Shown piece after piece: positions 1 through 64,000 of a stretch of 64,000 nt of DNA. The notes beneath the pieces are model-generated. The model ran no database searches and had not been told where the DNA came from. It was given only the letters and a program-made list of their open reading frames with translations. Positions within the stretch are counted from its first letter, which is position 1. Each line of letters begins with the position of its first letter. Both the position numbers and the translations under genes were made by a program. This DNA is from Cyanophora paradoxa CCMP329 (lineage: Eukaryota > Plantae > Glaucophyta): NCBI GenBank assembly GCA_004431415.1, contig QPMI01000482.1:470169-534168 (forward strand), read 5' to 3'.

Positions 1-783
1 CAGGTTATAAGGCTCGTCTCGTAGTAGAAGTAAGCAGATATCGATGTACAGATGTAGATTCGCCGCTACCGCAGGTATGTAGAATAAACTAGCATGCCGT
101 GCCAGTGCGGCCCGTGCGGTCGGCCTGCAGCTGCAGGGAACGGAGAAATTGCGCATGCCAAGCTTGACGAAATCGCGATCAAATTTGTGACGCGGACGTC
201 GACGCTGTGACGGATGGGCCTGGCCGTTTCGCCGGCGTCGATCACGATCGTATCTGCTACCGGTAGCCAGCAGTGCCCACTGCCCAGCACTGGCCCAGCA
301 GGCCTGCAGTGCCCGCTGCCGCAGTGCACGCGCGCGCAGCCAGGCCGCACTGTGCAGGGCACTAGGACTGCGCATGCGGGCGCCGCAAGCTATCATCAGG
401 CTATCATAGAATAGCTACCGTATACGTAGTACCGACAACAGCAGGCCTAGCAACAGGCTGTCACTGCTCTGCCTGTCAGCAGCGAAGGCGTTGGTGTCAG
501 CAGCGACTCCGGTCCCTAGAAGCTGCGGCATTGCTGTTGCAAGCTCACTACAGCTCAGTGAGGTGCCGATCGACGTCGACGTGGAGTGCCGCACAGATTG
601 TTTTGCCCCAGCAGGCCAAGTCAGCGGATCTTAGAGTCAGCGTCTGCCGTTTGCGACGCAACTGCCTCGGTGCGTGCTCTGCAGCAGTGCGTGCACGTGG
701 TCAGTTTGCTTCCCGCCCCCTCCCTGAGCCCTCCGCGCTCACTTTCGCCCGCGGCCGGTCCGACCTCGCAGGGACCGGTAAAG

Positions 784-3700
784 ATGCCGCCGGTACTAGT
801 GCCGGCGCACCGGCGCGCGGGCACACATGCGCACCTCGCGGTGGCGGCGCTGCTCGTGTGCGCCCTGAGCATGCACTTCCCCTCCGGTGCGCGCCGCCCC
901 GCAGGTCGCTGCGCCCTCTAGATCTTCGACCCCGCCCGCGGCCGCCCCTAACCTCTCGCTCGTGCGTCCCTCCCGGCGCGCTCGCCCTCAGCCTCGGGCT
1001 TCGCGACGCTCTACCAGTCGGGCTCTGACGTCTTCTGCGCCGTCGGAGAGTGCGCTGCCGTTGACCCTCTGCCGAAAAACTCGCCAGATCCATGGCCAGT
1101 TCTAGATCGAGAGCTCGCGATCGAGCGCTCGACGATGCGGCCGCGGGGCCACGCGCACGGGCGTACGTGCCTAGCTTATGGGGCCGGGCGCCGGCTGCAG
1201 GACGTGCAAGGTGGAGTGGAGCAGCACGGAGGCGGTAAACTTCTACTTCTGCAAGTCCGGCTCCCTCACCCAGGACGCCTGCTTCCGCGTGCGCGCCCCG
1301 CCCTGCACCCTCGCCGGCTGCGAGGGCGCGCGCTTGAGGCGTCGTGTGACGGGTTCCGGCGGCGCGTGCTGGCAGCTGGCGGCCAACAAGGCGGCGAGCA
1401 GCAGCCGGACGGTCTCGTACTTCACGCCCACCCTCGCCGACTTCCAGACGTGCGCGCCCCGGCCCCATTCCCCGCCTCCCCCCACACCTCTCTCGAGCTC
1501 GGGGCCCCTCGCAGAGTCTGCGGCTCAACATCCTAGTGCGCCCCTGCCCCCGACCCCGGCAACCCCTGCCCCTCTCTGACCCCCCCCCCCCCCTCCACAG
1601 CGGGTGCCTGGTGATGTGGGTGGTGTGGCCGAGCGCGTCGAGCGTCGCCTCGGACTCGCGCTCCCTCGACGTCGCCCTCATGCGCAACGACGTCCTCTCC
1701 TACCGGCCCGCCCCCGCCCCCCCGTCACACCGCCCCTCGCAGCCCAGAGGGGCGGCGACGCGGGAATGCCTGCGTCGGCGGCTGACCGGCCGGCGCCTCC
1801 CACCGCAGGGCGGACACGTCGGAGTCGTGCCAGGCCGACGACACGTGCAAGGTGCGGCTTCCCCGGCCGCGGGGGCCCCCAGCTCTCCCTTGCGCCCCCC
1901 TGCGGGTCTAGAGCCGGCGCGGGGGGCGCCAGCGTCGCGCCAGCGCCCCGCTCACCGCCGGCAGGTGCACTGGACGGGGGTCTACCGCGCAGACGTCTAC
2001 CTCTGCAAGGCCTCCGCCTTCGCCTCTTCCTCCTGCCACAGGGTCCGCGCGCCCCCGGCCCCGGCCCGGCACGACATCGCGCATGCGCGAGCTCCGCGTG
2101 AGCGGTGCGCGCCGGGCGGCAGATCGTGTCGGGGGCGGAGTGGGTGCACGAGCCGACGACCTTCAAGCTCCCCTCCGCCGCCGTCTCCGCCGTCTGCGGC
2201 AGCGCCGCCTCCTCCTGCGCCGCCTACTGGGTCAGCGCGCTCGATCTCGACCTCCGGATCTCATAGAGGACCCTCGCCTCTCTTCCTCACGGGGGGCGGC
2301 AGGTTGTGATGCCGGCCGGCTCGTCGACGGGGGCGCTGGGGGACTCGGAGGCGGTGGCGGTGAAGGCGGCCCCGAGCGCGAGCGCATCCTCCGCCGTCGT
2401 TGCCATCGTCGTCGTGTGCGCCCGCGCCCGCCGCCCCCCGCCGAGCCCCCCGCCCCAGCTGCACGCCACTCGCGATCGAGCGCGGGGGCTTGGCCTGGCT
2501 GCGGCTGATGGCGAGGGGCGCGCAGGGTGGTGATCGGCGCGCTGGTGGTGGTGGCGGTCGCCGCGGCGATCGTCGTCAGGCGGCGCCGCGGCCGGCGCGC
2601 CAAGATCGGCGCCTTCGCCTCCGGCCCCAACGAGGTCCGCTCCGCTCCGAGGCTGCCCCGAGGCTCTCGCCCCCCGCTGAGCCGCCTCGTTTCCAGGTGG
2701 CAGGCGGGCCCAAGCCGATCACAGTGTGCGCACGCGTCGCCTCGATCGTGGTTCAGTCCACTCTCAACAGTCGGGGCTGACGCGGCTCGCTCCCCTCCGC
2801 AGCATCTCGAGCGCTCTCGTGGCCCCCGTCCCCATGCAGCCGTACCCCATGCAGCCGCAGCAGCAGCCGTACCCCTACGCCCCGCAGCAGCAGGCCTTCA
2901 TGCCCCAGCAGCCGTACCCGGGTGAGTTTGAGCGGCCCTTTGCCGTCCCCTCCAGTACTCAAAAGCTCATCCGTTGGAGCAGGCGGGTACCCGAGGCAGG
3001 GATATCCCCCCGCCCCCGGCTACAGCTACCAATACCAGCAGCAAGCGCAGCCACAGCCGATGGAGCAGCCGATGACCATGCACCCCCAGATGCAGATGCA
3101 GCAGCCTCCTGGGTACCCCCCGCAGCCGCAGCAGCAGCAGCCGGGGTACCCTCCGCCGCCGGAGGGGTACCCCGGGGCGGAGGTGAGCCGCGACCTCTTC
3201 CGATCGGGGAGCATGGCGGGCGCCGGGGCGGCCCCCGCCGGCCCTCTCTTCGCGCGCAGCGCGTCGCTCGGGCCCCAGTGCGCCCGCCTGCCTCCCCTCC
3301 GCTCCCCTTCCCATTCGCTTTCCTCTGATCCGTTCCTGTCGCTTTCAGGTTCGAATACCACGTCTTCATCAGGTGCCAGCCCCCTGCGCTCGTCGAGCCG
3401 ACATTAAGAAACGTTTAAGGGCTCTGACGGGGCGGCAGCTACCGGCGGGCCGGGGGCGCGGACCGGGCGCACTTCATCCGGGACCGCCTGGCGGCGCAGG
3501 GCTACAAGGTCTTCATGGACGTCACGGAGCTCGGCCAGGGCAACTTCGAGTCCCAGATCGTCGTGCGCCCCCGCGACGCCGCCGGCTTCGGAGCTCGATC
3601 TCCCCCCCCTCTGCCGTGAAGTGAGCTCGAGGCGCGGCCGCTGAGGCGCGGGGGCCGGGGCCCGGGGCGGGGACAGAACTGGCTGCGGGGCTCGGCGTGC

Positions 3701-4179
3701 GTGCTGGTGGTGCTCTCGCCGGGGGCCCTCGACCGCTGCCGCGACGAGGCCGACTGGGTCCGCAAGGAGCTCGCCATGGCCTGCGCCCTCAAGAAGGCCC
3801 GCCTCGAGCCCGCCCCGCGCCCCGCCCCCCCGCCTCCGCTGAGCGGCGCCCAGACGATCGTGCCCGTGACGGACGCGGCGTTCACGTGGCCCCACGAGGG
3901 CGACCTCCCCGACGAGATCCGCGCCATGCCGCGCCACAACGGTGCCGGCTCCCCCCGCATCCCCCGCCACCCTCAGCGGGGCCCCTGATCATGACTTGGG
4001 CCGGCGCAGGGGTGATGTGGCACCACGACATGGTGGACGCCTGCATGCAGCGCATCTGCGCCTTCGTCGACGGCTCCGTCCGCAGCGCCACCCTCGCCCC
4101 GGCGCAGGGCCCCGCCCTCGCCCCGGCGCAGTGCCCCGCCCCCCACGCCGCCCCCGCTGGCCTCCAGGCGAGCCAGTAG
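784..4179 (+). CDS. Type I transmembrane receptor-like protein: signal peptide, two Cys-rich ectodomain repeats, TM helix, Pro/Gln/Tyr-rich linker, C-terminal SARM1-like TIR domain (~18 exons)
   Basis: Manual splicing gives an N-terminal hydrophobic leader (LAVAALLVCALSMHF) and repeats CAVGETCKVEW...VCGSTSYGCLVMWVVWP and CQADDTCKVHW...VCGSAASSCAAYWVVMP. The TM segment is AVVAIVVVVVIGALVVVAVAAAIVV followed by RRRRGRR. TIR exons 3349-3372, 3439-3562, 3677-3796, 3854-3941 and 4010-4179 read FEYHVFISYRRAGG...YKVFMDVTELGQGNFESQIVNWLRGSACVLVVLSPGALDRCRDEADWVRKELAMACALKKTIVPV...FTWP...LPDEIRAMPRHNGVMWHHD. Confidence 0.88.
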
Positions 4180-4926
4180 CTCTTTCGCGCTGCTTCAAGT
4201 TCGCGCTGCCCCCGCCGCCGCGCTAAGAAATTTCTTAGTAGCTCGTGGATCGATTTCATCTTCATTCATGTGCGAACTCAGTGGCTCTCATCTGGATTAA
4301 TTTCGATTGCGAGTATGCAGCTCGTAAGCTTAGGTTTGTTCTGTATTTGCAGTTGCTTCATGCATGTACAGCTGCTTCAACTTGGCAATTCTGTATTCTT
4401 TATTCTGGATTCTGTAGTCCAGTACTAGTACTAGTGCAGTCCGGATCTATTACGTATACTAGTCTGAGAGTCTTGACCTTCGCTTCCGTATACAGCCACG
4501 CTCGATGCCCCGAGGTTCCCAATTAACGCAGTGATCAATCAACACTGTGACATTCACACGGCCTCATTAGTTTTCCAGTATACATAGTACTCATGATCGA
4601 TCAATGCATATGGTCCCATTAGTGTTCCCCGTTGGTTTTCGCGAGCTGATCATGACGATATCGATGTGCGTGTTTGCAACAAGGTTTAGATCTATAGCTA
4701 GCGCTAAATTGCAATTGCTGAATTAATGTCGACTATAGCTATCGAATTCGATTCCGGTGTTCTCTGAAGCTCATCATGGCCATACCAGTCAGAGTCGACG
4801 TCGACGTCGAAATGGTACCGGTGCGCGAAATTCTGACAAAGTTGGCTAAGCTTTCAAGAAATGTACAAAATCTATAGCTAAGACGGTGCTGAGCTTGAGC
4901 ATGATTCGGGGCCCTCCGGATCCAGC

Positions 4927-7900
4927 CTAGGAGACGCTCTTAAAAGCGGCGGCGGGGGCGGAGCTGCGGCGGCGCTTCGCGGCCCCCTGCTCGATCGGCT
5001 CGCGCGCCACAGACACCTGCAAGAAAATTAAAGCGAGGCCGGTCAGGTCGTTCGCGAGACACGCGTTGAAAGGAGGCTTAAGCTTTGGGTTGTTCATCAA
5101 ATCGAAGTTTGAGAGGGCTGCGGGCCTTGGCGTAGACGCGGGAGGCGACGGCGGCGGCGACCATGCGGGGCCCGCCCTCCAGCTGCACGCTCCCCGCCCG
5201 CCCCCGCCCGCCCTCCCCCGCGCCCCTGCCCCCGCATCCGATCGACTCGAGGGCCGAATCTGAGGCTCGGAAGGGCCGGCGCACGCGAGGGGGAGGCTCT
5301 CCTCCGCGTCGGCCTCAGCGCCGCTCCCGTCCCCGCTCGAGAGCGCCCGCTTCGCCCCGCGCCTCCCGCCCCCGCCCCCGCCCTGCGGGGAACAGCGGTG
5401 ATGAGAGCTGGTGGGGCGCCGGCGGGGCGGGCGGGCCTTCTTGGAGGGGAGAGGGGCCTGGCCGCCGGCCTGCGCCTCCTGCCCCGCCAGCGTCCCCCGC
5501 CCCGCCTTCCCCTTCCGCCCCGCCGCCCCCGCCCCCGCCCCCGCCTTCCCCTGCGCCTCGGCGTCCCCCGCGTCGAAGTCGAAGGCTGCCGAATGACAGC
5601 GCGCGCGATCAGCTTTCCGCGCATGGCAGATAGCACCGCTTTAAATTCAAAATGAAATCTGAGAGGGCATGGCTGCATCCGGAATCAATTTACTCACCGC
5701 TGGCAGCAACGGAGCCCTCCTTGTCCCCTGCGGAATTCGAAGTAAAATAATTATATAATGTCGATGCATATGCTGGATTCTAATTTCGCGCAAGCGCGAA
5801 TAATTTTAAATGGCGTCGTAGGGGGCCACCGGTGCGGGTTGCGCCCGTGGCTGCGGGGGCCTTGGCCTTGTCGGCCTCGTGGGGCGGCGGGTGGCCAGCG
5901 ATGGCGACGGCAGCGGGCCCCGGGGGCGGTTTCGGGATGCCCCCGGCGACGTCACCCTGCGCACGTCGCTGAGCTTGGATGCGCAATCGGACTGTTTTGA
6001 CTTCTAGTTGATGAAGATATGGAGAGATCAATCTTCATTCCATATCTTAATTTAATTTCTTGAAAATCGCGAGAGCTGGCGCGCAGGGACCGGGGGCGAG
6101 GGGGCGCGCGGGCCTGCTTGGCGAGCTCGAAGAGGCGGTCGTTCAGAGCGTCCGCCACAACCTGCCGCCCTGCGCACGCCCCCCCCGCCCCCGCCTCGAC
6201 TTGGAGCGCGGACCGTTTTATGTATTGGCCGGGCCGGGGCTCGCGATCGCGGGCGGGCGCACCGCGGCCGCGGCCGCGGGGGGGACGAAGAAGGCCCTCC
6301 TTCTCCATCCGCTCCATCGCGACCTGAGGCGAGTCGAGTGAGCTCGGGCGAGGCCGGATGCTTCGGGTTCGAAGGGAGGGCGGGCCTCGACGTCGGGGAG
6401 GGCGAGGCCGGAGGCCTCGGCGAGGGCCCCCGCGCTCACGGAGGCCTTCCCCGCCGCCGCCTGCACGCACAGCGCGTACTTCTCTGCGCCCCGCCCCCTC
6501 GAGCTCAGGACCGACCGCGAGGCGCGGGCGGGGGCGCGGAGGGCGGGGGCGGCGTGATCGGGCGGGCGGACGCTCGTCGGCGGAGGCGTCGCGGGGCTGC
6601 TCCTGCGCCGCCCCCTCCCCTGCCTCCTCCATCACCATCGCCGTCGCCCCCGCCTCCTGCCCCCGCGGTCCCCGACTTGAATCCCTCGGATTCAAGTAGA
6701 GAGCACGGCGTGCATCGATGCGCAGCGCATCTACATGCGGATCGACGGACCGCGGGCTCGGCGGCGGCCTCCCGCGGGGCGAGCGGGGGCGAGGGAGCGG
6801 TGGTGCGCTGCAGCTGCGTCGGGATCTTCTCGCGGTCGGCGGTGTGGGCGGCGATCGACGCCGACACCGATACCGGCACCGACGCCTCGGAGGACGCGGC
6901 CTGCGAGGAAGATTAATCATAAAGGCAGTCGGAGCGATATCCGCGGATTTAAATTTCTGCCCTTCGGAATGAATTCGAGAGGGGTGTGGGGGGGCGGGCC
7001 TCGCGGTCGGCGGTGGCGTGGCGGGGGATGCGGAGGGCCCAGCGGCTCGCCCCGCGCTTCACGAGGACGCCCTCCTCCGCCATCTGGTCCAGGAACGCTG
7101 CAGCCCCGCGCCGCGCCCGGAACGCATCGACTTTATATCAGAGATGAATTCGATCGCGGGGCGGGGCGCGCACCGCGGACGGTGTCCTCGTCGAGGAAGG
7201 GGAAGGCGGTGGAGAGGGCCTTCAGGGGGGGGGGGGGGGGGGGGGGGGCGTTAGAGCCGCGAAAAGCGGGGGCGAGGGCCTTGGCCTTGGGGCGGGGCGC
7301 CGGGGGGCGGGCCTTCATGTTGGGGGCGAGGCGGCGGGCCTTGATCTCCTCGACGGCCCCGTCGTACGCCGCGTCCACGTCGACCTCGGCTTCCCCGCCC
7401 CCCGCCGCCTGCGCGAGCGAGCGAGCGCGACCCTGCCATCAGCACGATGTCGACCGCAGGAAGGAATATTACTGGAAATTCAAGAGCGGACGGTGAGGAG
7501 ACCCACCTCCTCGTCTGGGGCCTCGGACGGCGCCTCCGGGGCGGGCTCCGGAGCCGGCGCAGCGCGAGATTTATTGCCGACAGCTGTGCACGCCGGCGAA
7601 TCAATTTGCAAATGCGAACAGACGTATACTTAAGGCTAGTGTGCGCAGCGAATTAAGATTGCAGAATAAATCTAAAAAGACTAGGGCGCTCTAGGTAGGT
7701 CTAGGCCTCGGGCCTAGAGCTCGAGGTATTATTAACATTGTTATTATTATTGATGCCAAGGGCGGGGAGCCTCGGAGCTCACAGAGGCCGGAAAGACCGC
7801 CCTTGAGAGGCTCCTCCTGCGCGCGAGCCCTGCAGAGCCCTCCTCAGCACGAAAATGCAGAGAGCGGGCGGGCGCGCACTTGGCCGCGGCCGGCGCCGCC

Positions 7901-9798
7901 GCCTCGTCGAGCTCGTCCAACACCGACGTGTCGATGTCCCCGCCCGCGATCTGGCGAGAAGCAGCGGTCGCGAGAGCTCGGCCCCGCGAGGTTCACGCGC
8001 AGATCGATATCTAGAGTCGGAGAGCTTGATTTCCCGGCGGGGCTCCACCTTCAGGGTGAGGTTGTGGTACTGCGTCTCGACGTTTCCGACCTGCGCGTGC
8101 ATTTCAAATTTATAAAGTTCGTCGGCCGCGGGCCGGCCTTCAATTTTCGCGCGCTATACGTTTGCTTTTCCGCACCTTGATCTTAGCGAGGGTGGGGTCC
8201 ACGCGCGCTGCGTCTTGAATACGAAGAATGGAATGTTAATTCGATTTGAGGTACAGCTCATTTAAAAACTACATCATGATTGGCACCTGGTGGACCGGCG
8301 CTGAAGAACTCGGGCTCGTAATCTGCGAGGCACGTCGCGTCACAATATTACAATATTAGAATTCACTCAGCGGCGTGAAAAAACCAGTCGATCGCACCCG
8401 GCGGGGTTATGTCATCGCGGTACAGCAGCTTCATTGTCAGGAAACGTTCGTCTGCGGTGGATCGAATTTAGCAATCGGCTTTAGGCCTCGGGCTGGAGCT
8501 CGAGGTTCATAAGAATATGACTGCGTTCAGACCGGGGATCGGAGGGAGGGTCTGGGCGAGTGTGATGAGAGTGCGAAGCAGCCGAACTGCGAATGCGAAA
8601 ATGGAGAAATTAATTATATAAATCGATTTCCCGGGCCGGTGCGTTGCCGCGCTGTTTTGATTTGGGGCGCAAACTTCTATAGTTAGTTGATTGCTTGCAA
8701 TTTGCTTCTGTACGGACCTGTGGCGCCGGTGATCTCGGCGCGCGTGGGGCCGGCCGTCGCGGCGCCGGCGCCCTCGGTCGTCGTCGTCGCCTTGCGCCGG
8801 CCGTTCGTCGTCAGCTCCATTCGAGGGCCCGCGTCCGTGTACGTGATACCGACTGCGCGATCGCGATTAGGGATTTATGGAGTTCAATTGCAACGCGAAC
8901 GTCGACGCAAAAGGGGACGCGGGGCGAGTGCGCACATTCGTAGCGCTCTAGAGCCGTCGACTCGTCATCCGGATCGAGCATTACCGCGAATATCATCGCC
9001 CGCAGCTACGAATTTGATTCAAATGAAAAATTTAAAATTTGTAAACAAAGACCGTTAACGTTCATATGCATGGCCACGCACGTATTGCTTCTCAAGCGCA
9101 TCGAAAACTCCTTTCTGTGCGCGCGTGCGATTACTTGTCGAATGCAAGCGGCAGCTGCAGGCCTAGGCCCAGACATCGATATCGATGTTCATCTTGTTCT
9201 ATCACGAGCTAGGCCGCACCTCGAGCCAGTCGATGAGCAGGCGGGACTCCTCTGTATTCGCGATGATGGCCTACGAGCGGCAAAGGTAAGATTCTAGATC
9301 GAGGAGCTCGAGGAAAGGCAGCGCTAGCGCGCACCTTGATATTGATCCCTGACACTGTGCGATCGTTGAAGCAATCTGAGCGCGCGCGAAAACTCTCTCA
9401 GCGCCTCCGATAACGAGGGCCGGCGCGTCCAAGAATCTAAGCTTGCGTAGTTTGGGGCGTCCAGCTCGGCCCGGGCCCAGGCAAGCTTTAAGGCAAGCCC
9501 GAGGCGCGGCCGCGGCCTTCGAATTCGGCACTTCATTGCACTTCGAGACGCGAAATTAAAAATGCCTCGCCTTCGGGGAAGATGTTGCGCAGGTAGCAGA
9601 CCGAACTAATACTGGTTCGGAGGAGGTTGCGCATCAATTTGAGGCTCTGCGCGAGCGGGCGCGCGATGTGAGCGCGGCTCGCGCCAAATTGATCGCCGGG
9701 CGCCCATTCGGGCCTGAGACTGCGCGCGAAGCTTCTCGCACCTGCTCTGATGTCACTTCCTGCTCGGTGCGGTGCGCCTGCGCCTGCGCGACCGCCAT
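4927..9798 (-). CDS. HOP1: Meiotic chromosome-axis HORMA-domain protein (Hop1/ASY1/HORMAD family) with two putative winged-helix segments and a C-terminal closure motif
   Basis: Spliced exons read MAVAQAQ...SLKLMRNLLRTSISSVCYLRNIFPE-DCFNDRTVSGINIK...EESRLLIDWLE-GVFDALEKQY...[40 protein letters not shown]...VGNVETQYHNLTLK, collinear with the ASY1/HORMAD HORMA domain. The C-terminus KVSVAREPIEQ resembles the ASY1 closure motif. Stop TAG at 4929-4927. Confidence 0.92.
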
Positions 9799-9862
9799 TT
9801 TCGCGCCGCTGTGCTTCGCCGGGTACGTGGAATTCAACGGGTACAGCATAGTCGGCCGAGCA

Positions 9863-10798
9863 ATGTCGTCGAAGCGGGCGAAGCCGTCGGTGCGCGCCAG
9901 TCCCGTGCGATCGAAGTAGCTAGCCATTACTCTTCGGACCGAGCGACCGAATCGCCCGGGGTCGTCGCCCACCCGCGCCAGCATTCCGCAGCGTTTCGGC
10001 GATTGCAGGCTCTCGTATTGGGCCTTCTAGCGCCGGGATAGCCATTATCGCCCGATCGGGCCTCCGGGAACGTGGGTTGCGACTCCGAGCCTCGGGGATG
10101 ACGCCCCGCTATTCGCGGTTGATGCGCGACCTCCCGGAATCTGATACATCGGATTGCAGAAGGACGAGGAGGAAGAGGAGGAGGAGCAGGAGTCCGACTT
10201 CGACGAGCAGGAGAACAGCGAGAGCGACGAGGGGGAGTCGAAGGTGCCCGAGCTGGTCGCCCGTGTACACCACGTACGCGCTCGCTTCGGGCCCCTTAGC
10301 TCCTTGCAGAAACGGCGCAAGAGCGGCGAGAAGGGCAGCTCGTCGTCCGCTCCTAAGAAGAAGGACGCGGACGAGGAGGAGGGATCGGGCGAAGAGGAGG
10401 TTCGCTCCGCTTTCGCCGTTGCTATCTTCGAATCCTAACGCATTCTCAGGAGGAGGGCTCCGAAGAATCTGAGGAGGGATCGGAGGAGGAGGAGGAGGAT
10501 GGTGGCGAAGAGGATGGTGCGCCCCGCCGTGCCCCGCCCTGGGCCGCCCGCCTCCTAGGCTAGGCTCCGCCGCGTCGGGCCCGCCGCGCCCGGCCTGAGC
10601 TCGAGGCTCGGCCTGCCTCGCACCACGCTGCGGCTGACTCGTATACAATGCGCAGTTGCCGACGAGCTTGCCGCTTTGCAAGAGGAGGCCGACATGCCGA
10701 TCGGCGAGGTGATGGAGCGCGCTGCACGGAAGCGCGGGAAGGACGCTCCGTCCCCGCCGCTCCCGCCGGGGGAGAAGGGGAAGCGGCGCGTTGGTTGA
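9863..10798 (+). CDS. Small, highly acidic, probably nuclear protein with an ELAALQEEADMPI motif (candidate histone chaperone)
   Basis: Exons with GT-AG ends read MSSKRAKPS|KDEEEEEEEQESDFDEQE...|KRRKSGEK...PKKKDADEEE|EEGSEESEE...|VADELAALQEEADMPIGEVMERAARKRGK...KRRVG*. Basic NLS-like patches are present. The first exon assignment is less certain. Confidence 0.65.
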
Positions 10799-11383
10799 GC
10801 TTAGAGTAGGATGTCGTTTTTCCCGCACCTCCGCCTCGGGCCCTCCCGGCGCCGGCAGTTCAGGTAGTTTCAAGTGTATTTTGGATTTTCCAGCGCAGTT
10901 CTCCAGTCTCGCTCAAGGGGCCGCGCAGCCCGCGGCGCCGGCCGCCCGCAGCCAGCGCCGGTTCGAAATATCGATCGGCATCGTATCGGGACTCGGGAGG
11001 CGCCAATACTACATCTAGTTCTGCAAGGTTCCCGGTTCCCGCCGGGCCGCGCATGGCGACCGTCGGACAACGCGCCGACGTCGACATGCACAGGCGCCGG
11101 CGTCCCGGCGCGGCCACGTGCACGCTGCTGGCTACATATACGTAAGTATACGCTGAATTGGTTTTTAATTTTCGCCACACGAGACATCGATGCATCACTC
11201 CGGCTGGCGCATCATGGCATAGGGAAGCTCGGGCTGCTGTCAAAGAGCGGCTGCATTATGAGCTTGCTGGTAGAGCGAGCCCAGGTCGAGCGAGCCCGGC
11301 TGCGGGCTGCCGCGATGCGCGGCCAGTGGGCCAGTGGGCCACTGTCTGGGGGGTACGTCGCCACACATCGGCGCAAAGCGCGA

Positions 11384-13751
11384 ATGTCGGGGGCTCCAGC
11401 GGCGCCCGCCGCGCCGCCCGCGGGCGTGCCCTACATCGGGTCGCGCATTTCGCTCATCAGCAAGTCCGAAATTCGGTACGAGGGCATCCTGTATACGATT
11501 GACAAGCAGGAGAGCACCGTCGCCCTCGCCAATGGTGCGTCACGGTCTCATGCATCGATCGATCGGAACGCTTCGCCAGTCTCGCGACCCGTTGGCTGAC
11601 CGCGCTGTGCCATCACCCAGTCCACTCGTTCGGCACGGAAGGCCGGCGGAAGGAGGGGCCCCAAGTCCCACCCTCGAACGATACGTATGACTACATCATC
11701 TTTCGGGGTTCGGATATCAAGGACCTGCACGTCTGCGAGGCCGCGCCAACACCGCCAGTTCCATCGGCTCTGCCGGCGAACGACCCGGCCATCATCAACG
11801 TTCGTGCACCTGCCACTTTGTCTTTGCTTTCACCCAGTTCCACTTCTTCGTGCCGTCGGCGGCGCATTAGCATCTCGAACTGTCCATGTTGCCCACTCGT
11901 CGCTCGCGTCGCCACTTCCTGTTCCGTTTGCTGATCTCGCTCTTTGTCTTCCAGAATCCGCAGGCACAGCCAGGCCAACAGGGCGGCGCGCAGCAGCCGA
12001 TGCCGCCTCCCTACAATGCGTTCGGACCCAACCCGTATGGCGGAGGCATGATGCCACCGTATCCTGGATTCCCGCAGCCCGGTTTTCCGCCCTATCCTTT
12101 CATGGGCCCTCCCGGCTCGTACTTCCCTGGGCAGCCTGGTCCCTTCCCGCCACCGGGCGCTCCAGGCGCTCCGCCTCCTGGCGCACCCGGCGGTCCGCCC
12201 CCTGGGCAGCCTGGTGCTGGTGCTCCTCAGGGCCCTCCTTCGGGCCAGATGCCGCCCTCTTCCGGTGCTCAGCCGTCTGCTGGCGCCCCTCGGCCCGGCC
12301 CTCCCCAGCCCTCTGGTCCCGCTCCGGCCGGAGCTCGCCCGGGTCCCCCTCCCAATGCCCAGCAGCCTCCTCGCCCCGTCGGCGCGCCTCAGCCCGCTCC
12401 CCATGCCGGTCGCGGCGGTCCCCAGGCCCCGCAAGGCGCTCCGCAGCAGGCGGGCCGCGGCCGTGGCGGCCCCGGCCCGGCTCCTCAGCCGCAGCAGAAC
12501 CAGAACCGCCCGCCCGCGAACTACGCTGCCGCCGTTGGCGGTGCGCTCCTGTCTGCCACCGTCGCGATCCGCAATGGTAGTTGACGGCATCGTGCGCAGG
12601 GGCGAAGCCGGCGCAACCCAGCGCTAACCCTCCTTTGATCCCCATTGGCGGTGCTCCTGGCGTTCTTCCGATCGGGTTCGCCGTCTTGCCCTTTCTCCGC
12701 GCTGTCCCTGTCTCCGCGCTGTCCCTTTCCTGAACTTCGCTCCCAGCAACGTTGTCGAGTACCAAGGGCAGGCCGGTGGTCGCGGTGGCTTCCGCGGTGG
12801 CCGCGGTGGAAACGGCGGTGCCCCGAACGGAGGGCGCGGCGGCCAGCAGGGCGGCCGCGGCGGTCCCATGGGCGGCGCCGGCGGCCGTGGCGGCGGCCCT
12901 CCGGGCGGTGGTGCGCCTCTTGCATCGCCCCGCGCCTCTTTTTTTGATTTGCCGCTCCACAGGCCGCGCGTTCGGCCCGGGCGGCGCCCCCGCCGTCCCG
13001 ACCAAGCTGGAGGAGTTCAACTTCGAGGAGGCGAACGCCCGCTTCAAGAAGGACGAGCTCGGCGCCGAGATCCTCGTGCGCCCGCCCCGTTTTCTCTCTC
13101 CGGAAACGCGCGTGTGTCCGACGCGCCGTCTCTGCAGCACAAGCCGGTCGAGGAGGAGGTCCCCGAGGACGGCGGCGCCGAGGACGCCTCCAAGGTCCCC
13201 CGCCCTCGCTGCCCGGCCCCCGTCGTCCCGCCACGCCGCCCAACCTCACCGCCGTCGCGCAGTCCAAGTCTTCCGTCGCGTACAACAAGAGCAAGTCGTT
13301 CTTCGACGAGATTTCGTGCGAGGCTCTCGAGCGCCAGCTCGACGCCGGCGGCCGGTGAGCAGGCTCCGACCTGGAGCGAGGGCCTCTCTATCTTTTTTGC
13401 GTTCCTGATCGTGTTCTGCGGGGGCAGTCCCATGCGGCAGATGCAGGAGCAGCGCAAGATCGACCTGGAGACCTTCGGCTCCCTCTCCCTGGGCCGTGGT
13501 CGCGGCCGCGGCCGGTGCGCGGCGTTCTTTTGCTACGCTTTCGTTCCATTCTTCTTTTCTGAACAGGAGGTCAGGTACCACCACCGCGGCGGCCACCGCG
13601 GCGGCTACGGGCGGCCGCAGGGCGATCAGAATCGCTCCGGCGGCGGCGGCCGCGGCGGCATGCCGGTTCGCGCTTCTTGCTTTTTCCTTTTCTTCCGCTT
13701 TTCTTACCTTCGTGTCCTTAGTCCGGCCCGGCGGCGGCGGCCAAGGCCTGA
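11384..13751 (+). CDS. LSM14: LSM14/Scd6/RAP55/DCP5 mRNA decapping and P-body protein
   Basis: LSm14 domain [25 protein letters not shown]...[10 protein letters not shown]...[16 protein letters not shown], a Pro/Gln-rich linker and RGG repeats. FDF-like motif ([14 protein letters not shown]), FFD motif ([14 protein letters not shown]) and TFG motif ([10 protein letters not shown]) are all present. Confidence 0.95.
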
Positions 13752-14357
13752 TGCGACTCTAATAGACCAGGACTGCAGAACATCTAATGCCCCTCTGTCT
13801 CGACCCACACTCTGTCCATATGCTGAAGATTACCCTGGTCTGACGCCCCTTGTTTTTGCCGAGGGCCGCCCGATTGGCGTTGTCCGCGCCGAAGCCGTGC
13901 CCTTTCATTCGAAGTACAAGACGGCTAAGATTGCTACTAACGTTGCTATCAGCGATACGACCATAGATACGCCCGATAAAAAGTGCCAGAGTCGGGCTCC
14001 AATCCAAGTCACTGCAGCTGAGTGCCATATCTACCACGACCGTCGGACTGCAGCTGCCAACTGTGAAGCTCAGGATCTGTGCGCTTGCAATTGCGTTCGA
14101 ATTTCAATTGGAAGCAAGGCGGCCGTGAATTGCGAGCTCTAGAGATAGCCGGCAAAAGACAAGCGGCAAAGGCCATCGGCCGCCATCTCTGCAGCCATCA
14201 AATCCAGGGGGTACAACCGTTCGCGCTTCTGTAGCAGCAGCTCGCGCTCCATCAATCTCGCGGCGGCTTGGTCCAACGCAACAGCAGCGAGGTTGGAGGC
14301 GCAAGCTTGGCGTGTGGCGGCGGAAGCCAAGGGCGGAAGCCAAGCCAAGCCGAAGTC

Positions 14358-17142
14358 ATGCTGGAAATCGAAGGCAAGTCCTCTACGGCGTTCCTCTAGA
14401 CTATTCCCTTTCTTTCGCAGCCCCGCTTGAGCTCTGACGCGACTCTGTCCATTCCCAATCTGGATCCGTAGGAGAGCTGCCCACGGTCCGTTCTTGCCAG
14501 GCTCCTGCGCATTGGCCTATTTGCTAACGCTGTTTCTTCTTCCTACAGTTCGATCCCAATCAGCGGATCAACGTGCTGGTCGTTGACGACCAAGGTGTGC
14601 CTGCCCTCATTCGCCGCTTTCCTGCCGCCACTCTTCTCTGCTAACCTGCCGGCTCACACAGGCGTTGACCGCGTACGTCCCTGCGCCCCCCGCCAGTCCC
14701 CCCGCGAGCACGAGTCGGGCGGCGATTGAGGAAGCTCCCTAAGCTCACGAGGCCGCCGACGCAGATGATTGTGGAGAACTTGCTACGAAAGTGCAACTGT
14801 CAATGCAAAGGTCTTCGCCGCCCCGCCTGCGGCGCGCTAGCCCGGGGCCCTTGTGACGTCCGATTACGTAGTGACGCTCGCTGAGAGCGGGCGGAGAGCG
14901 CTGGAGATCCTGGATGATGCCAGTAACAAGTTCGAGCTCATCTTGTCAGACGTCCAAATGCCAGGCCAGGTGGGCGGCTGGGAACTTTTGGAGTCCATCA
15001 AGAAGAGCGCCGCGCACCGAAACATCCCCGTCGTCAGTGCGCAGCACTTCTTTTTCGTGATATGAGCATTTCGCGAAGCGGCGCGCTGACCCTGCCGCCG
15101 CAGTGATGTCTGCCAACGACAGCGTTGAAGCGAAGGAGAAGTTCTTGCGTGCAGGCGCAGAGGAGTACGTGGCCAAGCCGATTCGCATGGATAGGATGCA
15201 GAAGCTCCTGTACCGTGTCTGGAAGAACCGCGAAAGGCAATCCGTGGTTGTCGACACGAAGAGCACCACCCCTGCGAACCGTTCGTTCTTTGCTTAGCCA
15301 CACGCCCCCGCGCTCCTCTTTTGAGCTGACGTGCGCTATCAGAGGCGGCAGGAAGCGGCGCTGCGGCAGCTGTGCCTGAGGGTCCCGGGCCGATCCAGGT
15401 CCTGGTCGTGGACGATGAGAAGGTCGATCGGCTTGTAGTGGAGAAGCTCCTGAACAAGTGCTCGATGCCGGCGAAGGGTTCGCCGCGCTCGCTCGCGCTC
15501 GCGCGCGACGCGTCTCACGCCTCCCCGCGCAGTGACGCTCGCCAAGAACGGGCACCAGGCGCTCGAGCTGCTGAACGAAGGCAGCATCAAGTTCGATCTC
15601 GTGAGCTCGTGCTGCTCCGCCTCGCCGGCGCGTGCGCGAGCGCCCGGGGCGGGGGCTCACCGCGCCGCAGGTCCTCTCCGACGTCGTGATGCCGGGCCAG
15701 TTCGACGGCTTCGAGCTGCTGCAGGCGATCAAGCGCTCCGCCCAGCTCAAGGACATCCCCGTCATCAGTGCGACGCTGCGCCACCGCCCTCGCCCCCGCC
15801 TCGGCCGACGGGAGCGCGCGGCGCGGCGCAGTGATGTCGGCGAACGACGGGCAGGGCGTCTCCGACATGTTCGTCAACGCGGGCGCCTCGGACTACCTGC
15901 CGAAGCCGCTGCGCATGGGCCAGGTGGAGGAGGTGCTCTCCCGGTTCTACTACCAGAAGGGCGGCAAGGTTGCGGCGGCGCCCCAGAAGGACGAGAAGGC
16001 GGAGGCGGTCGCCTCGGCCATCCCCCAGAAGCCCAACATCGTCCCCGACCCCAGTGCGCCCCGCGCCCCGCGCCCCGCGCCCTCGCCCTCGCCGGGGCGG
16101 CCGCCGAGCCGGGGGCGCAGCCAAGGCGATCGGGGAGTACAACCTCAAGTCGACGATCTGCGAGGGGGCGTTCGGCAAGGTGAAGCTCGCGGTGCACGCC
16201 CCGACGGGAAAGATGGTTGCCATCAAGATCATCAAGATGGACATGATCACCGACGCGAGCGCCAAGGAGCGCACGCTCCGCGAGATCGAGGTCATGCGGA
16301 GCCTGAACCACGACAACATCATCAAGCTCATCGACGTGATCGAGGACACGCGCACCAACACCAGCTACGTCGTCATGGAGTACTATCCGGGTGCGCTCCC
16401 GCCCCGCCCCCCTCCTTTCCTCCCTTCCTCTTTCTGAGGCGGGGCGGGGCGCAGGCGGGGACCTCTTCAACTACATCCGGGAGCACCAGCGGGCGCCGGA
16501 GGAGCGGGCGTGCCGGATGTTCCGCCAGCTCATCTCCGCCGTCGAGTACATCCACTCCCGCGGTCCCCGCCCGCCCCCCTCGCCCCCGCCCCCGCGGGAG
16601 GCCGACGCGGGGGCGCAGGGATCGTGCACAGGGACCTGAAGCCGGAGAACATCCTGCTGGACGCCGACGAGAACCTCAAGCTCATCGACTTCGGCATGTC
16701 CGTGCAGGTCAAGCCCAAGGACATGCTCAAGACCGTCTGCGGCACCCCCGAGTTCTTCGCCCCCGAGATCATCTGGGGCGGCGAGTACTCCGGGCCCCCC
16801 GCCGACATCTGGTCCGCCGGCGTCATCCTGTGCGTGCCCCCTCCGAAGAAGAAGCAGCGCCCGCTGCCGCGCGTCGCGCACCGCCGCGCTCACGACGCGC
16901 CCCCGCGGCAGGTTCGAGCTCGTGTGCGGGTACAACCCCTTCGCCTTCTCCAACGTCTCTGTCGTCTTCTCGCGCATCCTCGCCGGCAAGTACAAGGTCC
17001 CCGACTTCGTCTCCCCGGGTCCGCCCCCTCGCCTCTCTCCCCTCGCTCGCCCTCTGAGCTCGCGCCCGCAGAGTGCGCGTCGCTCATAGTCGAGCCTGGA
17101 GAGGGCCTCCCGGATGGAGCCCAGCTTAGGCTCGTGTCTTAG
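14358..17142 (+). CDS. Two tandem response-regulator receiver (REC) domains fused to a SNF1/CAMK-like Ser/Thr kinase; the kinase C-terminus appears truncated
   Basis: REC1: [13 protein letters not shown]...[11 protein letters not shown]...IPVVMMSA...[12 protein letters not shown]2: [13 protein letters not shown]...[11 protein letters not shown]...IPVIMMSA...GASDYLPKP. Kinase: [53 protein letters not shown]. The start exons (micro-exons 14472-14485 and 14662-14672) are inferred. Confidence 0.88.
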
Positions 17143-17876
17143 TGAGATATCGTAGAACCCGTAACCAGGAACTGTATCTCCTTTATGCAAAATACGCGCT
17201 ATTCGGAGACGGGAGAGCTGCTGCGGGGCTTCTGCGGCCGCTGAACTTCGGAACTTCACGGCAAAACTTGAAATCAATGTACCGTAGTACATGTCGAAGC
17301 CTTGAAGAAGAAGCAGTGGCCGCTGCCGACTCGTCGACTCGCGATCGGGGAATTCTCGTGCAGGCTGCATGCACGTGCACACGCCGCGGGGCATGCATGT
17401 CACAGTGTGTATACGTATGCATAGTGACGTCGACATTTTCGGCATGCTGCGGCCCGGCGGCCGGGGACCGGCCGCGGGGCCGGGTGCAGTCGCTGAGTGC
17501 CGGCGCCGGCCGCGGCAGCACGCGCACCGTACGCGTGGCACGCCGGCGCCGTGCGGATCCGGACGCGTACGTATACAGGTATTCATCTTCGATGGTAAAT
17601 AGATTGCAAAATTGAAATTATCTGTGTAGATTATCACACTATAGCGCATATAGCTAGCACCCAATAAAAAGCGATACGCATATTGTTCGATGAATATACG
17701 TATACATATTTTCAAGTCCAGATGCGTCGACTTCGAGCAAAGCAAATTAAAGACTGTTCAAGGGGAAATGAGAAACACTCCGTCGGATGTGGGTCTTTGG
17801 TTAAAACGTTCCGGGATCTGCAAGTGACTACAATAATTTCACTAGTACTATTTGAAATGGCATAAGTAGTCTGCAG

Positions 17877-18951
17877 CTACAGTAAAACGTGCTCCCCATG
17901 CGAGGTTACAAGAAGTCCAAGCGGGGGAGAGAATTCGAAGTGGGGGGGAAGGTAGCATAGGGGAGCGAAGAACCGAATTAAGGCGGGGAAATCGGTCGCA
18001 TCGAGGAGTGAAATTTTGAAGGGGTGCGGAGAAAGTCGTGTAATTATAGTATGTACGAATATCCCGAACAGGTATACGTATGCTACCGAATAAGGGCGAA
18101 AGATCCGCTCATGAAGCTCCCAATCACGCCGTCGGCCGCGGCTGCGCATGCGAAAGCGGCTGTCAGTCGGAGAGTTGCAAGCCGAACCCCGGGGGGCGTC
18201 AGACGCGAACGGGAGCTCACCCGGGGGCACGCCGTGCAGGGCGCACAGGGACGGGGAGGCCGAGCAGGTGCAGGGGGCGAGGGCCGCGTGCGCCGGGGCG
18301 GCGGGTGCGGCGGCCGGCAGGGCGATGGGGGGCACGCCGGGGGCCTGCAGGGCGCCGGCGGTGGGGGAGATGTGGGGCGAGGGGGAGCGCGAGGTGAGGG
18401 GCGAGGGGGAGAGGAGCCCTTCGATGGAGGAGGAGCCCGGGGTGGCCCGCCGCCCCGCCATCGGGAGGCTGAAGATCGGCGGCGACAGCGGCGACGGCGC
18501 GCTCGAGAGCCCCGGGCTCACCTCCGGCCCCGGCACCGGCGCCGCCGCCGCGTGCGCCGACTCCGCCAGCGGCGGGGCCCACAGGCGGGCCACCGGGGAG
18601 TGGGCGCCCCGCAGGAGGGGCCGGATGCGGTTGGCCGAGCAGAGGAAGCAGAGCTCGACCTGAGCGCCGGCCGCGCCAGCGGAGAGGTTCGCCGTGGGGA
18701 CGGCGGCCCCGTGGGCGCAGTCGGGGCCGTGCTGCAGGGGGCTCTTGAGGGAGAGGCGCGCCGCCGAGTGCCGGATGAGCGAGGCCGCGATCTTCTCCGC
18801 GCGCGAGCGCTCGGCCTTGCCGATGGACGCCCGCGGAGAGAGCGACAGGGAGCCGCGGGCGGTCGAGCGCGAGCTCGGGCCGGGCGCTGGCGCCGCTGCC
18901 GCCGCCTTCTCGGGCCGCCCGCAGCGGCCGCGGTGCTTCGCGCCGTCCATG
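17877..18951 (-). CDS. Hypothetical intronless Ser/Pro/Ala-rich protein
   Basis: Long uninterrupted ORF (MDGAKHRGRCG...) with coding-like high GC and no recognisable domain. The 3' end is uncertain because base composition drops at about 18080. Confidence 0.4.
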
Positions 18952-20007
18952 GAACTCGATCGTCGTCTATCACCCTCCATAGACGGCAACAACAGTAGCG
19001 CAGGCAATACCGGCTGCGCGGCTCGCCAGTCAGCGGGAGCCGTTTTTAGGCGCTCGGCTGGCCCCGTAGCCTCTCGGGCACACGCACCAGCGGTATGCGC
19101 AGGCTAGGGAAAGCTAAGTGGTTCTCCAGCGCAAGTGGTTGGAATTGGCGACGGACTAAGGAAGGGGAACTCGCTCCTGTAATCGATTTCGAGAGGAATC
19201 TGGACGCGTACAACCACTTCAGGCGTCTTGTATCTTTCCGCAGAATGCAAGGATCTTTCTGCGCTTGCCGGCCGGCGCCGAGGTGCACACCGCGCTGGAT
19301 CTAGATATCGGTATCGCGCGCGCGCTGCTCGCCGCAGACTGCAGCTCACTTAGGCCTGGTGTGATGGGATCGCAACGCGCTCGCTGTACTTGTGGCCCAA
19401 GTTGTGGGCTATCCGTACGGGCTCTAGCGCGGTGACCGCGCGGCTTAGCGCAGGCGCGCTTGCTTGGAAGCGCTGTACCCGTCCAGCAGACTTGGCTGAC
19501 ACGAGGCCCAGCATGCGCGGCCCCGAAGCTAGCGCTGTCTCGATCGCGAACGAGCCAGCGTTCGATTCCCGCCGGCGCCAGGCCGCTCAAGCGCGCCGCA
19601 AATTGAGAGCGCTGCGGCGCGCGGATCGAGCTCGAGCTCGAGCACCATGCGCTGCTTGATGCGCGAGCGCACCAAGTTAACAGCCCTGCAACTGCTAAGA
19701 TCTAGAGCTCGAGCCCTGCGTAGCTAAGGTAGCTATAGCTAGCTATGTAGGCTGTCAGCTGCAGGCTGCGTTAGCGTTCGAATTCGCTCGCCGCGAATCG
19801 AACAGCGTCACTCCTAGTGCAGCTGCCGCGCGCGGCCGGCGCTCGCCGCGGCGCCGGCGCTGTCGGCGGGGCGGCGCCGGCCGCGGGGGCGTCGACGTCC
19901 CGCTGAGCGCGGCCGTGCGCATCTTAACTAAACATGCACACACAATTGCAAGACTGCATGAACTACGATGCGCGAGCTCGAGGAGATCCAGAGCTGCGCA
20001 CGCGCAT

Positions 20008-23000
20008 CTAGATCTGAACTGGGAGGTCTAGAGCTTCGGGAGGTTCGCGATAGTTCTTCAGGGCCCACGCCTTCGCCTTGCCCCTGTGCGTCTCGTACAA
20101 GAGCGGGAGCGTGATCTGGACGCGCGTCAGCGAGCGGGATCCGGAGTCGCCTCGTGGGACGCGCGGGGCGGCGCCGCACGCGCACCGGAACGTAGTCGTC
20201 GGCCCAGTACTCTTCCCCGTAGTCGAGCAGGAGCTGCGCCCTCGCTGGTCAGGCCTGGTTTGCGGCCCCGGGCCCTGGAATCCGATGGGCGCACCTGCTC
20301 GCCCTCCTCGATGTCCCGAGTGGCGAGGAACCTGCAGGGGGGCCGGCGCTCAAGGGAAGGAGAGGGGGGTGTTCGAAGAAGAGGCGCGCGCGCACACGAT
20401 GAGGGGCCAGCGGTCGTGGAGGACCTCCACCGGCTCCACGTTCGCCTCTCTGCGGGGGCATCACCGCGCTGCGCAGGAGCGGGCGCCCGAGGCGGCCGGG
20501 CGAGGGCCGCCGCTGCGGCCGCACCGCTTCTTCTGGGAGCGCCTGCCGCGCAGAAGAAATCAAAGCCGTCAGCGCGAGGGCTGGGGGACTGGAAGGCACC
20601 CGGGGAGGCGGGGGGGCGGGGGGGAGGGGGGGTGGAGGGGGGGAGGGGGGGGGAGCGGAGGGGGTGGGATGGGGCGGTAGGGGGGCCACCTGGAGCGGGG
20701 GTCGTTGATGAGTGCGAGCAGGCCGCGCTCCTCGTACCCGTCGAACCAGAGCTTAGCCCGGGAAGCGCCCCCGCCCGCCGCTGCCGGCCGGCCGGCCGCG
20801 CGGCCCCCGCGGATGCGGTTCGGTCGCTTCCCCTGCTTCGCTTCTGCCTTCGCGGCGCTGATTCCCACGTCGAAGGCGTACCTGGCGCGGGCCGCCCGTC
20901 AACGGGGCGCGCAGGCGCGCGAGGGCCTGCGCGGGGGCGGGCGGCGCGGGGCGCGCCTGGCCTGCTTGTGGCGCCTGAGGGCCTCCTCGTGGTCGCAGTC
21001 CTCCTCGTCGCGCTCCAGCCCGCCCAGCCTGCCCTCCGCCCCTCAGGGAGGGAGTGCGCGGCAGCCGCCGGGCCGCGCCGGGCCGCGCCCCTCACCTCAG
21101 CACCCCCGCGTAGAGTCCGATGACTTCCCCCGCCCGGATGCTGACGCGGCCGCGGGAGCCCGGGGGCGCCCTCCTGGCGAAGAGGCCAAAGCTCGCCTGA
21201 AGGGGGTCGTAGGCCGGGTCCAGCGTGTCCCGTATGCGCCCGATCTGAGGCGAGGGCCGCCCGGTGAGCCGCCGCGGGGCGCCGCAGGGAGGGGCTCGGG
21301 GGGGCACCAGGATCTGGGCGTGCTCCGCGAACCCCCGCCGCTTGAACGCCCTGTGCGGCGCTCAGGCGCCGGCCGGCGAGCTCGGGCCCGGGCGGAGCGC
21401 TCACTTGAGGGCTTCCTCGAGGGACGCGCGCGATTCGTGGCCGATGTCGCGCAGGAACTGCCCCGCCCCCCAGGCCCCGTCAGGCGCGGGCCGGCCCGGC
21501 CCGGAGGGCCCCGCGCGCCGGCGCGCGCACGGCGGCGTCCAGCGGGCGGCACCAGAAGGCGGCGGGCGGGGGCCGGGGCGGCCCCTCGCCGCCTCGGCCG
21601 CGTCGAGCTCGGCCAGCCGCCTCTGCACCTCCCTCTCGACGGCCTCCGCCTTCCCCGCCTCCGCCCGCATCTGCCGCCGCGTCGGCCGGGCGAGGGCGCG
21701 CGGGCGGCAGGCTCGGCCGGCGCCGGAGGCGCACGCACCCTCCAGCTCGCGGGTCCCACTTTGAGGGGCCTCAGCGCGACCTGCGACAGCTCGGCGCCCA
21801 CGCCCCGCGCGGCCGCCGCCACGACCGCGTCCCAGCCGCACGGCTCGAACGGGGCGCCGGGGGCGTCGCCCTGGGACCAGCCGAGGACCTCGGGGTCGAC
21901 GAGGTGGCGCCGGGCGAGGGCGCGGTGCCACCAGGCGGGGCGCTCCTGCCCCTGCCCCGGCCGCCCGCGGGACGCCGAGGCGGGGGACGAGGAGGAGCGC
22001 GAGGAGGAGGAGGAGGCGGACCCCCGGGAGGAGGCGGCGGCGGCGGCGGCGGATTCGCCGCCCTGGGCGCCTGCCCCGTGGTGGCGTGGGGCCCGGGCTG
22101 CTGCATGTCCGCCGGCCGGCTGGGGCGCTCGGCCGGCTTGGCGGGGCGGCGCCGCGGAGGCGGGCTCGCCTCGGGGGAGGACGAGGGGGCCTTCCGAGGG
22201 GCTCGGGGAGGGCGAGCTCCCCGCCCGCCGCCGCCGCCGCCGCTTCGTCTCGCGGTAGTCGACGCCCCTCGCGTCCTCCCGCTTCCAGCGCGCCCCCGCC
22301 GGTGCCTCGGGAGCGGCCGGCGGCCGCGCCGGCCTCCGCTGTGGGGCGGGAGACTCCGCCGCGGCGGGGCCGGGCCGCGAGGGCGAGGCCGGAGCCGATG
22401 GGCCAGAGACGGGGAGAGCGGTCGGGAGGGAAGAAGGCCCAGGGGAAGGTCCGGAGGGGGGCGGGGGGCTGGCCCTGGGCCTGGCGAGCCCGGGGGCGCC
22501 GCCGGGGGCGCCCGCCCGGGACGAAGATTCGGGCGGAAGAGGGAGGAGATGAGACGGCCGAGCAGGCGCGGGAGGAGGGGCGGGCGCAGCCGGAGCGGGC
22601 GGCTCGGAGGGGCTCGACGCGGAGGCCGGAGCGGGCTCCAGCGCGGGAAGGGCAGGGGCGGCGGGGGCGGCTGGGCGGCGCCGGGGCGCTCCTCGCGCGG
22701 CCCCTGCGGCGCTTGGCGGGGCCCCCGACTCGAGAGGGGCCGGCGGGCCGGCGCCTGGGACGCGGGGAGGCTGGCCCGGAGGCCCGGCACCCAGAACGCG
22801 GCGAGGGAGCCGGCGGCTGGGGCGGGGGCCGAGGGTCGGGGCGGCCTCGGCGGGGCGACGCGGCGGGGCCGGGGCGGGCCCGCCCGCCCTCCTCCTCCCC
22901 GTCCTCGCCGATCTCGACCACCTCGACGCCGGGCGGCGGCGGGGCGCGGGGCGTGCGGCAGGCCGCGGGCGGCGGCGCGGTGGGCGGAGAGGCGTCGGAC

Positions 23001-24499
23001 GAGGCCTCCTGCGCGGCGATCATGCGCCGCGCGAGCTCCAGCGGCGTCTCGAAGACGGGGAGGGGGTCCCCCGCCCGCCGCCGCCGGCGCCGGCGCCGGC
23101 GCCGGCGCCCTCGAGGTCGGGGGCCCGCGAGCGCAGCGCGGGGTCCGCGCCGGCCTCCAGCAGCGCCTCCACCGCCTCCCCCGCCCCAGATACACCGCCC
23201 TGCGGGACGCGCGCCGCCCCGGCCCCGCCTGGCTCGGTCCGGGGTGCCGGCTCGAGAGCGGGCGGGCGCGCGGGCGGGGGCGCACAGGCCGAGGGGCCGG
23301 AGGAAGGGCGGCCCGGGGAGCTCCGTGTTGACGGCCCTGGCGCGGCAGGGCCGCAGGAAGAGCCCGCCGTCCCACACGTCCCTCCTCTGCGGGCGGCGCT
23401 GCCGTCAGAGGGCGGGCCGGACGGAGGCGGGGGGACGGCGCCTGCCTCGGCCTCGGGCTCGGCGTTGAGGCGGCCGTCCTTCAGAACGCGCCTGCCGCCG
23501 CGGTGCCTCAGCGCGGGCGGCCCCGGAGCGAGGCGGCGAGGGGCGGGGCGGACTCCCTGTAGGCGCGGAGCTGGGTCTCGTCGACGCCGCCCTCGGGGTC
23601 GCAGAAGCCGAGGCTCCGCAGCACGTCCGCCCGCGTCCCCTCCGCCACCGCCCGCTGGTACGGCAGCAGTTCCCCCAGCCCCGCCACCGGCGGCTGCCCC
23701 CCGGGGCCGTGCGTCAGCGGCGGGCGGGCGGGCGGGCGCGGCGGAGGGCGGGGCGCACGCAGCGGGCGAGCCGGTCGCCGGCGGGAATGCGCCCCTTCCA
23801 CTTGGCCTTGGGCCCCGGGGCGCCCGCCAGCGCCGCCTCCGCCCGCCGCAGCGCCGCCAGCGCCTGCCGTGCGAGCTCCAGCACGCTCTCGTCGGCCCGC
23901 GCGCCATTAAACTGCCGCCCCGCCGGTCGGTCGGTCAGCGGGGCGGCGCGGGGCGGGGGGCGGGCTCGCCAGGAGGAGGCGGGCGGCGAGCGGGTCGGCC
24001 CTGGAGGCGGCGAGGTGGAGCGCCGTCCTCCCGGTCCTGTCCGCCGCGGCGAGGTCCGCCGGCGAGCAGCCTCGCAACAGAGCGCGCAGGGCGTGGCGGG
24101 CGGGGTCGTGGGGCCGGGCGGCGACGGCGTGGTGCAGGGCGGTGCGGCCCTCGGCGTCGGGCAGGCCCCGCGAGGCGCCCCGCTCCAGCAGCGCCCGCAC
24201 CGCCCCCGCCTTCCCGCACGACGCCGCCGCCCGCACCGCCGCCCCCGTGCCCCCGCAGTCCGCGTCCGCCCCCGCCTCCAGCTTCGCGCTGCGCGCCGGC
24301 CGCGCGGTTAGCGTCGCGGCGGCGGTAGGGTCCGGAGGCGGCGCGGACTGGCGCGCCAGACGTCTTCGATTGCTCCCGTGCGGCAGGCCTTGACGAGCTC
24401 ACTCTCGAGGTCCGCGCCCCCGAGCGCGGCGGCCGGCGGCGGCGCGGCGCCCCCGATCCAGCCCGCGTGGTTCCCCAGCGCAACGAGCGCCATTTCCAT
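20008..24499 (-). CDS. Ankyrin-repeat + SET-domain protein (putative lysine methyltransferase), paralog A
   Basis: Ankyrin motifs GAVRALLERGA...DAEGRTALHHA, DRTGRTALHLAA, AVEALLEAGADP and ETPLELA. SET motifs FGLFARR...IRAGEVIGLYAGVL, GLLALINDPR, FLATRDIEEGEQ|LLLDYGEEYW. The last exon reads ITLPLLYETHRGKAKAWALK...QI*. Confidence 0.82.
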
Positions 24500-25374
24500 C
24501 AGTCCGTTCGACCTGCACGAACGCGTCGCGCCGCCTCGAGTGAAATCGATCGGCCGGGATGGGTTCGAGCTGACCCAAACGCAGATCCTCGAGTCCACGG
24601 GTCCCTTCAGCTCGAGGCAAGGGCCGGCAGTGTCACCGCATAGGAACTAGTGCTCTGAGCAGAACCCAGTCAGACCCGTCAGCGCGATCCCCCCGGAGCA
24701 CGCAGGCGATTCCTGGCTAACGTCGCTTAGCGTCACCCGGTCAAGACAACAGGCGACGGCTGGGTTGATGTTCTTAAAAAGCTATCCTTCTCAAAGTGTC
24801 GTTTGCGGGCGCGCACGCACCGGTACCGCGGAAGTGGCGACGGCCGCCTCCGGCCGCGAGAACTCCGTGTGCAACGAGCTCCTCGAGCGCTGCTCGTCTA
24901 CGCGCGCATTCTCTGGGTCACTCAGCTGTGTCAACCCGACGACTCGGCGACGAGCTGTTGGAATTCGTATACCCCACACATGTCAGCGCGTGGGCTGCGC
25001 GTCGCTGCGCGTGACTGCTGCGCATTTCGGCGCGCGCGGTGCCATACTTACTGTTGCCGTGCCCATGCATATGACGGCGGCACGACGGCTCAGTGGCTAG
25101 CGCTAGCGCTGCCCGGCGCCCGGATCCCGGACGTATACGTACCGGTACCGTCGACGTCCGACGGTCGACGTCAAACGTTAACACTTTCTCATGATCATCG
25201 GAATATCGAAATATCGATCGCTCGCCTCGGAGCCTTTCGACACTTTTCTTCGAGCCTCGGAGCGCTAGCAAGCTTAAGATCGAGAATTCAATCTGATTAT
25301 TCATGTTCAAAAAATCAAAGAAGGGCGCCGGCGTGCAGACTACGCGGATTCCGGAGATGTAGAGGCTACGGAGG

Positions 25375-28300
25375 CTACGAAGGCGCCCCTGAAGACTGCG
25401 CGATGATCGCCCGGTTCATCTCATCCTTCAGGATCCACGCCGCCTCCTTCTTGTGGGCCCGATACAGGAGCCGAAGCGTGCTCCCGACGAGCTGGGGCAG
25501 AAGCGTCAGCGCTGCAGGGGCGGCTAAAGAGCTCGGAGGAGTGCCAGCGGCGCACCTGGACGGAGTTTTCCTCCCAGTACTCCTCTCCGTAGTCCACCAG
25601 GAGCTGCCGCAAGGTCGCAACGGAGGCTCAAGGTTTCGGGAGGGCGTCTAACGGGTCGGACCTGCTCGCCAGGCGCGATGTCCCGGCTTGCAATGTACCT
25701 TCCGAAAGCGAAAGAGGGAGGGACGGGGTGAGGGGGGTGCGCTGTTGAGGGGCACTGGGCGCACAGGACCATGGGGCACTGGTCGTAGAGGACCTCGAGG
25801 GCCTCGGCGTTCGGCTCCCTGCAGGCGCATTTCAGGAGAGGCGAGGGCAGGGCGGGCACTCCTCAGCGCCCAGCGCACCGCTTGTTCTGCCCGGTGCAGC
25901 CCCTGTGGCGCGGAGGCAGCCCATCAGGGGGCGGGGGGGGATGAGGGGGCAGGGGGTACCGGTAATCGTTCACGAGGGCGAGGAGCCCGCGCTTCTCGAA
26001 GGAGTCTATGTACAGTCCGGCCTTGACCTTTGGCTGAGCGGCGGCCGCGCCCCGCTTCGAGCTCTCCGGCTTGCCGTTCGAGATGACGATGCTCATGCCG
26101 TACCTGCAGGGGAGTGAGGGGCGCGGCGGGGCGAGGGCGCGGGGCGGGCCCAGGGCCCCCCAAGCAGCTCACCTCGCCCGCCTGTGCTTCCTCAGCACCT
26201 CCTCTTCATCATCCTCCAACAGCCGTTCCAGCCCGTCGAGCCTGCCGCCCGCCCCTGGCCTCAGGAAGCGAACTGTACGCGAGCCGGGCACCGGGCGCGG
26301 CCCCGCCGCACCGGAGTACTCCCCAGTAGGCCCCAAGCACTTCACCCTTCCGGATGCCCACGCCGCCCCGCTCCGCCGGCCTGGCGAAGAGGCCGAAGCT
26401 CGCCTGGAGGGGGTCGTAGGCCGGGTCCAGCGTGTCCCGGATGCGCCCGATCTGAGGCGAGGGCCGTCGAGTGAGCCGTCGCGGGGCGCCGCAGGGACAG
26501 GCTCGGGGGGGCACCAGGATCTGGGCGTGCTCCACAAAACCCCGCCGCTTGAACGCCCTGTGCGGCGCTCAGGCGCCGGCCGGCGAGCTCGGGCGTGCGG
26601 GGCGCTCACTCGAGGGCCTCCTCGAGGGACGCGCGCGAGTCGTGGCCGATGTCCCGCAGGAACTGCCCCGCCCCCCAGGCCCCGTCAGGCGCGAGCCGGC
26701 ACGGGAGCAGTTGCGGTGGCCCCTCGCACCTGGGCACTTCGTTTGGGGAACCAGAACTTGCCGCGCTGCGGGCCACTGCCGGAGTGGGCCAGAGCGGCCA
26801 CCTGCCTCTTCACCTCCTCATCGACTGCCGGGCCGGCCGTCGGCAGCTGCGGCATAGCGCGAAAACGTCAGGCCCGCTATCCTCTTCGAGGCGGCGTTCG
26901 ACGCGATGACAAGCAGGCACACCTTCGGGTTTCTCGGGTCGACCTTCAGCTGCTTCACTGCGACCTGCGTGACTTTGCAGCCCAGGCCCCGCGCCGCCGC
27001 CGCCTCGACCGCGTCCCAACCGCACGACTCGAACGGCGTGCCGGCGGCGTCGCCCTGGGACCAGCCGAGAATTTCGGGGTCAACGAGGAACCGCCTCGCC
27101 AGCGCCTGGTGCCAGGCAGCGGGCTGCTCCTGCCCTTGCGGAGGCGTGGAGGAGGAGAAGGAGGCGGCGGTGGCGGGGGCGGAGACGGGGCCCGAGCCGC
27201 CGGCCCTAAGCGCCGCTGCCACGCACTTGGAGGCGAGCGGCCGGAACGCTTGCGAGGCGGCCTCGCCCTCCGAAGGGAGTCTCCCGATCTTTGTTGCGAG
27301 CATCGAGGGCGGACGAGGCGGGTCGTGCAACGCGCAGGAGCCCTGCTGCCGCGCCGACGACGACTTGATGGGGCCGTGACGCGTCGGGCCCGGCGCCGGC
27401 CCCGAAGACGAGGAGCCCGCCGAGGAGCTCGGCGAAACCGCCCGCTGCTGCGGCTTCTTGTGCCGCTTCGTTTCGCAGTAGTTGACCTCCCTCGTCGCTG
27501 CTGTCCGCTTCGGGCGCGCCGGCGGCGCTGCCGGGCCCCCGGCGGCGCCGCCAGCTGCAGACGGCGACCGGCCCGGCGGCGGCGGCGCCCCCGCCTGGCG
27601 AGGCAGCTTCGCTGGCTTCCCCGCGTCGCTTGCCGGCTCCCGGCGGGGCGCCGAGGGCCGGGGCGCCGCCGGAGCCGGGCCGCCGGCTTCGTCGTCACTG
27701 TCATCGAGGACGATGATATCCGGTGGCGCCCGCTGCTGCTGCTGCGGCGGCGGCGGCGGCACCGCCGCCGGCTCCTCCTCCTCCTCCTCCTCCTCCTCCT
27801 CCTCCTGCTCCTCCTGCTCCTCCTCGCTGCTGTCCGGGTGTAGTTCCACGGGCGATGTGGTGGCCTCGTCTTCGACCTCCACGCGGCGACTTCCCCGCCC
27901 GCCCCCAGCGGCCTGCGGCGCCGGAGCCGCCTCCGCCCCTCCCTCCTCCTCCCCGTCCTCGAGGTCAACGGCGCGGCGCCTCGCCTTGGACGCTGGCGCG
28001 CCCTGTGGCGGCGTGAGAGGCGGGCGCGCGGCGCGGCGGCGCGGGGCGGGCGGGGCGGCGAACCGCGCGGGGCGGCGGGCCCTCCGGGGCAGCCGGCTCC
28101 GGCACGGGCGGCTGCTGGAAGGCGTCCTCTGCGGGCCGCAGGGAGCCCCGCTGGGCCCCGGGGCTCGCCGCGCCCGGGGAGGGCGCCCCGCCTGCCGAGC
28201 TGCTGGCACACGAGGGCCCCGGAGCTGGCGAGGGAGGGGGGAAGAAGACAGCGCTCAGACGGGAGGGCCCTGCAGCCGGCGCCACGGGGGCCGCCGGGTG

Positions 28301-28918
28301 CGAGGGGGCGGAAGACCTAGAGACGGCGCCCAACGAGGTTTGGACAGAATGGGACCGGCTGGCCGCGGTGGGTGCTCGATCGGGCGGGGCCGGCGCGGCG
28401 TGCGTCTGCGCGAGGGAGGCCGGCGGCGGGAAGGGAGCAGCGGCCGCGCCGGAAGAGCTGGGGCGGGAGTGCTCTCCGCTCGCGCGTGAAGCGGCGGCGG
28501 CAGGCGGGCCGGACTTCGACGGGGGCGGGGCTGCTGCTGCTCGAGGCGACGGCTGGAGAGGCGCCGCCGCCTGCGACGGCGCGGGACGGGGGACGCGTGA
28601 AGGCGCGGTAGAGGCGGCGGGCGCAACGGCGGCCGACGTCGCGGCGGGCGCGCATGCCGCCGGCTGTGGCGGGGCGGCTGCGGCGGCGCATGCATATGGC
28701 GGTTGGGCTGCAACGGCGAACGCGCGCGCCGCCGGCTGCGGGGGGGCGGCGGATCCGGAGGCGGCGCCTGGCGGTTGGGACGCGGGCCCCGAGACGGCGG
28801 AAGGGGAGGCGCTTGTGGCTCGGGGCTTCGCGGTGGGCCCGGCCGGGCCTTTTCCGTCGTCATCGTCGTCGATTCCAGTGAGGTCGATATTGTCGATCAC
28901 ATTGCTTGGTCCCGCCAT
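25375..28918 (-). CDS. SET-domain protein, paralog B (low-complexity N-terminus with SUMO-interacting-like motifs)
   Basis: MAGPSNVIDNIDLTG..., then a block shared with paralog A (LARRFLVDPEILGWSQGD...CGWDAV; QFLRDIGHDSRASLEEAL; IGRIRDTLDPAYDPLQASFGLFAR). SET motifs follow: IRKGEVLGAYWGVL, GLLALVNDYR, YIASRDIAPGEQ|LLVDYGEEYW. The last exon reads LVGSTLRLLYRAHKKEAAWILK...PS*. Confidence 0.82.
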
Positions 28919-29481
28919 CCGAGCGTTCGCGCCACGCGCTGAGGCGCATGCAGAGGGCCCAGCTGCCCCGAAGAAGGAGATCAACCTGCGCAGTATCAGG
29001 TCCGCTCAGCGAATCTACGGAATGCCCTCGCCCGCGCACGCACGGAGTCAGCGGTGCCGCGGCGCCATGCCCTCGGAACAGCCGTTCGGCGCGAAGCGAT
29101 AGCCTGCACAGAACGTGAGACGAGGCGAGCCCACACCGCTTTTACAGGCGCTCGCAGTCCCGGGAGGTAGAGGCAGATGTGCAGGAGACAAGCGAATGCG
29201 ACTCGGGAGTCGGGAGGTTGACGGGAACGCCTAGCGGGTGCTTCCGCTCTCGTGAGCGCTTGGGGGACGGTGCCGCGCTCGAGGAAACGCTTTGTTATCG
29301 GAGTTGGGGACGCGGGGCGCACGTTCAGCTCGGGTCAGGCAGGTCGACAGCGCGAGAGCGGCCAGACCGGGAGACGGGCCACCAACTCGCGATCTCCGTG
29401 GGCTGCACAGGGCGGGCCGAGCAGCGATCGCTCCTCGCCTCCGTCGTTGTACCCCTTTTCCTTTCGGCGAATCCGCGCGAA

Positions 29482-32400
29482 ATGGGTGCGCGTGGTCTGT
29501 CTGGGCATTTGTCGAAGCTGAGCAACGCGCAGAGCCCACATCGTCTTCCGGGCGGCGCTCCCGGCCCTCGCTGAAGAAGCAGCTCGCAAGCGAGGAAAAC
29601 GAACCTGACGAGGAAGAACTGGAGGAGGTCCGATCGCGATTGCACATATCCAGCGGTTCCGAGAGCCCTTGCTGATCGTTCGGGCCGCAGGCCAGGCGAA
29701 GCAAGAGTTCGGCGGGACCATCGAGGCGTCGACGAAAATCGGCGGAGGACGAGGATGCCGAAGCTAGAGGCGACAGGTAGCTTGGAATGGCTCTGTGGAT
29801 GCGCCCGCCGGCTCACATTCAAACTTCGACCGCGCTTCCAGCGATGGCGAGCTCAGCGATGGCGGCGACCCTGAGGATGACGGCAAGAAGAAGGGCAAAA
29901 GGGCGAGCGGCGCGAAGCGTGGCGGAGGCTCTGGGCGCGGCAGGGGACGCGGTGGCGGCGGCAGGGGCGGCGCGAGGAAGCGGGATGCCGCTGAGCCGGG
30001 CCCTCCGCCCGATGCGATACAGCCGGAGGAGAGCGTCGCCGCAGGGGAGCTTGCCCTCCCATCGGTGCCCGAGCCGTCTGCGCCGGTGCCCGTGGCGGCG
30101 GGCGCGGTCGCGAAGAAGAAGAAGTCAGACCGCGAGTCGGTCATGACGGACGAGAAGCAGCAGCAGCACGTCGAGAGGCTACTTTCGTGCGCCCTGCGCG
30201 CAGCTGCGCGCGCACGAGCGCTCAGATCCGGCCCGCGCGCGCAGGCGGGAAGTCGACCGCATCCGGGAATGGCTCAAGCGGCAAACGGAGACGCCGCAAG
30301 AAGACCTCCTCCCGCGCGCCCACGACGCGATGGTCTTCGCGACGTTCCCCGACGGGTGCGCCGGGGCCCCGCTGCGCCGGCGCCGCGCCGGGATCGAGGG
30401 GCGGGCGGGCAGGAGCCAGGCGGAGGAGCACATCCGGTCGCTGTGGATGGAGGGCCACCTCTTCGCCATCATGAACGACGTGGACAACGAGGTCCTAGGC
30501 GACCACACACCCCTCAAGCGCGTCGGCTTCGGCGGCGCCCTCGTCCGCCCGCCCTCGCCCGCCCCGCCCCGTCCCCGCGCGCCCGCCCACGCCGCCCCCG
30601 CAGACGCTCTTCGACGACGGCATCCTCTTCGACTCCCCGGCTAACCGCGAGCGGAAAGCCGAGGTCGGCACTCAGCGCACCCGTCCCCCGCCAGTCGCCG
30701 CGACTCAAAAGCGGCACCCAGGTCGTGCTGGGGGCGGGCGGCCCCGTGTGGGCGATGGACTGGTGCCCCATGCCCCCGCCGGTGCAGGACAAGGAGGGCA
30801 TGCAGGACCAGTACCTGGCCGTGGGGGTGCACAAGCCGGACGAGGCGCTGCACAAGATCGGGACGGCGTACGCGGACCGGACGGCGATCCAGGTGTGGCG
30901 GATCGGCGCGCCGAGCCAGGAGGGCCAGCAGGAGGTGATGGGCATCATGGAGCTCCTCATCCTCCACGACTTCGGCTGCGCCTGGTCCCTCCGCTGGTGC
31001 CCTGCGCCCATGCGCGCCTGCGTCGTCGGCGGGCCCGTGCGCCCTCCTGCTCCCCCCCTCCCCCCGCCCGCGGCCTCACCGAGGGGAGCGGCGGCAGCAA
31101 AACCTGGTGACGAGGCTGGGCGTCCTCGCCGGCACCTTCGGGGACGGCACCCTCCGCCTCCTCGCCGTCCCCAGCCCCTACTGCGCCGCCATCAACGCCC
31201 CCCGTGCGCTCGGCCTCCTCGCCAGACCCACTCCCCGCCCCCGCGCCCCTTTCTCTTTCCGTTTCGGGGTTGCTGCGCGAGCTCTCTGGCCAGGGCCTTC
31301 CCGTCCCCTGGGTCGGCGCCGAAGAATGGCTCGCAGACGAAGTGCGCTAGGGTGTGGCGTGGCGCGCTGCGCCGGCCGCAACATGCCGCCGCCGCAAGGG
31401 CCCCGCCCGAGAACGGGGTACCTACGGCGCGCGGTGGCCGCGCGCGGCCGCTGCTGTCTGCCCTAGCGTGAGTGTGGAGACTCCTCTGTGCGCATCCTAG
31501 AAAGGCGCCAGGGCTACAACTCACTCAACATTCCACGTCTCTCCCATCTCTCTCCCCCCTCTGCCTCCCTTGGCCGCCGGCCTGCGCTCGCCGGCGCTCT
31601 GACGGGCCGGCGCAGCGTCGGCACGGACGGCGTCAGGGTGCACGGCGCTGCACCTGCGGCCGCTGGCGACGCTGACCGTGCCGAACACGCTCGTCTGGTC
31701 CTGCGACTGGTGCCCGACGAGCCCCGACCTGCTCGCCGGCGGCTGCACGGACGGCTCGGTCGCGCTCTGGCGGGTGACGGACGGCGGGGAGCGGCCGAGC
31801 CCGCTCTGGCACGTGCGGGGGCACGCGGCGCCCGTGCGCTCGGTCTGCTGGTGCCCGGGCAGCGACTTCCTCTTCGCGACGGGCGGCCACGACGGCCGCG
31901 TCATGGCGCGCCCTTGCCCCGCGCCCCCCTTCCCTTCGCGGCCCCGCCGACCGCCCCGCGCCCAGGTCTGGGACCGGAGGGACGCTTTCGAGCCGCTGTT
32001 CAGGCACCACGTCGGCCGCGGTGAGCCCGCCCCGCCGCCCCGCCCCGCGCGCCGCCCGAGGGCGCCCGCGCCGACGCCGGGGGCGCAGGCTGGGTGGTGG
32101 ACATGTCATGGCCCCACTACTCCCCCGGCGTCGTCCTCGCCATGGACGACACGCTGGTGCGCCCGTACCCCCCTTTCCTGGTCGATCGACCCTGCACCCC
32201 CGGGCGCCAACCGCTCGCGCCCCCGCAGATTCGCCACCTGGACTTCCGGGACTGCGCGGCGCACGTCGCGCCGTACCACAGCGGGAACCTGTGGGTGCTT
32301 CCCGCGCCCGGCCCGCCGCCCGCCCCCCTCGCCCCGCCCTGCCCCCGCCGCGTGCCTCGAGCTCGGGGGTCGGCGCAGAGCGTCTCGGGGAGCCACGTGA

Positions 32401-33012
32401 CGCAGCGGTTCGCGTCGGGCGGGGCGGATGGGCGCATCGTCGTGTGGTCGCTGCCGGCCTTCGAGCTGAAGCTGAAGCACCTGGCGGAGCGGCCGGTGCT
32501 GCGGGAGGCGGCGCGCGTGCGCTGGCTCCAGGAGGAGCGCCTCATGATCTTCTCGGCGCGCCCCGGCGAGCCCCGCGTCCACGTCAGCCAGCTCTCCAAG
32601 GACGAGGCCACCGGCGGCGAGGCGCGCCTGCACCCCCGCCCGCCCCCAATGCTCGGCCCTTGCCGGCGAGTGACGCGGGGGCGGGCGGGCAGGGCTCGAG
32701 CGGGGGCAAGACGGAGCACGACCTCTCCATCTCCGTCCACGCCCAGCGCCGGTGCGCGGCTCCCGCCCCCGCACACGAACCCTCCCTCGCCGCCCTCGCC
32801 GCCCCGCGCGGGGCGCCCGGTCGCCGAGGCCCCTGGGGCGCAGGGTGATGTCCGTGGTGAACGCCTCGTCCGAGGGCCAGCCGCTCTCCCTCAAGGAGTT
32901 CCCGCCCCTCGAGGGCGCCGTCGACCGCGTCTGCTTCAACCGCAACCCCAACGGCGCCCGCTGGCTCGCCGTCGGCCTCGCCTGCGGCTACGTCCGCTGC
33001 CTCTGGATCTAG
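29482..33012 (+). CDS. GTF3C2: Transcription factor IIIC WD40 subunit (GTF3C2/TFIIIC110/Tfc6)
   Basis: GGPVWAMDWCP...QYLAV...AIQVW...ILHDFGCAWSLRWCP...RLGVLAGTFGDGTLRLLAVPSP, further WD repeats (VWSCDWCP, HAAPVRSVCWCP), and a C-terminal AVDRVCFNRN...WLAVGLACGYVRCL*. This order matches the Tfc6/GTF3C2 pattern. The N-terminus is acidic/basic. Confidence 0.8.
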
Positions 33013-33324
33013 CTACCCGTCCCTCCCTCGCCCCGCCCCGCCCTTTCCCTTGCCCCTCCGTCCCCTGCTTCGCCCCGTCCTTGCGCGCGTTTCAATTTGC
33101 CTCTCCATCAATACTGTGTTGCCCTTACGTACTCGCATACAAAAATCCTGAATTTCGACCCTATCTCCCAAACTCAGCCCCTCGCGTACCCCGTGGAGCT
33201 GGGGCCAGTTAGCAACGAGGCGCTGAAGTTGATCGGGGAACAAGAGCTATACGACTCCGCTACACGGTTAACGTTCGAATTCGAACGCACTGCCATCTTC
33301 GGCCTAGGCCGCTCGGCGACGAGC

Positions 33325-36258
<2,934 letters not shown>

Positions 36259-36770
36259 ACTTCGCCTTCAGTGCCCCGGCTGGCGGCTATAATTAGGGGC
36301 CGGGCGGCTGGCCCGGGCTGGGTCCGATCCTGGTTTTTTGGCGCCAGATACCCCTCTCCCTGCGGCGCTGGCTGACTCAGCTGCAGTGAGGTCCGGCTCA
36401 CCAGGCTGACACTAGCCTAGTAGAGCCATACAATTTCCTTCGTACAGGTGAGTTAAAATCCTCACAAATTAAAGGCAATCGAGTGAGACCGGTACCCTCG
36501 ACTATCCACTGAGTTCACATGGACTTTCTGCCACGGGGCCCAGCTCTTCTCGCGATCGATCTAGAATACGTGCACGTGTCGGAATCATGAATTTAACTCG
36601 GAATGCATATGCATGTGCATGTGCATGTGGCCCATGGCCTTCACTAAGGCAGCATGCGCAAGCTTCTAAGGCTTCAAATTCACTGAGTCACGATTCACGT
36701 GCGCATGCACGGACTCTCTCTCCGGGATGTTAATTCACGGCTATAATTAAATTCCCTTAAATCGACGTGC

Positions 36771-36944
36771 CCGCGCTTTAGCGCAGTGGTACAAGGTCGT
36801 GCTACGACCTCCCGGATTTCCGGGTTCGGTTCCTACTGTTTCCGCTTCGTTGTACTTCGAATCCCCGTGATTCCTGATACCGTGACTTGTATCCTCGTTG
36901 TGTACTACGAGTGGGTACGCCCGCCGTAGATCTTAAAAAAAAAA
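36771..36944 (+). mobile_element. tRNA-derived SINE (tRNA-Ser(GCU)-like head) with poly(A) tail and 7-bp TSD
   Basis: A box TAGCGCAGTGG (36779-36789), anticodon-like hairpin AGGTC-GTGCTAC-GACCT, and B box GGTTCGGTTCC (36823-36833). An A10 tail lies at 36935-36944. The direct repeat GACGTGC flanks both ends (36764-36770 and 36945-36951). Confidence 0.8.
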
Positions 36945-38018
36945 GACGTGCATTTGCACGACGTGCCGCAGTGCAATTCGCGCAAATTCACGGAGTTCCC
37001 TTAATGAGTTAAATCGACGACGCGCGATTCGATGGACCGTCAGTGTGTCCGTGACCGTCGGACAGTCCCGGAGTCCGTCAGAGTCGGCCAGACAGGGGAA
37101 GTGTCCTGGAAGTCTGCTCAGTCTAGGCTCTAGAGTCAGTGAGTGCCACGGTGCTCATGCAGGTCGTTTTCAGTCTAGATCTAGATCTCTAGAATCGATA
37201 TCGATCTCTACATCCGTCCGACGGTCGGATCCGAATCATGATCATCCGAAGGACGATCCGATGATCTGGCCCATCTGGGGGACTGGGGCGCCGAGCGGCC
37301 GATCGATCGCGATTCGCGATTCGCGAGCCTCGGAGTCCGACCGTCCGCCGGCGTCCGGATCCCGGCCGCGGACCCGGCGTCTCCGACGGTCCGAGGATAT
37401 ATCATAGTATATCGATCGATATCCGATCGAATATTATCGATATCGGACTCCTATCATAGTATATCGGAGTCCGACGGTCATCGCCGAGTCGAGCCGGGCG
37501 GCCGGTCATGATCATTTGCCAGCGCTAGCTGCTGCTGAGCTGCAGCAAGTTGCGAATCGCGAATCGCGAATCATTGAATCGCGATGCGACTCCGACGGTC
37601 GACGACTCGACGTCGATCCCGGAGTCCGACGGTCCGGTCCGCGCCGGGCGCCGTCGCGGCGCCGACGCCAGGACTCTATGACTAGTGGCCCGGCCGCGTT
37701 GTGGCGCGCCGGGGGTGCAAGGGGGGAATCTGGATCTAATGAAAGAGTAGTAGTGGCACGAACATGCACGGGGCAGATGTAGATCGACCCCGGCCCAGCG
37801 CGCACGGCAGGTTGAAGTAGTAAAGATAGAGACAGATTATATATGATTGTAAAGAGTAGAAAAGGGCTGTCATGCAGAGGCTGCGATCTAACCGAATAAA
37901 GAAAAGCCTGAATGAACGGCCAGATTGAGCGCACTGTATATGAAAGATTGTTCTGGAGCGAAAAAACGCTGCGCATCATTTGTGTGCGCGCGGCCTACCG
38001 CTGACCCTGAACAGCTGG

Positions 38019-38691
38019 CTAAAAGATGATGGTGCTGTCTGCAGAGGGCTCGCCGTAAACATACGCGATCCAGGCCTTCTGCAGGGGGTCGGGGCGGAAG
38101 TCGACCATGGGGGTGAGCGGCAGCCAGCGGCGTCGGTCATGAAGAGGGCCGTCTTGCGAGAGCATGGTGAGGCGGCCCGCCGCCTCGAGCGCCCGCAGAG
38201 CCACGCGGCTGTCGTGCTGCCCGCTCCCGGCGCGCATCTGGTAGACAAGGTCTTGAATTTCGATATCCGCGAGGCCGGCGTCTCGGAGGCTTCGAATTCC
38301 CCCCCAAATGTCCGGACTATGTAAACAAATGCCGCCCGTGCACGACGATGAGAGCGTGCAGTGCGACGGCAGGAAATCTCGCCCGAGGACAAGGTCCAAT
38401 GCAGCTGTCCGTCCCATCTCGTCTGAAATTCGCCAAGGGAAGGTCTTTCCCTGAGCTACTGCTGAATAAGGGAACTCCCGGCTGTTGCAAACACTGCTGA
38501 AACTTAAGCTGCAGTGCAGCCAGCTGGCCTGTTAGCTGGATCCGTAACGGCCGGAAAGCGGCGTGCAGCGGCGCGTCCGGAGGCAATGCCCAGGCCGTGT
38601 GACAGGCGGCGGGTGTGCACGCACGTGCACGCGGCGCAACACAAGGCGCACGCGGGGTGCCGAATGAGCGGACGAGCGCCACTGCGGCCAC
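38019..38691 (-). CDS. Possible hypothetical gene or gene fragment
   Basis: Two overlapping protein-like ORFs (MAAVALVRSFG... and ...RRWLPLTPMVDFRPDPLQKAWIAYVYGE...). I could not resolve a splice model or recognise a domain. Confidence 0.25.
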
Positions 38692-38938
38692 GTCGTGCGC
38701 AGCACACTAGCTAGTCTGCTGTCCGGGTCACCGGGTGCCGATCGCAACAATTTGCAAGAGCGCCGAGCGCCCGGCCCGGCCGGCGTGCTCGGCCGGCACA
38801 CGCGGTTCTGCAATATAAGCTCGATATAAGCTCGATATAAGCGCAGCAAGAGAGTACGGTCTAGATCTGGCCGGTCGGGTGTGCTCGTCTGCGATCAGCT
38901 GCAGCGGCGCAGGCAGCAACGCAAGCAGTTTGCAGGCG

Positions 38939-39090
38939 GAAATCTAGAGGAAACGTTGACAGGTAGAGAGAAGTGGTTGCATGCAGAACCGCGCAACGAA
39001 GAGCAAGGCGTACGCGACGCACTGCGAGGAAGCCGAAATCTAGAGGAGACAGCTAGGGAGAACTGGTTCCATGCAGAACCGCACAAGGAA
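38939..39090. repeat. Imperfect direct repeat with ~96-nt period
   Basis: gaaatctagagga...gagaagtggttgcatgcagaaccgc is repeated as gaaatctagagga...gagaactggttccatgcagaaccgc. Confidence 0.7.
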
Positions 39091-39114
39091 TTCGAAGACC
39101 GGAGTTAGAGAGAA

Positions 39115-39356
39115 CACAGCTCGTTGTTTTTACCGGTCGACCCAACACGGCGAGTATCCGGTTTTCCTTAAAATTCCCCGCGGGTATTTGGAATTCCCCG
39201 GCTTTAGCTAGTGCAATCTACCCGCTAGCTTGCCGGCTACAAGCTGACGTAGGCGCACTAGCCGGCTCGTAGCGGGTGAAAAGTTATCGCGATCGCCGGC
39301 TCCCCTTGCCCATACAACGGGCATGTTGAGTCGATTAGGAAAAAAAACGAGCTGTG
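39115..39356. mobile_element. Non-autonomous CMC/CACTA-like MITE
   Basis: Imperfect ~35-bp terminal inverted repeats (TIRs) beginning CACAGCTCGTT at both ends. The 3-bp TSD GAA lies at 39112-39114 and 39357-39359. Confidence 0.75.
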
Positions 39357-39614
39357 GAAGGTAGTTTTCCCCTCGAACACCACTTTTTCCCCTCGAACTC
39401 GACGCTCGAAAGTCGAGAGCTGACCGGTCCACCGAGCCAATCGGAACGCGAATAACCAACATTTTTGTTGCAAACTGGACCTCGAAAACGGCCTCATAGA
39501 AAAATTTTGGCTGAAGCGAGGGAACGGGAAGCAAGGGGGGGAAGACCTTCGGTCTTCTTTTCCCCCCTTGCAATCATGAGGACCGACGGTCATCATGCGA
39601 GTCACTGAGTACTA

Positions 39615-39840
39615 CCGTACGTAGAACACAATACCGGGGTAATATCGGGCACTTTACTATGTCGCGACCAAATTATGTCGGTTCGGACGTGATCTAACGA
39701 CATAATTTGGGACCGTCATAAAACGGGTACAGGAACTTGTCAGTAAGTCGCCCATACAATTAACCGCCCGGTCCGCCCCATACAAGCAAAAATTTCATGA
39801 CGACAGAATTTGGGGCCGTCATATTTTACCAAGAGAAGGG
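39615..39840. mobile_element. Degenerate MITE-like fragment related to the 41252-41532 element
   Basis: Starts TA-CCGT...GTAGAACACA and shares TCGGGCACT, CCAAATTA and CGCCCCATACA with the 41.3-kb element. The right end was not found. Confidence 0.4.
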
Positions 39841-40000
39841 TCAAGTTTTATAACGATGCGAGTCATGCGAAGTCCGACGGATCCGATGATCCGGAGTCCG
39901 GACTCCGGAGTCCGGAGTCCGGACCGGCCGGCGAGTCGGCGGCGACGGTCGACGTCGACCGGCAGGCGCGGGCATGTGCAGTACCGGTACTAGCTATAGT

Positions 40001-40413
40001 CAGGGCTGTCAGCCGGAATATTCCAGCCTGGAACGTTCCCGGAATATTAGAAAATTTTGGGAAAATTTTCGCGTCCCGTTTGCAGGGGGAAAATTTTAGG
40101 AAATTGAATATAATTTAATGATTATTTAATTCATTTTCATCCCTTTTCTGCGCCCCCTCCCCCCCCCTTCTGACCCCACCACGGGCTTTGCATTTCCGTC
40201 TCCAAGCTCCAGAAGGCTGTATACTGTCTCTCAGAATGCTTATTGTGATGTTATCTTAGTGCTTCGCAGCTTTGAACGTGTGTCTGCGGCGCGCAACGCG
40301 CGGTATTGAGAATTTTCCAGGATTTTGTATGGTGGAATATTCCGGGAACGTTCCCGGAATATTCCTCAAAATTTTCTGGTCCATTTTGGGGGGGTAAAAT
40401 TTTGACAGCCCTG
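40001..40413. mobile_element. hAT-type MITE
   Basis: Perfect 11-bp TIR CAGGGCTGTCA...TGACAGCCCTG and a perfect 8-bp TSD GCTATAGT (39993-40000 and 40414-40421). Subterminal GGAACGTTCCCGGAATATT repeats are present. Confidence 0.9.
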
Positions 40414-41251
40414 GCTATAGTGCACTGCGGGGCGCAGTACAGTGCCACAGTGCCACTGTGCCAGTACTAGTGAGGGCCAGTCTGCCCGGCGCGGGCAGAC
40501 AGCCGCAGACAGTACTACTAATAGTCTACTATACTACCGCCGGGGCCGTAGTCACTGAGTACTAAATTAGTCTGCGCAAGCAGCGCAACATGTACATCGA
40601 TATCGCCGACCGTGACGTCGACTACCGTAGTAACCGTACTACCGTGCACGTGCACGTAGCCACACGGTACTGTGACGGACACTGACGGTACCGCCGTACC
40701 GGTAGACCGTAGACGGCGATGCTATGATAGACTGGCAATTACAGTTTGCAATATTCAATGATTAATGATTCACGCGTCATGGGAAAAAAGACATATGATC
40801 GAGGTATATGTTTCAGTCAATAAACGTATATGCGCGAATATGACACCGCGAGCAGACAGCGCTACTAGTAGGCTAGCCTAGTAGTAGCCTACTACCGGTA
40901 GGCTAGCAGAGCCTAGCACGCTTACGCGTACGCCGCGGCGCGTACCGCGGCGTATAGTATACTATGATACGTACGCAGTGTCTCATGCAGAGTCTGCGCC
41001 GCGGCCCGCGGCGCACCGCAAACTCCCGCACTGCCGGAGTCTGCCGCAGTGCGGCTGCAGTGCCGCAGTGCGGCCGCCGGGCAGTGCTCCGGGCACGTGC
41101 ACTGATCGACTCGATGATCGAGAGAGCCTCGGAGAGAGCCCTATATATAGCAGTATATACGGAGCCTCCGGATCCTGGAGTCCGTAGTACTCCGTACTAG
41201 CTACAGCCTCCTGACCCGGGCTGACCGGACTCACCGGACCGGAGCCTCCTA

Positions 41252-41532
41252 CCGTCGGGCACTAAATTACCGCGGCATAAATTACCGCGTTTGAAAACCC
41301 GGCCCGCCATAGAGCAAAATACCGCGGTACCAAATTACCGCGTTTTAAAACTTTGAGGCTTAATAATTAATAATTGTATGAGGCGGTAATGTTGGGGGGT
41401 ACTGTATGGGGCGACGTCTCAGCAGGTAATATTAATCACCGCGGCACCAAACTACCGCGTTTTAACAAATTCTCGGCGCGGTAATTTGGTACCGCGGTAA
41501 TTAAGTGGGCGCGGTATTTATGTGTTCTACGG
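41252..41532. mobile_element. Tc1/mariner-like (TA-target) MITE with AATTACCGCG subterminal repeats
   Basis: TA|CCGT...ACGG|TA termini, imperfect longer inverted ends, and many (A)ATTACCGCG motifs in both orientations. Confidence 0.65.
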
Positions 41533-42528
41533 TATAGGCCTAGCTGCCAGCAGGCTGGAGTCCTAGCTGCCAGCAGGCTGGACTCCGGGAGTCGGTGCCA
41601 CGGTGAGCGTACTAAAGCTCTCGACTCCGTCGAGAGCTCGCGATCGGTCTCCGTCGACTCTCCGATCTTGCTTTCGCCAGGGCCAGCAGATCTAGATCTA
41701 GCTAGAGTCTATAGCCTACTAAGCCTGGTACTACGGTACTAAGCGTACTCAGTGACTAGGCGTACGTATACGGTAGAGCATAGAAGCAACCGTTCAACGT
41801 ACGGTTGGACGTTGACGTTACAGGTTCTGGCGGATCGTCACGGCGTGTACGGTGTACCGTATACGTAGTACGTATGTGGCAGGACATCAACAGCTCACAT
41901 CAATATTCCTGGTTCGGCCGATCCCTGCAGCTGCATGCGCATGCGCCAGCGCTATCCTGCAGCTGTGGAAGCATGCGCAGCGCTGTCCTGTGAAAGCATC
42001 ATGATCATATGCTTGACATGCGCAGTCGATGATGACATCTTCGCGGTCTTGCAAAATTAATTGCATACAGCAATTGCAATGTCGCACATGATCATGATCG
42101 ATATCAATCGCGACCTGCAATTGCTACCGGTGCAAATTGTCAAGGCTCTATAGCTAGATCTGGAGGTGGCGCGTGCTATATCTGCGGCCTTCGGACATCA
42201 CACAACATTGAACTACATGCTGTCCTCAAGCAACTTTTTGGCAAACGTGAAAACGACCCGCGCTGGCCACATGGCCATGGCCAACGGGCCAGCGACTCGT
42301 CCACGTGCGCATGCGTTCGGATGGCCATCATGACATGTACATATTATATAATTATATATACTTATAGAAGCTTAAGCTTAGGCGTCATGATCACAATCTT
42401 GACTTCGAAGCCGTCTTAATTTCAAGCTGCTTTCATCGGCTGATCGTGACCATTATCGCCGTTCGTGGTGTAGGGGATCTTTGGCTCGCGAGTGGCGACT
42501 GGCGATCAGAAATCGAAGCTTAAGGTGC

Positions 42529-42663
42529 ATGTGGATTCTCGGAGCTCTTCTCGTCTTCGCTGCCGGAACAACGGCGGCGTTCTTTGCCTTCCACGTTGAC
42601 GTCGACGTCGAAGCTCTGCATAGGGCAGTTTTCGACACCTACGTATTCGGCGAGATTGCCCGG
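42529..42663 (+). pseudogene. 5' part of a small membrane-anchored ORF interrupted by the retrotransposon
   Basis: MWILGALLVFAAGTTAAFFAFHVD...GEIAR runs into the element, whose first three bases (TGA) supply the stop. Confidence 0.35.
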
Positions 42664-44643
42664 TGAGCCGTTCTGCAACTGTGATCGCTTTCCTCTACAT
42701 CTAGATCTGTGCTTAATTATAATGTTGTCACAATATTAATGTTGAGTGTGACTGGACAGAATCGCTCCCAGCATGCTCTCAAGTCCTTCGTCCGAGTGGC
42801 TACGTGCACCATGGCCATCTATCTACCCACTGGCAGGCACCTCGGAGCTGAAGGGGGGCTGGTCCGAAACCGGCCGTACGCATTTACGTTGGGGTGAGTC
42901 CTGTCCTGTAAGCTGAAGCATATATAGAGAGATCCAAGAACGGCACCTCTGATCATGAATTCTCAAATCAGGACCCGGAGTGTCGTCGTTGGCGAGGGGG
43001 CGCCTCTCCGTTTCTTTTTCTACATCGATATATTCATCTAGATCCGAGGTCTCGCGATCGGGGGCGAGGAGGATCTTCGGCTCCAAAAGCGGAGCCCCGA
43101 ATCACACGGAAGTCACCTCAAGCGACGCCCGACAGTTCCACCCTTCAGCAAGCCCCGGAAACTCCGTTCTCGTGAAACAGGATCGGGGAAGCGCGGATCA
43201 CGGCGGATCGTTCAATCCGGACACGGACAAGTCGCGAGTCACACTCCTGTCCGCCATCGGCGCCGTTGTCGGGAGCGTCGTTCTGAGTGCAATAGGTGAG
43301 ATCATAAATCGAAATAGTTCTGTCACCATTTCGAACTTCGGAAGTCGCTGTTAACGGTGACGATTTCTCGCGCAGTGACAGGCCTTTCGATCTACTACCG
43401 AAGGCGACGCGCTGAATTGAAAGCGCGGATCCGGAGACGATCGAGCTCCTTGAAGTCGCCAGCAGCTCTAGATCTTCTGCAATCACGGCCTCGGCCTGGC
43501 AGAGTCGCAGTCTGGCCCGTTATAATTTCGGCCGCGGCTTCGACTTCCAAAGTCGAGCTGCGGCTGCCGATGCCAGCAGCAGCGTCTTTTCGCGAGAACG
43601 ATTTGGCGGTCTACAACGCGCGAAATTCGGTCGACCCGTTTGTCCAGCAGGCGCAGCGACATGCCCAGATCAACGAGTGGATTGCCAAACATGCGCGGGC
43701 CACATCCATGACCAGCGCCGCTCTCATGATCACGGCCCAGCTCGCTGCAGCTGGCGCTCTTGAATCGCCTGCGCACGCTGCAGCTGTGAACTCCACCGAG
43801 GACGAACCGATCGCGAACCCTCGCGCCCCCTTCTCAATGGTTATAAGGCCTGCTGCCGCGGCGGGTGCGCGCACGTGCACGCCGTCTCATAGAGAGATAC
43901 TTCGCTGCCGCTCCCGCTAGCTCTATATATAGTGATTCACTTGTCGGCAGATTTGAGACTCGCGGTTGACGAGCTCGAGCGCGAAGGTGCGTCGACCGTC
44001 GGACGTCGTGATCGATGATTGTTGCGAGTCAATATTCAGGAGAGCCAGATCTTGATCATGAATTAAAGACGTCGACTCGGCGACGCGCGCGTGTGCCAGT
44101 ATTTATAGTCGCGCCTTTATCTTCTAATCATGAATAGAAGGCCCATTTCAGGCCTGTAGCTCAGCGGCTGGATTCGAAATACTAGTCTTTTAACACGACG
44201 GAAGCTTATAATTGCTAACTTATGCGTATGATCATGATCTATAGCTAGATATCGATGTGTGCCCCTTTGATTTTCCTTTGGCGTCACGGCTTGGTGCCAA
44301 TGCGTGTCGCGTGCCGCGATTCCCTCGGATTAGGCTAGCCGGCAGTCTATGCGTAGCCGCTAGCCCTAGTCTAGTGCTATCGAGCAGCTAGCTCTAGCAC
44401 TCTCTGTATTCTGACTTAGCGCCGGGCGCGACTCCGTTTGGGGGTACGCGATCCCTGGACGGGTACACTTGTGAATAGACCACTTGTGCTCCCAGCTACA
44501 GCCCCAGCCCGTGCGTGACCGCACGGACGCTGCACCGGGTGGGAATCCTCTCATCCGACAGGCGCCATCTGCTCACGGAGCCAGAACCCCGATCATCAGC
44601 GACCCGTCATCAGCAACCGACCCAGCTCGGCGACCGCGGCTCA
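42664..44643 (+). repeat. Putative 5' LTR of copy A (~1.98 kb)
   Basis: Begins TGAGCCG and ends CGGCTCA (7-bp terminal inverted repeat, TG...CA). After 2 nt comes CGGCGCGCAGGTAG, resembling a tRNA-Arg-type primer-binding site (TGGCGCGCCAGGTAG). Confidence 0.65.
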
Positions 44644-45174
44644 GCCGGCGCGCAGGTAGACCTCAGCAGAGGTCGTGGGTCGCTTCTCGCGCCCCGCCTG
44701 CGCCGCTCCGGGCTGATCCGCAGTTGGCGACCGAACATTCTGGAAAGAACCAGAACTTAGTCCTGCGGATCCAGGAACGCGCGCGAATACCGAGGGATCC
44801 CCGTCCCGATCGGATCGTCGCCGTTTCCTGAGCGAGCTGCGTGCGAGCCCGTGGGATCATTCCTGATCGGTCGCTAGTCACTCGCCGCGACGCCAGCCTT
44901 CTCCGGCTGTTGCGATCGTGCTGGACAAGACGAAGAGCGATCGGATCGACGGCTGAGGCGTGCGCGCCCGAGCTGTCTCCGGAATCGCCGCAGCCGAGCT
45001 AGTGAGCTTGCTCGCCGCTGCTGTGGACCACGACGGCCTCGGATCTCGAGCGAGGCACATTCTCTCACGGAAAAGCGTGGCATTACGTCGCCGCTTGACC
45101 TGAGAATGTCCTCGGGGACCGGAGCCTCCGCGGAGTTCGTCGTCCGGGCCGCGCACGCGCGTGGCGCCGCCGAC

Positions 45175-48100
45175 ATGGACTCTATGAGCGGATCAAATGT
45201 TTTGCAATGGATCCAGAGCCTGCCGAAGCTGCCGCCGGGCAGCGATCAGCGCACGGTTCAGGACCACCTCCGCCAGTTCGAGAGCTGCGCGAGCATGAGC
45301 AAGGACTTGCTCAGTGTCTCGCCGACTGCACACATTGAAGTGCAGAAGCGAACTGGGTGGGCTCTTCTCGGCACGCTAGATCACGGGCACCCCGTGCGCC
45401 AGAACATCTCGCTGTTCCAGAGCGCCGAGCAGATCGACACTCGCGAGCTCGAGAAGCTGAAGGCGTACCGGGCCGAGCGTGCGCGCACGAGCACGGCGGA
45501 CCCGCGAGACGTCGCGATCCTCGAGACGCTCGACGAGAAGATCGCGCAAGCCGAGGAGGGCTTGCAGCGGACCGCCCTCACGGTCACGTACACCGCGATC
45601 AGGCGCCGTCTCGAAGATGACGCCGAGATGCGGAACCCTGACCGGTACAAGGCGCTCCTCGACCTGCCGCACGTGGGCGAGGCGCCGGAGGCGTTCTATC
45701 GCCGCGTCCTCGACTTGAGCATCATCCCGGAGTGCCGCGAGGCGCACGAGACACCGCTTATGGCACTCATGCGCCACGCGGGCCAGATGCTCAAGCGCCG
45801 CACTCGCAATCAGTGCCGCGACTTCGAAGACTCCGAGATTTCGGACACCGATCGCCGGCACATGATGACGAACTTCTCCACGGCTCGGAAGATCTATGAC
45901 GAGCTGTCGCAGAAGATCGCGGACCGCGAGATCACGGGACCCTCTGCGGTCATCGACCTGGTAACCAAGCGCACCAATGAACTGGGCGCCTGGGACGTCG
46001 ATATCTCCAAAGTCCCCGGCTCGGCCCTAGTGCTGGGCTCGCGCGGGACGCCGCTGCAGGCGCCCACGGCTGCCTCGCGCACGCCGCAGAGCGCGCCGCC
46101 GATCACGCACACGCCAGCTGTCCCCGTCGTCCCCTCGCGCTCGAACGCGGGCGCCGGCGCGGGCACGCGCATCATGCTCGCGACGACGGTGTCGGAAGCC
46201 GAGATCGCAGAGCTTGAGGCAAACGCGTACGGGTGGGACGCGGACGACGCCGAGGATCAGAACGCCGAGGTCATCTCGTTCCTGCAGCTCATTGCTCGGG
46301 ACGAGCCCCTCGTCGTAGTCCGCGCGCTCTACCCGTCGGCGTCCGCACCGCCGCCCCGCCTTGACGACCCGGTCTATCAGCAGAAGATCAAAGACTTCCT
46401 GAAGGCCCGGGGTCTCCCCGAGAAGCCCCGGCGGCCGTGCCACTGCGGCGAGTCGCACTACTCGTTTGAGTGCCGGACCAACCCGCGGCCTCTGCCCGAG
46501 TGGTCGGCAATCAACCCGGCCAAGCGCCGCGGGCCAACGGGCGCAGGCACCGGTGACCCGAAGCGCCGGTTCTACCCCGCGCCGCAGGGTGGGAACGGCC
46601 GCTCGAGCCCCCGCCCCAGCAAGCTGCAGGGCCCCGGGCGTGCTACAACTGCGGCAAAACCGGCCACCTGGCCGCGTCCTGCCCGGCCCAGGCGCAGACG
46701 CTCGAGGCCGCGGTCCGCCGCGCGCTTGCAGAACACGCCGCCGCCGCTGCAGCCCCGCCCGTGCCGCCCGCGACGCCGGCGCCCTGGGCTGACCCCAACG
46801 CCTTCACGATCGCGCGCGCCATGCTCGAGCAGGCTGCCCGAAGCGGCGCCGCCGGCCCGTCCGCGACTGCACTGCTTCCCGCGCCGACCGGCGGCCACGG
46901 GTCGGGGCCCACGGCGGCCCCGGCGCCCGCCGAGCTTGGCAAGGAAAAGCACGTGTACCGTGTGCGCATCGTGCGCAGCGACGAGGCGTTGGTCGACGAT
47001 ACCTTCCGAGCCTTCACCGCAGCGGCCGCGGCGCACGCCGCCGCGCTGCAGGACCCCCGGGACGGCCCCGCTCTCAACGCGGTCGCCGCAGCCGCCACCG
47101 CTTTCGCGATCGCAGTAGTGCAGCTGTCCGGGGAAAGCCGCCCAGACCTGTGCCCCACGGGAGCCGAGAGGCCGGCCCCCTGCGAGGCGCAGGACCTGTT
47201 GCCGACCCGCCCGGAGTCGGGCCTGGACGAGGGGGAGAAGAAGGTCGCGTTCGACGCAGTGGACGCCGCCCTCGAGGAAATCGCACTCCTCTTGGCGGCC
47301 GCCCCGGACCCAACGGAGGTCGAGGGCGCTGACGCAGCAGCGAAGGGTCCCGCGCCGACGCCCGTGCCGACTTCTTTCCCCGCCGAGCTCGCCGCCGGCA
47401 TCGTGGACGCCGCCCTTGAGGAGGTCGCACTCCTCTTGGCGGCCGCCCCGGACCCAACGGAGGTCGAGGGCGCTGACGCAGAAGCGAAGGGTCCCGAGCC
47501 CGCGACGGAGCTCGCTCCCACCAAGTCGGTCCCCGAGACCGCCGCCGCCGAGGCTCCGGCGGACCCCGCCGCCGGCGTGGGCTGCTGCCTGGGGTACTCC
47601 TCGGGGCCGAGACGGTAGCGAGCCTCGAGGTGACCGACGACGGCGCCTCCCTCGCCGACGAGGACGCGACCGTAGCGTCTAAGGAGACCCTGCGCCTCAA
47701 CCGCGCTCGCCTCCTCAGCGCTAGCCCCGGCCTAGACCTCACTCACTTCGGAGCCGTTGAGTTAGAGCCGGTGAAGGGCCGCGAGCACGAGCTGGGGCCC
47801 GTTCCTCTCTGGAACGTGGACGCGCACAAGCTGAAGGGCGCCGCGTCGGTCCCGCTCGACCGCGCGGCGTTCCTGTACCCAGCGCCGTGCGAGACTCACT
47901 GCGGCTGCACTGTGAGCGAGGGCTGATCGAGGTCCGGGACGAGCAGTGGTATGCCACTGCGTTCCGCTGCCCGGCCCGCACCCGCCAGACGCTCTCCTTC
48001 TTGCTTGCGGCGTTCTCTCAGCCGCTCGCCACCGAGAGCACGTACCTCGGCTCGCGGACCCTCCCCACTGCGTTCCTGCAGATGCTGGGGCATGACCCGC

Positions 48101-48811
48101 TGTCCCAGGACACGCTGGCTCACGCCTGGCCGACGCACTATTATGAAATCATGAGCCTCACGCACCAGGCCTCTCGCGTCGCCGCGAAGTGGGCCGGGGG
48201 CCACGCGTGGCCGCACGCCGAGGGCCTCACGCCCGAGGGTCGCCCGCAGTCGAGCCCGACGCCCACAAGCTTACGAAGCTTGGGGACGAGTGCGTCGCTA
48301 CCGCCGGCTGGCTGGAGCCATACCGCCGCCACTGGAGCATTGGCCAGCACTCGCCCGTGGCGGCCTCTCTCGAGCCGCACGAGATGACAGTGTCGGGCCG
48401 CCGCCAGCTAATCGAGCTGAGCGAGCTGTTGCCGGCACAGGACCGCCTCCGCCTTGCGTGCGCCTCGACTGTTGCGGGCTATTTCCTGCACCGCGTCGAC
48501 TACGGTGCCCCGGGCACCGCCGGCGCCGTCGAGAAGATCCTCGGCCGCTTCTTTAAGTTCGCCGAGCCGCTCATGGTGGACGCGCGGGTCGACGCCTATG
48601 GCTTCGCCCTGCTGGCCCTCGAGCACGCGATCCAGTGGAAGACCGTGGCTTGCATCGGCGGCCGCGCCGGTCCCCACGACGCCCACAAGAGCGCCGTTGC
48701 CCTGGCCGACGGGAACCCTCTTGTCCCCTCGGACTCGGAGTTCACGGAAGCCGTTCACTCGCTTGCCGTCCTGGCTGCCTCCGTTGAGGTTCCGATCCCG
48801 GGGCGGGCCGT
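45175..48811 (+). CDS. Gag-like polyprotein of copy A (frameshifted, truncated by copy B)
   Basis: Gag-like GEAPEAFYRRVLDL, knuckle-like CHCGESHYSFEC, canonical CYNCGKTGHLAASC (46641-46682), and a 48-aa internal duplication VDAALEE(I/V)ALLLAAAPDPTEVEGADA. Confidence 0.75.
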
Positions 48812-50789
48812 TGAGCCGTTCTGCAACTGTGATCGCTTTCCTCTACATCTAGATCTGTGCTTAATTATAATGTTGTCACAATATTAATGTTGAGTGTGAC
48901 TGGACAGAATCGCTCCCAGCATGCTCTCAAGTCCTTCGTCCGAGTGGCTACGTGCACCATGGCCATCTATCTACCCACTGGCAGGCACCTCGGAGCTGAA
49001 GGGGGGCTGGTCCGAAACCGGCCGTACGCATTTACGTTGGGGTGAGTCCTGTCCTGTAAGCTGAAGCATATATAGAGAGATCCAAGAACGGCACCTCTGA
49101 TCATGAATTCTCAAATCAGGACCCGGAGTGTCGTCGTTGGCGAGGGGGCGCCTCTCCGTTTCTTTTTCTACATCGATATATTCATCTAGATCCGAGGTCT
49201 CGCGATCGGGGGCGAGGAGGATCTTCGGCTCCAAAAGCGGAGCCCCGAATCACACGGAAGTCACCTCAAGCGACGCCCGACAGTTCCACCCTTCAGCAAG
49301 CCCCGGAAACTCCGTTCTCGTGAAACAGGATCGGGGAAGCGCGGATCACGGCGGATCGTTCAATCCGGACACGGACAAGTCGCGAGTCACACTCCTGTCC
49401 GCCATCGGCGCCGTTGTCGGGAGCGTCGTTCTGAGTGCAATAGGTGAGATCATAAATCGAAATAGTTCTGTCACCATTTCGAACTTCGGAAGTCGCTGTT
49501 AACGGTGACGATTTCTCGCGCAGTGACAGGCCTTTCGATCTACTACCGAAGGCGACGCGCTGAATTGAAAGCGCGGATCCGGAGACGATCGAGCTCCTTG
49601 AAGTCGCCAGCAGCTCTAGATCTTCTGCAATCACGGCCTCGGCCTGGCAGAGTCGCAGTCTGGCCCGTTATAATTTCGGCCGCGGCTTCGACTTCCAAAG
49701 TCGAGCTGCGGCTGCCGATGCCAGCAGCAGCGTCTTTTCGCGAGAACGATTTGGCGGTCTACAACGCGCGAAATTCGGTCGACCCGTTTGTCCAGCAGGC
49801 GCAGCGACATGCCCAGATCAACGAGTGGATTGCCAAACATGCGCGGGCCACATCCATGACCAGCGCCGCTCTCATGATCACGGCCCAGCTCGCTGCAGCT
49901 GGCGCTCTTGAATCGCCTGCGCACGCTGCAGCTGTGAACTCCACCGAGGACGAACGATCGCGAACCCTCGCGCCCCCTTCTCAATGGTTATAAGGCCTGC
50001 TGCCGCGGCGGGTGCGCGCACGTGCACGCCGTCTCATAGAGAGATACTTCGCTGCCGCTCCCGCTAGCTCTATATATAGTGATTCACTTGTCGGCAGATT
50101 TGAGACTCGCGGTTGACGAGCTCGAGCGCGAAGGTGCGTCGACCGTCGGACGTCGTGATCGATGATTGTTGCGAGTCAATATTCAGGAGAGCCAGATCTT
50201 GATCATGAATTAAAGACGTCGACTCGGCGACGCGCGCGTGTGCCAGTATTTATAGTCGCGCCTTTATCTTCTAATCATGAATAGAAGGCCCATTTCAGGC
50301 CTGTAGCTCAGCGGCTGGATTCGAAATACTAGTCTTTTAACACGACGGAAGCTTATAATTGCTAACTTATGCGTATGATCATGATCTATAGCTAGATATC
50401 GATGTGTGCCCCTTTGATTTTCCTTTGGCGTCACGGCTTGGTGCCAATGCGTGTCGCGTGCCGCGATTCCCTCGGATTAGGCTAGCCGGCAGTCTATGCG
50501 TAGCCGCTAGCCCTAGTCTAGTGCTATCGAGCAGCTAGCTCTAGCACTCTCTGTATTCTGACTTAGCGCCGGGCGCGACTCCGTTTGGGGGTACGCGATC
50601 CCTGGACGGGTACACTTGTGAATAGACCACTTGTGCTCCCAGCTACAGCCCCAGCCCGTGCGTGACCGCACGGACGCTGCACCGGGTGGGAATCCTCTCA
50701 TCCGACAGGCGCCATCTGCTCACGGAGCCAGAACCCGATCATCAGCGACCCGTCATCAGCAACCGACCCAGCTCGGCGACCGCGGCTCA
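48812..50789 (+). repeat. Putative 5' LTR of copy B
   Basis: Same TGAGCCG...CGGCTCA ends and the same PBS-like sequence as copy A. Confidence 0.65.
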
Positions 50790-51319
50790 GCCGGCGCGCA
50801 GGTAGACCTCAGCAGAGGTCGTGGGTCGCTTCTCGCGCCCCGCCTGCGCCGCTCCGGGCTGATCCGCAGTTGGCGACCGAACATTCTGGAAAGAACCAGA
50901 ACTTAGTCCTGCGGATCCAGGAACGCGCGCGAATACCGAGGGATCCCCGTCCCGATCGGATCGTCGCCGTTTCCTGAGCGAGCTGCGTGCGAGCCCGTGG
51001 GATCATTCCTGATCGGTCGCTAGTCACTCGCCGCGACGCCAGCCTTCTCCGGCTGTTGCGATCGTGCTGGACAAGACGAAGAGCGATCGGATCGACGGCT
51101 GAGGCGTGCGCGCCCGAGCTGTCTCCGGAATCGCCGCAGCCGAGCTAGTGAGCTTGCTCGCCGCTGCTGTGGACCACGACGGCCTCGGATCTCGAGCGAG
51201 GCACATTCTCTCACGGAAAAGCGTGGCATTACGTCGCCGCTTGACCTGAGAATGTCCTCGGGACCGGAGCCTCCGCGGAGTTCGTCGTCCGGGCCGCGCA
51301 CGCGCGTGGCGCCGCCGAC

Positions 51320-54300
51320 ATGGACTCTATGAGCGGATCAAATGTTTTGCAATGGATCCAGAGCCTGCCGAAGCTGCCGCCGGGCAGCGATCAGCGCACG
51401 GTTCAGGACCACCTCCGCCAGTTCGAGAGCTGCGCGAGCATGAGCAAGGACTTGCTCAGTGTCTCGCCGACTGCACACATTGAAGTGCAGAAGCGAACTG
51501 GGTGGGCTCTTCTCGGCACGCTAGATCACGGGCACCCCGTGCGCCAGAACATCTCGCTGTTCCAGAGCGCCGAGCAGATCGACACTCGCGAGCTCGAGAA
51601 GCTGAAGGCGTACCGGGCCGAGCGTGCGCGCACGAGCACGGCGGACCCGCGAGACGTCGCGATCCTCGAGACGCTCGACGAGAAGATCGCGCAAGCCGAG
51701 GAGGGCTTGCAGCGGACCGCCCTCACGGTCACGTACACCGCGATCAGGCGCCGTCTCGAAGATGACGCCGAGATGCGGAACCCTGACCGGTACAAGGCGC
51801 TCCTCGACCTGCCGCACGTGGCGAGGCGCCGGAGGCGTTCTATCGCCGCGTCCTCGACTTGAGCATCATCCCGGAGTGCCGCGAGGCGCACGAGACACCG
51901 CTTATGGCACTCATGCGCCACGCGGGCCAGATGCTCAAGCGCCGCACTCGCAATCAGTGCCGCGACTTCGAAGACTCCGAGATTTCGGACACCGATCGCC
52001 GGCACATGATGACGAACTTCTCCACGGCTCGGAAGATCTATGACGAGCTGTCGCAGAAGATCGCGGACCGCGAGATCACGGGACCCTCTGCGGTCATCGA
52101 CCTGGTAACCAAGCGCACCAATGAACTGGGCGCCTGGGACGTCGATATCTCCAAAGTCCCCGGCTCGGCCCTAGTGCTGGGCTCGCGCGGGACGCCGCTG
52201 CAGGCGCCCACGGCTGCCTCGCGCACGCCGCAGAGCGCGCCGCCGATCACGCACACGCCAGCTGTCCCCGTCGTCCCCTCGCGCTCGAACGCGGGCGCCG
52301 GCGCGGGCACGCGCATCATGCTCGCGACGACGGTGTCGGAAGCCGAGATCGCAGAGCTTGAGGCAAACGCGTACGGGTGGGACGCGGACGACGCCGAGGA
52401 TCAGAACGCCGAGGTCATCTCGTTCCTGCAGCTCATTGCTCGGGACGAGCCCCTCGTCGTAGTCCGCGCGCTCTACCCGTCGGCGTCCGCACCGCCGCCC
52501 CGCCTTGACGACCCGGTCTATCAGCAGAAGATCAAAGACTTCCTGAAGGCCCGGGGTCTCCCCGAGAAGCCCCGGCGGCCGTGCCACTGCGGCGAGTCGC
52601 ACTACTCGTTTGAGTGCCGGACCAACCCGCGGCCTCTGCCCGAGTGGTCGGCAATCAACCCGGCCAAGCGCCGCGGGCCAACGGGCGCAGGCACCGGTGA
52701 CCCGAAGCGCCGGTTCTACCCCGCGCCGCAGGGTGGGAACGGCCGCTCGAGCCCCCGCCCCAGCAAGCTGCAGGGCCCCGGGCGTGCTACAACTGCGGCA
52801 AAACCGGCCACCTGGCCGCGTCCTGCCCGGCCCAGGCGCAGACGCTCGAGGCCGCGGTCCGCCGCGCGCTTGCAGAACACGCCGCCGCCGCTGCAGCCCC
52901 GCCCGTGCCGCCCGCGACGCCGGCGCCCTGGGCTGACCCCAACGCCTTCACGATCGCGCGCGCCATGCTCGAGCAGGCTGCCCGAAGCGGCGCCGCCGGC
53001 CCGTCCGCGACTGCACTGCTTCCCGCGCCGACCGGCGGCCACGGGTCGGGGCCCACGGCGGCCCCGGCGCCCGCCGAGCTTGGCAAGGAAAAGCACGTGT
53101 ACCGTGTGCGCATCGTGCGCAGCGACGAGGCGTTGGTCGACGATACCTTCCGAGCCTTCACCGCAGCGGCCGCGGCGCACGCCGCCGCGCTGCAGGACCC
53201 CGGGACGGCCCCGCTCTCAACGCGGTCGCCGCAGCCGCCACCGCTTTCGCGATCGCAGTAGTGCAGCTGTCCGGGGAAAGCCGCCCAGACCTGTGCCCCA
53301 CGGGAGCCGAGAGGCCGGCCCCCTGCGAGGCGCAGGACCTGTTGCCGACCCGCCCGGAGTCGGGCCTGGACGAGGGGAGAAGAAGGTCGCGTTCGACGCA
53401 GTGGACGCCGCCCTCGAGGAAATCGCACTCCTCTTGGCGGCCGCCCCGGACCCAACGGAGGTCGAGGGCGCTGACGCAGCAGCGAAGGGTCCCGCGCCGA
53501 CGCCCGTGCCGACTTCTTTCCCCGCCGAGCTCGCCGCCGGCATCGTGGACGCCGCCCTTGAGGAGGTCGCACTCCTCTTGGCGGCCGCCCCGGACCCAAC
53601 GGAGGTCGAGGGCGCTGACGCAGAAGCGAAGGGTCCCGAGCCCGCGACGGAGCTCGCTCCCACCAAGTCGGTCCCCGAGACCGCCGCCGCCGAGGCTCCG
53701 GCGGACCCCGCCGCCGGCGTGGGCTGCTGCCTGGGGTACTCCTCGGGGGCCGAGACGGTAGCGAGCCTCGAGGTGACCGACGACGGCGCCTCCCTCGCCG
53801 ACGAGGACGCGACCGTAGCGTCTAAGGAGACCCTGCGCCTCAACCGCGCTCGCCTCCTCAGCGCTAGCCCCGGCCTAGACCTCACTCACTTCGGAGCCGT
53901 TGAGTTAGAGCCGGTGAAGGGCCGCGAGCACGAGCTGGGGCCCGTTCCTCTCTGGAACGTGGACGCGCACAAGCTGAAGGGCGCCGCGTCGGTCCCGCTC
54001 GACCGCGCGGCGTTCCTGTACCCAGCGCCGTGCGAGACTCACTGCGGCTGCACTGTGAGCGAGGGGCTGATCGAGGTCCGGGACGAGCAGTGGTATGCCA
54101 CTGCGTTCCGCTGCCCGGCCCGCACCCGCCAGACGCTCTCCTTCTTGCTTGCGGCGTTCTCTCAGCCGCTCGCCACCGAGAGCACGTACCTCGGCTCGCG
54201 GACCCTCCCCACTGCGTTCCTGCAGATGCTGGGGCATGACCCGCTGTCCCAGGACACGCTGGCTCACGCCTGGCCGACGCACTATTATGAAATCATGAGC

Positions 54301-57300
54301 CTCACGCACCAGGCCTCTCGCGTCGCCGCGAAGTGGGCCGGGGCCACGCGTGGCCGCACGCCGAGGCCTCACGCCCGAGGGTCGCCCCGCAGTCGAGCCC
54401 GACGCCCACAAGCTTACGAAGCTTGGGGACGAGTGCGTCGCTACCGCCGGCTGGCTGGAGCCATACCGCCGCCACTGGAGCATTGGCCAGCACTCGCCCG
54501 TGGCGGCCTCTCTCGAGCCGCACGAGATGACAGTGTCGGGCCGCCGCCAGCTAATCGAGCTGAGCGAGCTGTTGCCGGCACAGGACCGCCTCCGCCTTGC
54601 GTGCGCCTCGACTGTTGCGGGCTATTTCCTGCACCGCGTCGACTACGGTGCCCCGGGCACCGCCGGCGCCGTCGAGAAGATCCTCGGCCGCTTCTTTAAG
54701 TTCGCCGAGCCGCTCATGGTGGACGCGCGGGTCGACGCCTATGGCTTCGCCCTGCTGGCCCTCGAGCACGCGATCCAGTGGAAGACCGTGGCTTGCATCG
54801 GCGGCCGCGCCGGTCCCCACGACGCCCACAAGAGCGCCGTTGCCCTGGCCGACGGGAACCCTCTTGTCCCCTCGGACTCGGAGTTCACGGAAGCCGTTCA
54901 CTCGCTTGCCGTCCTGGCTGCCTCCGTTGAGGTTCCGATCCCGGGGCGGGCACGTCTCCGCTCGGATCGGGACGCCGAGGGATGGCTGCGGGCAGCGCTC
55001 GCGGAGCGTCTGACCGCGTACCGCGACGGCCGTGCCCCCGCCTTCCCGGTCGTGAGCGAGGGCGAGTCCCGCACGGTTGAACGCGTTCCGGTGGAGCCCC
55101 GCGTCGCCGCCGCCCGCGTTCTGCACCTCCGGGACCTGCACTTGTGCGACACCTGGCTGCACTGGCCGCGCCTGCACGGGGCAGAGCCTGGCACGTGGAG
55201 GGTCGGCCGCGTGCGCCCGATCACGCGCACCACGCAGTTGCCCCTGCACGGCACGACGCGAGGCGGGCAGCTGCCCACGATCGTGCCTGAGGAGCTCTAC
55301 GTGCTGAGCCAGCTCGGCCCGCGCCCGCCGCTCACCGCCCTGTGCGATGCAGCCTGGGCCCGCACGGTTCCCGGATCCGCCGGGCCGCGGAGCTGCTCCG
55401 GTACATCGAGGGGCCAAGGCGGGCGACCGGGCCCACCTCGTCATTCTATTCCGTAGGCTGCTGAAGAAGCGGGCCGGTTTCAATGACGAGGCTGTCAAGG
55501 ACATGATCGCGCTCGTGGAGAAGTGGCGCACGGATGCAGGCAGCCGCACCCCACTCCTCTCCACGACCTGCCCACCACGCCGAAGCCGGCGTCGGACACG
55601 ACGGGCGCCTACACGGCGAAGGCCGTCAGCGCGACGATCAAGGAGGCTAAGGCCTGCCTGCCGCCGCGCCCGCCTGTGAAGGCGCTCTCGCCGAGGGACC
55701 CGCCAGCGCCGGCGCGGCCGGCGCCCGTTCCTGTCCCGCCGCCTGCACCGACGGCGAAGCTCGTGACCTTGCACGCCGCGGCAACATGGCCGCCGCTTGC
55801 GAGCCCGATGGCGCCGCGGCCCACCGCCGCTCCGACGCCGCCCGCCACTGAGCCCGCGCCTGTCGAGCCTCGCCTGAGCGAGCCGCTACTCGACGTCGCG
55901 CGCGCGACCGCGCCGGCTCCCCGGCAGGCCGCCCGTCGCGGCGAGCGTGGCCGCGGGACGGGTCGTGCGCGTCAGCACCCGTGGGCGCGGCTCGCAGGGG
56001 CCACGAACCCGCAGCGCCCGCCGTGGGCAGGCTGAGGGGAAGACGCCGAGATGGGCGAGCGGGGCGACGGCGATGAGGCGCCCGAGGAAGCGCCGCCGCC
56101 GCCGCCGCCGTCGGCTATCGATGAGAACCTGAGCCAGCGGGCCCTGTACGAGGCTATGGGCGTGATGAGCGGCGTCCTCGCAGTGCCGGGGTGCCCGCCT
56201 CGGCTCTGTGAGGGAAACAGATCACCGAGTGGCCCATGACGGCCCGGTCTGATCTCGCCCACCGCTGGAGCATCCCCTTCGACGCACTGAAGGGCACGTT
56301 CGAGGACCTGCGGGTCCCGCACCTCAAGGCGTTTCTCGCCAGCGAGAGGAGCACGCCAATCCAGAACCGCCTGGATGGGCCGCCCGTGCCGCACGAGGAG
56401 CCGCCGGAGGGCCGCGTCGCGCTCAGAGCCGATCGCACCGTTCGCCTCGCGCGGCTCAACGCGGCCGCGTTCGAGCTCTTCATGATCGCGCTGGGCTCCG
56501 TGGCCCGTCACGCCCCACTCCCACGATCTCCCGTTCCACCTGCATGAGTGGACGGAGCAGCAGTTGGAGCACTTCCTGACTCTGCGTTGGACGATCCCTG
56601 CCACGCGCCTGCCGCGGTGGACGCACGGGGCCGCTTCAACCGAGCGCGGCCGTCATCCCGCCGCAGTGGGCCCAGTACCTCTTGCGTGCTCACACCATGT
56701 TCCGCGCCGAGGCGGTTGGGACCACCGTTCCCTCCGCGGAACGCGCCGGCCTGGAGTTCCCGTACGGGGTTCGCTGGCTGCGCCGCCACCTGCAGCTAGG
56801 GACGCGCGCGCAGGAGGAAGCCGCCGAGAGCGACCCGCACAGGGCTTGGCCCTGACCGCCCAGCGCGCGGCCTTCCAGGAGAAGGTCTTGCATGCCCTCG
56901 AGCGTCACGCTGCACGGCAGTCGTTCACGTTCGACGATGCGCTTGTGGGCACCTACATCGCCGATGAGCCTGAGCCCCGCCTCGAGCCGCTCGACATTGA
57001 CCATGTCGAGAGCGAAGAGGAAGAGGGCGAGAAGGAAGAGGCGCCGGCTGCCATCCCTGCGGCGGCGCACAGGCCGTTCGAGCCGCACAAGGACTGGCAG
57101 CCGCGGCCGCTGTTCTCGTTGGCGGACCCGACGTACGCCAACGATCACAAGCTCTTGCGCGAGTACATGGACCGGAAACACGCGTTTTTCCGGCCCCTGG
57201 AATGCTATGAGCCAGGGTTCACTGAATGGGCAACGCTGCCCGCGATCAGCTACCCCTTGCGCTGGCAGCACGCCGGCGACGTTGACGAGTACAACGTCGA

Positions 57301-60300
57301 CGTGCTCACGCTGCAGGACCAGCACATGGGCGAGCTGTGCTCAACTATGCTCAAGCGCGTCGGCCCCGCGCGCGCGGCATAGTGAACTGGTTCTCGCTCG
57401 TAGGCCCGCCTCAGCGGCCGTTCGACGAGGATCGGAGCTCTTCGACCTGCAGGGCTTGCATTCCCGCACGCCGCCTGCGGCGTCAGCTTGGATATCGTGC
57501 AGTACCTCGCGGTCGGACCCGTACCGCACAGTCTGCCGTCCCGACGTACACGGGCGCCTGGGATCTCACGCACGAGGGCACAGCCCACGCACCCGTGTGT
57601 TCGACCCTGGGCCAGGTCTCGCGGGTGCTGTATACCGCCTTCTTCCACGAAGGCGGCGGCGCGCGGAACGCCCCGCCGCCGTACATGCCGCACCCCGAGC
57701 GCCCCACCCTGCACACCTCAGTCTTGGGCGGTAACATCGCCGACCCGAACGAGGAGGACGCCAGGACGCCGTTCGCGACCCGCTTCGCGCGCGACGTCGC
57801 CGTGCTGGCCCTGCTGCGCCCGCTCGCCGACAAGCGCGTCGAGAACGTTGAGGGTCGCCTGCAGACGCGGCGCATCTACGCGCCCCGCCTCGTGGCAGGC
57901 ACGGCCACGCCCGCGCCGAACGCTGCCTGCGACAAGACGTCGCAGGGGGCGCGCCGCACCAGCGCGAGAACAAGAAGCTGTGGCTCGCAGTGACGGTCGC
58001 CCAGCTTGCGAGCCAGCCCAAGAAGAGCCACGCGAACCCGCGGCTCGTCACCGCGTTCGGTTACGAGCTGCCGCCTTTCCCGAACTCACCTCCGGGACGT
58101 GCCCTTGGGCGCCGATCCCGGCGGAAGAGGAAATCCTCGCGACGGCCATCGGTTTTACGCTGGCCTGGCACGCGCGCTTCTTCCAGCGTCACGCGCCGGG
58201 CAAGCACCTCCGCAGCCAGCACTGGGCTGATGACTTTCTGTCGCTGCGGCCATGGACGTCGAGTCGGAACGCCCGGCTGACTACGTCCCCGAGATCGCTC
58301 GGGCGGTCGCCGATCACATGGATGACTTCAACAAGGTGTTGAACTCGTTCCGCTGCGTGGTGCCGACGGTCTGATGGTGTTCATTCACGAGGCCTTCCTG
58401 ACTAAGCCGACGGCCAAGCCGGACCGCGGTCCGACTCTTGCCTCAGGCAAGAAGGTCTTCGACGCGGACGCGAGGCCGACGTACCCGGACGTCATCCCAC
58501 GCTTGCGTGGAAGTTTGGCCGAACAATGCGGTCGTGCCGGACCACGAGGGTCGTGCGGCGATCTGTGGGCGGATCCTGCTCGCGATGCTGCAGGGCTTCC
58601 AGTATCCCCGCATCCCGCTGCTCGCGCAGCGGTGGACAACTGTGCGCCCTGAACGCCGCCATGCCCCAGAACGTGGCCGAGGTCTTCAGGGCCCTCTTGC
58701 GCACTATGACGAGGATGAGTGCGCCGACTCGGATGCCCGCGCGCTGGCGGACGGCATCCGCGCGTACCTCACAAACATGCCGCACGGTCTCGGGTACCAG
58801 CGTCTTGAGCTCGGCTCGCCCCCGATGGCCGGCGCCGAGGACGCGTGGCCCGCCGGCGATGACCTTGGCGCCGGGGCAAGAGTGGATACAGCGCCACCTT
58901 GAGGCCGCCCGCGCCGCCGAGGAGCTGGAGAACTGTCCCGGGAACTTCCCGCTGGGCTCATCTTTACCGATGAGGCTATACCCCTGCGGCCTCAGTTCGA
59001 GACGATGCTCCGTTCGCTCTACGCCGATCTGAATGTCGCGATCCGCCTCGCGCGCCCGATCGACTGGGAGACGGACGACCCCGTGCTCCCCGACTGGACG
59101 TTGAGGCTCTGCGCCCGGCGCTGATGTGGGACGCGGTCCAGAACAAGGGCGCCGCGCCCTCGGCCGGCGCAGCCTGACTGCGACGGCGGCTGTCGATAAG
59201 GAGGCCGAAAGCCTTCTGGTTCGCACGCCGTACCAGCCGATCTACGAAGGAGCGGTCCGCGCGACGTGGCGGGCGTGCGGTTCCAGCCGCCCTCAACCAT
59301 CGTCGGCGGCTCGCGGACGACCCCGCCGAGGCGCGCCATCCGCCACCCCGTCGGCGCCCGCGCCGGCGCAGGCCGCTGCGCAGACCGCCGCGCCGCCGAC
59401 GGCGCCGCAGCAGGCGCGGCCCCGGCGCAACGCGGGCCAGGCCGTTGGCCGAGCGGCCGCGGGCAGGGTCACCAGCGGGGCGGCCGGCACCGCGGTCGCG
59501 ACGGCCGAGGCCACCGTGACCGTGGCGGCGACCGCGGCGGTGGCCAGGCGCAACCCGCACAACCCGCTGTCGACCCGAACGACCCGTTCGGGCTGGATGC
59601 GTTCCTCGCGCGGCAGCAGGGGTATGACCCCAAGACCATGCGCGTAACCGTCTCGGACGGAAGGTGAAGTCGAGCGGATCGCCGAGAGCGCTCCGCCAGA
59701 CCAAGCCCCGCCGGCTGAGACTCCCTCCCGGACCTTGATGCCGCCGCCCAGCTCGAGCCGCCAGGCCGAGGCAAGCTCGAGCCGCAGGACGACACGGCCA
59801 GTCGCGCGTCGCAGGCCCGCCGGACCCCTGAGCGGGCCTCGTCTCAGCGCCGCTCGCGCACACCCGAGCCGCGCCGAGCCCCGTCCAGTCGCCGCTCTCG
59901 CACCCCAGACAGCGCGAGACGCGGGGCCCCTCCACGCGCCGCGAGCGCTCCCCGAGCCCCACCGGCAATCCCGGGCGCCGCCGCCGTCCCGCCGTTCGTT
60001 GGAACGCCGCGATCGCGAGGGCTCCCGACGCCCTTCGCCGGACCGCCGGACCGCGAGGCCTCCCGCCGCCGCTCCCCGGACCGCCGTGATCGCTCGCCGC
60101 CGCGCCGCGACCGCAGCCCGCCGAGCCGACGGTCCACGGCTCGCGACACTCGCGACAGGCGGAGCCCTCGCCGAGGCTCGCGGAACGCCGCCGGAGCCGA
60201 ACACCGTCCCGCTCTAGCTCCCGCTCGCGCTCGCGCGATCGGAGCCCGAGCCGGAGCCCCGCCATACGATAAGCGGCGCAAAAGCTCGAAGAAGGGCTCG

Positions 60301-63300
60301 CGCGACCGCGCCTCGCCGCGAGACCGCCGCAGCCCTCGCAGCAGCCAGTCCTCTCGCGCCCGCCGACCCGCCGCGCGGCGCCGTAGACGCTGCGTACAAG
60401 CGGCACGAGAACGACGCCCGCCTGCGAGGCTGCCCGCCCACATTGCGCGAGCTCTTCGACATGGTCTGGAAGGCGCAGTACGCTGAATGCCAGACTCGCT
60501 CTCGGCGTCCGCGCGAGCTGAGCAGGCCACCGCGCTGTCCTGATCAAGCTCCAGAACCAGATGGACGCTCAGTCCGCGTCGTCCTCGGCCCGCGCCGCCG
60601 CGCCACCATCGGGTGGCAGCCGCCGACGGGCGGACGCAACGAGCGCCAGCAGCCCTTTCTAGAGGGGCCTGAGGGGCAGAGCGAGGCCGGTCCGCAGTCG
60701 GCGGCGCCGTCCAAGCCTGCGGAGGTCGCGCCTCCATCTCTCAGGCCCAGGAGCGGTCATCGCGTGCGAGCCAGGCCGAGCCGCCGCGCGCAGACCAGTC
60801 GACGCCGGAGCAGCCGCGCGCCTCAGTGGCCGCGCCGCGCGCCTCCGCCGCCACGACTTTCAACCCCCAGGCTGACGTCCAGCAGGGGCCTCCTGCAGTT
60901 TGTGCGCGAGTGCTCGAGCTGCCGCGACGTGAAGATCCGGGCCAAGGGGTCACGGAATTGGGCTTTGGCTTCAAACAGTCGAGCGCCAGATCCGCACCGC
61001 GCTAGCCACGCCGAGACGCGCGCCAAGCCGGCGGCGCTCAGAAGGTCTCAGACGAAGCCTTCGCCCAGGCAAAAGCAGGCCGCTCGCGGCCCTGGAAGAC
61101 GTCTGCCGCGCCCTCCGGGCCGGCATCGATATGCAGATCAGCCTCTCCGCTGGGGAGACGGCATGATGATCTCGCTCCTCCCAGACGGGCCCCGTGCCGA
61201 TCTCGAGGCTCTGCGGGCCACGCTCGATCGCACCAAAGACTGGCGAGCCTTGCTTGAGCGCGAGCGCCAGCACGAGGCTCGCGTGGCAATGCAGGCCGCG
61301 GCAAAAGCCAACCCAAAGCCCTCTTCGCGGTATACACCGTCGCAGAAGCGTCGTCACCCCGCGGGCACGAGGCCCGCGCGCCCTGTGACCTTCCCGCCCA
61401 CTTGCATACGCCGGCGTCGGTCCGGCCGCTGTGCCGGTGCCGGCGGACGAGAAGTACATCTCGATCCGCCGCGTCCAGACGGTCGTCCACGAGCCGCCCG
61501 CTCAAACAGTCGCGCCGCCGCGCCAGCCGCGCCGCCCGCCCCGGCCCCACCAAAGAGCCGCGAGCCTGCGCCGGCCTGGGCCCGCCGCCTGCTGCACAAG
61601 CTCGGCCGCGCTCGACCGTGCTGGTCTTCAACTGGCTGTCGAACCCCGCGCAAATGCTGCAGGTCGATCCAAAGACCCTGGAGCCCGCCTTACGCGCGTG
61701 CATCAGGCGATCATGGACCGCTACGGCATCTCGATGCGCAAAACGGGCTACAAGGCCCCGCCACGGCCGACTCGCGCGTGTTCTCGGGTCAGCGCCGACA
61801 GCGGCGTTCGCCCCGCAGAACGCGCTCGAGCCGCCGCGATCATTTACCCCGAGGCCTGACCTCCGACGAGGAAGCTCTCATGCCCGCGGGCCACGCCCTG
61901 GGCTCCAAAAACCGCCCGTCCCTCCCGTGCCCCGCCCGGCAGAGGAGACGCCGCTGGGAACGCGCGCCGGCTATGACCCGCCAGCGACGAGTTGCTCTAC
62001 GCCAACCGCCACGGCCCGGGCCCGCGCAACGGACCAAGCCCTCGCCGTTGGCCGACCAGGCAGAGCAGCGCCGAGTCGCCGAGCGAGCCGCGCTCGCCAG
62101 TCCCGCCCCCATCCCCAACCGCAAGCGCAACGGACCTGTCGGGTCCACCCGCGCCGCCGGAACCAGAATTCCACGTCGCCGCGCCCGACCTAGCTTCCCG
62201 CGCGACCGGGCCCTGAATTCTTCCGGCCAAAGACACTGCACATTCACGGCAGCATTGCTATGCGCCTGCCGAACGGCCGCTCCGGCGCTGAACGCCCGCT
62301 CGCATTGTTGTCGACACGGGCGCCCAGGAACTGTAGTTCCCCAGGAAGTCCTCGACCGCCTGCCGCCCGACGAAGTCAATTACGTCGAGGGCCACACATA
62401 GTCCGCGGTTTCATGGACCGGGACAAAATTCGTTGTCGCCGCGCCGACGTAGTCTTCGTTCTGGGCTCGCTCCGCTTCTGCCGCCGCGTCTTCGTCGTCC
62501 CGCGCGGCGCCATGGCGTTGAGCCGGACATCTGCTCGGCCTGACGCGATCCAGGCCGTCCACGGCCAGATCGACACGACGCTGTCCGGGTGGTGCCTCCG
62601 GCCCGTGACCACCTGCACCGCGAAGTCGTCGTCCCTTTTCGGCTCCGGACCAGCTTGGGATCCTGTCCGAGTCCTGGACCAGTAAAGCTCCCCGTCGGAG
62701 AGCCCTCGTCCCATGCACGCTCAATGGGCAGGGCCCGGCAACGCGTGAGTTGCCGCACCTCTACGTCGAGCGTCGCCGGAGTCCCGCAAGCCTTGGGCGT
62801 ACTCTGCCCTTACCAGCTGCATAATCACCCGGGAGACAAAATGTTTCACGTGCGGTTGTGCAATCCTGGCCGGCAGCCGGTAACCCTGCCGCTAGGATCG
62901 GTAGTAGCGGTCGCTTCGGCGGTCGCCCTTACCGCCTGGTGATTTTGAGTACGAACCTGAGCAAATGCCTTGTAGTGCGAGTGCATGACAGACCTCTTGA
63001 TTCGCCGGCTGCGAATCGTGCCTGCCAAACGCCGCACTGGACTCCGCCACTTTAATAGAAAAGCACGCATGCTTGGCGCGGCATATGAGCCCGCCAAAGA
63101 CGTTGAGAAAATAATCTCCACCCTACGTTCTGTCGTAGATGAGGCGGAAAAGCAGCGCGCTCTGTCTAGCGCAGCGCCTGCTGAGCCCGCCGACCCACCC
63201 CGCGCACCGCCCTACGACGTCGACGATATAGTCGTCACGTTTGGCGAGCTGCCCTTCGACACAGCCGACCGGCCGTTGCAGGACCTTGATGCTATGAGCA

Positions 63301-64000
63301 TCATTAGCCTCGACGACGATGCTATGAGCACGTCGTCACGAAGCGCGTCCCCAACGCCGGCCCGATCACAGGCCCCTCGGTCGACGAGTTCGTCGCCGCA
63401 GTCGAGGCAGTGTCCGTCCCCAGAGACGCCACCCTGCGCTCGACCTTCCCCGGTCTCTCCGAAAAAGCGGAGCGCGACTTGCTCGATGCAGTCCGCGCCA
63501 TGCGCGGCGACGTTACGGTCCGCAAGCCGCACCGGTCGCCGACGCCGAGGCCCCACCCCAGAGTGTGGTCACAGCCTCGCTTTCGGCCCGGCCCGATGCC
63601 CCACCCCCTACGACTGCAGCACCCGACGCGAAGCCCGCTGAGGCACCGCGGCCGGTGCCTAATGCAGAGAGGAGTGGCAAGAGCTGCTGAAGAAGATTCC
63701 TGAGCTCGGCTCTCACCCGTCAATCACGACGGCGCAGAAAGCCGAACTTCACGCCGCTCCTGCGGCGCTACAAGGATGTCTTCGCAGACAAGTCGAGGCC
63801 AAAGAGGGCACCAGCAACCTGCTCTATTACGAGCACGTGATCAAACTCACGACTCGCCTTCCGGTGTTCACGCCTCCGCGGCGTATGAACCCGCACGCCG
63901 AGGAACACGCCCGCAAGGAATTCAGAAACTCCTTGAGCTTGGCTGATCGAGCCCTCCAAGCGGCATATGGCTCGCCGGTAGTGCTGGCCCCCAAAAAGGA
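51320..64000 (+). CDS. Gag - long unknown extension - protease - reverse transcriptase polyprotein region (many apparent 1-nt frameshifts)
   Basis: Protein-like segments can be chained across frameshifts on the + strand: zinc knuckle 52785-52826, an RS-rich tract at ~59980-60270, protease DTGA at 62313, and RT start at ~63720. Confidence 0.7.

What the first reader, a model, noticed from the sequence alone, without database searches (positions are those of the whole stretch)
784..4179. Toll-like-architecture membrane receptor carrying a SARM1-type TIR domain with the NADase catalytic Glu
Seen: once spliced, the gene encodes signal peptide + Cys-rich ectodomain + one TM helix + cytoplasmic TIR. 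The ORF track hides this. Established: the TIR sequence (VFISYRR..G; F+DV..L..G.FE; VLVVLSPGALDRC; DWVRKEL; IVPV...F.WP...LP.++.A+...NG+.W.H) follows human SARM1 TIR (FVLVLSPGALDKC...DWVHKEI) more closely than the scaffold-type TIRs of animal TLR/IL-1R. The Glu equivalent to SARM1 E642 is kept (GAG 3767-3769). SARM1, plant TNL and bacterial (Thoeris-type) TIR enzymes are mostly soluble, whereas animal TM-TIR receptors are non-enzymatic. Inference: this is a cell-surface receptor that, on ligand-induced clustering, directly cleaves NAD+ to make a nucleotide signal or trigger cell death. That would be a candidate innate-immune system in a unicellular alga/protist.
Basis: partly seen in the sequence, partly recalled or inferred. 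Interest (0 to 1): 0.9.

Follow-up and report, generated by a model that had tools for sequence, protein, structure and literature searches.

The report
Algal membrane receptor with SARM1-type enzyme
The glaucophyte alga Cyanophora paradoxa has a gene for a one-pass membrane receptor whose inner end is an NAD+-cutting domain of the SARM1 type (the enzyme that destroys injured axons in animals), so an outside cue may switch on NAD+ cleavage directly; the parts are real, but activity, ligand and immune role are untested, and similar receptors are already known elsewhere.

Summary
Observation confirmed. Window 784-4179(+) is a 19-exon gene that matches, exon by exon, the public model tig00020830_g14506 of Cyanophora paradoxa (622 aa). 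Layout: probable signal peptide, two 6-Cys Ig-like repeats (Kre9/KNH-like, weak), one TM helix, a Pro/Gln/Tyr-rich linker, and a TIR. The TIR is SARM1/TIR-1 type (E 1e-29, all other solved TIRs >0.03; model Z 22, 1.6 A). It keeps the catalytic Glu528 and the six other substrate contacts checked (five identical); three assembly or BB-loop residues differ. Its many relatives are bacterial TIRs, most with a predicted TM; origin is unresolved (AU p 0.47). It is neither a SARM1 ortholog nor a TLR. Best reading: a clustering-activated NAD+-cleaving receptor (0.45). I found no report of a SARM1-clade TIR on a type I eukaryotic receptor, or in glaucophytes. Only one intron has RNA support; a cryptic intron at 3183-3259 would cut off the TIR. 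The scan noted other SARM1-like TIR genes in this genome (unchecked). New variant of a known kind.

The parts
784..4179 (+). Whole gene, 19 exons: 784-886, 992-1049, 1201-1288, 1376-1449, 1515-1535, 1601-1705 (GC donor; 1681 is an in-frame alternative), 1809-1851, 1965-2042, 2123-2230, 2303-2415, 2526-2634, 2697-2725, 2803-2921, 2983-3277, 3349-3372, 3439-3562, 3677-3796 (GC donor), 3854-3941, 4010-4179. Equals Cyanophora paradoxa tig00020830_g14506.t1 (P0001, 622 aa).
784..999 (+). Probable signal peptide, aa 1-37 (basic n-region, h-region aa ~18-32, small residues at -3 and -1 before F38)
   Evidence: hydropathy; cleavage site is inference; SignalP not available
1006..1670 (+). Ectodomain repeat 1 (aa ~40-138), 6 Cys, beta-sandwich, Kre9/KNH-like Ig-like domain (weak match)
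1695..2345 (+). Ectodomain repeat 2 (aa ~147-240), the same 6 Cys, 29-30% identical to repeat 1; shares one phase-0 intron position with it (1289 and 2043)
2390..2577 (+). Single TM helix (aa ~256-281, split by intron 2416-2525), followed by a basic stop-transfer patch; type I topology inferred
2816..3185 (+). Cytosolic low-complexity linker aa 315-417 (29% P, 26% Q, 12% Y; five GYP repeats; one PPxY at 391); candidate condensation or adaptor segment
   Evidence: intron 2922-2982 confirmed in an RNA contig
3183..3259 (+). Possible cryptic intron (GTGAGC donor, CAG acceptor, 77 nt) inside exon 14; its use would frameshift the TIR away. Weakest link of the model
   Evidence: in-frame GC3 0.92; coding score -2.5 bits against -18 and -30 in the other frames; no RNA coverage
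3350..4080 (+). SARM1/TIR-1-type TIR domain (aa ~448-590) over five exons
3767..3769 (+). Catalytic Glu codon, E528 = SARM1 E642
4235..4600 (.). Stretch covered by contigs in all four RNA-guess runs; probably this gene's 3' UTR (strand and link to the CDS not shown). A contig at 530-750 may be the 5' UTR

Best explanation
A type I single-pass receptor-enzyme. The signal peptide sends it to the plasma membrane or a secretory compartment (inferred). Two disulfide-held Ig-like domains face outside and bind a multivalent ligand, most plausibly a microbial or damage-derived surface polymer (inferred; ligand unknown). Clustering in the membrane, helped by the Pro/Gln/Tyr-rich linker, replaces the SAM-domain ring of SARM1. 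It lets the TIRs form the head-to-tail two-stranded assembly in which the NAD+ site spans two TIRs (inferred from SARM1/TIR-1). The TIR then cleaves NAD+ via Glu528 to nicotinamide plus ADPR/cADPR, giving a danger signal or NAD+ collapse and death of the infected cell (inferred). Shown here: gene structure, domain order, TIR class, kept pocket. Not shown: localisation, ligand, activity, product, role.
For: Pocket map from the SARM1 alignment and papers naming the residues: R569=R458, F603=F492, L607=I496, W638=W524, E642=E528, W662=W549, N679=N566. Assembly residues H685=H572, D594=D483 and G601=G490 are also kept. The TIR model (pLDDT 91) fits SARM1 at Z 22.2, 1.6 A over 137 residues, against Z 16 for the best IL-1R-family TIR. 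All 251 fetched relatives that cover the site keep the Glu (partly selected by the query). Most relatives are membrane proteins (102 TIR-TM-ectodomain, 21 TM-then-TIR), some beside CHAT/TPR, STALD and NACHT conflict genes. So this TIR family already sits on membranes in sensor-type layouts. SARM1 and TIR-1 need multimerisation or a phase transition for activity, and TIR-1 uses it in gut immunity (PMC8266388, PMC8923663). TM-TIR enzymes exist, and algal ecto-TM-TIR genes rise early in virus infection.
Against: No assay. Three positions important in SARM1 differ: E596=T485 (T in 4% of relatives), K597=E486 and Y687=M574 (M in 3%). Only about one in six Glu-bearing eukaryotic TIRs was active in a bacterial screen. 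The ectodomain has no close relative and no known ligand. RNA coverage is thin and does not link the TM to the TIR. The neighbours are not immune genes. No glaucophyte pathogen or downstream pathway was identified here.
Confidence: 0.45

Rival explanations
1. Same receptor-enzyme, but for a non-immune cue (cell contact, own extracellular matrix, mechanical or osmotic stress), making low levels of cADPR/ADPR as a Ca2+-type second messenger with no cell death.
For: The ectodomain's best leads are Kre9/KNH-like domains, a family tied to fungal cell-wall and GPI-anchored proteins (own knowledge). Most active eukaryotic TIRs in the screen made cADPR without depleting NAD+. No paralog in the window and no immune neighbours.
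Against: Tested SARM1-clade TIRs act in danger, immunity or death; bacterial kin sit in conflict-type loci.
Confidence: 0.15
2. Scaffold receptor: the TIR has lost or nearly lost catalysis and recruits soluble SARM1-like TIR partners (for example the LRR-SAM-TIR proteins noted elsewhere in this genome), as most TLRs recruit MyD88.
For: BB-loop and EE-loop changes (T485, E486, M574). TLR2, IL-1R9 and IL-1R10 keep the Glu yet show no activity. Other SARM1-like TIR genes are reported in this genome (unchecked).
Against: All seven substrate contacts checked are kept across a long branch (0.9-1.0 changes per site), which suggests selection on catalysis. Acidic or Ser residues at the K597 site are the norm among relatives.
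Confidence: 0.15
3. Tethered guard: the TM and ectodomain keep an autoactive NADase apart, and cleavage of the long linker by a host or pathogen protease releases the TIR to self-assemble and kill the cell, as proposed for Dictyostelium TirC.
For: TirC is tolerated at full length and toxic without its TM. The ~165-aa linker between TM and TIR is probably disordered and exposed.
Against: A duplicated, disulfide-rich ectodomain is better explained by ligand binding than by a plain anchor.
Confidence: 0.12
4. The receptor-TIR fusion is not the main product: the 3183-3259 intron is spliced (giving a TIR-less decoy) or the TIR is made separately from ATG 3212, and the public model joined two units.
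For: 3183 is a strong GTGAGC donor; 3259 is a CAG after a pyrimidine run; 77 nt is a typical intron size here; the coding score is ambiguous (-2.5 bits). The RNA contig stops at 3131.
Against: The frame is open from 2983 to 3277 with GC3 0.90-0.94 in the TIR-joining frame. The only acceptor before the TIR (3348) needs exactly the phase given by the 3278 donor. There is no room for an intergenic stretch. The independent model agrees.
Confidence: 0.1

Closest known systems
SARM1 / C. elegans TIR-1 (TIR clade 8 of 10.64898/2026.04.30.722052)
   Same: TIR about 39-42% identical, Z 22, same catalytic Glu and NAD+ pocket; presumably activated by oligomerisation.
   Different: No ARM sensor and no SAM domains; has a signal peptide, ectodomain and TM instead. 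T485, E486 and M574 differ from E596, K597 and Y687. Orthology of the TIR is neither shown nor rejected.
Bacterial SARM1-like TIR membrane proteins (TIR-TM-FGE/PEGA/DUF4384; CHASE2-TM-TIR; NMT1/TAXI-TM-TIR) of Planctomycetota, Bacillota, Actinomycetota and others
   Same: TIR 38-47% identical with Glu kept; membrane-spanning with an extracytoplasmic part.
   Different: Mostly the opposite order (TIR first, type II); different ectodomains; no Pro/Gln/Tyr linker; intronless; not tested as enzymes as far as I found.
IL-1 receptor family and Toll-like receptors
   Same: Type I topology: ectodomain-TM-TIR; IL-1Rs also use Ig-like ectodomains. TLR4 TIR makes cADPR.
   Different: TIR is of another clade (Z 16, <=20% identity); no LRR; ectodomain is not a Pfam immunoglobulin; long linker; independent assembly.
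Gephyrocapsa huxleyi cogent1101_i1 (PMC12489294)
   Same: Algal ectodomain-TM-TIR with the catalytic Glu, proposed as a signal-making receptor in virus infection.
   Different: Its TIR is described as RPS4-like, and its ectodomain as leucine-binding/EGF-like; not assayed.
Dictyostelium TirC
   Same: Protist TM-anchored TIR NADase of bacterial type; activity shown.
   Different: CAP12/Pycsar clade 6 TIR; a bare TM anchor with no ectodomain.
Kre9/KNH-like N-terminal Ig-like domain (PF10342)
   Same: The two repeats give E 2e-4 together and all top ESM feature hits; tandem beta-sandwich model.
   Different: Below Pfam's cut-off (22.3 of 24.6 bits), ESM score only 0.79; six-Cys pattern with no sequence relatives found.

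Membership tests
SARM1-clade TIR domain | Best sequence and structure match is SARM1/TIR-1, far above other TIRs | tested here: met
SARM1-clade TIR domain | Catalytic Glu and NAD+ pocket (R569, F603, L607, W638, E642, W662, N679) | tested here: met
   six identical, L607 to I
SARM1-clade TIR domain | Metazoan BB-loop motif E-(R/K)-L-E-A-G and EE-loop H685/Y687 | tested here: not met
   G490 and H572 kept; T485, E486 and M574 differ; the metazoan motif is also not met by most bacterial kin
SARM1-clade TIR domain | NAD+ glycohydrolase activity on oligomerisation | not testable with these tools
   needs an assay
SARM1 orthologs | ARM repeats plus tandem SAM domains ahead of the TIR | tested here: not met
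   Pfam finds only TIR_2; TM and ectodomain instead
SARM1 orthologs | TIR groups with animal SARM1/TIR-1 to the exclusion of bacteria | tested here: inconclusive
   not grouped in the ML tree or in 200 bootstrap trees, but one clade is not rejected, AU p 0.465; only one nematode row and one SAM-TIR row of unknown, probably eukaryotic source
Toll-like receptors | LRR ectodomain | tested here: not met
Toll-like receptors | Signal peptide, one TM, cytosolic TIR | tested here: met
   (hydropathy only)
Toll-like receptors / IL-1R | TIR of the animal clade-1 type | tested here: not met
IL-1R family | Immunoglobulin-superfamily ectodomain | tested here: inconclusive
   beta-sandwich fold with only generic matches (Z <7); no Pfam Ig hit
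Kre9/KNH-like domain (PF10342) | Reaches Pfam gathering score | tested here: inconclusive
   22.3 bits against 24.6, E 2e-4; ESM features 0.79
Innate-immune pattern receptor | Binds a microbial ligand; induced by or needed in infection | not testable with these tools
   no infection data; RNA coverage sparse

The most novel reading that the evidence does not exclude
The first eukaryotic cell-surface receptor that wires an extracellular ligand directly to a SARM1-clade NADase, with a prion-like Pro/Gln/Tyr linker standing in for SARM1's SAM ring. It would be one arm of a glaucophyte immune kit in which the same TIR is shuffled onto membrane and cytosolic sensors. That would give the glaucophyte lineage of Archaeplastida a one-protein 'sense outside, cut NAD+ inside' pathway, and a natural chassis for ligand-gated NADases.
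Probability: 0.3. Interest if true: 0.8.

Novelty: new variant of a known kind. Interest (0 to 1): 0.55.

Why it matters
Immunity in glaucophytes is essentially undescribed: full-text searches found no paper on Cyanophora TIR proteins. [quoted passage not shown] This gene extends the clade to a new lineage and to an architecture I could not find reported for it in eukaryotes: type I receptor with Ig-like repeats. If active, it shows that receptor-TIR enzymes were assembled independently of Toll/IL-1R, bears on whether SARM1's TIR came from one old transfer or several, and offers a small, culturable system to test how membrane clustering gates SARM1-type catalysis. The concept of a membrane TIR enzyme is no longer new, which caps the score.

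Tried and rejected
Exons were searched by window reference, and the full-length work used stored protein P0001, which the tools returned. RNA: only 5% or less of sampled words in RNA-guess runs; one junction confirmed. Ectodomain relatives: none by word search; whole-protein ESM search blank; structure searches gave only generic beta-sandwich hits (PDB Z <=6.8, atlas TM <=0.51, viral E >=9e-4), so no ligand could be inferred; the EsV-1-163 hit is only a lead. Viral contigs: no relative of the TIR. Single-sequence scans of genomes and metagenomes were blank; alignment scans found bacterial loci. Two alignments were too diverse for the genome scan. Trees of 147 columns could not place the TIR: the pairing with CHASE2-TM-TIR P0004 is unstarred and joins two of the longer branches, so no donor is claimed. 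P0119 (nematode TIR-1-like) has assembly duplications; insert columns were dropped. No paralog in the window. Rejected: TLR membership; SARM1 orthology by architecture; bacterial contamination (18 spliceosomal-type introns, one seen in RNA); chance ORF. The primary paper on the BB-loop mutants was not held; those facts come from PMC7075850 and PMC6363435.
Full report
Source and gene model. The window is a GC-rich, intron-dense eukaryotic sequence. Reading three frames and splice sites gave 19 exons from ATG 784 to TAG 4179. All introns are 57-151 nt; 16 are GT-AG and 2 GC-AG; phases match throughout. Exons have GC3 0.95 and introns show no such consistent frame bias; GC drops to 0.43-0.50 only after the stop. 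A by-reference search with the TIR exons returned a 622-aa protein, P0001, at 99% identity. It is EukProt Cyanophora paradoxa tig00020830_g14506.t1, so the organism is the glaucophyte Cyanophora. Every exon translation occurs exactly and in order in P0001; the only difference from my first chain is the end of exon 6 (1705 rather than 1681, both GC donors, both in frame). As the operators asked, I did not send a joined model to any search; full-length work used P0001.

RNA support is thin. RNA-guess runs hold 5% or less of the sampled words. One contig spans intron 2922-2982; others cover 530-750 and 4235-4600, the likely UTRs. Nothing bridges the TM exons to the TIR exons. The weakest point is 3183-3259: a strong donor and a plausible acceptor 77 nt apart, whose use would put the TIR out of frame. 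The segment has GC3 0.92 in the joining frame and scores far better in that frame than in the others, but its absolute coding score is ambiguous. The single acceptor before the TIR needs exactly the phase of the 3278 donor. I put the fused product at about 0.9.

Anatomy. Residues 1-37 look like a signal peptide (hydropathy peak 1.72; no SignalP here). Residues ~40-240 are two repeats, 30% identical (E 4e-13), with six aligned Cys each. One phase-0 intron falls at the same place in both repeats, which suggests the duplication happened in an intron-containing gene (inference). A single-sequence model (pLDDT 57) gives two beta-rich domains with only generic Ig/FN3-like matches. Pfam Kre9_KNH scores E 2e-4, just under its cut-off, and ESM features point to the same family at lead level. 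No sequence relative was found. One TM helix (aa ~256-281, peak 3.46) is followed by a basic patch, implying a cytosolic C-terminus. Residues 315-417 are 29% Pro, 26% Gln and 12% Tyr with GYP repeats and one PPxY. The TIR spans aa ~448-590 (Pfam TIR_2 E 1e-12).

The TIR is SARM1-type. Against solved structures it hits C. elegans TIR-1 and SARM1 at 1e-29 to 1e-27; the next TIR is at 0.03. An alignment-based model (pLDDT 91) matches SARM1 TIR at Z 22.2, 1.6 A over 137 residues; IL-18R, plant and SPARTA TIRs score 14-16. From the alignment and papers naming the contacts (10.64898/2026.02.03.703613; 10.1101/2024.11.19.624255): R569=R458, F603=F492, L607=I496, W638=W524, E642=E528 (codon 3767-3769), W662=W549, N679=N566. 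D594, G601 and H685 are kept too. E596, K597 and Y687 are replaced by T485, E486 and M574. The BB-loop residues matter for SARM1 activity (PMC7075850), K597E is a dominant-negative in SARM1 (PMC6363435), and Y687 helps the two-stranded assembly. Acidic or Ser residues at the K597 site are, however, normal among the relatives.

Relatives. About 250 related TIRs were fetched. Those with names or contigs are nearly all bacterial: Planctomycetota, Bacillota, Actinomycetota, Nitrospinota, Bacteroidales and others. They are 38-47% identical to the query and themselves hit SARM1 as strongly as it does. Of 217 with 200 aa or more, 134 have a predicted TM: 102 are single-pass TIR-TM-ectodomain proteins and 21 have the TM before the TIR, including CHASE2-TM-TIR and NMT1/TAXI-TM-TIR. 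Two loci checked lie beside CHAT/TPR, STALD and NACHT-TPR genes. The set also holds a nematode TIR-1-like protein and a SAM-TIR protein of probably eukaryotic source. Trees do not resolve the origin: the Cyanophora TIR does not group with those two in the best tree or in 200 bootstrap trees, yet a single clade is not rejected (AU p 0.465). It shares with SARM1/TIR-1 a Trp at 570 that is rare in the bacterial rows. One old eukaryotic acquisition and a separate transfer both remain open.

How it most likely works. SARM1 and TIR-1 are weak until their TIRs are packed together, and TIR-1 uses this in gut immunity (PMC8266388, PMC8923663). This protein lacks the ARM lock and the SAM ring. The simplest reading is that ligand-driven clustering in the membrane, aided by the low-complexity linker, supplies the packing, and the TIR then cleaves NAD+ to give ADPR/cADPR or to drain NAD+ (0.45). 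Rivals: the same enzyme used for a non-immune cue (0.15); a non-catalytic scaffold for soluble SARM1-like partners (0.15); a tethered NADase released by proteolysis (0.12); the fusion not being the real product (0.10). Taken together, I put Glu-dependent NAD+ cleavage by this TIR at about 0.7-0.75.

Comparison with what is known. It works like SARM1 at the catalytic end and like a Toll/IL-1 receptor in topology, but is a member of neither family. TLR4 and some invertebrate TLR TIRs make cADPR, most eukaryotic TIRs outside TLR/IL-1R keep the Glu, and only about one in six tested were active (10.64898/2026.04.20.719644). [quoted passage not shown] G. huxleyi has virus-induced ectodomain-TM-TIR proteins with the Glu (PMC12489294). 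I found no paper on Cyanophora TIRs or on a SARM1-clade TIR in a eukaryotic type I receptor; the library is incomplete. Other first-stage notes on this genome describe LRR-SAM-TIR and TIR-TM-propeller genes; I could not check them, and my searches returned no Cyanophora paralog.

Verdict. Real feature; new variant of a known kind; interest 0.55. The novel reading (a ligand-gated SARM1-clade NADase receptor in a glaucophyte immune kit) has probability about 0.3 and would merit 0.8.

Noticed in passing
window 11384-13750 (+): Intron-rich LSm14/Scd6-type gene (Pfam LSM14 E 4e-14 on exon 1), with Pro/Gln- and RGG-rich parts; ordinary housekeeping neighbour.
   Followed up: partly
window 9863-10800 (+): Spliced gene for a very acidic (Glu/Asp-rich) protein with basic patches, possibly nuclear; not identified.
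   Followed up: no
window 4900-9600: Stretch between the receptor and the next clear gene, with GC-rich patches and degenerate-looking minus-strand ORFs; no clear gene seen.
   Followed up: no
window 4093-4140: Short 24-nt tandem duplication in the last exon, giving a repeated LAPAQ motif in the C-terminal tail.
   Followed up: no
window 3186-3277: Linker just before the TIR holds two RxxS-type motifs, candidate kinase sites that could gate the TIR.
   Followed up: no
L037:6001-11535: Bacterial TIR-TM-DUF4384 gene (nearest row to the query in one tree) next to a TPR-CHAT caspase-like gene, with an HSP90-like and another TIR-WD40 gene nearby: a possible undescribed conflict system.
   Followed up: no
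L039:6001-13827: Bacterial NMT1/TAXI-3TM-TIR receptor beside STALD, DUF4062-NACHT-TPR and LRR-TPR genes: a cluster of NAD-targeting candidates.
   Followed up: no
L041:831-2276: SAM-TIR protein with a helical N-terminal part (P0253) from run SRR8389943, SARM1-like and probably from a non-animal eukaryote; apparently read through an intron.
   Followed up: partly
proteins P0004, P0163-P0248: Large untested bacterial family of membrane proteins with SARM1-like TIRs, including CHASE2-TM-TIR and PAP2-phosphatase-TIR fusions.
   Followed up: partly
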